Below are positions 1 to 61,280 of a stretch of 61,280 nt of DNA, one piece after another (within the stretch, counting starts at the first letter, position 1; each line of letters starts with the position of its first letter). Made by a program: the position numbers and the translations under genes. The notes under the pieces are model-generated. The model had not been told where the DNA came from, searched no databases, and was given only the letters and a program-made list of their open reading frames with translations. Origin of the DNA: an uncultured delta proteobacterium (GTDB lineage Bacteria; Desulfobacterota; Binatia; Bin18). The stretch spans positions 1 through 61,280 of the forward strand of contig CAVTCR010000029.1 in NCBI GenBank assembly GCA_963733195.1. The letters are read 5' to 3'.

Positions 1-533
1 CGCCGCAGCTGCCGGGTTTATTCGCGAGGCTCGTGATAGCCGGGATGGAAGTACCCATTGCCAACCTCTCGTTCGTTGGTAGTGAGGCGATGTTGCAACT
101 CTTGCAAGACGCAAGCAAAGCACGGGGGAAAGATTATACGGCGAATCTCATTACCTCACAGGTTGTTCCCAGTTACGAGGACATGACGATTCCCGCGGTT
201 CGGCAGTATCGCGAGATGATGGACCGCTACAATCCGCTTCCTCCACAACATCTTGTCACAGCGACCGCACAACCCTTCCGCTATAGCTTCACCAGTTTCG
301 AGGGATTCCTTAACGCCAAGCTCCTTACCGAAATCCTCCACGGCATAGGAGAGCACCCCTCACGAACTTCACTCAAAGCCTTCGTAGAAACGATTCGCGG
401 CTACGACATTGGGGTCTCCAGTGTCGTGTCCTTCGGTCCAGAGCGGCACCAAGGTCTTGACGATGTCTATTATACGACCGTGCAGGATGGCCATTTCGTC
501 CCCATTACGGATTGGCAACGGTGGCAAAGATGA
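1..533 (+). CDS. Periplasmic/ABC substrate-binding protein (PBP1, LivJ-like), C-terminal part, truncated by window start
   Basis: ORF 33..533 (ANLSFVGSE, SFEGFLNAKL, VSFGPERHQG). The upstream frame reads AAGFIREARD, so one indel lies near 35. Stop overlaps the next ATG (ATGA at 530-533). Confidence 0.7.
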   Translation, partial: PQLPGLFARLVIAGMEVPIANLSFVGSEAMLQLLQDASKARGKDYTANLITSQVVPSYEDMTIPAVRQYREMMDRYNPLPPQHLVTATAQPFRYSFTSFEGFLNAKLLTEILHGIGEHPSRTSLKAFVETIRGYDIGVSSVVSFGPERHQGLDDVYYTTVQDGHFVPITDWQRWQR

Positions 534-2058
534 AACGGACCAAGCTCTTTCACAAAACCCTCCTGCTGATGGTCATCCTCTTCGGAGTCATTGCGACAGC
601 CACCTCGGTCCTTTCTGCCTGGAATCTCTACCAACACCTAACGACAGAGTACCGTAGCAAAGGGATGGCCCTGGCGAAAATTGTTGCCGACGAGAATGTC
701 GAGTCGTTGTTCAATGCTTCGGCGGCCACCCTGCAAGCAACGATTGACCAATTTCTCAGCATCGAAGGCGTCGCGTATGTGTTTGTGGTCGATGCCGAGC
801 GAACGATCCTGGCCCATACATTTGTCCCACAGGTCCCACGGCAGATTCCTCTCCTCAGAGACGCTTCGCGAGAGATCGTCGTCCGAGATGTGACGATTAA
901 GGGCATTGGCGATGTCATCGACGTTGCGGCTCCGGTCTTGGTTGGGGTGGCCGGATATGTCCATATCGGCATGGACAAAGCGATCATTCGCTCTGCTATA
1001 TGGTCAGCGATTCTCAAGCAGCAGCTCTTACTACTGGTGATTTTTTTCTTCAGCATTGCGCTTGCCAATCTCATGGTCAAACGAATTTCTCGCCCGCTTG
1101 ATCAGTTTACGGCTCACGTCTCCCGCTTGGCGACGCACGATTTTTCCACCCCGGTTGCAGGACAGGCGGAAGTGGCGCTGCTCGCGCAGAAGTCCACCGA
1201 TGAGATTGGTGAACTGGCCACTGCCTTTCTCTCCCTCGAAAGTGCACTGCAACAGTCGATTGCCCATCTGAAAGAGACTACTGCCGCCAAAGAACGGATC
1301 GAGAGCGAACTCAAAATCGCCCACGATATTCAGATGAGCATTTTGCCCCGCATCTTCCCCCCTTTTCCACAGCGCACGGAATTTGAACTCCATGCCACCA
1401 TCGAACCGGCGCGTGAAGTCGGAGGAGATTTTTACGATTTCTTTCTTGTTGATGATGACCACCTCTGCTTCGCGATTGGTGATGTCTCCGGGAAAGGCGT
1501 ACCAGCCTCGCTTTTTATGGCGATCACAAAAACATTATGGCGAGTCGCGGTCGCTCATCAATACCGACCGGACCTTGTCCTCACTATGCTGAACAACGAA
1601 CTTTGTCAGGGTAATGAGTCCTGCATGTTTGTGACCGTCTTCTGCGGCGTCCTGCATCTCCGCACGGGTGAGATTCAGTATAGTAACGGTGGTCATAATC
1701 TCCCCTATCGGCTTTCTCGACACGGAGCGCCCAGAGCGTGGAAAACACCGGCGGCATGGCGTTGGCGTGATGGAGACTACGAAGTATGCGATGAAAACCC
1801 TGTCAGCTCCACACTAGCGAGGGATTGTTTCTCTATACGGATGGGGTCACAGAAGCGATGGATGCCGATGGAAATTTATTCTCGGAGAACCGTTGCAATC
1901 GAGTCTCCAGCGCGACCAGGGTCCTCCGCCCAATGGAGGTGATTCGTCGCACGCTGGACGAGGTCAAGAAATTCGTTGCTGGGGCGGAACAGAGCGATGA
2001 TATCACGACCCTCGCCATTCGCTATCTCCAACCGAACGGGAGCGGGGACATCGCATGA
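530..2058 (+). CDS. Membrane HAMP + PP2C/SpoIIE (RsbU-like) serine phosphatase, frameshifted near 1735-1825
   Basis: Two TM segments and a HAMP motif (DEIGELA). PP2C motifs EVGGDFYD, IGDVSGKG, NGGH; LYTDGVTEA and QSDDIT continue in ORF 1825..2058. Confidence 0.88.
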
Positions 2059-2491
2059 CCGCCACACTCGCCGTCTCATTCAAGAACCAACTCGCGGAGA
2101 TTGAACGGTTAGGGACAGTCCTGACTGCTTTTGCCCAACAACAGGGATGGTCGTCGCAGTTCCTGTTCGAGACCAATATCGCGCTCGAAGAGCTACTCAC
2201 CAATATCATTTCGTATGGGTATGAGGATGAACAGGAGCAGACCATCGCGTTGCGTTTATCCGATGCTATGCACGAATTGACAGTAGAGATGGAGGACGAT
2301 GGACGCCCATTTAATCCGCTAGAAAAACCGACCCCGATGTCACGTTACCACTCGAAGAGCGGGAAGTAGGAGGGCTTGGGATCTACCTCGTACGGCAATT
2401 TATGACCGACCTGGCCTATCAGCGCGCCGAAGGAAAAAACCGCATTATGCTCAAGAAGAAGCATGAACGCAGACAGGCAAAGAATGCTTAG
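2055..2491 (+). CDS. Anti-sigma factor / RsbW-like serine kinase (HATPase_c_2), frameshifted near 2330
   Basis: LEELLTNIISYGY and EDDGRPFNP; the shifted frame continues PDVTLPLEEREVGGLGIYLVRQFM to TAG at 2489-2491. Confidence 0.85.
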
Positions 2492-2645
2492 CCATGTGGC
2501 TTTCTCTCAAACGACTCGCTCTTGGCTTCCTCTTACTCATAGTGACATCAAGCCTCTTACTGGACGAGACCGCTGCCCGGATGTTGCAACGGGTGTATGT
2601 GTAAGGAGCACGCATAGAGGTTTCCTAAATCATTTGTGACAAGCG

Positions 2646-2745
2646 CCGTTCATGCTTCGACTTCATTCTACGGGTTACGCTCAGGACGAGCGGTTTCAGT
2701 GCCCGTTCGTGCTGAGCGTAGCGAAGGAAGTCAAAGGGTGGACAG
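2646..2745. repeat. REP-like palindromic element pair (CCGTTCATGCTTCGAC / CCGTTCGTGCTGAGCG family)
   Basis: Inverted pair, similar to the element at 36553-36643. Confidence 0.65.
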
Positions 2746-2856
2746 AGATCTTTACGACCCTCTTGTTTAGATTTATTGTGGCGAACCCTATCCTCAGTGA
2801 CGAGGAATGAGTAAAAATTTGGCCCTCAGCTATTATCAGGGGCGGAGGCTTAGACT

Positions 2857-3189
2857 ATGGAAATTACAGAGCGGAGAACGGAGGATATTGTTACGCTGAG
2901 CCTATCTGGAAAACTGGACACGACAACCGCGAAGATATTTGAGGCGAAAATTCTCGCCCAAATAGAATCGGGCGACCGCCGTTTCATAATCGACCTTGCA
3001 CAGCTGGATTATATCAGCAGCGCAGGCCTGCGTGTGTTCGTCTTTGCGGCCAAGCGTCTCAATAGCGCGAACGGCAAGATCGTGTTGTGCTCGCTTAAGG
3101 ATCCGGTCAGAGAAGTGTTCGACATAGCCGGGTTTTCGTCTATTTTTCCCGTTTACGGCTCACACGACGAGGCGATTAGAAGCCTTTAG
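2857..3189 (+). CDS. STAS domain anti-sigma factor antagonist (RsbV/SpoIIAA-like)
   Basis: LSGKLD, DLAQLDYISSAGLR (phosphoacceptor Ser motif), VFDIAGF; RBS GGAGG upstream. Confidence 0.92.
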   Translation: MEITERRTEDIVTLSLSGKLDTTTAKIFEAKILAQIESGDRRFIIDLAQLDYISSAGLRVFVFAAKRLNSANGKIVLCSLKDPVREVFDIAGFSSIFPVYGSHDEAIRSL

Positions 3190-3277
3190 CCGTAAACTAT
3201 GAGTGCTTTACAATCCAAATCCGAGATAAGCCGGCTCGGCAACATCGCCGTTATTCGCTCAAGGAAGGGGCCGCTAG

Positions 3278-4645
3278 GTGGAGAGCATGCATAAGGGGGC
3301 GACGCTCAGAAATGCTCTCAGCAGGTGGTTGCCCAGCCTTGAGGTATGGCGACCCGGTTGGATTCTCACCGCCGGTTCTCTAGCCATCACGACCGCTCTC
3401 TGGACCGCTGCCCGATTCTCAAGTGGGATTCCGCCCGGCTTCTGGCCCTGGCGCGGGCTTTCTCAGCTCACCGTACTGTGGTCGGTTACTCTAATGGCGA
3501 TCGCCATGCTCGCGGTTGTCCGCGCCCATGCCTTAGAGCCGGTTTTTGGCGGTCTCGATCGCGCAGTGCGTTTCCATAAAATCCTCGGGCCATCAGCAAT
3601 CCTGCTCTTGGTCGCACACGTAATTTTCCTGGCTCTGGTAGAATTTGAGAGGGGCACTTCCATCGCCAACCTGTTCATCCCGTTCTGGTCGGAGTCGGCG
3701 CGTTCGATCGATATTCTCGTCTTCTATCTGCTTTTGCTGCTTGGCGGCCTTGCCTATGATCGCCGCATGAGCCATGAGCGCTGGCTGTCGGTCCACCGGA
3801 TAACCGGCCTCGTTTTTCTCGGCGGCGCCGCGCACGCAGCCATGGAACCTGGAACGATTGCCGACTTCGAGCCGTTGAGGACGTGGATGGTGATTCTAAT
3901 GCTGGCCGGTGGAGCCGCGTGGCTCTATCGAGTCGTACTGTTTAACCGGCTTGGACCACGCTATCCCTACCGTCTCGAAACGGTTGTTCCGCACCAGAGC
4001 AATATCATCGATCTTGTAATGCGCCCGGTCGACCGGCGTATGATGTACGAGCCCGGTACTTTTGTCTTTCTGCGCGTTCCCGATATGGAAGGTCAGCAGA
4101 AAGAACTTCATCCTTTTTCCATCTCCTCGTCACCGGTGGATCGGGATCTGCGCTTGTCTATCCGGACAGTCGGAGATTTCACGCGCCGGTTACCCTCGCT
4201 CAAATCCGGGACGCACCTAGAGGTCTACGGCCCGTTTGGCGGGTTCACTTCCCACCGCTTCGCTCCTTTCCGCCGGCTCGTCTGTATCGGCGCGGGCATT
4301 GGTATCACGCCGTTCCTCGGTATGCTCGCTTTTGAACTTAGTAATCGCGATTTCCGGCGAATCTGGCTCTACTACGTCGTCCGCGACGATCAGGACGCGG
4401 TCTATGACTCGGAAATCCGCGAGAGTTATTTGGAGGCGGAGTCGTATATCGACTATTCGCTGTGGCCAACGGCGCACCGTGGGAGAATTACTGCGGCTCA
4501 GGTCGCAGCTGAGATCGCGCCCTTGGAAGGCTATGCGGTGATGCTGTGCGGCCAACTCAGGTTCGTTTCGGACCTGGCCCGACAGTTCCGGGCGCTCGGC
4601 TTACCGCTTGACCGGATTATCACCGAAGAGTTGGAATTCCGCTAA
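3278..4645 (+). CDS. Ferric reductase-like transmembrane protein with FAD/NAD-binding domain
   Basis: TM helices with paired His; HPFSISS, GPFG, GAGIGITPF and MLCG motifs. Confidence 0.85.
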   Translation: MESMHKGATLRNALSRWLPSLEVWRPGWILTAGSLAITTALWTAARFSSGIPPGFWPWRGLSQLTVLWSVTLMAIAMLAVVRAHALEPVFGGLDRAVRFHKILGPSAILLLVAHVIFLALVEFERGTSIANLFIPFWSESARSIDILVFYLLLLLGGLAYDRRMSHERWLSVHRITGLVFLGGAAHAAMEPGTIADFEPLRTWMVILMLAGGAAWLYRVVLFNRLGPRYPYRLETVVPHQSNIIDLVMRPVDRRMMYEPGTFVFLRVPDMEGQQKELHPFSISSSPVDRDLRLSIRTVGDFTRRLPSLKSGTHLEVYGPFGGFTSHRFAPFRRLVCIGAGIGITPFLGMLAFELSNRDFRRIWLYYVVRDDQDAVYDSEIRESYLEAESYIDYSLWPTAHRGRITAAQVAAEIAPLEGYAVMLCGQLRFVSDLARQFRALGLPLDRIITEELEFR

Positions 4646-4989
4646 TTGTCTGAAGCCGAATGACGGGGCAAAAGCGGTTCTGTCGGGTCTATGACGAGGG
4701 GCGCCATTTCTTTCGCCCACGATCCCTGCGCAATGAAGCGGTAGCATTGGCTTGGCAACGGACCTTGCCTCTGGGCCGGATGCGAGTTCTCTTGGCGACG
4801 TTAACGCTGGCATAAGGAGTCGCTCAGAAGAGAGAGATTGTCCTGTCCCACATCGTTGGCCTGAAAGTTGACAGAACCTGCACGGGAGCAAGCAAGAGAA
4901 GTCCGTAATCTTTCCCAGTACTAGAATGGCGCTAACAACTTGCTAGTATGCTGCGCAGGTTACCGCAAATCACTGATGGGAGGTCTCAT

Positions 4990-5544
4990 ATGACATTCAT
5001 TCATTACCGTTTCGTACCCGTGTTGTTGCTTATCATCGCCCTGACGTTGCCCCAGGCTCCGGTACCAAGTAATGCCGCAACTGACGCTCCGGCAGTCGGT
5101 TCTCCGGCTCCAGATTTCAACCTCACAACCAATGAGGGTAAGCCAGCAAGCTTGAAGGAGTACCGGGGCAAATGGGTAGTTCTCTACTTCTACCCGAAAG
5201 ACTTCACCAGCGGCTGTACACTGGAAGCGCGTAATTTCCAGCAGGATGCAGCGAAATACGAACAACTGAATGCGGTGATCCTTGGTGTTAGTGTCGATAC
5301 CGCTGAGTCACACAAAGACTTCTGCGCAAAAGAGGGCCTCAGCTTTAAGCTCTTGTCCGACACCGATACCGCAGTCTCAACCAAGTACGGCTCGGTCATG
5401 GAGTACAATGGCGCGAAATTATCAGCGCGGAACACTTTCATCATTGACCCCGAGGGCAAAGTGGCGAAGGTGTTCACAGGAGTCAAGCCAGCGGGCCATA
5501 GTGAAGAGGTGCTGAGTGCCTTAGCTGGCTTACAGAAGCGTTAG
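4990..5544 (+). CDS. Peroxiredoxin, BCP/PrxQ family, with N-terminal signal-like segment
   Basis: YFYPKDFTSGCTLEA, GVSVD, RNTFIIDPEG; GGGAGG RBS before ATG 4990. Confidence 0.88.
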   Translation: MTFIHYRFVPVLLLIIALTLPQAPVPSNAATDAPAVGSPAPDFNLTTNEGKPASLKEYRGKWVVLYFYPKDFTSGCTLEARNFQQDAAKYEQLNAVILGVSVDTAESHKDFCAKEGLSFKLLSDTDTAVSTKYGSVMEYNGAKLSARNTFIIDPEGKVAKVFTGVKPAGHSEEVLSALAGLQKR

Positions 5545-5551
5545 GAACCCT

Positions 5552-7021
5552 GTGAAAGTTGAGGCAGAGCTGACCGCCAAGGATTATGAAGCATTCTTCC
5601 TGATTGCGACCCGCAGAGCTTTTGCAGGAGGGGGCACTTATAGGGTGGGGGTGCGCTATTGGCTAATATTCACCCTCGGTTTCGTAGCCTGGATTGCCTT
5701 TGGCTTCCTTTTCCCATCTTTCTTCCACAGCTCTTCTTTGACTCAAGCGTTTGTGCTGCTTGCTGCGTATATTGCTTTCTCTATTTTTTGGCGTAGACGT
5801 TCCCGACGGGCAATGTCCCCAGAACCAGGAGGCGTATTACTCGGATCACACACCTTTTCACTCACCCCAGAGGGTTTTGAGGATCGCGGCACTTTTTCCT
5901 ACTCGCTTACCAAATGGCCAGCAGTGCGAGCGATTGAAGAAACACCCGAGCACCTTTTCGTGTTCATTGATAAGACTGCGGCCCACATCGTTCCTAAGCG
6001 ATGTTTTCCGCATCCAGAAGATTACGACGTATTTTTGCAAGGGTTACGAGAACACATTCCTTCCTCATCCGGTGTCACAGAAACGGCAACACTCTCCCGA
6101 ACCGGAACGTGGCGATTGATGCCCCTCGCTGCTCTCAGCTTGGCCGTCATCCTTCTCACCACTCTCCTTTTATCAAGAACACTCCCTTGGCAAGCATCGC
6201 GCAATCATGAAGATACCACCGAAGATATATCCGATAAGGATTGGGAAGAAGGAGAGGATTTGCTCTACTCCCAGATGGCACTCGTTGAAAAGCAAATCTC
6301 AGCTCTTTTGTCAGAACGTCCCGGAGTGATTGACTCCTATTTTGTCGGGTTCGGGAGTGACGCTGATCAAGACGTCTTCATGAAGGAAGTGCTCTACGCG
6401 CGGCAATTATTTGATCGACTGTATGATACGCGCGGGAGATCAATTGCACTGATTAATAACCCAAAGACCAAGAAAGAATTCCCACTTGCCTCGTTCACGA
6501 ATCTGCGGATCACGTTGCAACACCTTGGTCGGCGACTGAACTCGGAAGAAGACATCTTGTTTCTTTTTCTCACCAGCCACGGGTCACAAGACCATGTCCT
6601 TTCAGTCGATTACTGGCCATTGCCGTTAAAGGGAATTTCCTCAACTGCACTTGCCGGAATGCTTGAAGAGTCTGGTATCAAGTGGAGGGTCATCATCATC
6701 TCTGCTTGTTATTCAGGGGGGTTCATCGACGAGCTAAAGAACGACCATACGCTGATTATCACGTCGTCATCTGCAACTCGCCCCTCGTTTGGCTGCGGAA
6801 AAGCGGATGAGCTCACTTATTTTGGCAAAGCGTTCTTTAAGGACCAACTGAATAAAAGAATAGGCATCCTTCAAGCATTTTCGGGCGCAGTAACGCTTAT
6901 CCAACAGCGAGAAGCCGCACGAAAATTGGAGGCATCCGGTCCTCAGCTCTCCTCGTCTCCGGCAATCAACGACAAGTTAAGAAACCTCGAAGCACGACTA
7001 GCGGTCAGCAAACCTCACTGA
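5552..7021 (+). CDS. YcxB-like membrane domain fused to C13 family (legumain-like) cysteine peptidase
   Basis: N-terminal 2 TM segments plus W..ETPEHLFVF..AHIVPKR (YcxB-like). C-terminal QDVFMKEV, LTSHGS (catalytic His), ISACYSG (catalytic Cys), SFGC. Confidence 0.75.
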   Translation: MKVEAELTAKDYEAFFLIATRRAFAGGGTYRVGVRYWLIFTLGFVAWIAFGFLFPSFFHSSSLTQAFVLLAAYIAFSIFWRRRSRRAMSPEPGGVLLGSHTFSLTPEGFEDRGTFSYSLTKWPAVRAIEETPEHLFVFIDKTAAHIVPKRCFPHPEDYDVFLQGLREHIPSSSGVTETATLSRTGTWRLMPLAALSLAVILLTTLLLSRTLPWQASRNHEDTTEDISDKDWEEGEDLLYSQMALVEKQISALLSERPGVIDSYFVGFGSDADQDVFMKEVLYARQLFDRLYDTRGRSIALINNPKTKKEFPLASFTNLRITLQHLGRRLNSEEDILFLFLTSHGSQDHVLSVDYWPLPLKGISSTALAGMLEESGIKWRVIIISACYSGGFIDELKNDHTLIITSSSATRPSFGCGKADELTYFGKAFFKDQLNKRIGILQAFSGAVTLIQQREAARKLEASGPQLSSSPAINDKLRNLEARLAVSKPH

Positions 7022-7157
7022 CGAGCAACCGCGTTAGAGACTGGGCTCATAGCCATTCCGTTTGCTTTTGCTACTCACTGTGGTAGGAGCGGTGACGATG
7101 TTGCTCCCTGGTGGCCTCACCACTGTTCTCGGGCAGCATCGCGCTAAGGAGGGGAGC

Positions 7158-8502
7158 ATGAACGAAACGCCAACGCGTACTCGCTGGCTGATTGTCGCCG
7201 CCGTGTTTTGCATGGGCGTGTTGATGTTCATCGACCGCGTGAACATCTCTATCGCTGGTAAGTACATCATGCCCGAATACGGCCTTACCAATGTACAAAT
7301 GGGCTCGATCTTCAGTGCCTTTGTTTTAGGTTATGCGCTGCTACAAATTCCTGGTGGCTGGCTCGGTGACCGCTTCGGTCCACGTCCAGTGTTGGCTGGA
7401 GCAATTTGCTGGTGGTCGGCGTTTACTGCATTGACAGCAATCGCAGGTGATTTCTTCTTGGCCTCATTACTTGGCATCGTCGGCTCTTTCATGGTGGTGC
7501 GTGCGTTGATCGGCATCGGCGAAGCGGCTGGTCCGCCAAACTACAACCGCCTTGTCGCCAATTGGGTTGCTCCAGAAGAGCGTGGCCTCGCAATGGGCAT
7601 TGCGACCAGTGGTAGTGCGCTTGGTGCCGCGCTAACACCACCACTGATTGTGTGGATCATGGTCACTTGGGGTTGGCGCGCGGCGTTCTACATCGCTGGA
7701 GCCGCAGGCATTCTGCTGGCGCTGGCAGTGTATTGCGTTCATTACTGATCGACCAGCGGATCACTCGTGGGTCAATGCCGCCGAACTCCATCGTATTACT
7801 AAGAACGCACCAGTCGCACCAAGCAAAGCCCAACCGACTGGTCCAGTGCCGTGGCGGGCATTGCTGGGACGCGCAGATTTATGGTTGCTCACCGCTGCCT
7901 ACTTTGTACTCGGCTACATCATGTACATCTACTTCTCATGGTTCTACTTGTACCTCACTGACGTGCGCGGTTTTTCTGTTTTGAAAGGTGGCTGGTACAG
8001 CACTGCTCCGTTTCTCGCCGGAGCGATTACCGCGCCACTCGGTGGTTGGCTCTCTGATGCACTGGGCAAACGATGTGGCAAGCGCATCGGCCGCTGTGGC
8101 GTCGCCTGTGGGGCAATGATTCTCACTTCCTGTTTTATCTGGCTAGGAGCATCAGCCGCTGATCCATACATGGCTATTCTCTTCCTGTCCTTGGGCTCGG
8201 GCTCGCTCTTTCTGAGTACCGCAGCGTTCTGGGCAACAACCATGGATCTTGCCAGCAAATATGCCGGCACCGTCTCCGGCTTCATGAACATGGGCGGCAA
8301 TCTTGGGGGGACACTCTCCCCTACCCTGACGCCGTATATCGCTGAGCGCTACGGCTGGGAAACTGCACTCTATGTCGCTGCGGTGTTGGCCATCCTCGGC
8401 ATGTTTTGTTGGCTTGGCGTGCATCCTGAGCGAGCGATTGATCTGGAGGAGCGCGAGACCGCACATCCACTTGCATCTGCGGCGATTGCTGGGCAGAAGT
8501 AA
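7158..8502 (+). CDS. MFS transporter (anion:cation symporter-like), frameshifted near 7740
   Basis: IDRVNISIA, GGWLGDRFGPR, ERGLAMG; continues in ORF 7648..8502 (GTVSGFMNMGGNLGG). Confidence 0.85.
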
Positions 8503-8534
8503 CAAAAGACGGCATAAGCGCGACACGCCGGATG

Positions 8535-8731
8535 TGTCACCCTGACCCCTTCGACAAACTCAGGATAAACTCCGTGAAGGGTCTCTCAGAAAGATTCTTC
8601 GCGAAGCCTGTCCTGAGCGTACCCTGAGTCCTGAGCTTGTCGAAGGATCGAAGGGGGAGTCGAAGGGCTCAGAATGACATTTCTGTAATGTCGCATCGTA
8701 AAACGTACGAATAACCTACGTTCTGATTTAG
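8535..8731. repeat. Nested REP-like element (TGTCACCCTGA...TCAGAATGACA shell with CCTGAGCTTGTCGAAGG inserts) plus MITE-like right end
   Basis: Palindromic shell matches 30818-30877. The right flank CGTAAAACGTACGAAT..TCTGATTTAG matches the terminal repeats at 27215 and 36499. Confidence 0.65.
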
Positions 8732-8752
8732 AAATCACAAAAGGAGGTCATT

Positions 8753-9604
8753 ATGAAAGTTGGAGTTTTTCTTCTGCCATCACAAGAGTCAGCCGATCCT
8801 GCTGTTGTTGCCAAGCGCGCTGAAGAGCTAGGCTTTGCGTCGTTCTGGGTACCAGAACACGCAGTGTTGCCGGTACACTACAGCTCAAAATATCCAGGGA
8901 CTCCAGATGGCCGCATTCCACCGGCAGTTGGGGTTATTGCTGATCCGTTTGTTGCACTCGCCCGTGCCTCGGCCACTACGACCAAGATTCAGCTCGGCAC
9001 CGGAGTCTGTCTGGTCCCGGAGCGGAATCCATTAGTCATGGCAAAAGAGATCGCCACGCTCGATCACTTCTCTGGTGGACGCTTCCTGTTTGGCATCGGA
9101 GCCGGATGGTTGAAAGAAGAAAGTGAAATTATGGGCGCGGATTTCCAACACCGCTGGACCCAAACCCGTGACGCGATTTACGCGATGAAAGAACTGTGGA
9201 CCAAAGAGGAATCTGCGTATTACGGGTCGTACTACAATTTCCCTGCCGTGCGCTCGTTCCCCAAACCCGCGCAAAAGCCGCACCCACCAGTGCTGCTGGG
9301 TGGCTCATCAAAGTATGTCTACAAACGCGTCGCTGAGTGGGGCGATGGTTGGCTACCAACCGGCATGAAGATAGACAAGATTCAGGAAGGTTGGGCTACG
9401 ATCACTGACCTTGCGCAAAAGAAGGGGCGTGATCCTAAGTCACTGACACTGATTGTCTTCGGTGCTCCAGGACAGTTCCGCACGCGCGAAGACCTGAAGC
9501 CGCTCGAAAAAATCGGTGTTACTCATACCACCATTTGGCTCAAGAAGGCAGGAAAGACTGAAGCGGTCGCTGAAGTAGAGGAATTGGCAAAAGCGGTGCT
9601 GTAG
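8753..9604 (+). CDS. LLM class, probably F420-dependent, oxidoreductase
   Basis: AEELGFASFWVPEH, DPFVALA, TLDHFSGGRFLFGIGAGW, FPKPAQKPHPP; RBS AGGAGG. Confidence 0.88.
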   Translation: MKVGVFLLPSQESADPAVVAKRAEELGFASFWVPEHAVLPVHYSSKYPGTPDGRIPPAVGVIADPFVALARASATTTKIQLGTGVCLVPERNPLVMAKEIATLDHFSGGRFLFGIGAGWLKEESEIMGADFQHRWTQTRDAIYAMKELWTKEESAYYGSYYNFPAVRSFPKPAQKPHPPVLLGGSSKYVYKRVAEWGDGWLPTGMKIDKIQEGWATITDLAQKKGRDPKSLTLIVFGAPGQFRTREDLKPLEKIGVTHTTIWLKKAGKTEAVAEVEELAKAVL

Positions 9605-9636
9605 AACGTGGGCTGTGATGCGAGTTCCATGATGCG

Positions 9637-9710
9637 TGAACATAAAACGTAAAGCGACAAACGTAAGAGGGTGGTGGGGTAGTTATTCTTTACGTTTTAC
9701 GTTTTATTCA
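9637..9710. repeat. Heptamer-type tandem repeats (AAACGTA) in inverted arrangement
   Basis: ATAAAACGTAAAGCGACAAACGTAAGA followed by TCTTTACGTTTTACGTTTTAT. Confidence 0.55.
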
Positions 9711-9730
9711 GCAACGAAAGGAGAAAATTC

Positions 9731-10558
9731 ATGGCAGGACTCGTACAAGGAAAAGTTGCACTCGTCACCGGTGGAGGTTCAGGCATTGGACGCGCGACCT
9801 CGCTTATATTTGCCCGAGAAGGTGCAAAGGTCGTAGTTGCTGATATCGTCGTCGCTGGTGGTGAGGAAACCGTACAAATGGTGAAAGCTGCCGGTGGTAA
9901 TGCGATTTTCGTCAAAGCCGATATGAGCAAAGCCGCCGACATCGAAGCGATGGTGAAGAAAACCGTGGATACGTTCGGTCGCCTCGATTGTGCCCACAAC
10001 AACGCCGGCATCGAGGGAACAACGAAAAAGACCTTCGATTACTCAGAAGAAGAATGGGACCGTGTTATCAACATCAACCTCAAAGGTGTGTGGCTGTGCA
10101 TGAAGTATCAGATCCCGCAGATGTTGAAACAAGGCGGTGGCGCGATCGTCAACACAGCTTCTGATGCAGGTTTGCTCGGCGTGCCACAGATGCCCGCCTA
10201 TGTCGCCAGTAAGCACGGCGTTGTCGGACTTACCAAAACTGCTGCTCTCGAATATGCCAAGCAGGGCATTCGTGTAAATGCTGTATGTCCGGGAGTAATC
10301 AAAACCCCGATGGTTGATCGCATTACTGGTTTGCGTCCAGGTCGAGCAGAACGTATGACTGCCGCAGAGCCGATTGGACGAATGGGCAAACCAGAAGAAA
10401 TCGGCGAAGCTGTCGTATGGCTGTGTTCAGACGCCTCGTCGTTTGTCACTGGGTTACCAATGCCGGTTGATGGTGGGATCGCGGCGCAGTATTGGGGAAA
10501 AATGATGAAGGATGAATGCCAAGCTAATATAATTCCCCAACCGCGGAGCGGTGAATAA
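9731..10558 (+). CDS. Short-chain dehydrogenase/reductase (classical SDR)
   Basis: TGGGSGIG, NNAG, YVASK, VNAVCPG. The true end may be near 10492 (after DGGIAAQ) if a stop was miscalled. Confidence 0.9.
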   Translation: MAGLVQGKVALVTGGGSGIGRATSLIFAREGAKVVVADIVVAGGEETVQMVKAAGGNAIFVKADMSKAADIEAMVKKTVDTFGRLDCAHNNAGIEGTTKKTFDYSEEEWDRVININLKGVWLCMKYQIPQMLKQGGGAIVNTASDAGLLGVPQMPAYVASKHGVVGLTKTAALEYAKQGIRVNAVCPGVIKTPMVDRITGLRPGRAERMTAAEPIGRMGKPEEIGEAVVWLCSDASSFVTGLPMPVDGGIAAQYWGKMMKDECQANIIPQPRSGE

Positions 10559-10604
10559 ATGCAGACCGGCCTTTCAAGGCCGGTTAAGATGAAGGGTGGT
10601 TTCT

Positions 10605-11792
10605 ATGGCCGACCTCGAACAATTTCGTGCGGAAACTCGTAAGTGGTTATCAGAAAACTCACCCCAAGGTGTTCGGGGTCTCATCCTCGCATTGGGTGAA
10701 GGTAACTGGGGTGGGCGCAAAGCCACCTATCCCAACCCAAATATGAAACGCTGGCTCGAGGTCATGGCCGAGCGCGGGTGGACAGCACCAGAGTGGCCCA
10801 CTCAATATGGCGGAGGTGGACTCTCAAAAGCCGAGGCAAAAATCTTGCGCGATGAGATGGTAGCACTCAAATTACCGGAACCGCTCTCTGGATTCGGTCT
10901 GACGATGATCGGCCCAACGTTGTTGCAATTCGGGACTGAAGAGCAGAAGCGCGAACACCTACCGAAGATCGTTCGCGGCGAGATTCGTTGGTGCCAAGGC
11001 TACTCAGAACCCGGTTCTGGCAGTGACCTTGCTTCACTCCAGACTAAGGCAGTGTTGCAAGGTGATTACTACGTCATCAACGGCCAGAAGGTCTGGACTT
11101 CTTACGCCAACTATTCCGACTGGATGTTCATGCTGGTTCGCACTGATCCCAACGCCAAGAAGCAGGAAGGCATCACGTTTATTCTTGTGGATATGGCAAC
11201 ACCTGGCGTAGAAACACGCCCTATTAAACTGATCAGCGGCTCCTCACCTTTTTGTGAGACCTTCCTGACAGATGTGCAGGTACCAGTAAAAAATGTAGTC
11301 TTCAAAGTGAATCAGGGATGGACGGTTGCTAAAGCGCTACTCAACCACGAGCGCTCGATGATCGCGTCAGCATTCGGCGGTGGTGGAAAGAAACGCACGA
11401 TGCGCGACTGGGCACAAGAGTACGTTGGTTTCGATGGTGACCGTATTGCTGACACTGCACTACGACACCGAATCGCCCAGTACGAAATGGATAATCTTGC
11501 CTTCAAGCTGACGGCAGATCGCTCGCGTGATGCCGCAAAAGCTGGCCGCCCACCTGGACCGGAAAGTTCGATGTTCAAGATTTATGGCACGGAGTTAAAT
11601 CAGCGTCGCCAGGAGTTGTTACTCTCAATCGCAGGACCTCATGCCCTCGGCTGGGAAGGAGCAGGATTCACGGAACGTGAGATCACCCTCACTCACGATT
11701 GGCTTCGTTCGCGCGGCAATAGCATCGAAGGCGGCACGAGCGAGGTGCAGTTGAACATTATTGCCAAGCGGGTATTAGGACTGCCGGATTAA
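10605..11792 (+). CDS. Acyl-CoA dehydrogenase (catalytic subunit type)
   Basis: WCQGYSEPGSGSDLASL, NGQKVWTS, SIEGGTSEVQ. Confidence 0.92.
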   Translation: MADLEQFRAETRKWLSENSPQGVRGLILALGEGNWGGRKATYPNPNMKRWLEVMAERGWTAPEWPTQYGGGGLSKAEAKILRDEMVALKLPEPLSGFGLTMIGPTLLQFGTEEQKREHLPKIVRGEIRWCQGYSEPGSGSDLASLQTKAVLQGDYYVINGQKVWTSYANYSDWMFMLVRTDPNAKKQEGITFILVDMATPGVETRPIKLISGSSPFCETFLTDVQVPVKNVVFKVNQGWTVAKALLNHERSMIASAFGGGGKKRTMRDWAQEYVGFDGDRIADTALRHRIAQYEMDNLAFKLTADRSRDAAKAGRPPGPESSMFKIYGTELNQRRQELLLSIAGPHALGWEGAGFTEREITLTHDWLRSRGNSIEGGTSEVQLNIIAKRVLGLPD

Positions 11793-11847
11793 AACGTGAA
11801 ACGTGAGACGTGGGACGTGACGTTTAGTCCCTGCTTAGGAGCATCCT

Positions 11848-12990
11848 ATGAACCTCGTCCTTACCGAAGATCAAGAATTACTAGCCAAAACCGCGGCTGA
11901 TTTTGTTCGTCAGCATTCGCCCGTGAGCCGCATGCGTGCTTTGCGAGACGCCAACGATCCTATCGGTTTCTCACGCGACTTATGGAGGCAGATGGCGGAG
12001 TTGGGTTGGACTGGCATCCTCATTCCCGAAACTTACGGTGGTGCGGGTATGGGACTTGCCGATCTTGCGGTGGTGCTTGAAGCGCTCGGACGAACCCTCG
12101 CCCCAGAACCATTTCTTTCCACGGTTCTTCTTGCTGGAGAACTGCTTACCCGCGCTGGGAGCGATGCACAGAAACAAGCATGGCTTCCCGGCATCGCAGG
12201 CGGAGAGAAGATCCTCACCATTGCCTATCAAGAAGCGCGCAGTCGTTACGATCTGAATCGCGTCACGACGAAAGCCGAGCGGCAAGGACAAAACTGGTTG
12301 TTATCTGGCGAGAAAATTCAGGTTCTCGATGGTCAGACCGCAGACGCATTTATTGTTTCGGCCCGTACTTCCGGCAACCCGAACGATCTTTCCGGCATCA
12401 CGCTCTTTCTCGTTGCGAAAGAGACACCTGGACTCACACTCACACCACAACACCGCGTCGATAATCGTCCCACCGCCCTTCTCACTCTTGATGGCGTGAA
12501 AGTTACTCAAGACAGTATCGTTGGTTCTCTCGATAAAGGGTACGAAATTCTATCACAGGTTGTTGACCGTGCGACGATTGGACTCTGCGCCGAGATGTTG
12601 GGAGGAATGAGTCAGATCTTCGACGACACTATCGCCTATCTCAAAACACGTCAGCAATTCGGCGTGTTGATTGGCACCTTCCAAGGGTTACAACATCGCG
12701 CGGCACGACTCTTTATGGAAATTGAACTGGCACGATCGTCTGTTATGGCTGCGGCCCGTGCTGCCGATGCGAATGACCCGGAATGGCAATCGCTGGGCTC
12801 GTTGGCGAAGGCACGCTGTTCAGACGCGTACATTCTCGCCGCGAATGAAGGCGTACAAATGCACGGCGGTATCGGCATGACCGACGAGCACGATGCCGGG
12901 TTTTACTTAAAGCGGGCCCGTGCCACGGAGATGACCTTTGGTGATGCGGCGTGGCACCGTGAGAGGTGGGCACAGCTGCACAGATACTAG
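11848..12990 (+). CDS. Acyl-CoA dehydrogenase (partner subunit type)
   Basis: GWTGILIPE, RQQFGVLIGTFQ, QMHGGIGMTDEH; adjacent to the first ACAD as in heterotetrameric pairs. Confidence 0.9.
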   Translation: MNLVLTEDQELLAKTAADFVRQHSPVSRMRALRDANDPIGFSRDLWRQMAELGWTGILIPETYGGAGMGLADLAVVLEALGRTLAPEPFLSTVLLAGELLTRAGSDAQKQAWLPGIAGGEKILTIAYQEARSRYDLNRVTTKAERQGQNWLLSGEKIQVLDGQTADAFIVSARTSGNPNDLSGITLFLVAKETPGLTLTPQHRVDNRPTALLTLDGVKVTQDSIVGSLDKGYEILSQVVDRATIGLCAEMLGGMSQIFDDTIAYLKTRQQFGVLIGTFQGLQHRAARLFMEIELARSSVMAAARAADANDPEWQSLGSLAKARCSDAYILAANEGVQMHGGIGMTDEHDAGFYLKRARATEMTFGDAAWHRERWAQLHRY

Positions 12991-13084
12991 GGATGTCGGG
13001 AAAGAACTTACCTGTAGACAGCACTGCTGGGCAGAAGCACAGCAGTGGCACCCGAGGGACGACCGACTACAAAGGAGTGCAACA

Positions 13085-13886
13085 ATGGCAGTCCAAGAAC
13101 TCAACAATACATCAACCGCTGAGGACGTGGTAGAAGTTCTCCAGCAAGACGGCTGCGCCATCGTACGCAATCTCGTTCCTGAATCTCTGCTGGAGGCGAT
13201 CTACCACGAACTTACGCCGTTCATTGATGCAACCTCAGTCGGGCGGGACGACTTTGCCGGCTTCCGTACGCAACGTACCGGAAGTTTGGTCGCTCGTTCA
13301 CAATCCTTCCACCAACTCGCCATGCAGCCTCTGGTGCTCGATACAGCGGCTAAAGTGCTCGGCCCCTATTGCCAAAAGTTCCAGTTGCACCTGACGCAAT
13401 TGATTAAAATCAATCCGGGAGAACCCGCACAGATGCTGCATCGCGATCAACTGGTGTACAGTCCTTTTCAGTTTCCCAAAGGCATGGAATGTGAACTCCA
13501 CACCATGTGGGCGCTGACTGATTTCACCGACGAGAATGGCGCGACGCGTGTGATTCCCCGCAGTCACAAATGGGAAAATGATCGTACTCCTTCTCCTGAC
13601 GAAACGGTACCTGCGGCCATGCCCAAAGGTTCAGTGCTGATGTTCACTGGCTCAGTGTGTCACGGCGGCGGTGCCAATCAGATCGAAGGAGCCACGCATG
13701 GGTATCGAGGTCGGCTATAATCTTGGCTGGCTACGTCAGGAAGAAAATCAGTACCTTGCTGTCCCCCCAGCTATAGCTCGACAATTGCCCGAGAAGTTAC
13801 AGCGTCTCATCGGCTACAGCCTCGGGGGCTATGCACTTGGATACTTCGGCGACGTCCGCCATCCCAAGGAACTGTTGAAGGAATAA
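13085..13886 (+). CDS. Phytanoyl-CoA dioxygenase (PhyH) family Fe/2OG oxygenase, frameshifted near 13680
   Basis: [32 protein letters not shown]; [12 protein letters not shown] continues in ORF 13671..13886. RBS AGGAG. Confidence 0.85.
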
Positions 13887-13927
13887 CAGGCGGATATGTT
13901 AACTCACGCCAGATACTCATGGCAGCC

Positions 13928-14032
13928 TGTCATTCCGGGCAAGGCCGCAGGCCGCGACCCGGAATCCAGGAAAAGAAGACTGGATGCCAGCTTTCGCTGG
14001 CATGACGAAAAGTAGGGCGGGCTGTGCCCGCC
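13928..14032. repeat. GTCATTCC-type REP-like element followed by a GTAG-type REP hairpin
   Basis: TGTCATTCCGGGC..CCCGGAATCCAG..CTGGAT..GGCATGAC, then GTAGGGCGGGCTGTGCCCGCC at 14012-14032, between convergent genes. Confidence 0.65.
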
Positions 14033-14048
14033 ACTATCATTCAATTAC

Positions 14049-14537
14049 TTACGCCGCCTTCGCCGTTACTCGCTTCGCAGGAGCTGCTTTTGCCCGAGCA
14101 GGAGCCTTCTTGCCATTCTTCTTCTTAGCGTTGTCTACCATTTTCTGCACTGCGCGCCAGTCCAAAATACCGGCGAAGCCGCCTTTGCCATCGTGGAACG
14201 CGACCGGTCCATGAACGTTGGCGAGATATACAGTATCCATCGGGTGGGTTGTCGCTTCATGCACTGCACCAGCGGGTTCGTAAACCCAATCCCCCGCCCG
14301 AGCCGAACCACCACGGTAATCAAATCCACCGGAGAGCACATAGAAATCCGCCGGACCGATATGAGTATGCGGCGCGTTGACTTGCCCAGCTTTGGCCTTT
14401 ACCAGTGCGCTCCACGCCCCAGTCTCTTTGCTAATCCGCAGGACGAGGAACTGATTCCCCGTCCCAGTATCGATCCATTCTTTGTCTTTGGTTCTCACCA
14501 AGGATGCACCAATCGGATCAAAAGCTTCTTTCGCCAT
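14049..14537 (-). CDS. Cupin protein (2,4'-dihydroxyacetophenone dioxygenase / ChrR-like) with Lys/Ala-rich tail
   Basis: PHTHIGP..VLSG and YEPAGAVHE cupin motifs; RBS AGGAGG. Confidence 0.75.
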   Translation of the reverse strand: MAKEAFDPIGASLVRTKDKEWIDTGTGNQFLVLRISKETGAWSALVKAKAGQVNAPHTHIGPADFYVLSGGFDYRGGSARAGDWVYEPAGAVHEATTHPMDTVYLANVHGPVAFHDGKGGFAGILDWRAVQKMVDNAKKKNGKKAPARAKAAPAKRVTAKAA

Positions 14538-14793
14538 CGAGAGTCCCTCCTTTTGCTCACACGTGTTTATTCGTTACTGCCAGGACCCCTGAAAAAACGC
14601 AAGAGTCCTCCATGGTCGTACGAAGAAACGATAAGGGGTTATTGTGTCGAGACTGATTCCTTGCTCGTGCAGTCAGTCTACAATAGGAAGGGGATGGGTG
14701 GCTAAAGATTGATGTGCTATCTGCGAAGAAAGAAGGCACATAATTGCATCAGAATAGTTCTTAATCCGGGAACAGACACAAAAGGAGTGCGAT

Positions 14794-15649
14794 GTGGAAG
14801 CAACAACCAACCAAGAACAGATCCGCTACTGGAACGAACAAGGAGGCCCGCATTGGGTGCTCCTCCAGCAGAAACTGGATGCACAAATTCATCCACTCGG
14901 TCTCGTGGCTCTCCAGCGAGCGGCCATAAAGCCGGGTGAAAAAGTCATTGATGTCGGCTGCGGTTGCGGTCAGACTTCCCTTGATCTGGCCGAACGTGTG
15001 GGCCGAATGGGTCTGTTTTAGGCATCGATATCTCCCAACCGATGTTGAACCGTGCCCGAGAACGGCAAAAGGAACTCGGAGTGACAAACCTCGAATTCTC
15101 ACAGGCCGATGCACAGACACATCAGTTTCCCATGAGCGTTTGATGTGATCTTCTCGCGCTTTGGTGTCATGTTCTTTGAAGACCCAACCGCTGCGTTTGG
15201 GAATTTGCGCTCAGCGTTGCGTCCCAATGGCCGACTCACGTTCCTCTGTTGGCAAGCACTAGAAAAAAACGACTGGGCGCGTGTCCCGTCTCAAAGCGGC
15301 ACTGCAACATGTCCACCACCTGCGCCGATGCACCAGGAGCACCTGGTCCCTTTGCTTTTGCTGACCCAGAGCGTGTCCGTCAGATTCTCGAGAGACGCTG
15401 GATTTGCGGCGGTGCATTGCGAACCTTACGACCACAGAACTCAGTATGGGTGGGGCCACAACTGTGGATGAGGCGGTTGAATTTTCGCTCGAGATCGGTC
15501 CGGCCGCACGACTTCTTGGCTGAGGCTGATACCGCGACACGCACCCGCGTTGCCCAAACGCTTCGCCAAGCACTTAGTCCCTATGCGAGCGGAAGGAGTA
15601 CACATTCCCTGGCGCAGTCTGGATCGTGCAGGCACGACGGAAGGACTGA
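14794..15649 (+). CDS. Class I SAM-dependent methyltransferase, several frameshifts
   Basis: VIDVGCGCGQTS, SRFGVMFFEDP, APGPFAFADP and VWIVQARRKD-stop spread over several frames. Confidence 0.8.
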
Positions 15650-15674
15650 TGGCGTGTCAGTCAACTGCTTGCAG

Positions 15675-15897
15675 TGTCATTGCGAGGAGCCCATAGCGCT
15701 GGCGCTAAGCATTCAGGCAAAAACGGGACACGTGCTCGTCCCGGCTCTCCTGGGGCCGGAATGAGACGGAGTCTCCTGCCACTGCCGTTCAGGCAGAGCC
15801 TGGGAGCGGAGACTGAAGATTTGTTTCTGAGCAGCGTAGCGAAGCAATCTTTGTCTGAAAAGAGATTGCTTCGTCGCCTTGGCTCCTCGCAATGACA
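15675..15897. repeat. TGTCATTGCGAGGAGC...GCTCCTCGCAATGACA REP-like element with nested inserts
   Basis: Perfect 16-bp terminal inverted repeat; internal GAAGCAATCT/AGATTGCTTC pair. Confidence 0.75.
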
Positions 15898-15929
15898 CTA
15901 TCGGTTTGCTGGCACCTTCTGCACCGTAT

Positions 15930-16949
15930 TCACCCCCGGAAACTCGGCATGATTTCTTTGGCAAACAGCTCTAGCGATCGGGTTGTCTTCTGCGGATCAA
16001 GACCAGGCAACTGCATACCGATCACAAAGTGTGTACAGCTATGCCGCTTGAAGAAGGGTTCCATTTTGCGGGCAACTTGATCCGGGGTGCCAATCATTGC
16101 CGCGCGACCAAACCCTGAGTTGCGCATCTCACTGGACTCTTGAATTGCCAAATGTCTTTGTCGCCCGGCGCGTCATTCGCCTCGGACAGGATCTTTCCGT
16201 AGTATTCCATCGAGTTAAACAGATGATCCTGCACATCCGCCCATGCCTGATCCTCACTATTGGCAAGATAGACCAACCCGACTTGTCCGATGAAAAACTG
16301 CGCGGGATCGTACCCATGAGCCTTGAGAGTCTCACGATAGAGCGGCGCGGGATCAGGGCCGAGGGTTGCCATCAGATGCGCGCCCATACGCGCCGACCCG
16401 TTGGATCGCCTTCTCGGCTCGTGCACCCATCCAGATCGGGATATGTGGCTGCTGGACCGGACGCGGAGAAAGCGTCATGTCCTTCACCTGCGTAAACTTT
16501 CCATTGAAGGTCACATTTTCTTCAGTCCACAGACGGCGGACTAACTCCACGCCTTCAGCAAGGCGAGCCGAGCGCTCCTTGCGATTCATACAATGGGCAG
16601 CAAACTCTTCGGCGGCGTACCCTTGCCCAGCACCAAGATCGAAGCGTCCATTCGAGATGATGTCGATACACGTCGCATCTTCGGCCACGCGCACCGGATG
16701 ACGAAACGGCATCAACAACACATACGTGCCAATGCGAATACGACTGGTGCGTGCCGCGATGGCTGCTGCAGTTGTCAACGGTGACGGGTTGTAGCCATCA
16801 TCAGCAAAATGATGCTCAGCCAGCCAGACATTGTCATAGCCAAGCTCTTCGGCCCGGACGATTTGATCGAGGATTTCTCGATAGAACTGTGGCCACGGTC
16901 GCCGCCATTGGCGCGGATTGCGAAAGTCATGAATGATGCCGAATTTCAT
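15930..16949 (-). CDS. LLM class flavin-dependent oxidoreductase, frameshifted
   Basis: AEELGYDNVWLAEHHF, SNGRFDLGAG, PRPVQQPHIPIW; C-terminal IGTPDQV..SLELFAKEIMP. Confidence 0.85.
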
Positions 16950-17021
16950 AGTGTTATCCTTTCATGAAGAGCTTCGAAAGCAAGGTAAAAACAATGACAC
17001 AATGGTCAAAGATGAATTCCT

Positions 17022-17489
17022 CTAAAAGCGCTGCGCCTCTTGTAGACCGTGTGGCGAAGCGTCAGAAGGGAACTTCTTTACCAAGTGGCTGATCCAATTG
17101 ACTGTGCGGCGTTTCTCTTCTCCTACTTGCCACCAGTCTAGTTGTCCCTCGCTGACGCGCACGATCTTACCCATACGAGCAGCCTCCGTTTTGAACTGTG
17201 GCAGATGAAAGAGCTGACGCAGGAGAAGTGGGAGTCGGTGTTGTTCCTGGGGGAACAAGGAGACAGAGATAAGACATAGCGGCGATCTCGATAGTTTTTC
17301 TTGTAAAAGCCGACATCAAGCGTCACGAACGTCGGTTGCTTTTGTGAATGTAAGATTTGGAGAATCCGTTCATCCTTGAGAGTTGTCTGTGGGATGAGGT
17401 CTTCGATTTTCTGAGCGGTTGTCTCCAGGTGCGAAGGGGAGCGAGCACCTCCGTACGACTGAGGTGCTCATCGATAAGGATCTGGCTCA
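17022..17489 (-). CDS. PIN-like (DUF5615/PIN_10-type) putative toxin, frameshifted
   Basis: Reconstructed MSQILIDEHL..LKDERILQIL..FVTLDVGFY acidic PIN pattern; ATGA overlap with the upstream DUF433 gene. Confidence 0.6.
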
Positions 17490-17717
17490 TGCTGCTTTGC
17501 GGTATCTCTCTAGTAATGCCGCAGTAGCAAGTTGTAAGGCCTCTTGCACGGCTTCCCAGAGAGATGAAGCGATCGGTCAGTACGCAATCTACTAAGCGCC
17601 CATCGGCCATATAGCTATAGACTGTCTCAACGAGAATGCGTGTTCTTTTCAACGTAAGCTCACTATGGCAGATCGCCGGATCTCGAACCGGATATTGCCG
17701 ATCTCGATAGGATTCAT
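17486..17717 (-). CDS. DUF433 domain putative antitoxin, frameshifted
   Basis: Reconstructed MNPIEIG..VRDPAICHSELTLKRTRILVETVYSYMADG..EAVQEALQLA..YRKAA-stop. Confidence 0.65.
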
Positions 17718-17737
17718 GGAAATTCCTGATCCGTACA

Positions 17738-20700
17738 TTAGCCTGAACGGATATACAGGGCAGATTCTTGTTTTTCGTCTGAGGAAAGTTCGGCCAACAG
17801 CATCTTCGCCTCTTGCAAATCCTTGGTATCAAAACCTTCCGTGAACCAGTTGTAGACTGCGGCTAACAGGCCGTGAGCTTCTTTTCTTCTTACCCTGCTG
17901 TTGCCACAGCCGTGCAAGGCTTGTTGCAGCGCGCAATTCCCAGGATTTTGCCTGTTGCTTCTGGGCAATATCAATGGCTCTCGAGAAACATTCTCCAGCT
18001 TCTTCTTCGACTTTGGATTTTGGACCTTGGACTTTGGACTGTAGCGTTAGCTCGCCTTTTAATCGATACAGCTCCGCCTCGTAGAAACGCTCCTCAGTTT
18101 TGTTCACCAGAGTCCAGTGCTTCAGTCAGATGCGTAAGTCCTTCTTCTACCTGTCCTACTTTCCCATACACCTCGGCCAGCAGAGCAAGACAACACGGCC
18201 GTCCTAACTCTGTCCCAGTGGCCCGCAAGGTGGTCAGCCCCTGACGTATCTGGGCAATCCCTTCCTCTACCTGTCCCTGCTCGGCCAGCGCCAAGCCACG
18301 CAGGATAGTCCCTACGCCAACAAGAAACGAAAACCCTTGCTCGCTACGAGAGCGTCATCAGTGCCTCTGCCCGCTCTTGGGCTAGTTGTCCCTCCCGGCG
18401 GAGCTGATGGAGCATAGCAGCAAAGGTCAAGGCAAAAGCCAGACTAAAGGGATGAGACAGATCTTGCGCAAGGGTGAGGCCTCCTGGCTCCTCTTCAGGG
18501 CTGGTCTGGATAGCCCAGAAACCACAGGTTCACGGCCGCATAAGATAGGCAGCCTACTCCAGGGTCATACCCATAGAGAGAAGGACGGGAACGGTGCTTC
18601 TGAGGGTTATAGAGGGCAATTCCTTGCTCCAAGTGCTCACGGGCAGAGACAAACTCTCCAAGCATGAGAACAAGGTCTCCCTAGCGCATAGTGGGCCTCC
18701 ACGAGAAGCGCCGGATCTTGCTGGCGCTGGGCCAAGCTAAGCAGCTGCTCCGCCAACTCACGCGCTGTCTGTAACTCTGCTCGTACCTGATAAAACACCG
18801 ACAGCCCACGCAGCACCGGGAAGAGTTGAGGGGTTTCTCCAATCTGCCGGCACAGCTCTAGCGCCCGGCCGTAGGCTTATTCCCACTTCCGGAGCCGCAT
18901 AGCCTTTGGTGACCATCAGCGGCGGACCCAAGGCGATTTGCAGCGTAAGTTCTTGCTGGGCACGTTCAGGAGTGTCCGGCAGAGTTTTGAGCAACTCCAG
19001 CCCCTTGGTGAGGTGAGCAATCGCTTCCACGTTGGCCGAGCGCTGGATGGCTCTCTGCCCTGCCTTCTGCCAGTAGGGAATGGCTTGCGCGATGAGACCT
19101 GCCTCGGTGTAGTGATGCGCCAGCAGCTCTGGCTGGGTCTCTTTCGTCTCTGGGAAACCGTTCTTCCAATACCTGAGCTATCTGTTGGTGATACTTCTGG
19201 CGGGTGCTCTTGAGCAGCGACTGATACGCCGTGTCTTGAATCAGGGCATGTTTGAAGACGTAGTGCGCCTGCGGCAGCAATCCGCGCTGATAGAGCAGTT
19301 CGCTATCGACCAACTTTCGTAAGGCTTGTTGCAAGCTGATTCATCTAAAGATGAAACAGCCTGGAGGAGTTCTAAGAAAACTCCCGACCCAGCGTCGCAC
19401 CGAGTTGCGCGATCTCTTTGGCTTCCCCCAGCCGATCCAGCCGGGCCATCAGGGCATCCTGCAACGTCGCAGGAATTCCCACTGGTAGGGAGCGACTGGC
19501 CGACTGTCCTAGACTCAATAGACTCTATGGACTCAATAGACTCTAAGACTGTTCTTCGTCAACTCTTCCACAAACAACGGGTACCCCATCGGTCTTGCTG
19601 ACAATTTGCTCTACAACCTCTAGGCAAAGTTTTGCTCGCCTGTGACTTTCTCACCATTTCTTCTACGTGAGTCTTGCCGAGACGACCGAGAGTCAACTGA
19701 CTCAGATAGGAATGCGTACCCCACGAGGGCGTGAACTCTGGCCGACACGTCAGCACGGTCAGTAATCGGATCGTGGGCACTTGGGCCAATAAGAGGGTGA
19801 GCAGTTCCAGGGTGGACGGATCGGCCCAATGCAGATCCTCCCAGGCGTAATAAGTCGCTCGTTGCGCTTGCCTCTCACACAACCAGGCGACGAGTACTTC
19901 ATAGGTCTTCTCCCTTTGCTTTTGCGGAGTGAGAGCGGTAGAGGAAACTCATCGGATGGGGAAGCACAGCAGGGAGGCCAGAAGGGGACATTCCTCCTCT
20001 AGGGACGGCCGCCACGCGCAAGAACGCACTCTCTAGATTCCGTAGTTTCTCTTCTGGGGCTCGTCTCGTGTCGAAACCCAGCGCACGCTGCAGATGTGCA
20101 ATCACCGGATAGAGCGCACTGTTTTGATGATACGGCGAACAGCGCAATTCCAGCCAGGCGTGAGCCTTCGTGCTTGAGCGTTTCTTTCAGCGCCTCCAAG
20201 GCGAGATTTGCCGATCCCGGCTTCGCCCGGAGCAATACTACCTGTCCTTCCCCTTCTTTCACTCTCTCCCAACGCTTCTCTAACAGTTCGATTTCTTCCT
20301 CGCGTCCGACCAGCGGTGTGAGACCGGTCGTGACGGCAAGCTCAAAGCGACTGTGGATCTGCTCTCTCCTTGGACTTCGTACACTTCCACGGGGGTCGAG
20401 AGCCCTTTGAGTGTCTGCTGCCCGAGCGGACGGCAAGTAATGTAATCACGTACCAAGCGGTGGGTGGCCGCACTGATAACGACGGTGTTGGGTTCTGCCA
20501 GGGCTTGCACGCGAGCCGCAAGATTTGGGGTCTCACCGACAATAGCCAGGGCTTCTCGCGTCTCTCCTGCTCCCATCTCTCCCGCGACGACTAACCCAGT
20601 GTGAATGCCGATGCGAACCTGAATTTCTTTCACCTCTTTGGGGAGGGTCGGGAGGACCAGCTTCTGTATCGCCGCAACAATCTCCAAGCCCGTTCGCACC

Positions 20701-21212
20701 GCACGCTGAGCATCGTCCTCATGCGCTACGGGATAGCCAAAGTACACCAGCAGTCCATCACCCAGATACTTGGCCAGATATCCGTCAAACTGTTTAATCA
20801 CCCTGGCACACGCTTCGTTATATGCTTGAATGACATCGCGATAATCTTCCGGGTCGAGTTGTTCCGAGAGCGCCGTCGAACCGACCAGGTCACAGAACAT
20901 CACGGTCAACTGCCGCCGTTCGGCGATAGTGTCTAGGGTCTGGTGTCTAGGGTCTAGCGTCTGAGGACTAGGAGATAGAGACGGGGAACTGGCAACTGAC
21001 AACTGAGAACTGACAACTTCCGTGCCGCCGACCCAAACCAGTACTTTCCCATCCTCATCAAGTGCCACCCGCTGGGCATCGATCAGTTCGGCTTTGAGGT
21101 CAGCAAGATCATCGTCATCAAGCTCAAACTCGCGCTTGAGGGCACGGTACGAGACCCGTCCCTGACGTTGCAGCCAGGCTTTCACTTGCGCGGTTAGCTC
21201 AGAGAATTTCAT
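17738..21212 (-). CDS. Class III adenylate/guanylate cyclase + AAA (STAND) ATPase + TPR protein, copy 1, many frameshifts
   Basis: [96 protein letters not shown]. Confidence 0.85.
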
Positions 21213-21312
21213 GGTTATGGCTCGCCCAATCAGACCGTTGTGATTGAACCACACTTGAGGGATTTTGCAATGGAAAAAGTGTATGGTCCCGCAACAGCGC
21301 CGGGAGGAAGAA

Positions 21313-22470
21313 ATGCGACATGAATTTGCGTTGGGCCAACGATCTCGTCTTACTGCTATTTGCGGTCTTTGGCCTCTGTTACTAATGACAATCACAACAA
21401 CGATAGCAGACACCTCTCCGCCATCTCCAACACGACAAGAAGTCGCCAATGGCCTCACTGCTGTCACAGGAGTGAAAGTCGGACACCACACACTAAGTGA
21501 GCGACCTACCGGATGCACGGTCGTGCTGGTCGAGGCCGGAGCAGTTGCAGGCGTTGATATCCGCGGTTCTGCTCCTGGCACGCGGGAAACCGATCTGCTC
21601 AACCCTCTCAATATGGTCGAGCAAGTGCATGCTATCGTACTTTCCGGTGGCAGTGCGTTTGGCCTTGATGCGGCAAGCGGGGTCGTTCGTTACCTTGAAG
21701 AACGGGGAATCGGTTTCGATGTGCGAGTGGCAAAAGTCCCTATCGTTCCGGCAGCAATTCTTTTCGATCTCGCCATTGGTGATGCCAAAATCCGTCCGAC
21801 TGCTGAGTGTGGCTATCAAGCCGCACAATAGCTGAATACCAAGCTCCGTGCAGGAAGGAAACGTCGGTGCCGGTGCCGGTGCAACAGTAGGGAAGCTCGC
21901 GGGACGTAACCGTGCGATGAAAGCAGGAATTGGCTACTGCAGCAGTGACGTTACCAAGTGGGCTCACCGTTGCCGCATTAGTTGCGGTCAATGCGGTTGG
22001 TGATGTGATCGATCCTGCCACTGGCCAGGTTGTTGCTGGCGCGCGCAGGACGATGAGAAAATCGTTCGCTGACGTCGAGGACCTTATTGAAAGCTGGCAC
22101 ACTCCAGAGCCGACGGGTGGGTCAGAACACGACGATTGGCGTTGTCGCCACTAATGCGCGCCTCACCAAAGTTCAGGCAACTAAAGTCGCCCAGATGGCC
22201 CATGATGGATTTGCTCGGGCAATCTCACCAGTGCATACGCCGCTTGATGGCGACACGATCTTTGCTCTTGCTACAGGAACCCACACACAGGCTGTCGATC
22301 TGCTCACTGTCGGTGCGCTTGCGGCTGAAGTAATGGCCGAAGCTATCGTGCGAGCGGCTCGTGCAGCAACTGGGATTCCGGGGTATCCTGCGGCGCGGGA
22401 TTTGATAAATACAGGTAAAGGTGACCAATGGATAAAAAGTCAGCTCCGAAAACGAAGAAGAAAGCAATAG
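21313..22470 (+). CDS. P1 family peptidase (S58, DmpA-like), frameshifted
   Basis: GVKVGHHT, RGSAPGTRETDLL, LSGGSAFGL, QNTTIG autocleavage motif, HTPLDGDTIF. Exact start and stop are uncertain. Confidence 0.85.
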
Positions 22471-22713
22471 CGCGACTACGCCCGTGCCCAGAATGTGGAG
22501 CAACAATGAATTCAGGCCGAATCACGCTTCATTTCGAACAGATGGATATTATGCAGATGTCGAGAATGTTCCTGCAATGATTTGTAACCACTGTGGAACA
22601 CGCAGTGTTCCAGGTCCATCGCCGTAAAGATCAGTGAGACCGTGAATCAACTCTTTGCGCAAGCAAAGGACCTCGACGCAACCGGGATTTCTTTTCATAA
22701 GTTGGCGAGTTGA
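22428..22713 (+). CDS. YgiT-type zinc finger protein (not in ORF track; frameshifted)
   Basis: Manual translation: MDKKSAPK..CPECGATM..VENVPAMICNHCG..ISFHKLAS-stop. Confidence 0.6.
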
Positions 22714-22817
22714 CACTTGCTATGATGCAATGACCCAATGAAACAATGGCTCAATTCTTCTAAAAGTGGCTTCGCCCCTTGCACGTCTTTGGTATCAAAG
22801 TCTGTTGCGTAACCCAG

Positions 22818-23171
22818 TTACAGAGAGGTAATCCATCCCGCCAGTCTCTGTCGTATCCGCTGCAGGCGGTCCGAGCTGATCTCACCAATCGTTCCTACCA
22901 ACATACTTGCTGGGACAACCGCAAGACGCGCAATACGAATCACGCTGGCCACTTTCAATCCCGAACTTTGGAAATCAGTCTGAGTCTGGTCGATCACTTC
23001 ATCGAATCCCGCAACCGCTTGTTGCAGTTGAGTCGAAAGCATACTCACCAACCAGTCATCATACGGGCCAGGGAGCGGTGCGACGAGTAGCACTGGCCTT
23101 GGCTTCCCCTCGCCAAGCGCAACAGTTGGAAACTGAACGATAGCAAGCTGTCCGGCTTTCCTCACTGCCAC
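22818..23171 (-). CDS. PemK/MazF family toxin
   Basis: VQFP..GKPRPVLLV, GLKVASVIRIARL, IGEIS; overlaps the antitoxin stop. Confidence 0.85.
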   Translation of the reverse strand: MAVRKAGQLAIVQFPTVALGEGKPRPVLLVAPLPGPYDDWLVSMLSTQLQQAVAGFDEVIDQTQTDFQSSGLKVASVIRIARLAVVPASMLVGTIGEISSDRLQRIRQRLAGWITSL

Positions 23172-23380
23172 TTCTCCTTGAAATCCGCTTCGCCATATTC
23201 AGGCCAGATGTCATTCTCCATACCCGACAACGCAGCCTGCAACGACGACATCGCCGAATCGTGATCTTCCTCTCTTAACCTCCGAGCGAGCTGCTCAACA
23301 AAAGCGAGGACGGTCTGCTGTGCCGGCTCTGGTAAGTGCTGTACTTGTTCGTGAATGCGGTCCACAGTATTCATAGCCAT
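23162..23380 (-). CDS. DUF2281-like antitoxin
   Basis: 72 aa, IHEQVQHLPEPAQQTVLAFVEQL with an acidic C-terminus; directly upstream of and overlapping the toxin. Confidence 0.7.
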   Translation of the reverse strand: MAMNTVDRIHEQVQHLPEPAQQTVLAFVEQLARRLREEDHDSAMSSLQAALSGMENDIWPEYGEADFKEKWQ

Positions 23381-23468
23381 AATCCAATCATTTTATGACC
23401 CAATTTCATTGAGTTATCGAGCCATTGAGTGATTGAGAACAATAGCCTTTTAATCTTGCCTTTATCCT

Positions 23469-26400
23469 TTATCCGTTTCCCCATTTTGCCATTTCCCCCA
23501 AGTCTTCAAGCAGCGCCTTCGCCTCTTGCAAATCCTTGGTATCAAACCCTTCGGTGAACCAGGTGTAGATCTCGGACAACAGCTTGTGCGCTTCGGCTTG
23601 CTTGCCTTGCTCTTGCCAGAGCTGTGCGAGGCTTGTTGACGCACGGAGTTCCCAGGATTTCGCTTGTTGCTTCTGAGCAAGATCAATAGCTCTCAAGAAA
23701 CATTCTCCAGCTTCTTCTTCGACTTTGGATTTTGGACCTTGGACTTTGGACTGTAGCGTTAGCTCGCCTTTTAATCGATACAGTTCCGCCTCCCGTATAC
23801 GTTCCCCTGTTTTCTTTACATGATCGAGCGCTTCGGTCACAAGACGGTTAGTCCTTCTTGTATCTGCCCTACTTTCTCCATACGCCTGGGCCAACAAACC
23901 AAGAAAAATTTGGCTCTTGATAACTCAGTTCCTATGGCCGCTTGAAAGTGCCCAGACTCTGGCGTATCTGTGGTAATTCCTTCTTCTGCTTGTCCTTGTT
24001 CGGCCAGTGTCCGACCTGCGAATGATATGTTGCCCACCGCTCGACCAGTATGAAAAGCCCTCTGTTCACGTCGAGAGAGTAAATGGCTGTCTCTGCTCGT
24101 TCTTGGGTCAGTCGTGACTTCTCAGGCGAGCACCAGGTAGAGATAACTCGGCAGAGAAGGAGAGAGCAAGAGCCAAGGCTAACGAGGATGAGCTAACTCT
24201 TGAGCAAGAGCTACAGCACTTGCCTGACTACTCTTCAAGGCTTGGTCGGGATAGCCTAAGCATCCATAGAGACCGATGGCCGTAGGAGGATCGGCAGCGC
24301 TACCCTAGGGTCTATGCTCACCACGAGAGGAATGTAGGAATGGTGACTGTCTGGGGGTCGTAAAGGGCAATCTCCCTGCTTCGAGATGCTCTCGGGCTGA
24401 GAAGTAAGCTCTCCGAGGTTGATACATGGCCTGGCCTAGTGCTCATGTAGGCTTCGATGAGGAAAGCTGCGGATTTTGCTGACGCTGGAGCCAACGTAAG
24501 AAGCTGTTCGGCTAACTCACGCTCTGTTCTGATGTTCTGCGCGTGAAAGATAAAATAGCCTCAGTCCCCGTAATACCGGGAAGAGTTGAGGAGTCTCCCC
24601 TAGTCTGCCGGCACAGCTCTCGGGCTCGAGCGTAGAACTGCCGGCTGCTTCCAGAGCTGAAAGCCTTTAGTGACCTGCGAGTGGTGGACCCAAAGCGATT
24701 TGTAGAGTGAGTTCTTGCTGGGCACGTTCAGGCGCTGTCAGGCAGAGTCTTGAGCAACTCCAACCCCTTAGTGAAGTGGGCTAATCGCTTCCACATTGGC
24801 CGAGCGTTGGGTTGCTCGCTGCCCAGCGTTTTGCCAATAGGGAACGGCTTGGGTGATGAGCCAGGCCTCGGTGTAGTGCTGCGCCAGCAGTTCTGGTTGG
24901 GTCTCTTTTGTGCCAGGAAATCGTTCTTCCAATATCTGCGCTATCTGTTGGTGATACTTCTGTCGAGTGCTTTTGAGTAGCGACTGATATGCCGTGTCTT
25001 GAATCAGGGCATGTTTGAAGACGTACTGCGCCTGCGGGAGCAAGCCACGCTGATAGAGCAGCTCACTATCGACTAACTTTCCTAACGCTCCCTGCAAGGC
25101 TGATTCGTCCGCGGATGCAGACAGCATGAAGGAGTTCGTAGGAAAACTCCCGGCCTATCGTTGCACCTGAGTTGTGCGATCTCTTTCGCTTCCCCAAGTC
25201 GATCAAGCCGGGCCATCAGGGCATCGTGCAAGGTTACAGGAATAGTCTGAAGCATCTTCTTCTTCTCTGACTCATTAGACCCCAGAGACTCTCCAGACTC
25301 CAAGACTGCTTTTGTCACCTCCTCCACAAATAGCGGTACGCCATCGGTCTTGCTGATAATTTGCTCTACAACTTCCGCAGGTAGGGTTTTACCGCCTGTG
25401 ACTTTCCTCACCATTTCTTCTACGTGAGTCTTGCCAAGACGACCGAGAGTCAACTGACTCAGATAGGAATGCGTACTCCATGAGGGCGTGAACTCTGGCC
25501 GACACGTCAGCACGGTCAGTAATCGGATCGTGGGCACTTGGGCCAATAAGAGGGTGAGCAGTTCCAGGGTGGACGGATCGGCCCAATGCAGATCCTCCCA
25601 GGCATAGCAGGTCGCTTGTTGCGCTGCCTCTTCCACACAACCAGGCGACGAGTACTTCATAGGTCTTCTCTTTTTGCTTCTGCGGACTGAAAGACAATGA
25701 GGGATACCCATCAGGATGGGGCAGTGACAGCAGAGCGGCCAGTAGCGGCATTGCCTCCGGTTGTAGGGACGGACGGCCGTTCGCCCCTACGAGCGCGGTC
25801 TCTAACTTCCGTAGCTTCTCTTGCGGGCTCTCCTCGCTCTCGAACCCCAGCACCCGCTGCAGGTGTGCAATCACCGGATAGAGCGCACTGTTTTGGTGAT
25901 ACGGCGAACAGCGCAACTCGATGTGAAGCGCCCCATCTTGTATGAACGTGAGCTTTGAGTGTCTCGACCAGCCGCGATTTGCCAATCCCAGCCTCGCCCT
26001 GGAGCACCACCACCTGCCCTTTTCCTTCTTTCACCCGCTCCCAGCGCTTCTCTAACAGTCCGACTTCTTCCTCTCTTCCCACCAGCGGACTGAGGCCAGT
26101 CAGCGACAGCAAGTTCAAAGCGACTCTGAATTCGGCTCTCGCCCTGGACTTCGTACACTGCCACAGGCGTGGACAATCCCTTCACTGCATGAGAACCAGC
26201 GATACATGAAGAGTGAAAAATCCGTCCACTAATCGGTGCGTCGCAGCACTGATGACCACGGTATTGGGCTCAGCCAGCCCTTGCAAACGGGCGGCAAGGT
26301 TCGGGGTCTCGCCGACAATGGCCAGTGGCTCGCGTGTACTCTCCCGCCCCCATCTCTCCAGCGACCACCAGCCCAGTATGAATGCCGAGGCGGACTTGCA

Positions 26401-27082
26401 AGGGCGCAGCATGCTGCGCCCCTACCCCTTTTTCGTTTTTCTGTAACCTGTTCCCGGTAACCTGTTCCCTTATTGCCCTAACTATTTCTAATCCCGCACG
26501 CACGCGCACGCTGGGCGTCATCCTCATGTGCCACGGGATAACCAAAGTACACCAGCAACCCATCACCCATGTACTTGGCCAGATGCCCGTCAAATCGTTG
26601 AATCGCCGCGGCACAGACTTCGTTATAGGCCTGGATGACCTCGCGATAATCTTCCGGGTCAAGTTGTTCCGAAAGTGCCGTCGAACCGACTAAGTCGCAG
26701 AACATCACGGTCAATTGGCGACGTTCGACGATAGTGTCTAGGGTACTGCGGTGCTAGCGTCTAGCGTCTGAGGTGCTGGGAACGAGCAACTGAGAGCTGA
26801 GAACTGGCAACTTCCTTTTCGCTCTTTCCCCCTTTCGCCTTTTCGCCTTCGCTTTTTGACAACTATCTGTACAACTGTTTCCCCGTTTATCCGTCCCGAC
26901 CCAAACCAGCACCTTTCCATCTTCGTCGACTGCCACTCGCTGGGCATCGATCAACTCGACTTTGAGGTCAGCAAGGTCGTCATCATCAAGCTCAAACTCG
27001 CGCTTGGAGGGCACGGGTGCGCGAACCGTCCCTGGCGTTGCAGCCAGGCTTTCACTTGCGCGGTGAGCTCAGAGAACTTCAT
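23469..27082 (-). CDS. Class III adenylate/guanylate cyclase + AAA (STAND) ATPase + TPR protein, copy 2, heavily frameshifted
   Basis: Same motifs as copy 1, including Walker [23 protein letters not shown] and [18 protein letters not shown]; long near-identical DNA stretches shared with copy 1. Confidence 0.82.
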
Positions 27083-27214
27083 GGTTATGGCTCGCCCCAA
27101 TCAGACCGTTGTGATTGAACCACACCGGCGGGATTTTGCAATGGAAAAAGTGTATGGTCTCGCAACAGCACCGGGAGGAAGAAATGCGACATGAATTTGT
27201 GTTAAGCCAACGAT

Positions 27215-27347
27215 CTAAATTGAAGCCCCAGAACATTCGTACACTTTACGCGGCAACATTTCGGAGCTGTCATTGTGAGCGCAGCGAAGAATGACATGAA
27301 TGCGTAATCGCGTCGTAAAGTACACAGGATGTTATGTATTCGACTTA
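27215..27347. mobile_element. MITE-like element with imperfect terminal inverted repeats around a TGTCATT..AATGACA core
   Basis: Left end CTAAATTGAAGCCCCAGAACATTCGTACACTTTACG; right end CGTAAAGTACACAGGATGTTATGTATTCGACTTAA. Confidence 0.5.
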
Positions 27348-28145
27348 ACGTCCATGAAACTTCGGCGGACGCTTTTCCAAAAAAGCGCGGCGGCCTTCGT
27401 TGAAATCCTCGGTTTGTTGCGCGTAGTAGAGCGCCTGTCCTTGATGTTCGTACGCCGCTTCAGGGGAAATTTCCTCCCAACCATGAATAATCGCAGCTTT
27501 GGTGTAACCGTAGGTTAGTGTCGGACCTTCCGCAAACTCACGAGCCCATTCCATCGTTGCTTCTTCAAGTTGTGCGAGAGGCACTACTCGATTCACCAAC
27601 CCCCAACGTTCAGCTTCTTGTGCAGAGAGCTGTTTAGCCAACAGTGCCCATTCCATCGCCTTGCCGATACCAACAAATTGTTGAAGAAGGCTTGTCCCGG
27701 TAGCAATCCCACGCTTTACAAACGGAATGCAGAGCGTGGCTGAGTCAGCCATAACCCGTAGGTCACAGCCAAGCGCAAGATTAAACCCGGCTCCGTGGGC
27801 GTGACCGTTGATCATACCAATCACGGGTTTTGACAGCGAACGCATCTTCGCCACGACTAACGGCCAGCGACCTTCGCCTTTTACATACTGTTTCACCGGG
27901 TCCTTGTAGCGACGATCCAGTTCGCCAGGTTCAGTCATCCCCTTAAGATCATCGCCAGCGCAGAATGCCCGTCCTGCGCCAGTAAGAACAACTACCCGGA
28001 CGTTCTCGTCTCGATCACACTCCTCCAACGCGTGCAACAGCTCCACACCGATGCGCACGTTAATTGCGTTCAGACGCTCAGGACGATTGAGCGTGAGGCG
28101 GCAAATGCCTGTGTCTTGTTTAACCAGTAGATAACGGAAATCCAT
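27345..28145 (-). CDS. Enoyl-CoA hydratase/isomerase family protein
   Basis: LNRPERLNA, AFCAGDDL, GHAHGAGFNLALGCDLR, EGRRAFLEKRPPKF. Confidence 0.92.
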   Translation of the reverse strand: MDFRYLLVKQDTGICRLTLNRPERLNAINVRIGVELLHALEECDRDENVRVVVLTGAGRAFCAGDDLKGMTEPGELDRRYKDPVKQYVKGEGRWPLVVAKMRSLSKPVIGMINGHAHGAGFNLALGCDLRVMADSATLCIPFVKRGIATGTSLLQQFVGIGKAMEWALLAKQLSAQEAERWGLVNRVVPLAQLEEATMEWAREFAEGPTLTYGYTKAAIIHGWEEISPEAAYEHQGQALYYAQQTEDFNEGRRAFLEKRPPKFHGR

Positions 28146-28158
28146 ACAGAGCCTCGTC

Positions 28159-28271
28159 TAAAACGTGGGACGTAAACATATCAGTGGTGCGTAAGCGTGT
28201 TACGTACTGCGGTTACGTGGAAAGGGCTGCAACTCATACCTATCACGCAACACGTTTTACGCAACACGTCT
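28159..28271. repeat. Heptamer (AACGT-type) repeat cluster, inverted
   Basis: TAAAACGTGGGACGTAA ... CACGCAACACGTTTTACGCAACACGT. Confidence 0.5.
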
Positions 28272-30686
28272 CAGTACAACACCTTCTCTTCTTTTAACTT
28301 GGCAATGAGTTCCTCGCTATAACCAAACACATTGCGCATCACTTCATCGGTATGCTCTCCGAGCAACGGCGCATGCGACCGCACCCCGTTCGGCGCATTG
28401 GTCAGAAGCCACGGGATGCCAGTGTGCGTAAGTACCCCGATCTCAGCATGTGGTAGTTTGGCAAAGAACCCACGTTCATTGAGGTGTGGATCATCCGCTA
28501 GATCTTTGCTGTTCATCGACGGAAAAGCAGCGACCCCTGCAGCCTGCAGCGTACGAGTGACGTCCCATTTGTCTCGCGATAAGGTCCACTCGGTCAGAAT
28601 CTGATCGAGCGCATCTTCGTTGGCTTTACGGTCACGAGCAGTGCGGAAACGTACATCGGTTGCGAGTTGCGGTTGCCCGATCGCATGACAGAGCGCATGC
28701 CACTCTTCGTCCGAACCGCAGGCAATGGAGACCCACTCATCTTCACCGGCACACCGGAAACAATCATGCGGTGCCATCCAGGGATCGCGGTTGCCAACCC
28801 GTGCTGGTTCTATTCCGTTCATCACATATTCCATCCAACCTTCGGGAACTAAGGCAGTCATTGCATCCCACAACGAGACGTCAATGTACTGCCCTTTGCC
28901 CGTACGTTTACGCGCCGCAAGCGCAGCACAGATGGCAACTGCGGCATGGATCCCCGCGTTGGGGTCACCAAGGGAGAGGCCAATCTCTTGTGGTGAACCT
29001 CCAACATATCCCGTGAGGGATGACATACCAGAGAGCGGTGCCATTGCCGGTCCGTATCCCATGTAGTCTTTCAACGGACCACTGTGACCGTAGCCAGAAA
29101 TCGAAGCGACGATAATGTCGGGCTTTATCTTTTTGAGTTCGTCGTACCCCAACCCTAACTCTTCCATCACGCCGGTGGCGAAATTGTCGACGACGATGTC
29201 GCTTTTCTTGATGAGATCTTTGGCGATGGCAATCGCCTCGGGCTTGGTGAAATTGAGGAGGAGGCTCTTTTTCCCAAAGGCCCATTGGTTAAACACGCCA
29301 GAACGGTTCACCCCACCTTTCATACCTTTCGGATACATCGGCAAACGGCGTGTGACATCAACTCGTGCTTGTGACTCAATCTTAATCACCTCTGCGCCAA
29401 GATGCGTCAGATGCATCGTACAGTACGGTCCGGCCCATACCCAGGTGAAGTCAGCCACGCGAACACCTTCGAGTGGCAACCGAGGAGGAGAAACGTCTGA
29501 CGAAAGAGCAACGGTTTGCGGCGGAATACCACGGAGTGTGGATGAAGGCCCAATAGTCTCGTCGTTATGTTCACCGAGCAGTGGGGCGGGGCGACGAATC
29601 TGCCACCACGGTTCACGTAATTGATAGGGTCGCCCCGGATGAGTAAGCTTTCCGGCACGCGGATGTGTCACCTCGACAAAAAAGTTTCTCGCATGCAACT
29701 GTTCCTGCTGCGCCATTTGCGTCATGGTAAGGACCGGCGCAACACAAATACGCTGGGCTTGTGTTGCATGCCACAAGTCTTCGACTTTCCAGTTTTGCGT
29801 CCATTCTTCGAGATAAATTTTGAGGGCATCGTAGTTCTTTGAGCGATTGATCTGGTCTTTGAAAATGTCCCATGTGGCCCATTCCGGGTTCCCCATCAAC
29901 TCGACCAAGCGCTGCCATTGGTCTTCCTCGACCGCCAGGATGAAGATCAACCCATCCTGGCATTGATACATACCCCACGGGTAAAGCTGCCGGCGGCCTA
30001 AACGTGAAGCGACTCGCTCTGCGTAGGTGTAGTAGATAAAGTTCTGTTCCAGGAAAGACGCCGTGTACGATTGGGCGGAAAGATCAATGTGTTCGCCTAC
30101 TCCTAAAACCAACGCCTTATAGTAAGCAGCAAGACTGACGGTCGCAGCACACAATGCCGTCTGAAAATCTGCTTGTTGCCCAGAGGGTTTGAGCGGCGGC
30201 AATTCTGGATGGTCCGACGCCCCAGGACTGAGCCACGCCCATCCCCCAGCATTCGTGGTGTTGAGTTCATAAGCTTTGTAGTCTTTGTAGGGGCCGGTCA
30301 ACCCGAACGACGTGATCGAACACATCACTAGCCGAGGACTGACTGCGCGGAATTGCTGCATAATCAATCCCTAATGCGGCCATCTGAGCTGGAGGATAGT
30401 TCTGCACGAGGATGTCAGCTTGTGAGACTAAGTGCAGGAGCTTTTCTATATCTTGGCGCAGGTCTAACGTCACCCCACGCTTGTTGGTATTGAGATAGAG
30501 GAAAAGGCCGCTTTTTTCCGGATCAGGAGTTCCCCCTGGAAACGGCCCACGCTGACGAGCAGTATCGCCAGTGGGTTCTTCGACTTTCACAACATCGGCA
30601 CCGAGATCAGCCATCAGCTTCGTGGCATAAGCGGCCGATACCATATTTCCTAATTCAACGACTTTTACCCCTTCGAGTCCTTGCAC
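28271..30686 (-). CDS. Two-domain class III CoA transferase (CaiB/BaiF), frameshifted near 30360
   Basis: First domain ADLGADVVKVE..YLNTNKRG; second domain PLEGVRVADFTWVWAGP..GDPNAG..APLLGEHT. Confidence 0.9.
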
Positions 30687-30772
30687 GTGCTTCCCTCCTT
30701 ATTTGAGGTTTAACCACGAGCGACTCTATAGCATCGGCGACAAAAGAGACAAGAGAAGGGGAGGGAAAAGGG

Positions 30773-30877
30773 AAGTCGATCCACAGAACATTCATACACT
30801 GCTACAATTCCTCGGCGTGTCATTCTGAGTGTAGCGAAGAATCTCTCTGAGAGACCCTTGTTTCACTCAGGGTGACA
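30773..30877. repeat. TGTCATTCTGAG..CTCAGGGTGACA REP-like element with MITE-like left end
   Basis: Core at 30818-30877; the left flank AAGTCGATCCACAGAACATTCATACAC resembles the ends at 27215 and 36499. Confidence 0.6.
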
Positions 30878-30947
30878 AATCTGCTGCGCTAATCTCATGT
30901 GGCCGGATTTCGTAAACAGGCACACTCAACGTGCACCGGAAAAACTG

Positions 30948-31879
<932 letters not shown>

Positions 31880-31892
31880 CGTTATTCACACA

Positions 31893-33077
31893 TCACACGG
31901 TTCGCAACACTTTCTCTAGTGTCACCATGCCTTCGTCAATTTCTGCTTTTGTCACAATAAGTGGGGGGATAAAGCGTAACACCTTTCCAGCGGTACAGTT
32001 AATCAGTAACCCCTCTCTGAGACAGGTATCGGCAATAGCAGCCCCCTCGCGATCCAGCTCAGCTCCCAGAATCAAGCCACGTCCACGGACTTCTTTAATA
32101 AACGAGTATTTCTCTTTCAACGCCAAGAGCTTGCCGGTGAAATACTCACCCATTGTGCGACAGTTTTCTAAGACGCCATTTAGCAATGTGTTGACGACAG
32201 CCACACCAGCAGCACAGGCAACTGCGTTCCCACCAAACGTTGAACCGTGACTGCCCAGGTTGAAGCTCTCGGCAACTTCCCGCCGCGCCAACATCGCACC
32301 AATAGGAATACCTCCCCCGAGCGCCTTTGCCAATGTCATGATGTCCGGCGTTACTCCTTCATGCTCATACGCAAACAGCTTACCGGTTCGTCCCATGCCC
32401 GTTTGGACTTCATCAAGCATCAGGAGCAGTCCGTTGCGATCACACAATGCACGCAACCCCTTCAGATAGCCAGCGGGAGGAACATTCACCCCCCCTTCTC
32501 CTTGAATCGGCTCGACTAAGATTCCCACTGTACGTTCAGAAATTGCGGCTTCCATCGCGGTGAGGTCACCAAACGGCACATAACGGAACCCCTCCAGTGT
32601 CGGAGCAAATCCCTGACGAATTTTCTCTTGTCCAGTGGCTGAAATTGTTGCCATCGTCCGCCCATGGAAAGACCCAAGAGTCGTAAGGATTTCATAGCGC
32701 CCGTCGCGCTTATCGCTGCCAAACTTGCGCGCGAGCTTAATCGCCGCTTCGTTTGCCTCTGCACCGCTATTGCAGAAAAAAACTTTGTCAGCAAACGAAT
32801 TGTTACAGAGCAACTCCGACAGACGGGCCTGTGGCACGGTGTGATGCAAGTTGGAGATATGCGTGAGCGTCGACACTTGCTCGGTCACCGCTTTCACGAC
32901 AGCCGGATGGCACTGTCCAAGATTCATCACCGCTAAGCTGGCAAAAAAATCGAGATACGCTTTACCCTCTGCATCCCAGAGGCGACAGCCTTGGCCACGG
33001 ACAAAGGCCACGGGGAACCGCGCGTACGTCGTACAGAGATACTGAGCATTCTTATCGATAATTTCTTGGTTGGTCAT
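31893..33077 (-). CDS. argD: Acetylornithine aminotransferase
   Basis: [54 protein letters not shown]. Confidence 0.93.
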
Positions 33078-33961
33078 GCGGTCCTCCGTATCACCTCGGT
33101 CCCAATCCCTTCCTTGGTGAATATTTCGAGTAACGTCGCGTGCCGAGCGCGCCCGTCAATAATATGCGTTTTCTTCACTCCACCATGTAACGCCGCAATG
33201 CAGCATTCCACCTTGGGAATCATCCCCTCACCAATAGTGCCATCCTGAATCAGTACCTCTGCTTCGTCGCTCCTCAGCGTGGGAATCAACGTTTTCTCTT
33301 TGGTCTTGATACCTTCTACATCCGTCAACAAGATGAGTTTCTCTGCTTGTAAGGCCTCTGCTACTTTGCCAGCAACTAAGTCAGCGTTGATGTTATACGG
33401 CGTGCCGTCTGCACCAACACCAACCGGAGCAATCACGGGAATAAAGTCGGCTTGCGTAAGCGCGTGAATCACACGTGGATTGACACCCACAACTTCTCCG
33501 ACTTGCCCGATGTCATGGGTCGAAGATTGGCCATTTTCTGTGATGTTCAGTAACATTTTGCGCGCAATAACCATCTCTCCATCTTTGCCACTTAACCCAA
33601 CCGCTTTTCCGCCCTGGCTGTTAATCAGTGTCACAATCTCCTGGTTAATTTTGCCAAGAACCATTTCCACGACATCCATCGTCTGGGGATCGGTCACCCG
33701 CATCCCACGAACGAACTTGGAGGAGACACCCAACTTTTTCAGCATGTCGCCAATTTGGGGTCCACCACCGTGGACGACCACTGGACTCATACCAACAAAC
33801 TTGAGCAAGACGATGTCACGGGCAAAGTGCTGCCGAAGTTCTTCATTCTCCATCGCATGTCCGCCATACTTAATGACGAACGTCTTGCCGGAAAACCGTT
33901 GAATATACGGAAGTGCCTCGAGGAGGGTGTCAGCTTTCTCAATGAGTGTATTCACCACCAC
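33074..33961 (-). CDS. argB: Acetylglutamate kinase
   Basis: [33 protein letters not shown]. Confidence 0.96.
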
Positions 33962-34015
33962 GCCTGTTTCAGGAGAATAGCAGCTTTATGCCTTGTCACT
34001 GGTAGAGGGTCAATA

Positions 34016-34165
34016 GGATTGCGAATTGTAGATTAACGATTGCGGAATAGAACGGTCCCAGTTTGAGATTGCAGATTGGTGATTGTGGATTGTCGATCCT
34101 TTATCCTTTATCCATTTCCCCTATTTTCCCATTTCCCCGTTTCACCCTATCTTCCTTTCGCCTTG
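34016..34165. repeat. Heptamer repeat arrays (GATTGCG-type and TTCCCC-type)
   Basis: GGATTGCGAATTGTAGATT..GATTGCAGATTGGTGATTGTGGATTG; ATTTCCCCTATTTTCCCCATTTCCCCG. Confidence 0.55.
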
Positions 34166-34225
34166 CGTCAGAGCCCTGTAACTTCTTCTGTCGTTTCGTG
34201 TTATGTAAGGGAATAAGGAGGAGCT

Positions 34226-35116
34226 ATGCGCATCTCTCTTCTTGTTTGCGGGCTCTTTTTTGCTGTTTTCACGATCGCCGCGGCTGACCTGTATCAGTGG
34301 ACTGACGAGAACGGTGTAATTCATGTTGTTGATGAGTCTAGGCAGATTCCCCCTACCTACCGCGAAAAAGTGAAGGTCTTTGAATCACAGAAATCACGCA
34401 CCCCGCCAAGTTCCTTGCCACTCTCTCCAAGTCGCACGTACCCAACCCATAGCCAAGGCCGCTTTGCGCAGAAATTGGCTCTTGACCTAGGCTTGATTAA
34501 AAGTCGCCAGGAAGATGCGATCGGTCCCCTCACCGGTGCTGGTATTCGTCCCGCCAGTAGTTGGCAAGTGAATGACCCACTCACGCCCGAAACGATTGAC
34601 GAGGTCATTGATTCTGCACGCCGCGCGGCAGACGCGCAGCGACTCTCACTCTCAGCTGACGGCGTCGAAGCAATCGTCCAACAAGCCGCTGCCGCTATTC
34701 TTCCTCCGCCGCCGCCAGTTCAGGAACAGGCTCGCGAAGAGTCGCTACCTCAGCAAATCATTATTCATCAGACTCCCTCTCAGATCATTGAAGTAGAACG
34801 CGAGACTGTGCCCGTGTATGTACCGGTGCCAGTAGTGCCGTACTATCCGCGCCATCCCCACTATCCTCGCCATCACTCCCCTCGACGCAATCCTCACCCT
34901 GGGGATGGTCCCTTTGCGCCATCCTCACCGTCGGGCCCACATACCGAGCGCTGGTATGTACCACAAACGCCGACACCGAACTCTCCGCGTGGGCCGCATA
35001 CGAGCACTCCTGGTCCGACTCATATGCCATTCGGTGCGTCACACATGCCGTTCGGTGCGTCACACATGCCGTTTGGCACAGGCCACCACGGTACGCAACG
35101 TTCGTTCGGGCGATGA
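34226..35116 (+). CDS. Secreted DUF4124 domain protein with Pro/His-rich tail
   Basis: Signal peptide, then ADLYQWTDENGVIH..IPPTYR; C-terminal HMPFG repeats; RBS AGGAGG. Confidence 0.7.
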   Translation: MRISLLVCGLFFAVFTIAAADLYQWTDENGVIHVVDESRQIPPTYREKVKVFESQKSRTPPSSLPLSPSRTYPTHSQGRFAQKLALDLGLIKSRQEDAIGPLTGAGIRPASSWQVNDPLTPETIDEVIDSARRAADAQRLSLSADGVEAIVQQAAAAILPPPPPVQEQAREESLPQQIIIHQTPSQIIEVERETVPVYVPVPVVPYYPRHPHYPRHHSPRRNPHPGDGPFAPSSPSGPHTERWYVPQTPTPNSPRGPHTSTPGPTHMPFGASHMPFGASHMPFGTGHHGTQRSFGR

Positions 35117-35155
35117 AGGAACGCCGCAAGCCCTAACCGAAAGGCACTTGCACTT

Positions 35156-35770
35156 ATGAAGATCACTGTGTTTAGCGATTACATCTGCCCATTCTGTTAC
35201 ATCGGTGTAGTAACCCTGAAACAGATACAACCAGATGTCCCGCCGTTCACTCTAGAGTGGAAGGGCTTTCAGATTCACCCGGAATACCCAGCCGCTGGCA
35301 TTCCAGTCGAGCAGCGTATGGCCCAGATCGGTCGGGAACGTTACGAAATGATCTGGAAGAATATTCTTTCACTTGCCGAAACTGTCGGACTCACCATACG
35401 CCGTCCTTCTGTCTTGACGAATTCTCTCATGGCGCTGGAGGCAACCGAGTACGCAAAAGAACAGGGCAAAGGAGAACCTTTCTCACAGGCAGTATACGAA
35501 GCCTATTTTCAAGAAGGACAAAATATCGGTGATCTTGATGTCATTCGTACGTTAGCGCGAGAGAATGGACTCGATAGTAATGCGGTGGCAACTCATCTTC
35601 AAGAACGCACCTACGCTCCACGTCTCGAGGCCGCACGGCAAGAGGCCCGCACACGAGGTGTTTCTGGCGTACCGACGTTCATCATTGGTCCGGCGCAGAT
35701 AGTCGGAGCCCAACCCCGCGAGACATTTGTCTCAATGCTCAATCGTGTTGCCGAGCGAGGATTAGCCTAA
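35156..35770 (+). CDS. DsbA family (FrnE-like) oxidoreductase
   Basis: SDYICPFCYIG, GVSGVPTFII, GAQP. Confidence 0.9.
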   Translation: MKITVFSDYICPFCYIGVVTLKQIQPDVPPFTLEWKGFQIHPEYPAAGIPVEQRMAQIGRERYEMIWKNILSLAETVGLTIRRPSVLTNSLMALEATEYAKEQGKGEPFSQAVYEAYFQEGQNIGDLDVIRTLARENGLDSNAVATHLQERTYAPRLEAARQEARTRGVSGVPTFIIGPAQIVGAQPRETFVSMLNRVAERGLA

Positions 35771-35774
35771 GCAC

Positions 35775-36455
35775 ATGATTCGTGGATTGATCTTTGATTT
35801 CGACGGACTGATCCTCGATACCGAACTTCCAGGCGTCCAGTGCTGGCAAGAGATCTACCAAGAGTACGGCTGTACCTTTCCTGCTTCGGCCTACGCAAAT
35901 AGCATTGGGACGTTACCGCGTTCGTTTAACGTGTATGATCATCTCGAAGCACAGATTGGTCGCCCACTCGATCGGATCGCGCTTCAGCAGTGGCGATTGC
36001 AACGCTGTACCGAGTTGATTGAACAACAGTCAGTCTTGCCAGGGGTGGAAGACTACCTCAGGGAAGCAAAACAACGTGGCTTGAAGGTTGGAATCGCCTC
36101 AAGCTCCTCCCGCGAATGGGTCGCCGGGCATCTCGAACGGTTGGAACTGCTGTCGCTCTTCGATTTTCTCTCATGCGGTGATGCAGTTGCTGCAACCAAG
36201 CCACACCCAGAGTTATATCTTATAGCGCTGTCATCCTTACAGCTTTACCCCTATGAAGCCATTGCCTTCGAGGATTCGCCCCACGGTGTCACCGCCGCCA
36301 AAGCCGCCGGCATTTTTTGTGTGGTAGCTCCGAATAACGTGACACGGCAGCTGTCGCTTGCACACGCGGATTTGCAGCTCTCTTCACTCGCAGAGATGCC
36401 GTTCGCACAGATCCTGGAGATCGTACAAAAAAAGTGGGCGTCGGTTAAAACGTAG
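35775..36455 (+). CDS. HAD family hydrolase (subfamily IA)
   Basis: FDFDGLILDTE, IASSS, KPHPELY, FEDSPHG. Confidence 0.92.
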   Translation: MIRGLIFDFDGLILDTELPGVQCWQEIYQEYGCTFPASAYANSIGTLPRSFNVYDHLEAQIGRPLDRIALQQWRLQRCTELIEQQSVLPGVEDYLREAKQRGLKVGIASSSSREWVAGHLERLELLSLFDFLSCGDAVAATKPHPELYLIALSSLQLYPYEAIAFEDSPHGVTAAKAAGIFCVVAPNNVTRQLSLAHADLQLSSLAEMPFAQILEIVQKKWASVKT

Positions 36456-36498
36456 AACACACTATCTGTTTGTCATAAATGGTGGGAGTGTACTGAAG

Positions 36499-36684
36499 CT
36501 AAATCGAACGACAGAAGACTTCGTACACTTTCACCTACAGTATAACACTTTCCCGCTCGTCCTGAGCCCTTCGACGGAGCCTGTCCTGAGCCTGTCGAAG
36601 GACTCAGGATAAACTACGCGCAGCGAAGTCGAAGCATGAACGGTCTTGGTAGCCAGTGCGCCAATGTCGTGTGGTTCGATTTAG
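36499..36684. mobile_element. MITE-like element with CTAAATCGAAC terminal inverted repeats enclosing a nested REP
   Basis: CTAAATCGAAC at 36499-36509 and GTTCGATTTAG at 36674-36684; internal CCTGAGCCTGTCGAAGG and GAAGTCGAAGCATGAACGG. Confidence 0.6.
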
Positions 36685-36830
36685 GCTCTTCAACAGGTTC
36701 TGGACCGGCTTGCCACTGCGCCGATTCTCGCCGTCGATGATAAGTGAGGGTAATGGCATTAGATTTGCTCGGACTTAGAACTGAGCTTCTTTTAGCTTGC
36801 AAGTGGATACATGCTGAAAGGAGAGCAGTT

Positions 36831-37109
36831 ATGGAACGGAAGGAACACCAGGCTGAACAGTTAGAGATATTAGCACGAGAAACTGCTCTCAAGAGCAATT
36901 GTGAGGCCGTAGAATGGTGGCGGGATAAAGACGACCCGCGACGCCTTATTATTAAAGCGAAAGCGCGTCGCGGAAAGAGAAAATCATTCTTTGTTATGCT
37001 TCAAGCCGTGGTGCCTCAGCAGACCAAACCGTACCTAAAAAAGCCCCAAAAAAGTCTCAACTTTTCGGTGCAGAAACCATTCCGACTATGTTTGCTCCAG
37101 AGATTATAA
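36831..37109 (+). CDS. Hypothetical basic protein
   Basis: ATG preceded by AAGGAG; 92 aa; no recognised motif. Confidence 0.4.
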   Translation: MERKEHQAEQLEILARETALKSNCEAVEWWRDKDDPRRLIIKAKARRGKRKSFFVMLQAVVPQQTKPYLKKPQKSLNFSVQKPFRLCLLQRL

Positions 37110-37290
37110 GCGTACGTACCAGAAGGGCAAGTGATGGAAATAAATACAACCTGTGACTGGATTGCATCATCCCACTATTGAGACAGTTTTCGTGTAAACT
37201 GCAAATTCAGAAGTCAACGAAAGCACGCTCAGACGCAATTCGTTTGCTACTTTGAAACCTTGTCTCCTGACACAAGATAGGAGATATCTA

Positions 37291-38613
37291 ATGCTCGCAA
37301 TCATCACTTTTCCTTTGTTCGCTGTCTTATTAATGTTGAGTCTCACCAGCTGTAGCGAAAAAGCGACATTATCAGAGAGCGCAGGTACCGGCCCCCAACC
37401 GACGCTACCGGCGCCAAACCCCACACTTATTCCCACCGTTGATATTGCTCCGGCAAAGGGTTGGCCCGCCGGTGCGACACCGACTGCTGCCGCGGGCCTT
37501 TCAGTGAGTGCTTACGCGACCAGCCTTGATCATCCCCGATGGCTCTATGTTCTTCCTAACGGTGACGTACTTGTCGCCGAGACTAATGCCCCGCCCAAAC
37601 CCGAGGATGGCAAAGGCATCAAAGGCTGGATCATGAAGCTAGTTATGAAGCGCGTAGGTGCGGACGTTCCAAGCGCCAACCGCATCACGCTGCTGCGCGA
37701 CGCCGACGGGAATGGTACCGTGGAAACGCGAACAGTTTTCCTGCAGGGGCTAAATTCACCCTTCGGCATGACGCTCGTTGGCCGTGCCCTGTATGTTGCC
37801 ACCACCGATGCGGTTGTGCGCTTCCCTTATAATGACGGCGAAACGCAGATTACCGAGCCCGGAGTAAAGATAGTTGATCTACCCGCAGGCCCGATCAACC
37901 ATCACTGGACCAAGAATATTATCGCGAGCCGTGACGGTTCGCGTCTTTATGTAACGGTTGGCTCGAACAGTAATGTGGGCGAAAACGGTATGGAGAACGA
38001 GGATCGTCGCGCCGCCATCCTCGAAGTCGATCCGGCAACAGGTCGTACGCGGGTCTTCGCCTCAGGCTTGCGTAACCCGAACGGGCTCGCTTGGCAGCCG
38101 CATAGCGGCGCGCTCTGGACTGCTGTCAATGAACGCGACGAGATCGGCAGTGATCTCGTTCCCGACTATATGACGACAGTGAAGGACGGCGGCTTTTACG
38201 GCTGGCCCTACAGTTATTACGGCCAGCATGTTGACGTGCGGGTGAAGCCGCAGCGTCCTGATCTGGTTGCCCAAGCGATCGTGCCAGATTATGCGCTCGG
38301 CGCACATACAGCCTCGCTTGGACTTACCTTCTATGAAGGAAAGTTCTTGCCGGAACGGTATGTGGGCGGGGCGTTTATTGGTCAGCATGGCTCATGGAAC
38401 CGCAACCCGCTGAGTGGCTATAAGGTGATTTTTGTACCGTTCGCCGACGGTCGCCCGATCGGAGCACCCGAGGACGTGCTCACCGGGTTTATCAATGCGG
38501 ACGGCGACGCACATGGCCGTCCGGTTGGCGTGGCGGTTGACCGAGTGGGCGCGCTGCTTGTCGCCGATGATGTTGGCAACACTGTGTGGCGGGTGACGCC
38601 CTCTGTGGGGTAA
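37291..38613 (+). CDS. Glucose/sorbosone dehydrogenase family lipoprotein
   Basis: Lipobox-like LTSC; [51 protein letters not shown]. Confidence 0.9.
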
Positions 38614-38615
38614 TG

Positions 38616-38777
38616 TCGTAGGGCTCGTCCTTTATACAGACAGTAGCCTAAATCCCTCTGAGCGGCGGCATCATTGAGAAGTGCTGCGACACCCAGCAAC
38701 CACTGGTATCGAAACAAGTCTTTCTTCACGCCAATGCCGTCTCGGTACATTAACGCCAAGTGATACATGGCTGACAC
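38616..38777 (-). pseudogene. SEL1-like repeat fragment
   Basis: AMYHLALMYRDGIGVKKD and AAAQRDLGYCLYKG; the frame runs into the antisense of the neighbouring gene. Confidence 0.45.
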
Positions 38778-38989
38778 ATAGGTGATGCGATTGCTCGCAT
38801 GTACGTGTAGGGAATGGTCGACCCACCTGCATAGGTCACTTGCGTGCGGCGGTTGAGGCCGTCATAGGTTACATTGGTGATTTGACTCTTGCGGTCGGTA
38901 GTCGATGAGGTACAATCCCGCCGCTCTGCTAATAATGACTACGCTGGAATGGAAATCGTAGAGCGAAAGAAGTAACCTGCAAGCTTGCT

Positions 38990-40345
38990 ATGTCTCAACA
39001 ACTCTCGATCTCACACGTTGAACAGACGAAGACAGAGTCAACTTCCTCCATGCTTTCGTCTGCCTATCGAAGTTATGCCTTAGGACTGCTCGTCGTTGTC
39101 AACGTGTTCAACTATCTCGACCGGCAGATTCTCTCGATTCTCCTAGAGTCGATTAAGCGAGACTTGCAGCTTTCCGACACGGCGCTCGGTTTTCTGACTG
39201 GCATTGCCTTTGCCTTGTTCTATACATTTGCCGGGATCCCCATTGCGCGCTGGGCGGATCGAGGAGTGCGTCGCACGATTATGGCGCTCGGGCTCGCGAT
39301 CTGGAGTGGCATGACTGCTCTCACCGGGATGGCACAGTCGTTCACACAACTGGCACTGGCTCGGATTGGTGTTGGCGTCGGTGAGGCCGCCTGCTCGCCC
39401 CCCGCGCATTCTCTTCTTTCCGATTACTTTCCCCCTGAACGCCGGGGGACCGCATTGTCTATTTTCTCACTCGGTGTTCCTATCGGCATTATGATCGGCT
39501 ATTTGGTGGGCGGTTGGATCAATCAGTATTTCGGCTGGCGTACAGCATTCTTTGTCGTCGGATTGCCGGGAGTAGTGCTCGCCTTGGTAGTACGGTTGAC
39601 CTTGCGTGAGCCGCCACGCGGACACTCGGAAGGTCTGCAGACGAGTATGTCGGCCACCCCGGCAGACTCCTTCTCTGATGTGTTGCGGTTCATGTGGCAA
39701 CTGCGCTCGTTTCGTCACTTGTCTCTCGCAGCTGCGCTCCACGCCTTGTATGGCTACGGAGTTCTTGCCTTTATGCCAGCCTTCATGATGCGCGTGCACG
39801 GCATGACCAACACTGCCGAGCTTGGATTGTGGCTGGGGTTAATCGCCGGAGTCTTTTCTGGAATCGGCACCTTTCTTGGTGGAACCTTGGGAGATCGTTT
39901 CTCGGCGCGGAGACAAGACATGCGCTGGTATCTGTGGTTACCAGCGTGGGCAACGCTTGTGAGTGTCCCGTTCTCGTGTCTGTTTTACTTGTGGCCGGAT
40001 GGACGAACTGCGTTGTTACTCAGCATTCCTGCTGCCGTCCTTGGTCCAACCTATATTGGCCCGACGATGGCGATGACCCAAGGGCTGGTGAAATTACAAA
40101 TGCGAGCAACAGCTTCGGCAATTCTATTGTTCATCCTTAACCTGATCGGCTTGGGCTTAGGACCGCAAGCCGTGGGCGTACTTAGTGATCTGTTGGCTCC
40201 GACCTACGGCACACAGTCGATTCGTTATGCGTTGTTGTTCGTCGTCGTCACTGGTAGTGTGTGGTCGTCGCTGCATTATTTCTTGGCAGCACGAACACTT
40301 CGAGAGGATCTCAAAGTGACTTCCTCCCAACCCAAAGGTCCGTGA
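38990..40345 (+). CDS. MFS transporter (spinster-like)
   Basis: NYLDRQILSIL, IARWADRG, GEAACSPPAHSLLSDYFPPERRG; about 12 TM segments. Confidence 0.9.
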   Translation: MSQQLSISHVEQTKTESTSSMLSSAYRSYALGLLVVVNVFNYLDRQILSILLESIKRDLQLSDTALGFLTGIAFALFYTFAGIPIARWADRGVRRTIMALGLAIWSGMTALTGMAQSFTQLALARIGVGVGEAACSPPAHSLLSDYFPPERRGTALSIFSLGVPIGIMIGYLVGGWINQYFGWRTAFFVVGLPGVVLALVVRLTLREPPRGHSEGLQTSMSATPADSFSDVLRFMWQLRSFRHLSLAAALHALYGYGVLAFMPAFMMRVHGMTNTAELGLWLGLIAGVFSGIGTFLGGTLGDRFSARRQDMRWYLWLPAWATLVSVPFSCLFYLWPDGRTALLLSIPAAVLGPTYIGPTMAMTQGLVKLQMRATASAILLFILNLIGLGLGPQAVGVLSDLLAPTYGTQSIRYALLFVVVTGSVWSSLHYFLAARTLREDLKVTSSQPKGP

Positions 40346-40475
40346 ACATGTATCGCACAGGCGATAGGTGCGGGTGAAGGTCAGAGGAATCACATCCGAG
40401 AGGAAACCTAAAAACAACCTTACTCATGCAATGCAGATCACTAAACGTAGGAAAACTATCTCCCCGCACGTTCCT

Positions 40476-41054
40476 TTACTTTATCCGCCGCAGCGCTTTG
40501 TTCACTTTCTCCAATTCAAACGTTTCAGGATCAAACTTCTCGCCAAGCCATTCTACCATCTCCTCATGCTCTGGATGCTCTGGGTCATTGATCACGGCAA
40601 TCAGATTCGCATACCCCCATACTCCCCCACAGTCCTCTGGCGGACAGGCTCGTTTGCCGTCCAGACAAGTAGGATACTTCACTCCTTGTTCTAGTGGAAG
40701 AATTTTCTCCAAGACAATCTCATGCTCCCAACTGTCGCCGAAGTCGTATTCATATGTAATTTTTGCCTTCGGTTTGGTCAGGGCTTCTCCAACAGTGATC
40801 TTATCTTCAGCCTTTGTCTCGGTGGTTCCATCGAAATCATCAGGATAGGAGGAGCCGTAATAGGTCTTCCCTACCTTGAATTGATGCATATGGGAATTCT
40901 CCCAGCCCATCACTATTTGCATCAACGAATGCAGGTCGCCTAATGTCATTTGACTAGACACTTGTACACGCCGCCAGACCGGAGGTGCCAAACCATTCAA
41001 GGTGATTTTAAGTTGATAAATCTGTGTATCTGCGGATTCTTTTTTCGTAGCCAT
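40476..41054 (-). CDS. Plasmid pRiA4b ORF-3 family protein
   Basis: YQLKITL..PPVWRR, GWENSHMHQF, YEYDFGDSWEH, CPPEDCGG. Confidence 0.88.
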   Translation of the reverse strand: MATKKESADTQIYQLKITLNGLAPPVWRRVQVSSQMTLGDLHSLMQIVMGWENSHMHQFKVGKTYYGSSYPDDFDGTTETKAEDKITVGEALTKPKAKITYEYDFGDSWEHEIVLEKILPLEQGVKYPTCLDGKRACPPEDCGGVWGYANLIAVINDPEHPEHEEMVEWLGEKFDPETFELEKVNKALRRIK

Positions 41055-41111
41055 AGGGCTTCTCCTCTTTTCTTGGCATATACTACGAAGCAAACGAAAG
41101 GAACTGTTATC

Positions 41112-41552
41112 ATGGCATCAAATATTTCCCCAAAACTGAGTGAGCAAATCGTACAGAATGCCCAAGAAGCGATTATCTATGCCGACCGTGCAGGCATCAT
41201 CCAACTCTGGAATACAGGAGCTGAAGTCATGTTCGGCTTTACAGCCGAGGAAGCGTTGGGCAAGAATTTGGATCTGATTATTCCAGAGCGCCAACGCCAA
41301 CGCCATTGGGACGGCTATGAAAGGGTGATGGCGACCGGCGAAACTCGTTACGGCAAAGAGTTGCTCGCGGTTCCAGCCCTGCACAAAAACGGTACGCGTA
41401 TTTCGCTGGAATTCTCTATTGTCCTTGTGCGTGATGAAACTGGTTCCCCTCAAGGAGTGGCAGCGATTATGCGTGATGTGACCGCACGACGGCAACAGGA
41501 ACAGGAAGTGAAGCAGCGGCTTGCGGCATTAGAAGCAAAAGGCAAGGCTTAA
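41112..41552 (+). CDS. Stand-alone PAS domain protein
   Basis: IIQLWNTGAEVMFGFTAEEALGKNLDLIIP, HWDGY, AIMRDVT. Confidence 0.85.
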   Translation: MASNISPKLSEQIVQNAQEAIIYADRAGIIQLWNTGAEVMFGFTAEEALGKNLDLIIPERQRQRHWDGYERVMATGETRYGKELLAVPALHKNGTRISLEFSIVLVRDETGSPQGVAAIMRDVTARRQQEQEVKQRLAALEAKGKA

Positions 41553-41625
41553 GTATGAGGATTGCGAAGTATCTAAGTTCACCTCTCCTTTGAGGGGTTG
41601 ATTTTTACCAAGAGAAGGGATGAAA

Positions 41626-41744
41626 CGTCATTCCCGCACAGCTTGTCCCAAGTCCTACTGGGACCTGTCCCAAGTCCTACTGGGAGCGGGAATCCAGTTT
41701 CTGCTCCTGGATTCCGGGTCTCGCGTTACTCGCCCGGAATGACG
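41626..41744. repeat. CGTCATTCCCGC..GCGGGAATCCAG..GGAATGACG REP-like element containing a duplicated 20-bp hairpin
   Basis: TGTCCCAAGTCCTACTGGGA at 41644-41663 and 41666-41685. Confidence 0.7.
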
Positions 41745-41902
41745 AGCTGCCACGCGTATCTGGATTGAGAATTTTGTCTCTAAGCGGCAACGTCCTTTTC
41801 GTGTGCATAGCACACGCAACGGCTACGGCTGCTCAGATGCTCAGACTCCTAGACTCTCAGACTCTAGACTCTCTTTCCCCCATCTCGCTATAGTACCGTC
41901 CT

Positions 41903-43051
41903 ATGGCAACAACAACTGACGTCGTAGTCATTGGTGGTGGGGTCGTAGGGTCAGCGATCGCCTATGAACTCACCAAACAACAACAACGAGTGATCCTGGT
42001 CGAGAAAAACCAACCCGGACAAGAGGCCTCAGCCGCGGCAGCTGGTATTCTCGCCGTCGCTAGTGGACGCTCGAAACGCGGGCCGATGTATCAACTCAAA
42101 CGCGCCGGGCAAGATTTGTATCCCGCGCTGGTACGAGAGTTAGAAGAGCAGACCGGGATCGATATTGAATACCAAACTGTTGGCGTGCTTGATCTCATTC
42201 GCAACGACGCCGACGAGAAAAAATATCACCAGCTCTATGAACTGCGTCGAGCGCAAGGCTACTCAGCGACGTGGCTTTCGGCAGACGAAGTCCGGCGTCT
42301 AGAACCAACATTGACCACCAACTTACGTGGCGCTGTCCACTTCCCTGGCGATCACCACTTACATAACGGAAAATTAGCAGAAGCCTGGGCCAAGGCGGCA
42401 GCTCAACGTGGCGTTGATGTCCGCGTTGGTGTCACCGTTAATGAAGCTCGTATGACCGGTGGAAAAGTTTCCGCCGTGCGAATTGGTGACGACTGGGTGG
42501 ATGTGCGTACGGTCGTCATCGCTGCAGGTTCGTGGTCACGGCAAGTCGGTGACGTGTTTGGTCTGGCCATTCCTGTTGAACCTGCAAAAGGGCAAATGCT
42601 AGCCGTGCATGCGCCACAACTGCGGTATGTGGTCTCTTGGGATGACCATTATCTCGTCCCGCGCAAAAATGGCGAAGTAGTCATCGGTTCAACGGTAGAG
42701 TTCGTTGGTCACAATAAGGATGTCACGTTGGAAACACTGCGGTCGCTGATTACCCGTGCCGAGGATCTTGTCCCTGGCATTGGCAAAGCACCACTCAGCC
42801 GCTTCTGGGCGGGGTTGCGCCCCTACTCTCCGACTCGTCGACCGATTCTCTGCCGTGCACCAGGTCTCGATAATATCGTTCTTGCTACTGGCCATCATCG
42901 CAACGGTATCGTTCTCGCGCCGATCACCGGGAAGCTGATCTGTGAGTTGATTACCACCGGGCAGACATCGATGTCGCTGGAACCATTCGCTCTGCCTCGT
43001 GAGCCACTGCCACCACCACCAGCAGATGAATCGCCAGATGAAGCGGATTAA
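41903..43051 (+). CDS. thiO: Glycine oxidase ThiO-like FAD-dependent oxidoreductase
   Basis: GGGVVG, ASAAAAGIL, PAKGQML, WAGLRP, TGHHRNGIVLAP. The symbol is tentative because no other thiamine genes are adjacent. Confidence 0.7.
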   Translation: MATTTDVVVIGGGVVGSAIAYELTKQQQRVILVEKNQPGQEASAAAAGILAVASGRSKRGPMYQLKRAGQDLYPALVRELEEQTGIDIEYQTVGVLDLIRNDADEKKYHQLYELRRAQGYSATWLSADEVRRLEPTLTTNLRGAVHFPGDHHLHNGKLAEAWAKAAAQRGVDVRVGVTVNEARMTGGKVSAVRIGDDWVDVRTVVIAAGSWSRQVGDVFGLAIPVEPAKGQMLAVHAPQLRYVVSWDDHYLVPRKNGEVVIGSTVEFVGHNKDVTLETLRSLITRAEDLVPGIGKAPLSRFWAGLRPYSPTRRPILCRAPGLDNIVLATGHHRNGIVLAPITGKLICELITTGQTSMSLEPFALPREPLPPPPADESPDEAD

Positions 43052-43052
43052 C

Positions 43053-43120
43053 TAGGGGCTAGGGATTGGGAGTTAGGGGTTAGAGAAAACCAGCCCCCAG
43101 CCCCTAACCCCCAACACCTA
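43053..43120. repeat. Inverted heptamer array (TAGGGG / CCCCTA)
   Basis: CTAGGGGCTAGGGATTGGGAGTTAGGGGTTAG ... CCAGCCCCCAGCCCCTAACCCCCAACACCTA. Confidence 0.6.
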
Positions 43121-43131
43121 AGGAGAGAATC

Positions 43132-44322
43132 ATGGCTGGCCCACTCACAGGAATGCGCGTCATGGATTTTACCCGCGCGCTTGCAGGACCGCATTGCACC
43201 TTGCTGCTGGCCGACATGGGCGCAGAGGTCATTAAAATTGAACGGGTGAATGGCGGGGACGAAGTCCGCCGTATGGGACCGCCGTTTATCAACGGTGAGA
43301 GCGCGGCGTTCATGGCAAGCAACCGCAATAAGAAAAGTGTGACCGTTGATCTCAAAGATCCGCGTGGACAAGAAATCTGCAAACGTCTCGCCATATGGGC
43401 GGATGTATTGGTGGAGAATTTTCGTCCGGGCGTGATGAAAGGGCTTGGGCTTGATTATCACACAATGTCGCAAATCAATCCGCGCCTCATTTACTGCTCA
43501 ATCTCCGGCTTCGGGCAGACCGGGCCGATGGCCAACCAAGGTGGGTACGACACTGTCGCCCAAGGTATGGGCGGCATTATGATGGTCACCGGAGTACCCG
43601 GCGGTCCGCCGGTGAAAGCCGGAGTTCCGATCATCGACCTCGGCACCGGCATGTTCGGTGCTCTGGGCGTGCTGGCGGCGTACATCGCCCGAGAAAAGAC
43701 CGGTGAAGGCCAACATATAGATGCCTCACTATTAGATACTTCTGTTGCCTTGGGTCTTATTGACGGTAGCGATTATCTCGCTAGTGGGGAGCTGCCTATG
43801 CAGTTGGCTTCGGCCCATCGCCGCATTGCGCCCCATGGTGCATTCAAGACCAAGGATGGCTACATCACGATAGCTGCGGATTCAGCACCACGCACGTGGA
43901 AGACACTCTGTGGGATTCTCAGCAAGCCGGAAATGGAAACACATCCGCAGCTTGCCGATAACACCCTGCGGCGCAAGAATCTCCCGTTTTTAATCGAACA
44001 GATCGAAGCGGCAACGACGCAACGGGAGAGCGGGCACTGGTTGGCACAGTTACAAGCGGTTGGGATTCCGTGCGGACCAGTGAATAACTATGACAAAATG
44101 TTCCAGGAACCACAGGTGCTGGCTCGTAATCTCCTCGTCGAGAACGTTCATCCCAAAGCTGGGCGTGTCCGCATGGTCGGCAAACCGATGAAATTCTCCG
44201 CTACACCAGCCACCGATCTCATCCCCTCTGCCGCACTCGGAGAACACACGGACGCGATTCTGCGTTCGCTTGGTTACACAGAGGAAGAGGTTATGCAGTT
44301 TAGAAGGAATGGAATCATTTAG
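43132..44322 (+). CDS. Class III CoA transferase (CaiB/BaiF)
   Basis: PLTGMRVMDFTRALAGP, NRNKKS, ENFRPG, ISGFGQTGP, PIIDLGTG. Confidence 0.92.
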   Translation: MAGPLTGMRVMDFTRALAGPHCTLLLADMGAEVIKIERVNGGDEVRRMGPPFINGESAAFMASNRNKKSVTVDLKDPRGQEICKRLAIWADVLVENFRPGVMKGLGLDYHTMSQINPRLIYCSISGFGQTGPMANQGGYDTVAQGMGGIMMVTGVPGGPPVKAGVPIIDLGTGMFGALGVLAAYIAREKTGEGQHIDASLLDTSVALGLIDGSDYLASGELPMQLASAHRRIAPHGAFKTKDGYITIAADSAPRTWKTLCGILSKPEMETHPQLADNTLRRKNLPFLIEQIEAATTQRESGHWLAQLQAVGIPCGPVNNYDKMFQEPQVLARNLLVENVHPKAGRVRMVGKPMKFSATPATDLIPSAALGEHTDAILRSLGYTEEEVMQFRRNGII

Positions 44323-44335
44323 GCAGGAAAAAACA

Positions 44336-44364
44336 TTGCACCTCGAGCAGCGCTGTGTCATACT
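44336..44364 (+). promoter_or_regulatory. Putative sigma70 promoter of the CDGSH gene
   Basis: TTGCAC-17 nt-CATACT with extended -10 TG. Confidence 0.45.
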
Positions 44365-44422
44365 CCGGCCTGCAAGGGCAGTCGCAAGGTAGGATATTTT
44401 CCCGCAACGAAGGAGGAAGGTT

Positions 44423-44626
44423 ATGGCAGATGTTATAATTCGTGCTTTGAAGAATGGCCCCTATGAGGTCTCTGGTGGAGCAACCGTGACCGACCAAAAA
44501 AAGAACCAATATACCGGGCAAGCAGATCCTATCGATCTGTGCCGCTGCGGACAGTCGGCAAACAAACCGTTCTGCGATGGGACCCACACCAAAATCGGAT
44601 TCAAGGCTGAAGAGACGGCGAGCTAA
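44423..44626 (+). CDS. CDGSH iron-sulfur domain protein
   Basis: NGPY and LCRCGQSANKPFCDGTH. Confidence 0.92.
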   Translation: MADVIIRALKNGPYEVSGGATVTDQKKNQYTGQADPIDLCRCGQSANKPFCDGTHTKIGFKAEETAS

Positions 44627-44638
44627 ACGCGACTAGTC

Positions 44639-45259
44639 TTATTTGTTCACAGCCTCGGAGGTTTCTTCCGGGGCTTTTTTTTGTTCATGCGCAGGCAATT
44701 GAGAAGTCAGTACCTGCACCGCCCGTACGCCTGTCCCATACCGATAGACAAGTTCCCCACCAAGGTATCCTTGGACCAGCAGGCCAATCAGCCCGACACC
44801 AGAGAGTAGGACAAAAAAAAGTGGAAGTCGTTCGTGAATCCCAGAGCGGAAGATTGCGAGGACGAGAAAAAATCCTGCCAACGCGTAGCCCCCATATTCG
44901 TGGTAGAAGAGAATATTCTGGCTATGAGTATCAAATGCACTCGGTGGCCGCGGCAGTTCATGCTCGATCCAACCGCTCAGGGCAGCAAGGCCCAGTGCAA
45001 CGACACCGGCAAAGAAGCAGATTTTACCAGCTTGTTGCCACGCCAGCTGTTCACGCAAGCTTCCCAACCAGTCGAAGACACAACCAAAGCAGGTGAGTGC
45101 AATCGCGAAGTGAACGGCAATGGGATGAAAAATGAAGAGAGCCCCTTCTTCGAGGGGCGGTACTGGTACGTCATCCTGGGCTAACGCTGCTCCACGAAAA
45201 AGACAAAAGGCAAAAGGTAAAAGGTAAAAAACTGGGGAAGTCCAAGGCCTAAAGTCCAA
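44639..45259 (-). CDS. DUF2231-like membrane protein
   Basis: FHPIAVHFAIAL, HE, QGYLGGELVYRYGTGV. The start is uncertain because the N-terminus overlaps heptamer repeats. Confidence 0.7.
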   Translation of the reverse strand: MDFRPWTSPVFYLLPFAFCLFRGAALAQDDVPVPPLEEGALFIFHPIAVHFAIALTCFGCVFDWLGSLREQLAWQQAGKICFFAGVVALGLAALSGWIEHELPRPPSAFDTHSQNILFYHEYGGYALAGFFLVLAIFRSGIHERLPLFFVLLSGVGLIGLLVQGYLGGELVYRYGTGVRAVQVLTSQLPAHEQKKAPEETSEAVNK

Positions 45260-45332
45260 GGTCCAAGGTCCAAAATCATCACATGAACCTTCTTCCTGAT
45301 TTAGACTCTGAACTCTGAACTCTGAACTCTAG
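45197..45332. repeat. Three different heptamer arrays (AAAAGG-, TCCAAGG-, ACTCTGA-type)
   Basis: CAAAAGGCAAAAGGTAAAAGG; TCCAAGGTCCAAGGTCCAA; ACTCTGAACTCTGAACTCTGAACTCT. Confidence 0.65.
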
Positions 45333-45386
45333 GTTACTGCTAGCTTCTCCGTTCATTCGTATGCTACAAAAAGTGTTATCTCGACT

Positions 45387-45758
45387 ATGGAGGCACTAGT
45401 GGCCGATACTGAAGTCGTTGTCGCGCGCGTCGGAGAAGTCATCCCCGGTCACACAAAGAAATTCATGCTACTGGTCGATGGCCGAGAGACCGAGTGTTTT
45501 ATCGTCAATTATGAGGGGCAGCTTTTCGCTTACGTGAACCGCTGCCGTCACGTCCCCATGACCATGGACTGGATAGACAATCAATTCCTTACAGAAGACG
45601 GGCGCTATATTCTCTGCGCAACTCATGGCGCGGCGTTCGAACCTGAGAGTGGAGAGTGCATCTTCGGCCCACCATGCGGAAAGTTCTTGGCTCGTGTCCC
45701 ACTCTCTATCGACAACGACCAAGTGATTGCCCATCACCCGCTGGAAGAAGAAGATTAA
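45387..45758 (+). CDS. Rieske [2Fe-2S] domain protein
   Basis: NRCRH and CATHGAAFEP..GECIFGP. Confidence 0.9.
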   Translation: MEALVADTEVVVARVGEVIPGHTKKFMLLVDGRETECFIVNYEGQLFAYVNRCRHVPMTMDWIDNQFLTEDGRYILCATHGAAFEPESGECIFGPPCGKFLARVPLSIDNDQVIAHHPLEEED

Positions 45759-45804
45759 TACCGAGCCATCGAGGAAGGAAAGTTCTCCGTCGCAGCCACT
45801 ACGA

Positions 45805-46059
45805 CTATTCCCACTCATCTCCAAAGTGCGCACGCAACAGTCGCTGCTTAAGGTATTCAAGTGTGCCAACGTCTTCAATAATATCACCACCTGTATCGTA
45901 GAAAAAAATTTCCCCTTTTTTGTTGCGCCCAATCGCAACAAGCCACTCGAGCTCGTTACGGTCTTCCAATAGATAGTTGATGGTTTGCGAGACACCTTTC
46001 GCCGGGATGAGCGTGACCTTCGGCCGTTTCGGCTTCTCTTGTGGTGACATAGACATCAT
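45805..46059 (-). CDS. Hypothetical protein
   Basis: 84-aa protein-like ORF with GGAG RBS, downstream of rlmD. Confidence 0.6.
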   Translation of the reverse strand: MMSMSPQEKPKRPKVTLIPAKGVSQTINYLLEDRNELEWLVAIGRNKKGEIFFYDTGGDIIEDVGTLEYLKQRLLRAHFGDEWE

Positions 46060-46133
46060 GCGTCTCCAACAGCGACCAACCTTGCGATTGATTTTCTCTT
46101 AATACGTCTAGAAAAGATAGGAGGTGATCAGAA

Positions 46134-47426
46134 TCAAGTCAAGACGCAGGTTGCAACCGTCTCCACATGATAGGTCTGCGGGAATAAATCGATCGGCTGC
46201 GCGATATGCAAGCGATATCCGTACCGCTGCAATTGGCGTATGTCGCGTGCCAACGTGGTAGGATCACATGAAACGTAGACGATCATGTGCGCAGCGAAAC
46301 GAGGGAGTTCTTCAACCACCTCTACCGCGCCGGTGCGTGGAGGGTCCAGCACAACCACTTCACATTGAGTGTTCTTTCGTAAGAGCTGGCGTACGCCCTC
46401 CTGTGCTGACGCACGCAAGAACTGTACATTCGACACTCCAGCGCGAGCAGCGTTGGCTCGAGCATCAGCAACAGCATCAAATGCAGACTCGATACCAATG
46501 AGCGTAGACACACACTGAGCGATCGGCAAGCTGAGGTTTCCTGCTCCGCAATAGAGTTCAATCACTCGTTGTTCTTTCTGAAAGCCACCAAGCCGGAGGA
46601 GTGTTGCAATGAGTGCTTGATTCCCAGCAGAATTCACCTGTGTGAAGGTCCCTCGACTCACTTGGAGCGAGAGGCCATCCACACCGAGATCACAGGTCAC
46701 AACTGGATTGCCCCAGGTCCGCCTCCATCCATGGCCAGAGAGTAGGAGGCCCGAAACCGTAGGATGCGTACGTAGAAACTGCGTACAGACAGCATCGTCA
46801 CGTTGGTGAAACATTTCGTCGGCTTCACCCACCAACACAAACGTCTCATCGTTTTTTGCTTGGCCCTGCCCCACAATCTCGACATGGTGCAGCATCGTGT
46901 GTAATGCCGTCACCCATTCTCGTGCAGCCCTAAGCTGGAGAGCACTCGCTTCTCCGGCAATCAGACACGCGCCAATCTCTACGATGTCGTGTGATTGCGG
47001 AGGCGAGAAGCCAAGGCGAGCGTTGTTCTCAACTCGTAAGCGAAGGCGGTGACGATAATGCCACTCACTTGGCGCAGCGATAATCGGGAGCACGGGAGGG
47101 TCAGCAATGCCACCAATGCGCTGGAGCTGCTCGCGGACTGTCGCTTCTTTTGCCTTGAGTTGTGCCTCGTAAGAAATATGTTGCCAGGGACAACCGCCAC
47201 ACCGTGTCACATACGGACAGGGTGGAATCCGCCGATGAGACGAAGGAGAAACGAGAGTTGTGACATGCCCGCGGGCATAGTTCTTTTTTTCTTCATCAAT
47301 TGCGACCTCAACTTCATCGCCAGGAACAGTGCCAGGAACGAACACCACTTTTCCTTCGCTGCGACCAACACCAGCTGGGCCATAGGAGAGACGATCGATC
47401 GTTAGGCGAACAGTCGGTTTTGGCAT
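46134..47426 (-). CDS. rlmD: 23S rRNA (uracil-C5)-methyltransferase RlmD/TrmA family
   Basis: TRAM domain, CPYVTRCGGCPWQH, LYCGAGN, LDPPRTG, YVSCDP, DLFPQTYHVE. Confidence 0.9.
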   Translation of the reverse strand: MPKPTVRLTIDRLSYGPAGVGRSEGKVVFVPGTVPGDEVEVAIDEEKKNYARGHVTTLVSPSSHRRIPPCPYVTRCGGCPWQHISYEAQLKAKEATVREQLQRIGGIADPPVLPIIAAPSEWHYRHRLRLRVENNARLGFSPPQSHDIVEIGACLIAGEASALQLRAAREWVTALHTMLHHVEIVGQGQAKNDETFVLVGEADEMFHQRDDAVCTQFLRTHPTVSGLLLSGHGWRRTWGNPVVTCDLGVDGLSLQVSRGTFTQVNSAGNQALIATLLRLGGFQKEQRVIELYCGAGNLSLPIAQCVSTLIGIESAFDAVADARANAARAGVSNVQFLRASAQEGVRQLLRKNTQCEVVVLDPPRTGAVEVVEELPRFAAHMIVYVSCDPTTLARDIRQLQRYGYRLHIAQPIDLFPQTYHVETVATCVLT

Positions 47427-47671
47427 AGTAGGGGATGGAACATAAAGCGTAAGGAGTCAAACGTAAACGGGGAAGCTTGGTAGTACAATGGCGGGCGCAG
47501 CCCGCCCTATGGTGATCACTTAGAGCTGAGTGCAGGCGTCGTAGGCCAGGCAGTGCCTGCCGAGTCCCGTTCTTTGCTGAATACGAGTCTGTTCTTTTAC
47601 ACTTTACGTTTTCCGCTTTACAGCACGGAGAACGTGAAACCCAGTAAACAGTATGCTAGAACCAGCGGACC

Positions 47672-48118
47672 ATGCGGCACGGCTTGATCAACATTCGACG
47701 CGGAAAGCGGACTGACCTTCCCGCATTGGCTCCTCTTCTCGCATTCCCGCCCACCCACAACACTGACAAGAAACACACTCAACACTGGCGCCGCTTGGCA
47801 AGCGATCCGGCACACGACTTTTATGTAGCCGAACAGCAAGGCACGCTTCAGGGCATGGTCTTAGTGTCCTATGTACGGACACTTATCCACCTGGGGTGGC
47901 TCGCGGTCCTCGATCTAGCGATTACACCCCCGGCATCAAGTGACGTTAGTCGTGAACTGATTGATTTCGCCAAGGCCCGTGCCCGCAAACGTGGCTGCCA
48001 ACGCATCGTCGTACACACCGATAGCAACAATCATCAGATGCCCTTGACGCCGCTGCTTGAAACAGGCTTTCTTCGCACAGGAGAAGTGTTATCTTGCCCC
48101 CTACAGGGAACTCCGTAA
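47672..48118 (+). CDS. GNAT family acetyltransferase-like protein
   Basis: IRRGKRTDL, FYVAEQQG, LIDFAKARARKRGCQRI, GF; degenerate acetyl-CoA motif. Confidence 0.6.
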   Translation: MRHGLINIRRGKRTDLPALAPLLAFPPTHNTDKKHTQHWRRLASDPAHDFYVAEQQGTLQGMVLVSYVRTLIHLGWLAVLDLAITPPASSDVSRELIDFAKARARKRGCQRIVVHTDSNNHQMPLTPLLETGFLRTGEVLSCPLQGTP

Positions 48119-48146
48119 ACTTCACAGGCAAAGAAAAGAGGGTGCT

Positions 48147-48521
48147 GTGGTACGAATTTTCATTGGTTTGCTAATAGGTTTTATTCTCGGCGTTGCGGGC
48201 GTCCTGCAGTATCTGTCTGCCAGAGATGGTGATCTACTGGTCGTCACTAGAGCACGCCATTTAGAAGAAGAAGTAAAGCAAGCGAATCAGCAGATTGAAC
48301 GCTTAGCCAAAAAACTCGAAGAGGCCGCCAACACAATGGAAAAGACGGCCGCCAGGTTTACTGCCCTCGAGGATCGCTTCGAAACGTTGCGTCCGTCTTT
48401 TGCTGCCGAGGAGTCTTCTTCCTCTACTACCGCACCGAGCTCTTCTGTGCCAAAGCCCCCGTCAGACGAACCATCGAGTGGATCGGCAAACCAACCAGCG
48501 GAATCTCCTCCTCCTTCGTGA
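48147..48521 (+). CDS. Hypothetical membrane-anchored coiled-coil protein
   Basis: N-terminal TM (IFIGLLIGFILG), coiled coil, Ser/Pro-rich tail. Confidence 0.6.
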   Translation: MVRIFIGLLIGFILGVAGVLQYLSARDGDLLVVTRARHLEEEVKQANQQIERLAKKLEEAANTMEKTAARFTALEDRFETLRPSFAAEESSSSTTAPSSSVPKPPSDEPSSGSANQPAESPPPS

Positions 48522-48649
48522 TTGCAGGAGAACCCCTGTCTGCGCTTTGTGGTACGCCTTGCTAATCAAGCCGCAAACGAGTGGGGCTTGACCCTTTTGC
48601 AGGGAGAGCGCTATTACAACGCTATCAACACTGTAGCGATTCATCATGT

Positions 48650-48726
48650 CGGGGTGTGGCTCAGCCTGGTAGAGCACACGGTTCGGGACCGTGGGGTCGC
48701 TGGTTCGAATCCAGTCACCCCGACCA
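48650..48726 (+). tRNA. tRNA-Pro(CGG)
   Basis: CGGGGTG acceptor, D arm GCTCAGCCTGGTAGAGC, anticodon arm CACGG-TTCGGGA-CCGTG, GGTTCGAATCC, encoded CCA end. Confidence 0.96.
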
Positions 48727-48795
48727 CTTTTCTTCTTTCCTCTTTGTTTTATCGTCTGTTCCGCTATTCCCTTCGCTGATCTGAAGGATATATCT

Positions 48796-49404
48796 ATGCT
48801 GCGCATCATTGTCGTGTCTCTAGCGGCGTACCTGTGCGGATCAATCCCTACAGGAGTGTTGCTGACGCGCCGCCTGGGAATCGACATTCGCAACACTGGC
48901 AGTGGCAACGTCGGAGCCACGAATGTTGCGCGCAGTGCCGGAAAGAAAATTGGCCTCCTCACTCTTCTTGGAGATGCGCTCAAAGGTCTCGTTCCTGTAG
49001 TCGTGGTGCGTATGCTTGGCCTCGGTGAAATCACGCTTGCCTGTGCTGCCGTTGCCGCACTACTCGGTCATATGTTTTCTCCATTCTTGCAATTCTCTGG
49101 CGGTAAAGGAGTGGCGACCGGTCTCGGCATCTTTCTCGGTATGGCCCCACAAGCAATCCTTGTCGCGTTTGTCGCGTTTATTGCGACCGTTGCAGTAAGC
49201 CGCATTGTTTCTTTGGCTTCTATTGTCGCTACCGTGACCCTCCCACCTTTGTTGATGTGGTTTGCTTACCCAACAAGCTATATATGGGCCGGGATGATTA
49301 TGGCTGTTCTTGTGCTTGTGCGGCATAAGGAAAATATTATTCGACTCCTCAGAGGTGAGGAATCAAAGTTTAGTTTTGCCAAGTCGTCACCACCTGCTGC
49401 CTAA
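48796..49404 (+). CDS. plsY: Glycerol-3-phosphate acyltransferase
   Basis: YLCGSIP, GSGNVGATNVAR, DALKG, GGKGVAT, RHKENI. Confidence 0.95.
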   Translation: MLRIIVVSLAAYLCGSIPTGVLLTRRLGIDIRNTGSGNVGATNVARSAGKKIGLLTLLGDALKGLVPVVVVRMLGLGEITLACAAVAALLGHMFSPFLQFSGGKGVATGLGIFLGMAPQAILVAFVAFIATVAVSRIVSLASIVATVTLPPLLMWFAYPTSYIWAGMIMAVLVLVRHKENIIRLLRGEESKFSFAKSSPPAA

Positions 49405-49494
49405 AAATGCAGCGCTGCCTGGGAACTAGGCAACAGTGTACTGGCGAGTCGTGCAGTTGCACGGGAATTTCCCTTGTCATACTAGGGGTACTCC

Positions 49495-49510
49495 TGGCAC
49501 TGGTTTTGCT
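49495..49510 (+). promoter_or_regulatory. Sigma54 (-24/-12) promoter of glnB-glnA
   Basis: TGGCAC-TGGTT-TTGCT matches TGGCAC-N5-TTGC. Confidence 0.85.
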
Positions 49511-49520
49511 CCTGCTCTAA

Positions 49521-49958
<438 letters not shown>

Positions 49959-49992
49959 ATTTTCGTATTTTAGCGAAGGAGGAGTGTAGGCA

Positions 49993-51406
49993 ATGACACC
50001 CAAAGACGCCGTGCGTTTGGCACGCGAGCAACAAGCCGAGGCCGTTGACTTTAAGTTCATGGATCTGCTCGGCACCTGGCAACACTTTACTATTCCGATG
50101 AGTGAATACGAAGAAGCAATCTTTGACGAAGGACTGGGCTTCGACGGATCCTCGATTCGCGGCTGGCAGCCGATCAACGCGTCAGACATGTTGGTCATGC
50201 CTGATGCCTCGACCGCTGTCATCGATCCGTTCTGCGCAGTGCCGACGTTAAGCCTGATCTGTAACATCGTCGACCCGATCACCAAGGAAGAATATTCGCG
50301 TGATCCGCGTAATATCGCTCGCAAAGCCGAAGCCTACCTCAAATCAACCGGCATTGGCGATGTTGCCTACTTTGGCCCGGAGCCCGAGTTTTTTGTTTTT
50401 AATGACGTTCGCTTCGACCAGAACCAACACGAAGCGTACTATCACATCGATTCGATCGAAGCAGTATGGAACTCTGGTCGCAATGAAGGACCCAATCTCG
50501 GATCGAAGATTCGCTACAAAGAAGGCTACTTCCCTGTTGCTCCACTTGATACGCAACAAGACATCCGCACCGAAATGGTGCAGTACATGGAGCGCGTTGG
50601 TATCCGCGTCGAGCGGCAACACCACGAAGTGGCGACTGCGGGTCAGGCCGAAATCGACATGCGCTTCTCTCTCGCTGGTGAAAATGGCGGACATGCTGCA
50701 GTGGTACAAATACATCGTCAGGAACGTCGCCCGAAAACATGGCATGACTGCCACGTTCATGCCCAAACCGATCTTCGGTGATAACGGCTCAGGCATGCAC
50801 TGCCATCAATCGATTTGGAAAGGTGAGAAACCGCTGTTTGCTGGCGACGGCTACGGCGGCATGAGCGAATTGGCAATGCATTACATTGCCGGTATTCTCG
50901 CCCACGCTCCGGCGCTCTGTGCGATCGTTGCACCGACGAACAACTCCTATCGTCGTTTAGTGCCAGGATTCGAAGCACCGGTGAACCTCGCCTATTCGTC
51001 ACGGAACCGCTCGGCAGCAGTGCGTATCCCGATGTATTCCCCAAGCCCGAAAGCAAAACGCATCGAGGTCCGCTTCCCCGACCCATCCGCGAACGGCTAT
51101 CTCGCCTTTTCGGCGATGATGATGGCTGGACTCGATGGCATCCAACGCAAACTCAGTCCTGGCAATCCGCTCGATAAGGATATTTACGCACTCACGCCGG
51201 AAGAGCTGAAAGATGTTCCTTCAGTTCCTGGATCACTCGAAGGCTCACTCCAAGCGTTAGAGAAAGATCACGCGTTTCTCTTAAAGGGTGATGTTTTCAC
51301 GCAAGACGTGATCGAAACCTGGATTGACTGGAAACGCACCAAAGAAATAGACCCATTGCGCCTGCGTCCACATCCGTATGAGTTCGCGCTGTATTACGAT
51401 GTGTAA
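49993..51406 (+). CDS. glnA: Glutamine synthetase type I, frameshifted near 50670
   Basis: [58 protein letters not shown]. Confidence 0.95.
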
Positions 51407-51430
51407 TCGGTTCCCGAGAACCGCTCAATG

Positions 51431-51468
51431 AAGAGAAGGGGCAGGAGCTTTCCTGTCCCTTTTTTCTT
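51431..51468 (+). terminator. Rho-independent terminator after glnA
   Basis: GAAGGGGCAGGA-GCTT-TCCTGTCCCTTTTTTCTT. Confidence 0.8.
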
Positions 51469-51575
51469 GTACACATGCCATTTTCATCTCTCCTTGACAA
51501 AAATTCGCGGCTCAGGCAGATGGAAGTGGCTCAGATCTCCCCCCTATCTAATCTCGCCAAAATAAGGAGAACGCC

Positions 51576-52511
51576 ATGGCATTACTAGATGGAAAAGTTG
51601 CAATTGTTACTGGTGCAGGACGAGGCATTGGTCGTGAAGAAGCCCTGTTGTTGGCTAAACATGGAGCCAAAGTTGTCGTTAACGACCTTGGTGGCAGTTT
51701 TGACGGCACCGGCTCAGATAACCGCCCCGCCCAGCAGGTTGTCGATGAAATCAAGGCAGCAGGCGGACAAGCCGTGGCGAATTACGAAAGCGTCTCCGAC
51801 TTCAAAGCGGCAAAGCGCATTGTCCAGTGCGCTATCGATACGTTTGGTAAGCTGAATATTCTCGTCAACAATGCAGGGATTTTGCGTGATCGCATGGTCT
51901 TTAACATGAGTGAGGAAGAGTTCGATTCAGTTGTCGGCGTCCACCTCAAAGGCACCTTCAATTGCACGCGCCATGCGGCGGAATATTGGCGTGAGCAACA
52001 CAAGATGGGGAATATTCTCAATGGACGTGTCATCAATACCTCTTCAGATGCAGGGCTGCTGGGAAGCCCTGGCCAGCCCAATTACGGACCGGCCAAAGCC
52101 GCTGTCGCCACCCTGGCCATCATTGTTGATGGCGAACTCCAGAAGTATGGCGTTACTGCCAATGCCATTGCACCACTAGCGCGCACCCGGATGACAGTTG
52201 ATGCCACACCGCAGACTGCAGGACTGATGGGTGCCCCAGCAGAAGGTGAGCATGACTATTTTAGTCCACATCACGTTGCCCCACTCGTTGCCTGGCTCGC
52301 CAGTGATGACGCAGCCAATGTCCACGGTGAAGTCTTCCGTGTGGGTGGTGGGTGCGTGTGGCTCATGCAAGGCTGGCATTCAGTCGGAACCGTGAAGAAG
52401 AAAGGGACATGGGAACCTGCCGACCTCGGGACCAAAATCAAAACCGAACTTGCTAAAGGTGGCACTAAGAAAGAAGGACTGGGCGAAGTATTCCGTGCGC
52501 TGAAATCCTAA
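51576..52511 (+). CDS. SDR oxidoreductase (hydroxyacyl-CoA dehydrogenase/MFE-2-like)
   Basis: TGAGRGIG, VVVNDLG, NNAGILRD, NYGPAK, NAIAPLARTRM. Confidence 0.9.
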   Translation: MALLDGKVAIVTGAGRGIGREEALLLAKHGAKVVVNDLGGSFDGTGSDNRPAQQVVDEIKAAGGQAVANYESVSDFKAAKRIVQCAIDTFGKLNILVNNAGILRDRMVFNMSEEEFDSVVGVHLKGTFNCTRHAAEYWREQHKMGNILNGRVINTSSDAGLLGSPGQPNYGPAKAAVATLAIIVDGELQKYGVTANAIAPLARTRMTVDATPQTAGLMGAPAEGEHDYFSPHHVAPLVAWLASDDAANVHGEVFRVGGGCVWLMQGWHSVGTVKKKGTWEPADLGTKIKTELAKGGTKKEGLGEVFRALKS

Positions 52512-52643
52512 ACTCCCCTACAGCAACGGTTTGCCGTCTGCTGTCCTATGGGTCGGGGGGAGGAATACAGGGGAAGGAATGACTGTAGGGAGGGGAGGCT
52601 TTTTAACCTTCCCCCACCCGCCCGTCTAGATATAGCACCTCCA

Positions 52644-53141
52644 GTGATACATCAGATCTACAACATCCTTATCATTTGTCACGCCAATACGAGTCGTAGT
52701 GTCATGGCGCATGCGCTGCTGGAAAAAATGCTGGCTGATCGTGGAGCAACGCATATTAACGTTCGCTCCGGTGGTATCGCCATTTATGCTCGCGACCGTA
52801 TGCTTGCTTCGCTTGATGCCCGTCTCGTTCTTCGCGATGTTGGTATCCACATCAACGATGGCGAGTTTGTTTCCACCGATCTCAAGCGGCATCGTCATCT
52901 CATCGAACAGGCACACCTGATTCTAGCTATGACCGAGGAGCAAAAACGCATGCTCGACGCGTATCCTGAGGCGACAGGAAAGCCAACCTACACATTACGG
53001 GAGTTCGCCGGGGAAAGTGGTGACATCGAGGATCCAGCCATGCAAGGAGATGAAGTCTTTCGGCTCCGTCTCGACGAGATCAAGTACTGTCTAGAAAAGT
53101 CCTTCGATCATCTGCTAAGACTATCGTATGAACACGTTTAA
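52644..53141 (+). CDS. Low molecular weight phosphatase (LMW-PTP family)
   Basis: LIICHANTSRS (CX5R), ILAMTEEQ, DIEDP. The GTG start is inferred. Confidence 0.82.
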   Translation: MIHQIYNILIICHANTSRSVMAHALLEKMLADRGATHINVRSGGIAIYARDRMLASLDARLVLRDVGIHINDGEFVSTDLKRHRHLIEQAHLILAMTEEQKRMLDAYPEATGKPTYTLREFAGESGDIEDPAMQGDEVFRLRLDEIKYCLEKSFDHLLRLSYEHV

Positions 53142-53545
53142 AAACCCGTCGGACGAACAGATTCGCGAGATTCTTGCCACACCCCGTACTGTCGCTGTTG
53201 TTGGTTGCTCACCTGATCCCAATCGCGATAGCCACGAGATCGCGGCACTGCTGAAGGCTAAAGGCCACAAGGTTATCCCGGTCAATCCGAGCTGCCAGGA
53301 GATTCTTGGTGAGCGCTGCTATGCCAGTGTTCGAGACATTCCGGTGCCAGTGGACATGGTCGATGTTTTTCGCCGGTCAGAACATGTTGGGCCGATCGCT
53401 GACGATGCCATCGCCGTGAAAGCGAAAATTCTCTGGTTGCAGCTTGACGTGATTAACGAACCCGCCGCACAGAAAGCGCAGACCGCTGGGTTAACTGTCG
53501 TGATGGACCGATGTCCGGCAATTGAATATCGGCAGGCTCTTCTAG
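53128..53545 (+). CDS. CoA-binding protein (YccU-like)
   Basis: VAVVGCS, IPVNP, VDVFRRSE, WLQL, VVMDRC. The natural end IEYRRLF-stop needs one indel near 53531. Confidence 0.85.
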
Positions 53546-53647
53546 GACAGTTATCAGTTGTCAGTCGTCAGAGATCAGTTGTTAATCCTCTAATTTTTCA
53601 CCCTTTTGCCTTTTCTTCCTGGTTCCTCTTTTCACTCAATAAGACAC

Positions 53648-54214
53648 ATGGCCTATCATCCGAAAATATTAAATCGTGGGCCACGCCTCGACTCGGAGAC
53701 AGTCTATACCTGCCGCATTTTCTCCCTGCGCAAGGATCGTAACCGCTCGCCACGAGATGGCCGCGAGCATGATTTTTTTGTCCTGGAGAGTGGCGATTGG
53801 GTGAATATCATCCCCGTCACTGCGGACAATCACATTGTGTTAATCCACCAACATCGGCATGGCATTAACGATATTACCCTGGAAATTCCCGGTGGGATGG
53901 TCGATGCAGATGATCCCTCTCCGCTCCATGCGGCACGTCGGGAAATGCAAGAAGAAACCGGTTACGATTCTGATGATGTAATCCAGATCGGAGCCATACA
54001 CCCAAATCCCGCCATTCAAGAAAATCGTTGCCATACCTTCTTGGCTCGCAACGTCGAGAAACGCTTCGACACTCACTTTGATACGACTGAGGAGACTGAG
54101 GTTATTCTGGTTCCGGCGCTACAGATCCCCGACTTGGTCCGCCAGGGCCGTATCACTCACGCACTCGTGGTGACAGCCTTCTATTGGTACGACTTGTTGC
54201 AGCGGAATTCATAA
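53648..54214 (+). CDS. NUDIX hydrolase (ADP-ribose pyrophosphatase-like)
   Basis: LEIPGGMVD..AARREMQEETGY Nudix box; DWVNIIP; PNPAIQ. Confidence 0.9.
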   Translation: MAYHPKILNRGPRLDSETVYTCRIFSLRKDRNRSPRDGREHDFFVLESGDWVNIIPVTADNHIVLIHQHRHGINDITLEIPGGMVDADDPSPLHAARREMQEETGYDSDDVIQIGAIHPNPAIQENRCHTFLARNVEKRFDTHFDTTEETEVILVPALQIPDLVRQGRITHALVVTAFYWYDLLQRNS

Positions 54215-54229
54215 TTTGCGAGAAGTCTC

Positions 54230-54956
54230 TTACTCCAGATCGCTGAGGAAGCTTATCGCGGCTTCGATCCCCGTAAATACGAGATCAACAGTTCCTTCGA
54301 TCAACAGCTGATCACTGTACGAGAGTGTTTCTCTGGTAGGGCTCCGCGAATGCGAGAGTCTTTCGATTTGCAATTCCTGCCCCACTGACGGCTTACGCCA
54401 TCCTGGTGCCGCTCGTCGTTCCTCCAGCTGCTGCAGTTCCCGCACTGTCTTTTCCATCTGTTGTGGATCAAGCATTGAGACCGGTGAGCGGCAATACGAG
54501 CAATGGGCGTCTTTGGTTAAATCGATACTTGCGCCACAGTTTGAACAATGCAGCATTTGTACTCGCCGCTTCAATTCCTCCATCTCTTTCAGCGAGAGAT
54601 CACGAACAAAGTTCTTCTCACGCAAGAATTGGAAAAATGTAATCAACCGTCCATGATTCTGCGGGCAACGTTCATAGAAGAATCGAGTAGTACGCTGGAG
54701 ATCTCCCGTATGCACGAGCATTCTTAGACAGCGGGGACATTGCAAGGGTTTGCTGGCCGCTTTGTTGTGGAGTGCCTGTTTCTCGTGGATCAGCTTGAAA
54801 AGCTGCAGAGATAGAGCTAGGAGTGAGTTGGAGGTTCTCAAACCCATCAAACCAAATCGCACTACACGGGTAACACAAATCGAGGATGATGGGTTTCCCA
54901 TAGTTCCCTGTAAAGGTCTGCACGTCCATCAATGCGTCACAGCCGGGGCAGTTCAT
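54230..54956 (-). CDS. Multi zinc-ribbon protein (zf-TFIIB-like), frameshifted near 54820
   Basis: CPGC, LDLCYPCSAIWFDGFE, CPRC, CPQNHG, CSNCG, CSYC. Confidence 0.7.
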
Positions 54957-55034
54957 ATTCTGAGTGTAGCACTCTCCCACGTCAACCGACAAAGAAAGGG
55001 TGGGATTCTTCCGATCCACCCCTATTGCTCGTGA

Positions 55035-56822
55035 TCAGCGAGCAAGGCCGGGCTCGGCTTCAGTCGGAGCATCGAATGGTTTCCGAAGTACGGCAATGCC
55101 CTCGCCAATGAGTCCCACTGCCAACACCAGAAGAAAAACAGCAGCAATGCCAATCGGATCTACGACCGAACGGGTCGCCGCATTAATCCCGGTCAGCCAG
55201 CGTTGAATGATGATTGCCAGCGACCACAAGGTCATGGTCATCATGAACGCCATCGGTACACCAACCAAGAAGATCGCCTTCTGTTGTCGTTCTCGACGTA
55301 CCAGCCAAATAAACAGTCCAAGCAGACTCAGAGCAGCTAACAGTTGGTTACTCGCGCCAAACACTGGCCAGATCGAGAGATACGCTGGCATGGGTTTGCC
55401 GTCTGGACCCGAGATCGTCAATCCCAAAAGTATCGCTGGAACAGCGAGGGTCAGTAGAGTTGCAAACGTCTTGCCAAATAAACTTTTCCACCCAAATAAC
55501 TCTTGTAGCAAGTAACGGCCTAAGCGAGTGGTCACGTCGATCGTATCAAAGACGAAGGTAGCAAACGCCAGCATGCCGAAGCTTACTGCGAACGTCAGCG
55601 GGATGCCAAGCGAGCTGAGAAACTTGCCGATCCCAGTGGCAAATACGGCATCAGGTCCTCCGCCTTGCACTCCGGGAACTAAGACCATCACGCAGGCGAG
55701 CGCGAGCAACGCGACCACGCCCTCCATGAGCATTCCACCGTAGCCAACGACAGAGGCATCACATTCGCAGCGTAACTGCTTACTCGTGGTGCCGCTGGAT
55801 ACCATACCATGAAAACCACTACACGCCCCGCAAGCAATAGTAATAAACAAGAACGGCACCAACGGGCCTAACTTCTCGTTAGTAAATCCAAGAAATGCAG
55901 GATAGCGAAGAACATGCTCGCCCTGCACCCCACCCAGCACAAGACCGATCAGTCCCCCAATCAAGATAGTGTAGAGGAATGCTCCGCCCAAGAAGCCGCG
56001 CGGTTGGAGCAGTAGCCACACCGGTAAGATACTGGCGATGCCACAATAAGCCAGGATGATGTACGACCACGCGCGAGTTGGATTGGCAAAACCATCAAGA
56101 GAAAGAGGGAGCACTTGTCCAAGCCAGATCACCACGCCGACGAGGATCAGTCCAGCAATCAACAGCACATTCTGTAACTGTCCTCCACTTGTGCCTTGCT
56201 GTTCCTGTTTTGGAGAGTCAGAGTCCGACAGCTTGAGCAGTGCACCAAGCAGTACGCCAAGACCGAGATACATTACACTACTCGATGCGGTCCCTGCGCC
56301 AAGGATCGTACCAATCTGCTCGCCATTAGCACCGAGGATTGGTACATCGCTAGTAAACGCTCTGGCAGTGACATCAGTGAATGCGGTCAGCACGTACACC
56401 AACGACAGCCAGATGTAAGCGAGGAAGAGATAGAACGCGCGAGTGCCAATGTGCATGCGTACAATTTCGGCGACCGACGCTCCCTTGTGTCGCACCGAAC
56501 CGATCAGCGTAGAAAAATCATGAACCGCTCCGATAAAGATGCACCCGAACACAATCCACAGTAACGCGGGTAACCACCCGAACATCAACCCGGCGATAAT
56601 CGGGCCAAAGATTGGACCAGCCGCAGAAATGGCGGAAAAATGCTGGGCCAGCAGATAGAAGCGACTGGTGGGAACGAAATCTTGTCCGTCTTCATATAAT
56701 GTCGCCGGTGTCGCTACGTCACAATCCAGCTTATAGAAACGCGAGACCACTAGCTTGCCATACACGACATACGCTGCCGCGAGCGCGGCAAGACAAATCA
56801 ACAGGATGTGGATCAGCGACAT
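55035..56822 (-). CDS. cstA: Carbon starvation protein A family transporter
   Basis: HFSAISAAGPIFGP, GAVHD, FITIACGACSGFH, GYGGMLMEG, WPVFGASNQLLA. Confidence 0.92.
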   Translation of the reverse strand: MSLIHILLICLAALAAAYVVYGKLVVSRFYKLDCDVATPATLYEDGQDFVPTSRFYLLAQHFSAISAAGPIFGPIIAGLMFGWLPALLWIVFGCIFIGAVHDFSTLIGSVRHKGASVAEIVRMHIGTRAFYLFLAYIWLSLVYVLTAFTDVTARAFTSDVPILGANGEQIGTILGAGTASSSVMYLGLGVLLGALLKLSDSDSPKQEQQGTSGGQLQNVLLIAGLILVGVVIWLGQVLPLSLDGFANPTRAWSYIILAYCGIASILPVWLLLQPRGFLGGAFLYTILIGGLIGLVLGGVQGEHVLRYPAFLGFTNEKLGPLVPFLFITIACGACSGFHGMVSSGTTSKQLRCECDASVVGYGGMLMEGVVALLALACVMVLVPGVQGGGPDAVFATGIGKFLSSLGIPLTFAVSFGMLAFATFVFDTIDVTTRLGRYLLQELFGWKSLFGKTFATLLTLAVPAILLGLTISGPDGKPMPAYLSIWPVFGASNQLLAALSLLGLFIWLVRRERQQKAIFLVGVPMAFMMTMTLWSLAIIIQRWLTGINAATRSVVDPIGIAAVFLLVLAVGLIGEGIAVLRKPFDAPTEAEPGLAR

Positions 56823-56896
56823 GGTCTCCTCCTTCGGCTCTCGAACACAGCCGAGAATCACACGGAGCTACGCTCGCTGTCAAGAATAGGAAGTTG

Positions 56897-58511
56897 CTAC
56901 GAATCTGTGACACTACGCCACTCCAACCCAAACCGTGCCAGGGATTGTTCCGTAGACGGTGCGGTGTCATTCGTGCTCCGTCGCTTCGCCATGCTGGCGG
57001 AAAAGAGCTTACGTCCAGCATCCGCTAGGCTCTGTGATGCCCGACACACTTTAAGCACTTCCGCAAGCTGGAGCTGATCGAACAAGTCGATTTCCGCACT
57101 AGCGTGTCGTCTCCCAAGCAGATCAACTAACGAGGATTCGGTCGGCTCTTCACGCCACAACGCTTGCAGTCTCAGTGATTTCCTCGTCTACCACGGCAAG
57201 CGTGATTCGCCCACCATCAGCGAGTGTGGCCATGCGTGTGACGGAAGCCGACAACTCACGGAAGTTTCCAGCCCAGACTGCAGTTGGTGAGGTAGCAAAG
57301 CGCAGATAGTGCTCCTTCGCTTCTTTGTTAAAACGAATAGTGACATTATTCTCTTGCGCGAAGCGCACCAAGTTCATAGTCCAGGTTCGGCTCGATATCC
57401 TCACTCCGCTCGATCAACGACGGCAGAAAGAACGTCCACAGATTGATCCGGGCAAAGAGATCTTCGCGGAACCGTCCGCCTTGACATCATTGCGCAAATC
57501 ACGATTGGTACCGGCAATTAACTGAAAATCACTCGCCACCTCTTTGTCACTGCCAAAGGGAAAGAAACGTTTTTCTTCGATCGCTTTGAGTAACATCGCT
57601 TGCTCATCGAGTTCAAGCTCACCGATCTCGTCCGAGAAGATACGAGACCTTTATCTGCCTTGCGCAGCAGTCCGGCGCGATCCGTGGTTGCACCGGTAAA
57701 CGCCCCTTCACGTGACCGAACAGTGCTGGACATCGCGCTTTCGCCGCGAGCGTCGCGCAATTCACTTCGACAAATTCCCCGGCAAGCTGATGTCGGGTCT
57801 GCTTCAGAACAAAGACGCGTCGTGCCAGGAAGGATTTGCCCGCACCAGTCTGGCCCCATCAGGAGGACGGGCGCACGTGAACGTACAGCAACTCGCTCGA
57901 TATGTCTCTATCAGTTTGTTGAAAGGTAGTGTTGCGAGTAGCGATCCCGGATTTCGAGAAAAGAGAAACTTTCTTCTTGCTCACGCCGGAATCGTGCGGC
58001 GATCTGGTTATACTTGAGAGAGGTCGAGGTCAATGATCGAGTAACTCGCCGCCTACGGGCGAGCCTGTTGACGTTTCGGAGGCGAGGTTTGCAGGAGCTC
58101 GGCAGCGTGGAAAAGGACCGTGTTTCAGTCAGCAAAAACATACAAATCTGCGCAACATGCGTGCCGGTAGTGATATGATAACAGATAGTCTTCGTTGTCA
58201 GGATCAAATGGATACGCACGCGCGAAAGTCATGCAGGACGCTGTACATCTCGCCAAAATCCCACGGGTCTTTAATATCGAGCAACACCGGACGCAATTCA
58301 GTCTCCGGCGAGAGCTGCGTGAATATCTTTTACCAGTTGATCAACCAGACTCTGATACTGCCGCGGAATACAACGATTCGAACCGATGGACAAGAAAGTC
58401 CTCATGCTGACAGAGCGCGACACTTGGTCGCCAACGCTCCCAACGATCAGCTCCTTTACCACGATTATCGAGCTGAGTTCCGACAAAACCAATCACCACA
58501 GTTTTCTTCAT
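56897..58511 (-). CDS. rtcR: RNA repair transcriptional activator RtcR (CARF + sigma54 AAA+), heavily frameshifted
   Basis: Starts MKKTVVIGFVGTQLD; HITTGTHVAQICMFLLTE, GAFTGA, SDFQLIAGTNRDL, WAGNFRELSASVTRMATLA, IDLFDQLQL..SLADAGRKLF. Confidence 0.88.
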
Positions 58512-58664
58512 AGCCGATCTATTCTTTCAGATATATTTCTATAGTAGAAAATATAATCTCCCGCACTTTCATCTTTATCGTAATTTTTTGCTTGCATCTT
58601 TATATATAAAAATTCTTTGGAAAAACAGCTACTTACGCCAGAAATACGACCTCCACTCCGCTCG

Positions 58665-58680
58665 TGGCATGCCGGTTGTC
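58665..58680 (+). promoter_or_regulatory. Putative sigma54 promoter of the rsr-Y RNA-rtcB operon
   Basis: TGGCAT-GCCGG-TTGTC, imperfect at -12, about 50 nt upstream of rsr and divergent from rtcR. Confidence 0.55.
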
Positions 58681-58727
58681 TCGATAGCAAGAACAGTCGA
58701 ATACACAAGGGGAAAGGAACAATACGT

Positions 58728-60316
58728 ATGGCAAACTTCCAGTTATTCCAATCATTACGCGGTGAAATTCTTACCGTCCGAACCAACATAGTCAATCAGT
58801 GAAAGTGCTCCATCGCTTACGAGTACCCGCCCAAACATAAGCTGAGCGCAGTACGCGGTGACAGGATGCCTGAACCAGACTTTTTATGCGTCTGCCGAAG
58901 CGCAACTCGAAACCGTGCTTGGCGTTAACGGAAGAAGGTCGAAACCAGCCTTTGTCGCCAAAACTGCGCTGTACTGTCGTGAAACAGGGCTCTTATGAAA
59001 GACATGCCAACCTTGCTCACTGCCGCATTGTCGGTGAAGGGACATGAATACTTACCAGCAAGTTTTCTCTCGTGTGATCGATAATGGAAAGATGTTGCGC
59101 ACATTAGTGCAGATTACTACGCGAGCGGAGTCACCGGCCGGAAATATCTGGGAACGCGCCCGAAGTAGTTAGTCCAGCAATGGCTGAACACTGCGAGTGA
59201 GAAACAGTTCCTTGATCGACGCGGCAGTCGGAACAACACCTTCCTTGGCTGATGTGGTGAAAATGGTCCACCCAAAGCCAGCGGATGCGATGCGCGAAGC
59301 ATTCTTCGCGTGGCTCATTGGTAAGCCGTATGCAGCAGACGCCTTACCAGGACACTCCAGCGCCATTGAGGAATATCAAAAGTAAGAAAACATACGATCG
59401 GTATACCATCAGTACCGTTTCAGATGTTCACTGCGCCTCGGATCTGACACAGAAGGAGTGGGCACAGATCGCTCGCCAGTCTGGGTGGCACATGGTCCGA
59501 TGAACTTGAATACCTTTGCTCGTCATGCAGTGTATTACGACATGGACGGAATGGCTGAACGAGATTGCCGTGAAGTTGAAAGACGCGCAAGCGATCCGCA
59601 AGGCGCGCGTATTTCCATACCAACTGCTGATCGCCTACAAGAGGTCCGCAAAGATATCCCACACGTCGTCCGCGACGCGTTGCACGATGCACTGGAACTG
59701 GCGTTAGTCAGAGTGCCCCGCCGATGCCTGGACAGGTTGTGACATCTGCCCGGACATCTCAGGCTCAATGGCATCGCCGGTGACAGGATATGGTCATGGG
59801 GGCCCGACCAGCGTGCGCTGTATCGATGTGGCAGCGCTAGTCGCAGCGGCATCTTTACGGAAGAATTCGAAGAAACGTCGTACTGCCGTTCGAAACTAAG
59901 GTCCGTAATCCGTAACTCAATCCACGTGACACGGTCATGACCAACGCCGAGAAGTTGGCGGCAATCGGCGGCGGTGGGACCAACTCCAGCGCGCCGTTGG
60001 CATCGCTCCGAACCAACGGAAGGCGCGCGGGATATCGTCGTCTTTGTTTCTGACAACCAGTCGTGGGTCGATGCCCGCAGTCATGGTGCCACGGAGATGA
60101 TGCGGCAATGGGAAGCCTTCAAGCAGAACAATCACCAGGCGAAGTTGGTCTGCCTTGGATCTGCAACCCTACGGGACCACCCAAGCGGCCGAACGTGAAG
60201 ATATTCTCAACATAGGAGGATTCAGTGATGACGCTTTCTCCATCGTTGATCGTTTGCTAGTGGACAGCTGGGGCCGGAACACTGGGTGAGTGTGATTGAG
60301 GCGGTGGAACTGTATG
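58728..60316 (+). CDS. rsr: TROVE/vWA Ro60-related RNA-binding protein (Rsr), heavily frameshifted
   Basis: Manual multi-frame reading: [100 protein letters not shown]. Confidence 0.88.
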
Positions 60317-60322
60317 GAACGC

Positions 60323-60387
60323 GCGTCCGAATGCGTGTGTGATTACATTCACCAATGTACGGGATCACACCTATTCTTGTCGGACGC
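60323..60387 (+). ncRNA. Candidate short Y RNA (YrlB-like)
   Basis: Terminal helix GCGTCCGAATG..CTTGTCGGACGC plus GTGTGAT/ATCACAC, immediately after rsr; same motifs as 60441-60566. Confidence 0.65.
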
Positions 60388-60440
60388 ATGTCTTGTCAAC
60401 CTAATGAGAATGGTATGCGAATGCTGGCACAATCCCCCCG

Positions 60441-60566
60441 CTGGCGAATGCCGGTGGAACTACATCGATGATCACGAGGTGGATCAGTTCCGAATTCCGC
60501 CGGCTCCTACCGTATGGAGCCGTAGCTCAGTGGTAGAGCGCCCGTTTCACCGACCCTTGTCGCCAG
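60441..60566 (+). ncRNA. Candidate Y RNA with tRNA-like domain (YrlA-like)
   Basis: CTGGCGAATGCCGGTGGAAC pairs with GTTTCACCGACCCTTGTCGCCAG. Inside are a T-like arm, a closed acceptor-like stem CGGCTCC/GGAGCCG and a canonical D arm TAGCTCAGTGGTAGAGC. Confidence 0.8.
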
Positions 60567-60583
60567 GTTATAAAATGGAGAAG

Positions 60584-61280
60584 ATGATGACCACACGAAC
60601 CTACGACGTACTGCATCACGAAGGAGCGCCCCAATCAGAAGGTGGACCCAAGGAGTACCGGTTGAAGATGCGGCGAAACAGCAACTGAGCAACACGGCTA
60701 AGATGCCGTTTATCTATAAGTGGCTCGCTGTCATGCCGGACGTGCACGTCGGAAAAGGCGCAACCATCGGTAGCGTTGTTCCGACCAAGCGGGCGATTAT
60801 TCCGGCGGCTGTGGAAGTCGACATCGGATGCGGAATCACGGCGGTCAAGACCACGCTCACGGCAAGTGATTTGCCCGATAGGCTCTCTGGGTTGCGGAAC
60901 GCGATCGAACGAGCGGTTCCACACGGAAAGACATTCGGGGCGCCAGATAAGGGGCGTGGACAGCCACCTGACAATGTCGATCAGGCCTGGGCAATGTTCA
61001 AGCAGCGCTTTGCCAAAATCGTTGATAAGTATCCAAGATTACAGAAGACCAATAATTACGTACATCTGGGCACCTTGGGAACAGGCAATCATTTCATTGA
61101 AGTTTGCCTGGATGAAGCCAATGCGGTCTGGTTCATGTTGCATAGCGGATAGCGTGGTGTCGGTGGCGCGATCGGGGTAGCTTGTTCATTGAGTTGGCGA
61201 AGAAACGGGATATGCGCACCTGGTTGATCAATTTGCCAGATATGGACCTTGCATATCTGCCGGAAGGGACGAGCATTTCA
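60584..61280 (+). CDS. rtcB: RNA ligase RtcB, frameshifted, truncated by window end
   Basis: AVMPDVHVGKGATIGSV, VDIGCG, LGTLGTGNHFIE, MLHSG. Confidence 0.93.

Follow-up and report, generated by a model that had tools for sequence, protein, structure and literature searches.

The window, a stretch of 61,280 nucleotides from an uncultured delta proteobacterium of the Binatia (contig CAVTCR010000029.1), contains two paralogous cyclase-AAA(STAND)-TPR genes that lie on the minus strand and share one C-terminal ending of 18 residues (Table 1). An earlier note on this DNA had described, twice, the order cyclase end, antitoxin, toxin and orphan cyclase end (hereafter stub), and this bracket was seen at both places, with stub 1 clear and stub 2 borderline on its own. 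When aligned, the units at 17798-21345 and 23511-27216 were 77% identical at the nucleotide level. The 5' stub of the peptidase S58 gene that lies upstream of paralogue 1 identifies both units as a tandem duplication. A relative from L021 matched residues 276-1266 of the TOMM kinase/cyclase fusion model TIGR03903 (E 4e-189); the cyclase-AAA-TPR body is the same, whereas the kinase part is absent in L021 and its score of 631 lies below the cut-off of 706.

Table 1. Features of the two cyclase units and their flanks (positions are those of the window)
Feature	Position	Strand	Evidence and remarks
Luciferase-like monooxygenase, downstream flank	15930..16949	-	Pfam; 74% nt identity to L058
CATTG-type heptamer tract after stub 2	16988..17005	-	aligns with tract after stub 1
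Stub 2, heavily degraded orphan 3' end of a cyclase	17011..17083, core 17013-17054	-	alignment to termini
PIN-like toxin, pair 2	17094..17490	-	frameshifted; no Pfam match; tblastn of L044 homologue 6.7e-11
DUF433 antitoxin, pair 2	17487..17717	-	frameshifted; Pfam E 6e-5, 23.2 bits (cut-off 23.6); tblastn of L044 homologue 1e-10
Cyclase-AAA(STAND)-TPR paralogue 2	17738..21212	-	frameshifted; Guanylate_cyc E 1.6e-26; family HMM 1-1133
Terminal block, paralogue 2	about 17784-17878	-	
Peptidase S58 gene between both units	21265..22470	+	frameshifted; Pfam E 2.5e-19 and 2e-17
CATTG-type heptamer tract behind stub 1	22722..22750	-	matches tails of intact ends, e.g. L042, L036, L075
Stub 1, orphan cyclase 3' end	22749..22825	-	nhmmer 36.5 bits; begins in PemK stop codon
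PemK/MazF toxin, pair 1	22818..23171	-	Pfam E 2e-9
DUF2281-like antitoxin, pair 1	23162..23380	-	Pfam E 8e-4, 20.3 bits, below cut-off 26.5
Cyclase-AAA(STAND)-TPR paralogue 1	23469..27082	-	frameshifted in assembly; Guanylate_cyc, AAA_16 and TPR matches on pieces; family HMM 13-1132 of 1134
Conserved terminal block, paralogue 1	about 23497-23591	-	
5' stub of peptidase S58 gene, upstream of paralogue 1	27121..27216	+	92% nt identity to 21250-21345

On gene layout and family match, pair 1 is predicted to be a toxin-antitoxin (TA) system of type II: its small genes overlap, encode 72 and 117 amino acids, and the toxin belongs to the known family PemK. In pair 2, which is frameshifted in the assembly, the DUF433 match falls just under its cut-off and the toxin is PIN-like only through its homologue at L044, the partner of a DUF433 gene; among the Atlas look-alikes of this homologue, DUF5615/PIN-like (PIN_10) families were found in 13-41% of members. 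The DUF2281 match of the pair 1 antitoxin lies below its cut-off as well. The pair 2 toxin lacks the stop codon of its homologue, and its frame continues into stub 2. The assembly of the window contains many indels, housekeeping genes included, so the degeneracy may partly represent sequencing error.

With the terminus HMM, stub 1 scored 36.5 bits compared with 8.7 bits for the best reversed-sequence control, confirming the relic that had been placed at 22750-22820 and at the PemK stop codon. The second relic, reported at about 17013-17062, was undetected by this HMM; its median alignment score against 112 termini was 27, which exceeded all of 250 random windows and tied the best of 92 opposite-strand 2-kb scans, and stub 2 is borderline on its own because of that tie. 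At L058, the orthologous luciferase-like monooxygenase gene is likewise preceded by a clear stub, which supports stub 2. The CCATTG..GTCATTG repeat noted behind both relics was found there; the two tracts align, and the heptamer doublet occurs at four places in the window, three of them at the stubs. The tract was rejected as a cassette signature: intact ends of the LEELSH type natively have it as their tail (18 of 112 termini), and it is missing after several stubs. No structured RNA was matched in Rfam at E<=1 within 16500-28000.

The relatives compared were GTDB genomes, mostly Binatia, with termini counted among the matches listed (92 for the cargo counts, 112 for the tail and alignment-score counts); all loci are metagenome assemblies. 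TA-type genes, defined by a TA-type Pfam match in the first two ORFs after the terminus, followed 35 of 92 termini compared with 2 of 75 control gene ends (38% versus 3%; Fisher 1e-8). A stub lay at most 2 kb past the terminus in 8 of these 35, compared with none of the remaining 57, so that stubs are enriched behind TA cargo; six of the eight cases sit in five genomes other than that of the window. The other 27 TA-followed termini had no stub, which does not support the idea that swapping requires the bracket. Seven of 15 stubs had no preceding TA pair, and the stubs at L069 and L037 are directly behind housekeeping genes, with no cyclase upstream within the short flank examined. Arrays of the order end-TA-stub-antitoxin (L053) and stub-TA-stub (L037) were also seen. 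Apart from stub 2 of the window, no further weak stubs rose above the null. Outside the Binatia, the terminus was contained in 40 plasmid records, and no orphan terminus was found in the few (six) examined. At L086 and L088, fragments of upstream ORFs resemble TA genes by eye but have no Pfam match.

The same TA pair was found at different sites, namely window pair 1 and L042 (83% nucleotide identity), and L065 and L072. L014 and L072 carry different cargo between flanks that are common to both (71-73% nucleotide identity), L018 and L042 carry different cargo with the downstream gene in common, and cargo differs at orthologous sites also where no stub trails. In the single pair L014/L072, the ranks of the cyclases among relatives are 2-18 for their 5' parts and 22-63 for their 3' parts. 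Movement of the cargo together with the cyclase body was rejected, because cyclases that carry the same cargo are not one another's nearest relatives. Among the loci listed, neither an empty-versus-filled allele pair from close strains nor an identical junction at two sites was found.

Within the cyclase-STAND-TPR gene, DNA conservation is highest in about the final 25 codons. Pairwise identity was 89% in the terminal block, whereas it was 60% directly upstream and 69% directly downstream; in the 15 nt outside the search pattern it was 90%. Cargo was linked weakly to the last 21 coding nucleotides, 7 codons beyond the block (5 of 400 shuffles; a p of about 0.015 that comes from one of three windows), and was not linked to the block itself (379 of 400) or to the upstream sequence (78 of 400). 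Most same-cargo pairs do not share the W..E block.

In all 10 cases, the left junction of the stub is at most 50 nt away from the upstream stop codon; in 5 of them the distance is no more than 3 nt, and in the other five it is 5-50 nt by strict alignment. Junctions on stop codons include that of a housekeeping gene (L069) and the lost-stop position of a HigB fragment (L058). The stubs start over about 100 codons, from residue 1011 to 1117 of 1134, and have a constant 3' end; 5 of 15 stubs and two intragenic deletions begin within about one codon of the same W codon. The relics had been taken for duplicates of their own gene's end. They are not such duplicates: at all seven loci, 3-13 of 39 nt differ between the intact end and its own stub, and own stubs mostly rank near the median of other termini in similarity to the intact end. 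A target-site duplication was rejected, because in most loci the own gene's end is no closer to the stub than other termini are. In both testable cases, the junction-side 39 nt of the stub resemble the terminus of the other locus that has this TA pair, a resemblance equalled by just 3 of 108 other termini in each case. This likeness is predicted by circular permutation, with a signal that comes from two cases and from one of four windows tested.

We slightly favor a full exchange model in which the conserved terminal block, a DNA homology island, would serve the recombinase-free exchange of cargo, like Rhs/T6SS displacement. It builds on the observed TA enrichment, the recurrent bracket, the differing cargo of orthologous sites, the imprecise junctions and the island itself. 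The cyclase-STAND-TPR family has grown to many copies per genome, and small TA operons lie directly behind many of the ends. Gene end, leader and TA pair would be swapped between paralogues and relatives by host homologous recombination, with the crossover in or beside the terminal block and without a dedicated recombinase. The usual outcome would be a replaced cargo without a scar. Roughly every fifth case would leave a second gene end past the TA pair, either through the integration of a small circle (stub plus TA, closed at the TA stop) by one crossover or through the illegitimate joining of a homology-anchored piece at its far end. TA addiction may oppose loss afterwards. In the window, the promoter-cyclase unit was duplicated in tandem, and its copies now have different cargo. 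The lack of empty-versus-filled allele pairs and of a repeated junction among the loci listed counts against the exchange model, as do the seven stubs with no preceding TA gene and the same-cargo pairs, which do not share their cyclase bodies or, for the most part, the W..E block. Left-anchored capture does not account for the L069 and L037 stubs behind housekeeping genes, and the position of the junctions on stop codons is not explained by the model itself.

The main rival, to which we assign an appreciable but low probability, is deletion: each stub would be the end of a tandem paralogue that has lost its body. A cyclase-TA-cyclase array would lose its second cyclase, the upstream gene would set the left limit, the tip would be retained because it contains the next gene's ribosome site or promoter, and TA turnover would be a separate hotspot process. 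Behind about 9 of the 35 TA-followed termini there is indeed a further cyclase or the 5' part of one, and N- and C-terminal parts are fused in mini-genes at L005, L013, L030 and L058. At L058, a 5' fragment of a cyclase, one of HigB and a stub stand in a row; the L065 stub includes the ribosome site and extends over the start of the gene behind it; solo stubs (L062, L064, L026, L069) require no TA; and the intragenic deletions at L018 and L042 end at the W codon where several stubs begin. The recurrent geometry, which had been set against deleted tandem paralogues, holds in other genomes, but such arrays and internally deleted cyclases are common. On the other hand, of 20 truncated elements with a retained end, 16 begin within the last 125 residues (binomial 2e-10 versus uniform breakpoints), and the junctions crowd toward the stop codon though single deletions could begin anywhere in 3.3 kb. 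Long stubs that abut a stop (L069, about 360 nt) fit stepwise erosion poorly, and the two stubs resembling their cargo's own terminus elsewhere also argue against deletion. A sigma-70-like promoter, which a retained tip might supply, was not found in the window termini; candidate sigma-70 promoters and terminators there were rejected, their counts being at shuffle level.

Ribosome A-site cleavage occurs at stop codons, and group II intron enzymes switch templates. A reverse transcriptase might accordingly copy the cyclase-end transcript and switch to a stop-cut mRNA, the cDNA then recombining into the chromosome. Such RNA-templated junctions would account for the 0-3 nt precision at stop codons, L069 and L058 included, and for short 5'-truncated stubs with a constant 3' end. 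We consider this origin improbable: the window ORFs scanned include no reverse transcriptase, half of the junctions lie off the stop by strict alignment, and short spacers with selection on the upstream gene could mimic the pattern.

The earlier note had further inferred a recombination or attachment site that swaps TA cassettes. Its recombination part agrees with the recurrence, the homology island and the cargo differences, whereas a site-specific attachment site is unsupported because the junctions are variable, the core is not identical and a hairpin is absent. That the terminus is a true attachment site for a recombinase encoded elsewhere, integron-like or of a 3'-end-targeting island, is very improbable and is largely refuted by the spread of the junctions. 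The clustering of a subset at the W codon speaks for it, as do synonymous sites in Y-x-W-F-T-E that are more uniform than average (+0.12 to +0.26) and the stop codons that overlap the junction, a likeness to integron cassettes. Against it stand the differences between intact ends and own stubs and the swaps without a trailing stub. As the earlier note had stated for integrases, no integrase was found among the window ORFs scanned, nor was any transposase or reverse transcriptase family. An attC-like hairpin was rejected after eight termini were folded on both strands (no common stem; -1.4 to -10.9 kcal/mol). An integron gene cassette was likewise rejected on the lack of integrase among those ORFs and of an attC hairpin, and a site-specific integrative element (attL/attR) on the lack of an identical core and a fixed crossover. 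Finally, that the stubs are assembly chimeras at a multi-copy repeat is scarcely credible: although every locus is from a metagenome assembly and the window has many indels, the geometry recurs in five other genomes from separate projects, the stubs hold substitutions absent from intact ends, and mis-joined contigs are disfavored because the junction overlaps are a few bases only, too short for this.

Integron cassettes and islands at gene or tRNA 3' ends have small, promoter-poor cargo, often TA, with a displaced 3' fragment and a junction at the cargo stop. The cyclase ends differ from them in that no integrase, attC-like fold, fixed crossover or identical core repeat was found. Unconventional circularizable structures have long, near-identical direct repeats and no recombinase, whereas the repeats here are 55-260 nt long and 67-92% identical in the block. 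The exchange model comes closest to Rhs and T6SS displacement, with a conserved anchor (89% identity) upstream of exchangeable cargo and an orphan 3' piece downstream of it (8 of 35 TA-followed termini). In the sections of Jackson et al. 2009 (PMC2935791) drawn on here, a new Rhs 3' piece with linked genes joins through a conserved stretch, the old 3' piece stays downstream, and formation of a circle and its integration by homologous recombination, with no dedicated recombinase, are proposed. In Rhs as described there (PMC2935791), it is the variable toxin domain at the tip that is displaced; in our case, the orphan comes from a signalling gene, of which it is the best conserved portion, a separate type II TA operon forms the variable cargo, and the arrays are short. 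The same difference, a conserved cyclase-AAA-TPR end instead of a variable toxin tip, separates our case from VgrG and effector displacement. In the portions of the reports on sequential displacement of T6SS effector-immunity modules in Vibrio used here (PMC5361080; 10.1101/2021.05.28.446156), the piece that stays behind serves an orphan immunity gene, and this at one to three loci, whereas the cyclase ends involve many paralogous loci and the gene past the stub is usually metabolic; the integron comparison is also made for T6SS modules in the former (PMC5361080). Judging from these likenesses, the cyclase-end system appears to work like Rhs/T6SS displacement and not to be a member of it. Around the Microcystis orthocaspase gene MaOC1, as given in the part of that paper used here (PMC7935541), a TA pair likewise lies directly behind a large gene and between direct repeats, but those repeats are identical, 152 bp long and intergenic, whereas here they are coding ends of a paralogue family. 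No description of an association of these cyclase ends with TA pairs was found in the open-access literature searched.

A bolder possibility, which we regard as unlikely, is a recombinase-free, self-renewing network of TA cassettes in Binatia. A circle of stub, leader and TA, closed exactly at the TA stop and possibly RNA-templated, would integrate at many paralogous cyclase ends and could be released again from the bracket, with addiction opposing loss. If true, the coding end of a signalling gene plays the role that attC sites play in integrons.

For specialists, the stop-codon precision of the junctions may be the most surprising part. For the open question of how TA pairs on chromosomes are moved in the absence of a mobile element, the conserved last codons of a paralogue family, acting as a genome-wide docking sequence, would be a concrete and countable route. 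The exchange model would also widen the reach of C-terminal displacement, which would then cover intracellular TA operons in addition to secreted toxins. That cyclase-STAND-TPR genes are so strongly coupled to TA genes (38% versus 3%) suggests a stress or defence role for the unexplained expansion of this family in an uncultured phylum.

The cyclase-AAA-TPR genes of the window form a tandem duplication. On the minus strand, an enoyl-CoA hydratase gene is followed by a 5' stub of a peptidase S58 gene (other strand), paralogue 1, the DUF2281/PemK pair, and stub 1 (an orphan cyclase 3' end), and then by a full peptidase S58 gene (other strand), paralogue 2, the DUF433/PIN-like pair, stub 2, and a luciferase-like monooxygenase gene. 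The paralogues showed 77% identity, with patches of 93-95% that include the upstream region, and were reciprocal best matches in all regional comparisons but one against up to 67 relatives. This similarity and the repeated peptidase start mark the duplication. Since frameshifts also occur in housekeeping genes of the window, gene integrity cannot be judged.

Features of the window and bracket loci (intact cyclase end, toxin-antitoxin genes, and stub) in other genomes
Feature	Position or locus	Strand	Cargo or remark
Paralogue 1	27082-23469	-	
Paralogue 2	21212-17738	-	
Small gene	22428-22720	+	frameshifted
RtcR regulator	57150-58219	-	frameshifted
RtcB RNA ligase	60703-61152	+	frameshifted
Palindromic repeats	15673-15899; 13903-13992 / 41685-41769		intergenic, REP-like look
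Heptamer tandem tracts	18009-18040; 23721-23752; 20927-21018; 26754-26857; 45198-45330; 34096-34143		
Bracket	L001		Phd/ParE
Bracket	L037		PIN
Bracket	L053		UPF0175/DUF3368
Bracket	L065		PIN
Bracket	L071		DUF4258/MqsA-like
Bracket	L058		more complex arrangement

Stub 1 was clear on the terminus HMM (36.5 bits; best reversed control, 8.7). Stub 2 was not picked up by this HMM; its median alignment score exceeded those of 250 of 250 random windows and only equaled the best of 92 opposite-strand scans. We accept it as a probable orphan cyclase end because the orthologous monooxygenase gene at L058 likewise follows a stub. The small gene convergent on stub 1 has two CxxC motifs and looks YgiT/MqsA-antitoxin-like by eye; its pieces had no Pfam or NCBIfam match. 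The window also holds an RNA repair locus (RtcR and RtcB); such loci are often induced by toxin RNases. Palindromes like the REP-like ones of the window lie before the L062 stub, beside an IS1595 transposase.

A degenerate terminus pattern scanned over GTDB contigs gave at least 94 loci, biased toward [14 protein letters not shown] ends; among the matches listed, 76 have titles; these represent 17 genomes, most of them labeled Binatia or Deltaproteobacteria. The same Binatia-type genes also occur in records under the names Enterobacteriaceae, Klebsiella pneumoniae, or Acidobacteriaceae (e.g., L005, L012, L039, and L064), which are probably mislabeled. L054 was dropped as a duplicate of L053, and L077-L094 (short flanks) were excluded from counts requiring 700 nt downstream, for which 92 of the listed termini were used; 75 gene ends drawn from 124 served as the control. 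A toxin-antitoxin (TA) call meant a TA-type Pfam match in either of the next two ORFs, including several DUFs and nucleotidyltransferase/HEPN pairs, which we take to be TA-type. The downstream scan listed 177 ORFs (six omitted, one replaced by a hand-picked ORF, and five window ORFs scanned separately) and the control scan 123 (116 plus six scanned, one left out).

Among the matches listed, TA-type genes followed 35 of 92 termini, two of which (L026 and window pair 2) depend on hand-picked ORFs, and 2 of 75 control ends (Fisher, 1e-8). When only families whose description names a toxin, an antitoxin, or PIN were counted, the figures were 17/92 and 1/75. A stub lay within 2 kb downstream of 8 of the 35 TA-followed termini and of none of the other 57 (p = 3e-4, among the matches listed; 8e-4 without window stub 2). 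Six listed bracket loci lie outside the window, in five other genomes. The geometry described in the earlier note is therefore real, and orphan termini are enriched around TA pairs. No stub followed 27 of the 35 TA-followed ends, a few of whose contigs stop too soon to judge, and no TA gene preceded 7 of 15 stubs (L026, L037 first, L062, L064, L069, L086, and L088). No orphan terminus was found in six proteobacterial plasmid loci.

The window PemK pair also occurs in L042 (83% identity) and the L065 pair in L072, each behind a terminus, without a trailing stub, and with a different gene downstream. L014 and L072 share both flanks and differ in cargo; L018 and L042 have in common a terminal lesion and, downstream, a hydantoinase-like gene (named by eye), and carry different TA pairs. 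These results indicate that cargo turns over at these sites, mostly scar-free, which supports the swapping suggested earlier. In L014 and L072 (cyclase at about 6800-10050 of L072), cyclase and cargo lie between a BrxD-like ATPase gene, whose product scores below the NCBIfam cut-off, and a shared downstream gene, and are within a BREX-like operon.

Pairwise identity was 89% in the terminal block (the last ~25 codons), a value partly inflated by the search pattern (90% in 15 nt outside it), compared with 60% and 69% on its two sides. Across nine pairs of loci with the same cargo, a weak link to cargo was seen for the final 21 coding bases (5/400 shuffles; one of three windows tested), whereas the block itself showed none (379/400). 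Crossovers are thereby located to the block or its vicinity. We favor, as somewhat probable, the reading that host homologous recombination at the block exchanges cargo. Exchange would mostly be replacement and sometimes displacement that leaves a second gene end behind, either through a circle or through a far joint that is illegitimate.

Mini-cyclases (L005, L013, L030, and the first element of L058) consist of an N-terminal piece and the C-terminus only, mostly without cyclase and ATPase domains. In L044, L050, L051, L067, and L069, two to four full cyclase genes stand head to tail, separated by spacers of ~50 nt. The cyclases at L018 1470 and L042 3691 (minus strand) reach a premature end within the C-terminal linker tract and restart at a W codon, the start point of several stubs.

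Sixteen of 20 end-retaining truncated elements begin within the last 125 residues. Strict alignment placed five of ten junctions (those of window stub 1, L058, L065, L069, and L071) no more than 3 nt from the stop position of the upstream gene, and all ten no more than 50 nt from it; L065-L072 homology stops inside the stop codon of L065. At L069 the upstream gene is aldehyde dehydrogenase-like (named by eye), so the stop rule is not TA-specific. Where the upstream neighbor is divergent, ~70-170 nt are spared. Selection on the upstream gene accounts for the side of the junction, and not clearly for its precision. That the stubs are remains of a deleted tandem paralogue would also cover the solo stubs, and substrates are plentiful, cyclase-TA-cyclase arrays and N+C mini-genes being common; this account is hard to square with the double clustering of breakpoints, and we regard it as rather unlikely. 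As for recombination through a circle, stub bases beside the junction resemble the terminus of the outside cargo copy at both testable loci (equaled by 3 of 108 others each), a hint of circular permutation. The hint is weak, since most of the remaining pairs with the same cargo do not share that stretch and L042 is also the best match of window stub 2. RNA-templated joining is improbable.

The earlier reading of the terminus as an attachment site, in the site-specific sense, is not supported, given variable stub starts (anywhere from residue 1011 to 1117 in a family profile of 1134 positions, not a fixed crossover point) and unequal borders (3-13 mismatches in 39 nt between an intact end and its own stub). 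The termini formed no common hairpin, and an Rfam search of window positions 16500-28000 gave no match. As noted earlier for integrases, none of the window ORFs scanned matched a family of integrases, transposases, or reverse transcriptases. LEELSH-type ends carry the CCATTG tract, which the earlier note saw after both stubs, as their native tail (18/112 termini); it is one among many heptamer tracts in these genomes. Such tracts occur in cyclase linkers and intergenic regions with identical units in both places, and may seed the internal deletions found in relatives. The contribution of the terminus is homology; site-specific capture is very improbable, and an artefact still more so.

Rhs C-terminal displacement (PMC2935791, PMC8125069) and T6SS sequential displacement (PMC5361080; 10.1101/2021.05.28.446156) work in a like manner. 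The bracket system is not a member of either, because its orphan piece is the conserved end and its cargo a separate TA operon. A Microcystis TA module has identical and intergenic flanking repeats (PMC7935541), unlike the cyclase-end brackets. Our literature search, judged from its open-access listings, found no account of this association of TA pairs with cyclase/STAND genes. The cyclase-end TA bracket is real, recurrent, and apparently undescribed; it is best seen as a variation on a process already known to be driven by homology, not as a new site-specific system.
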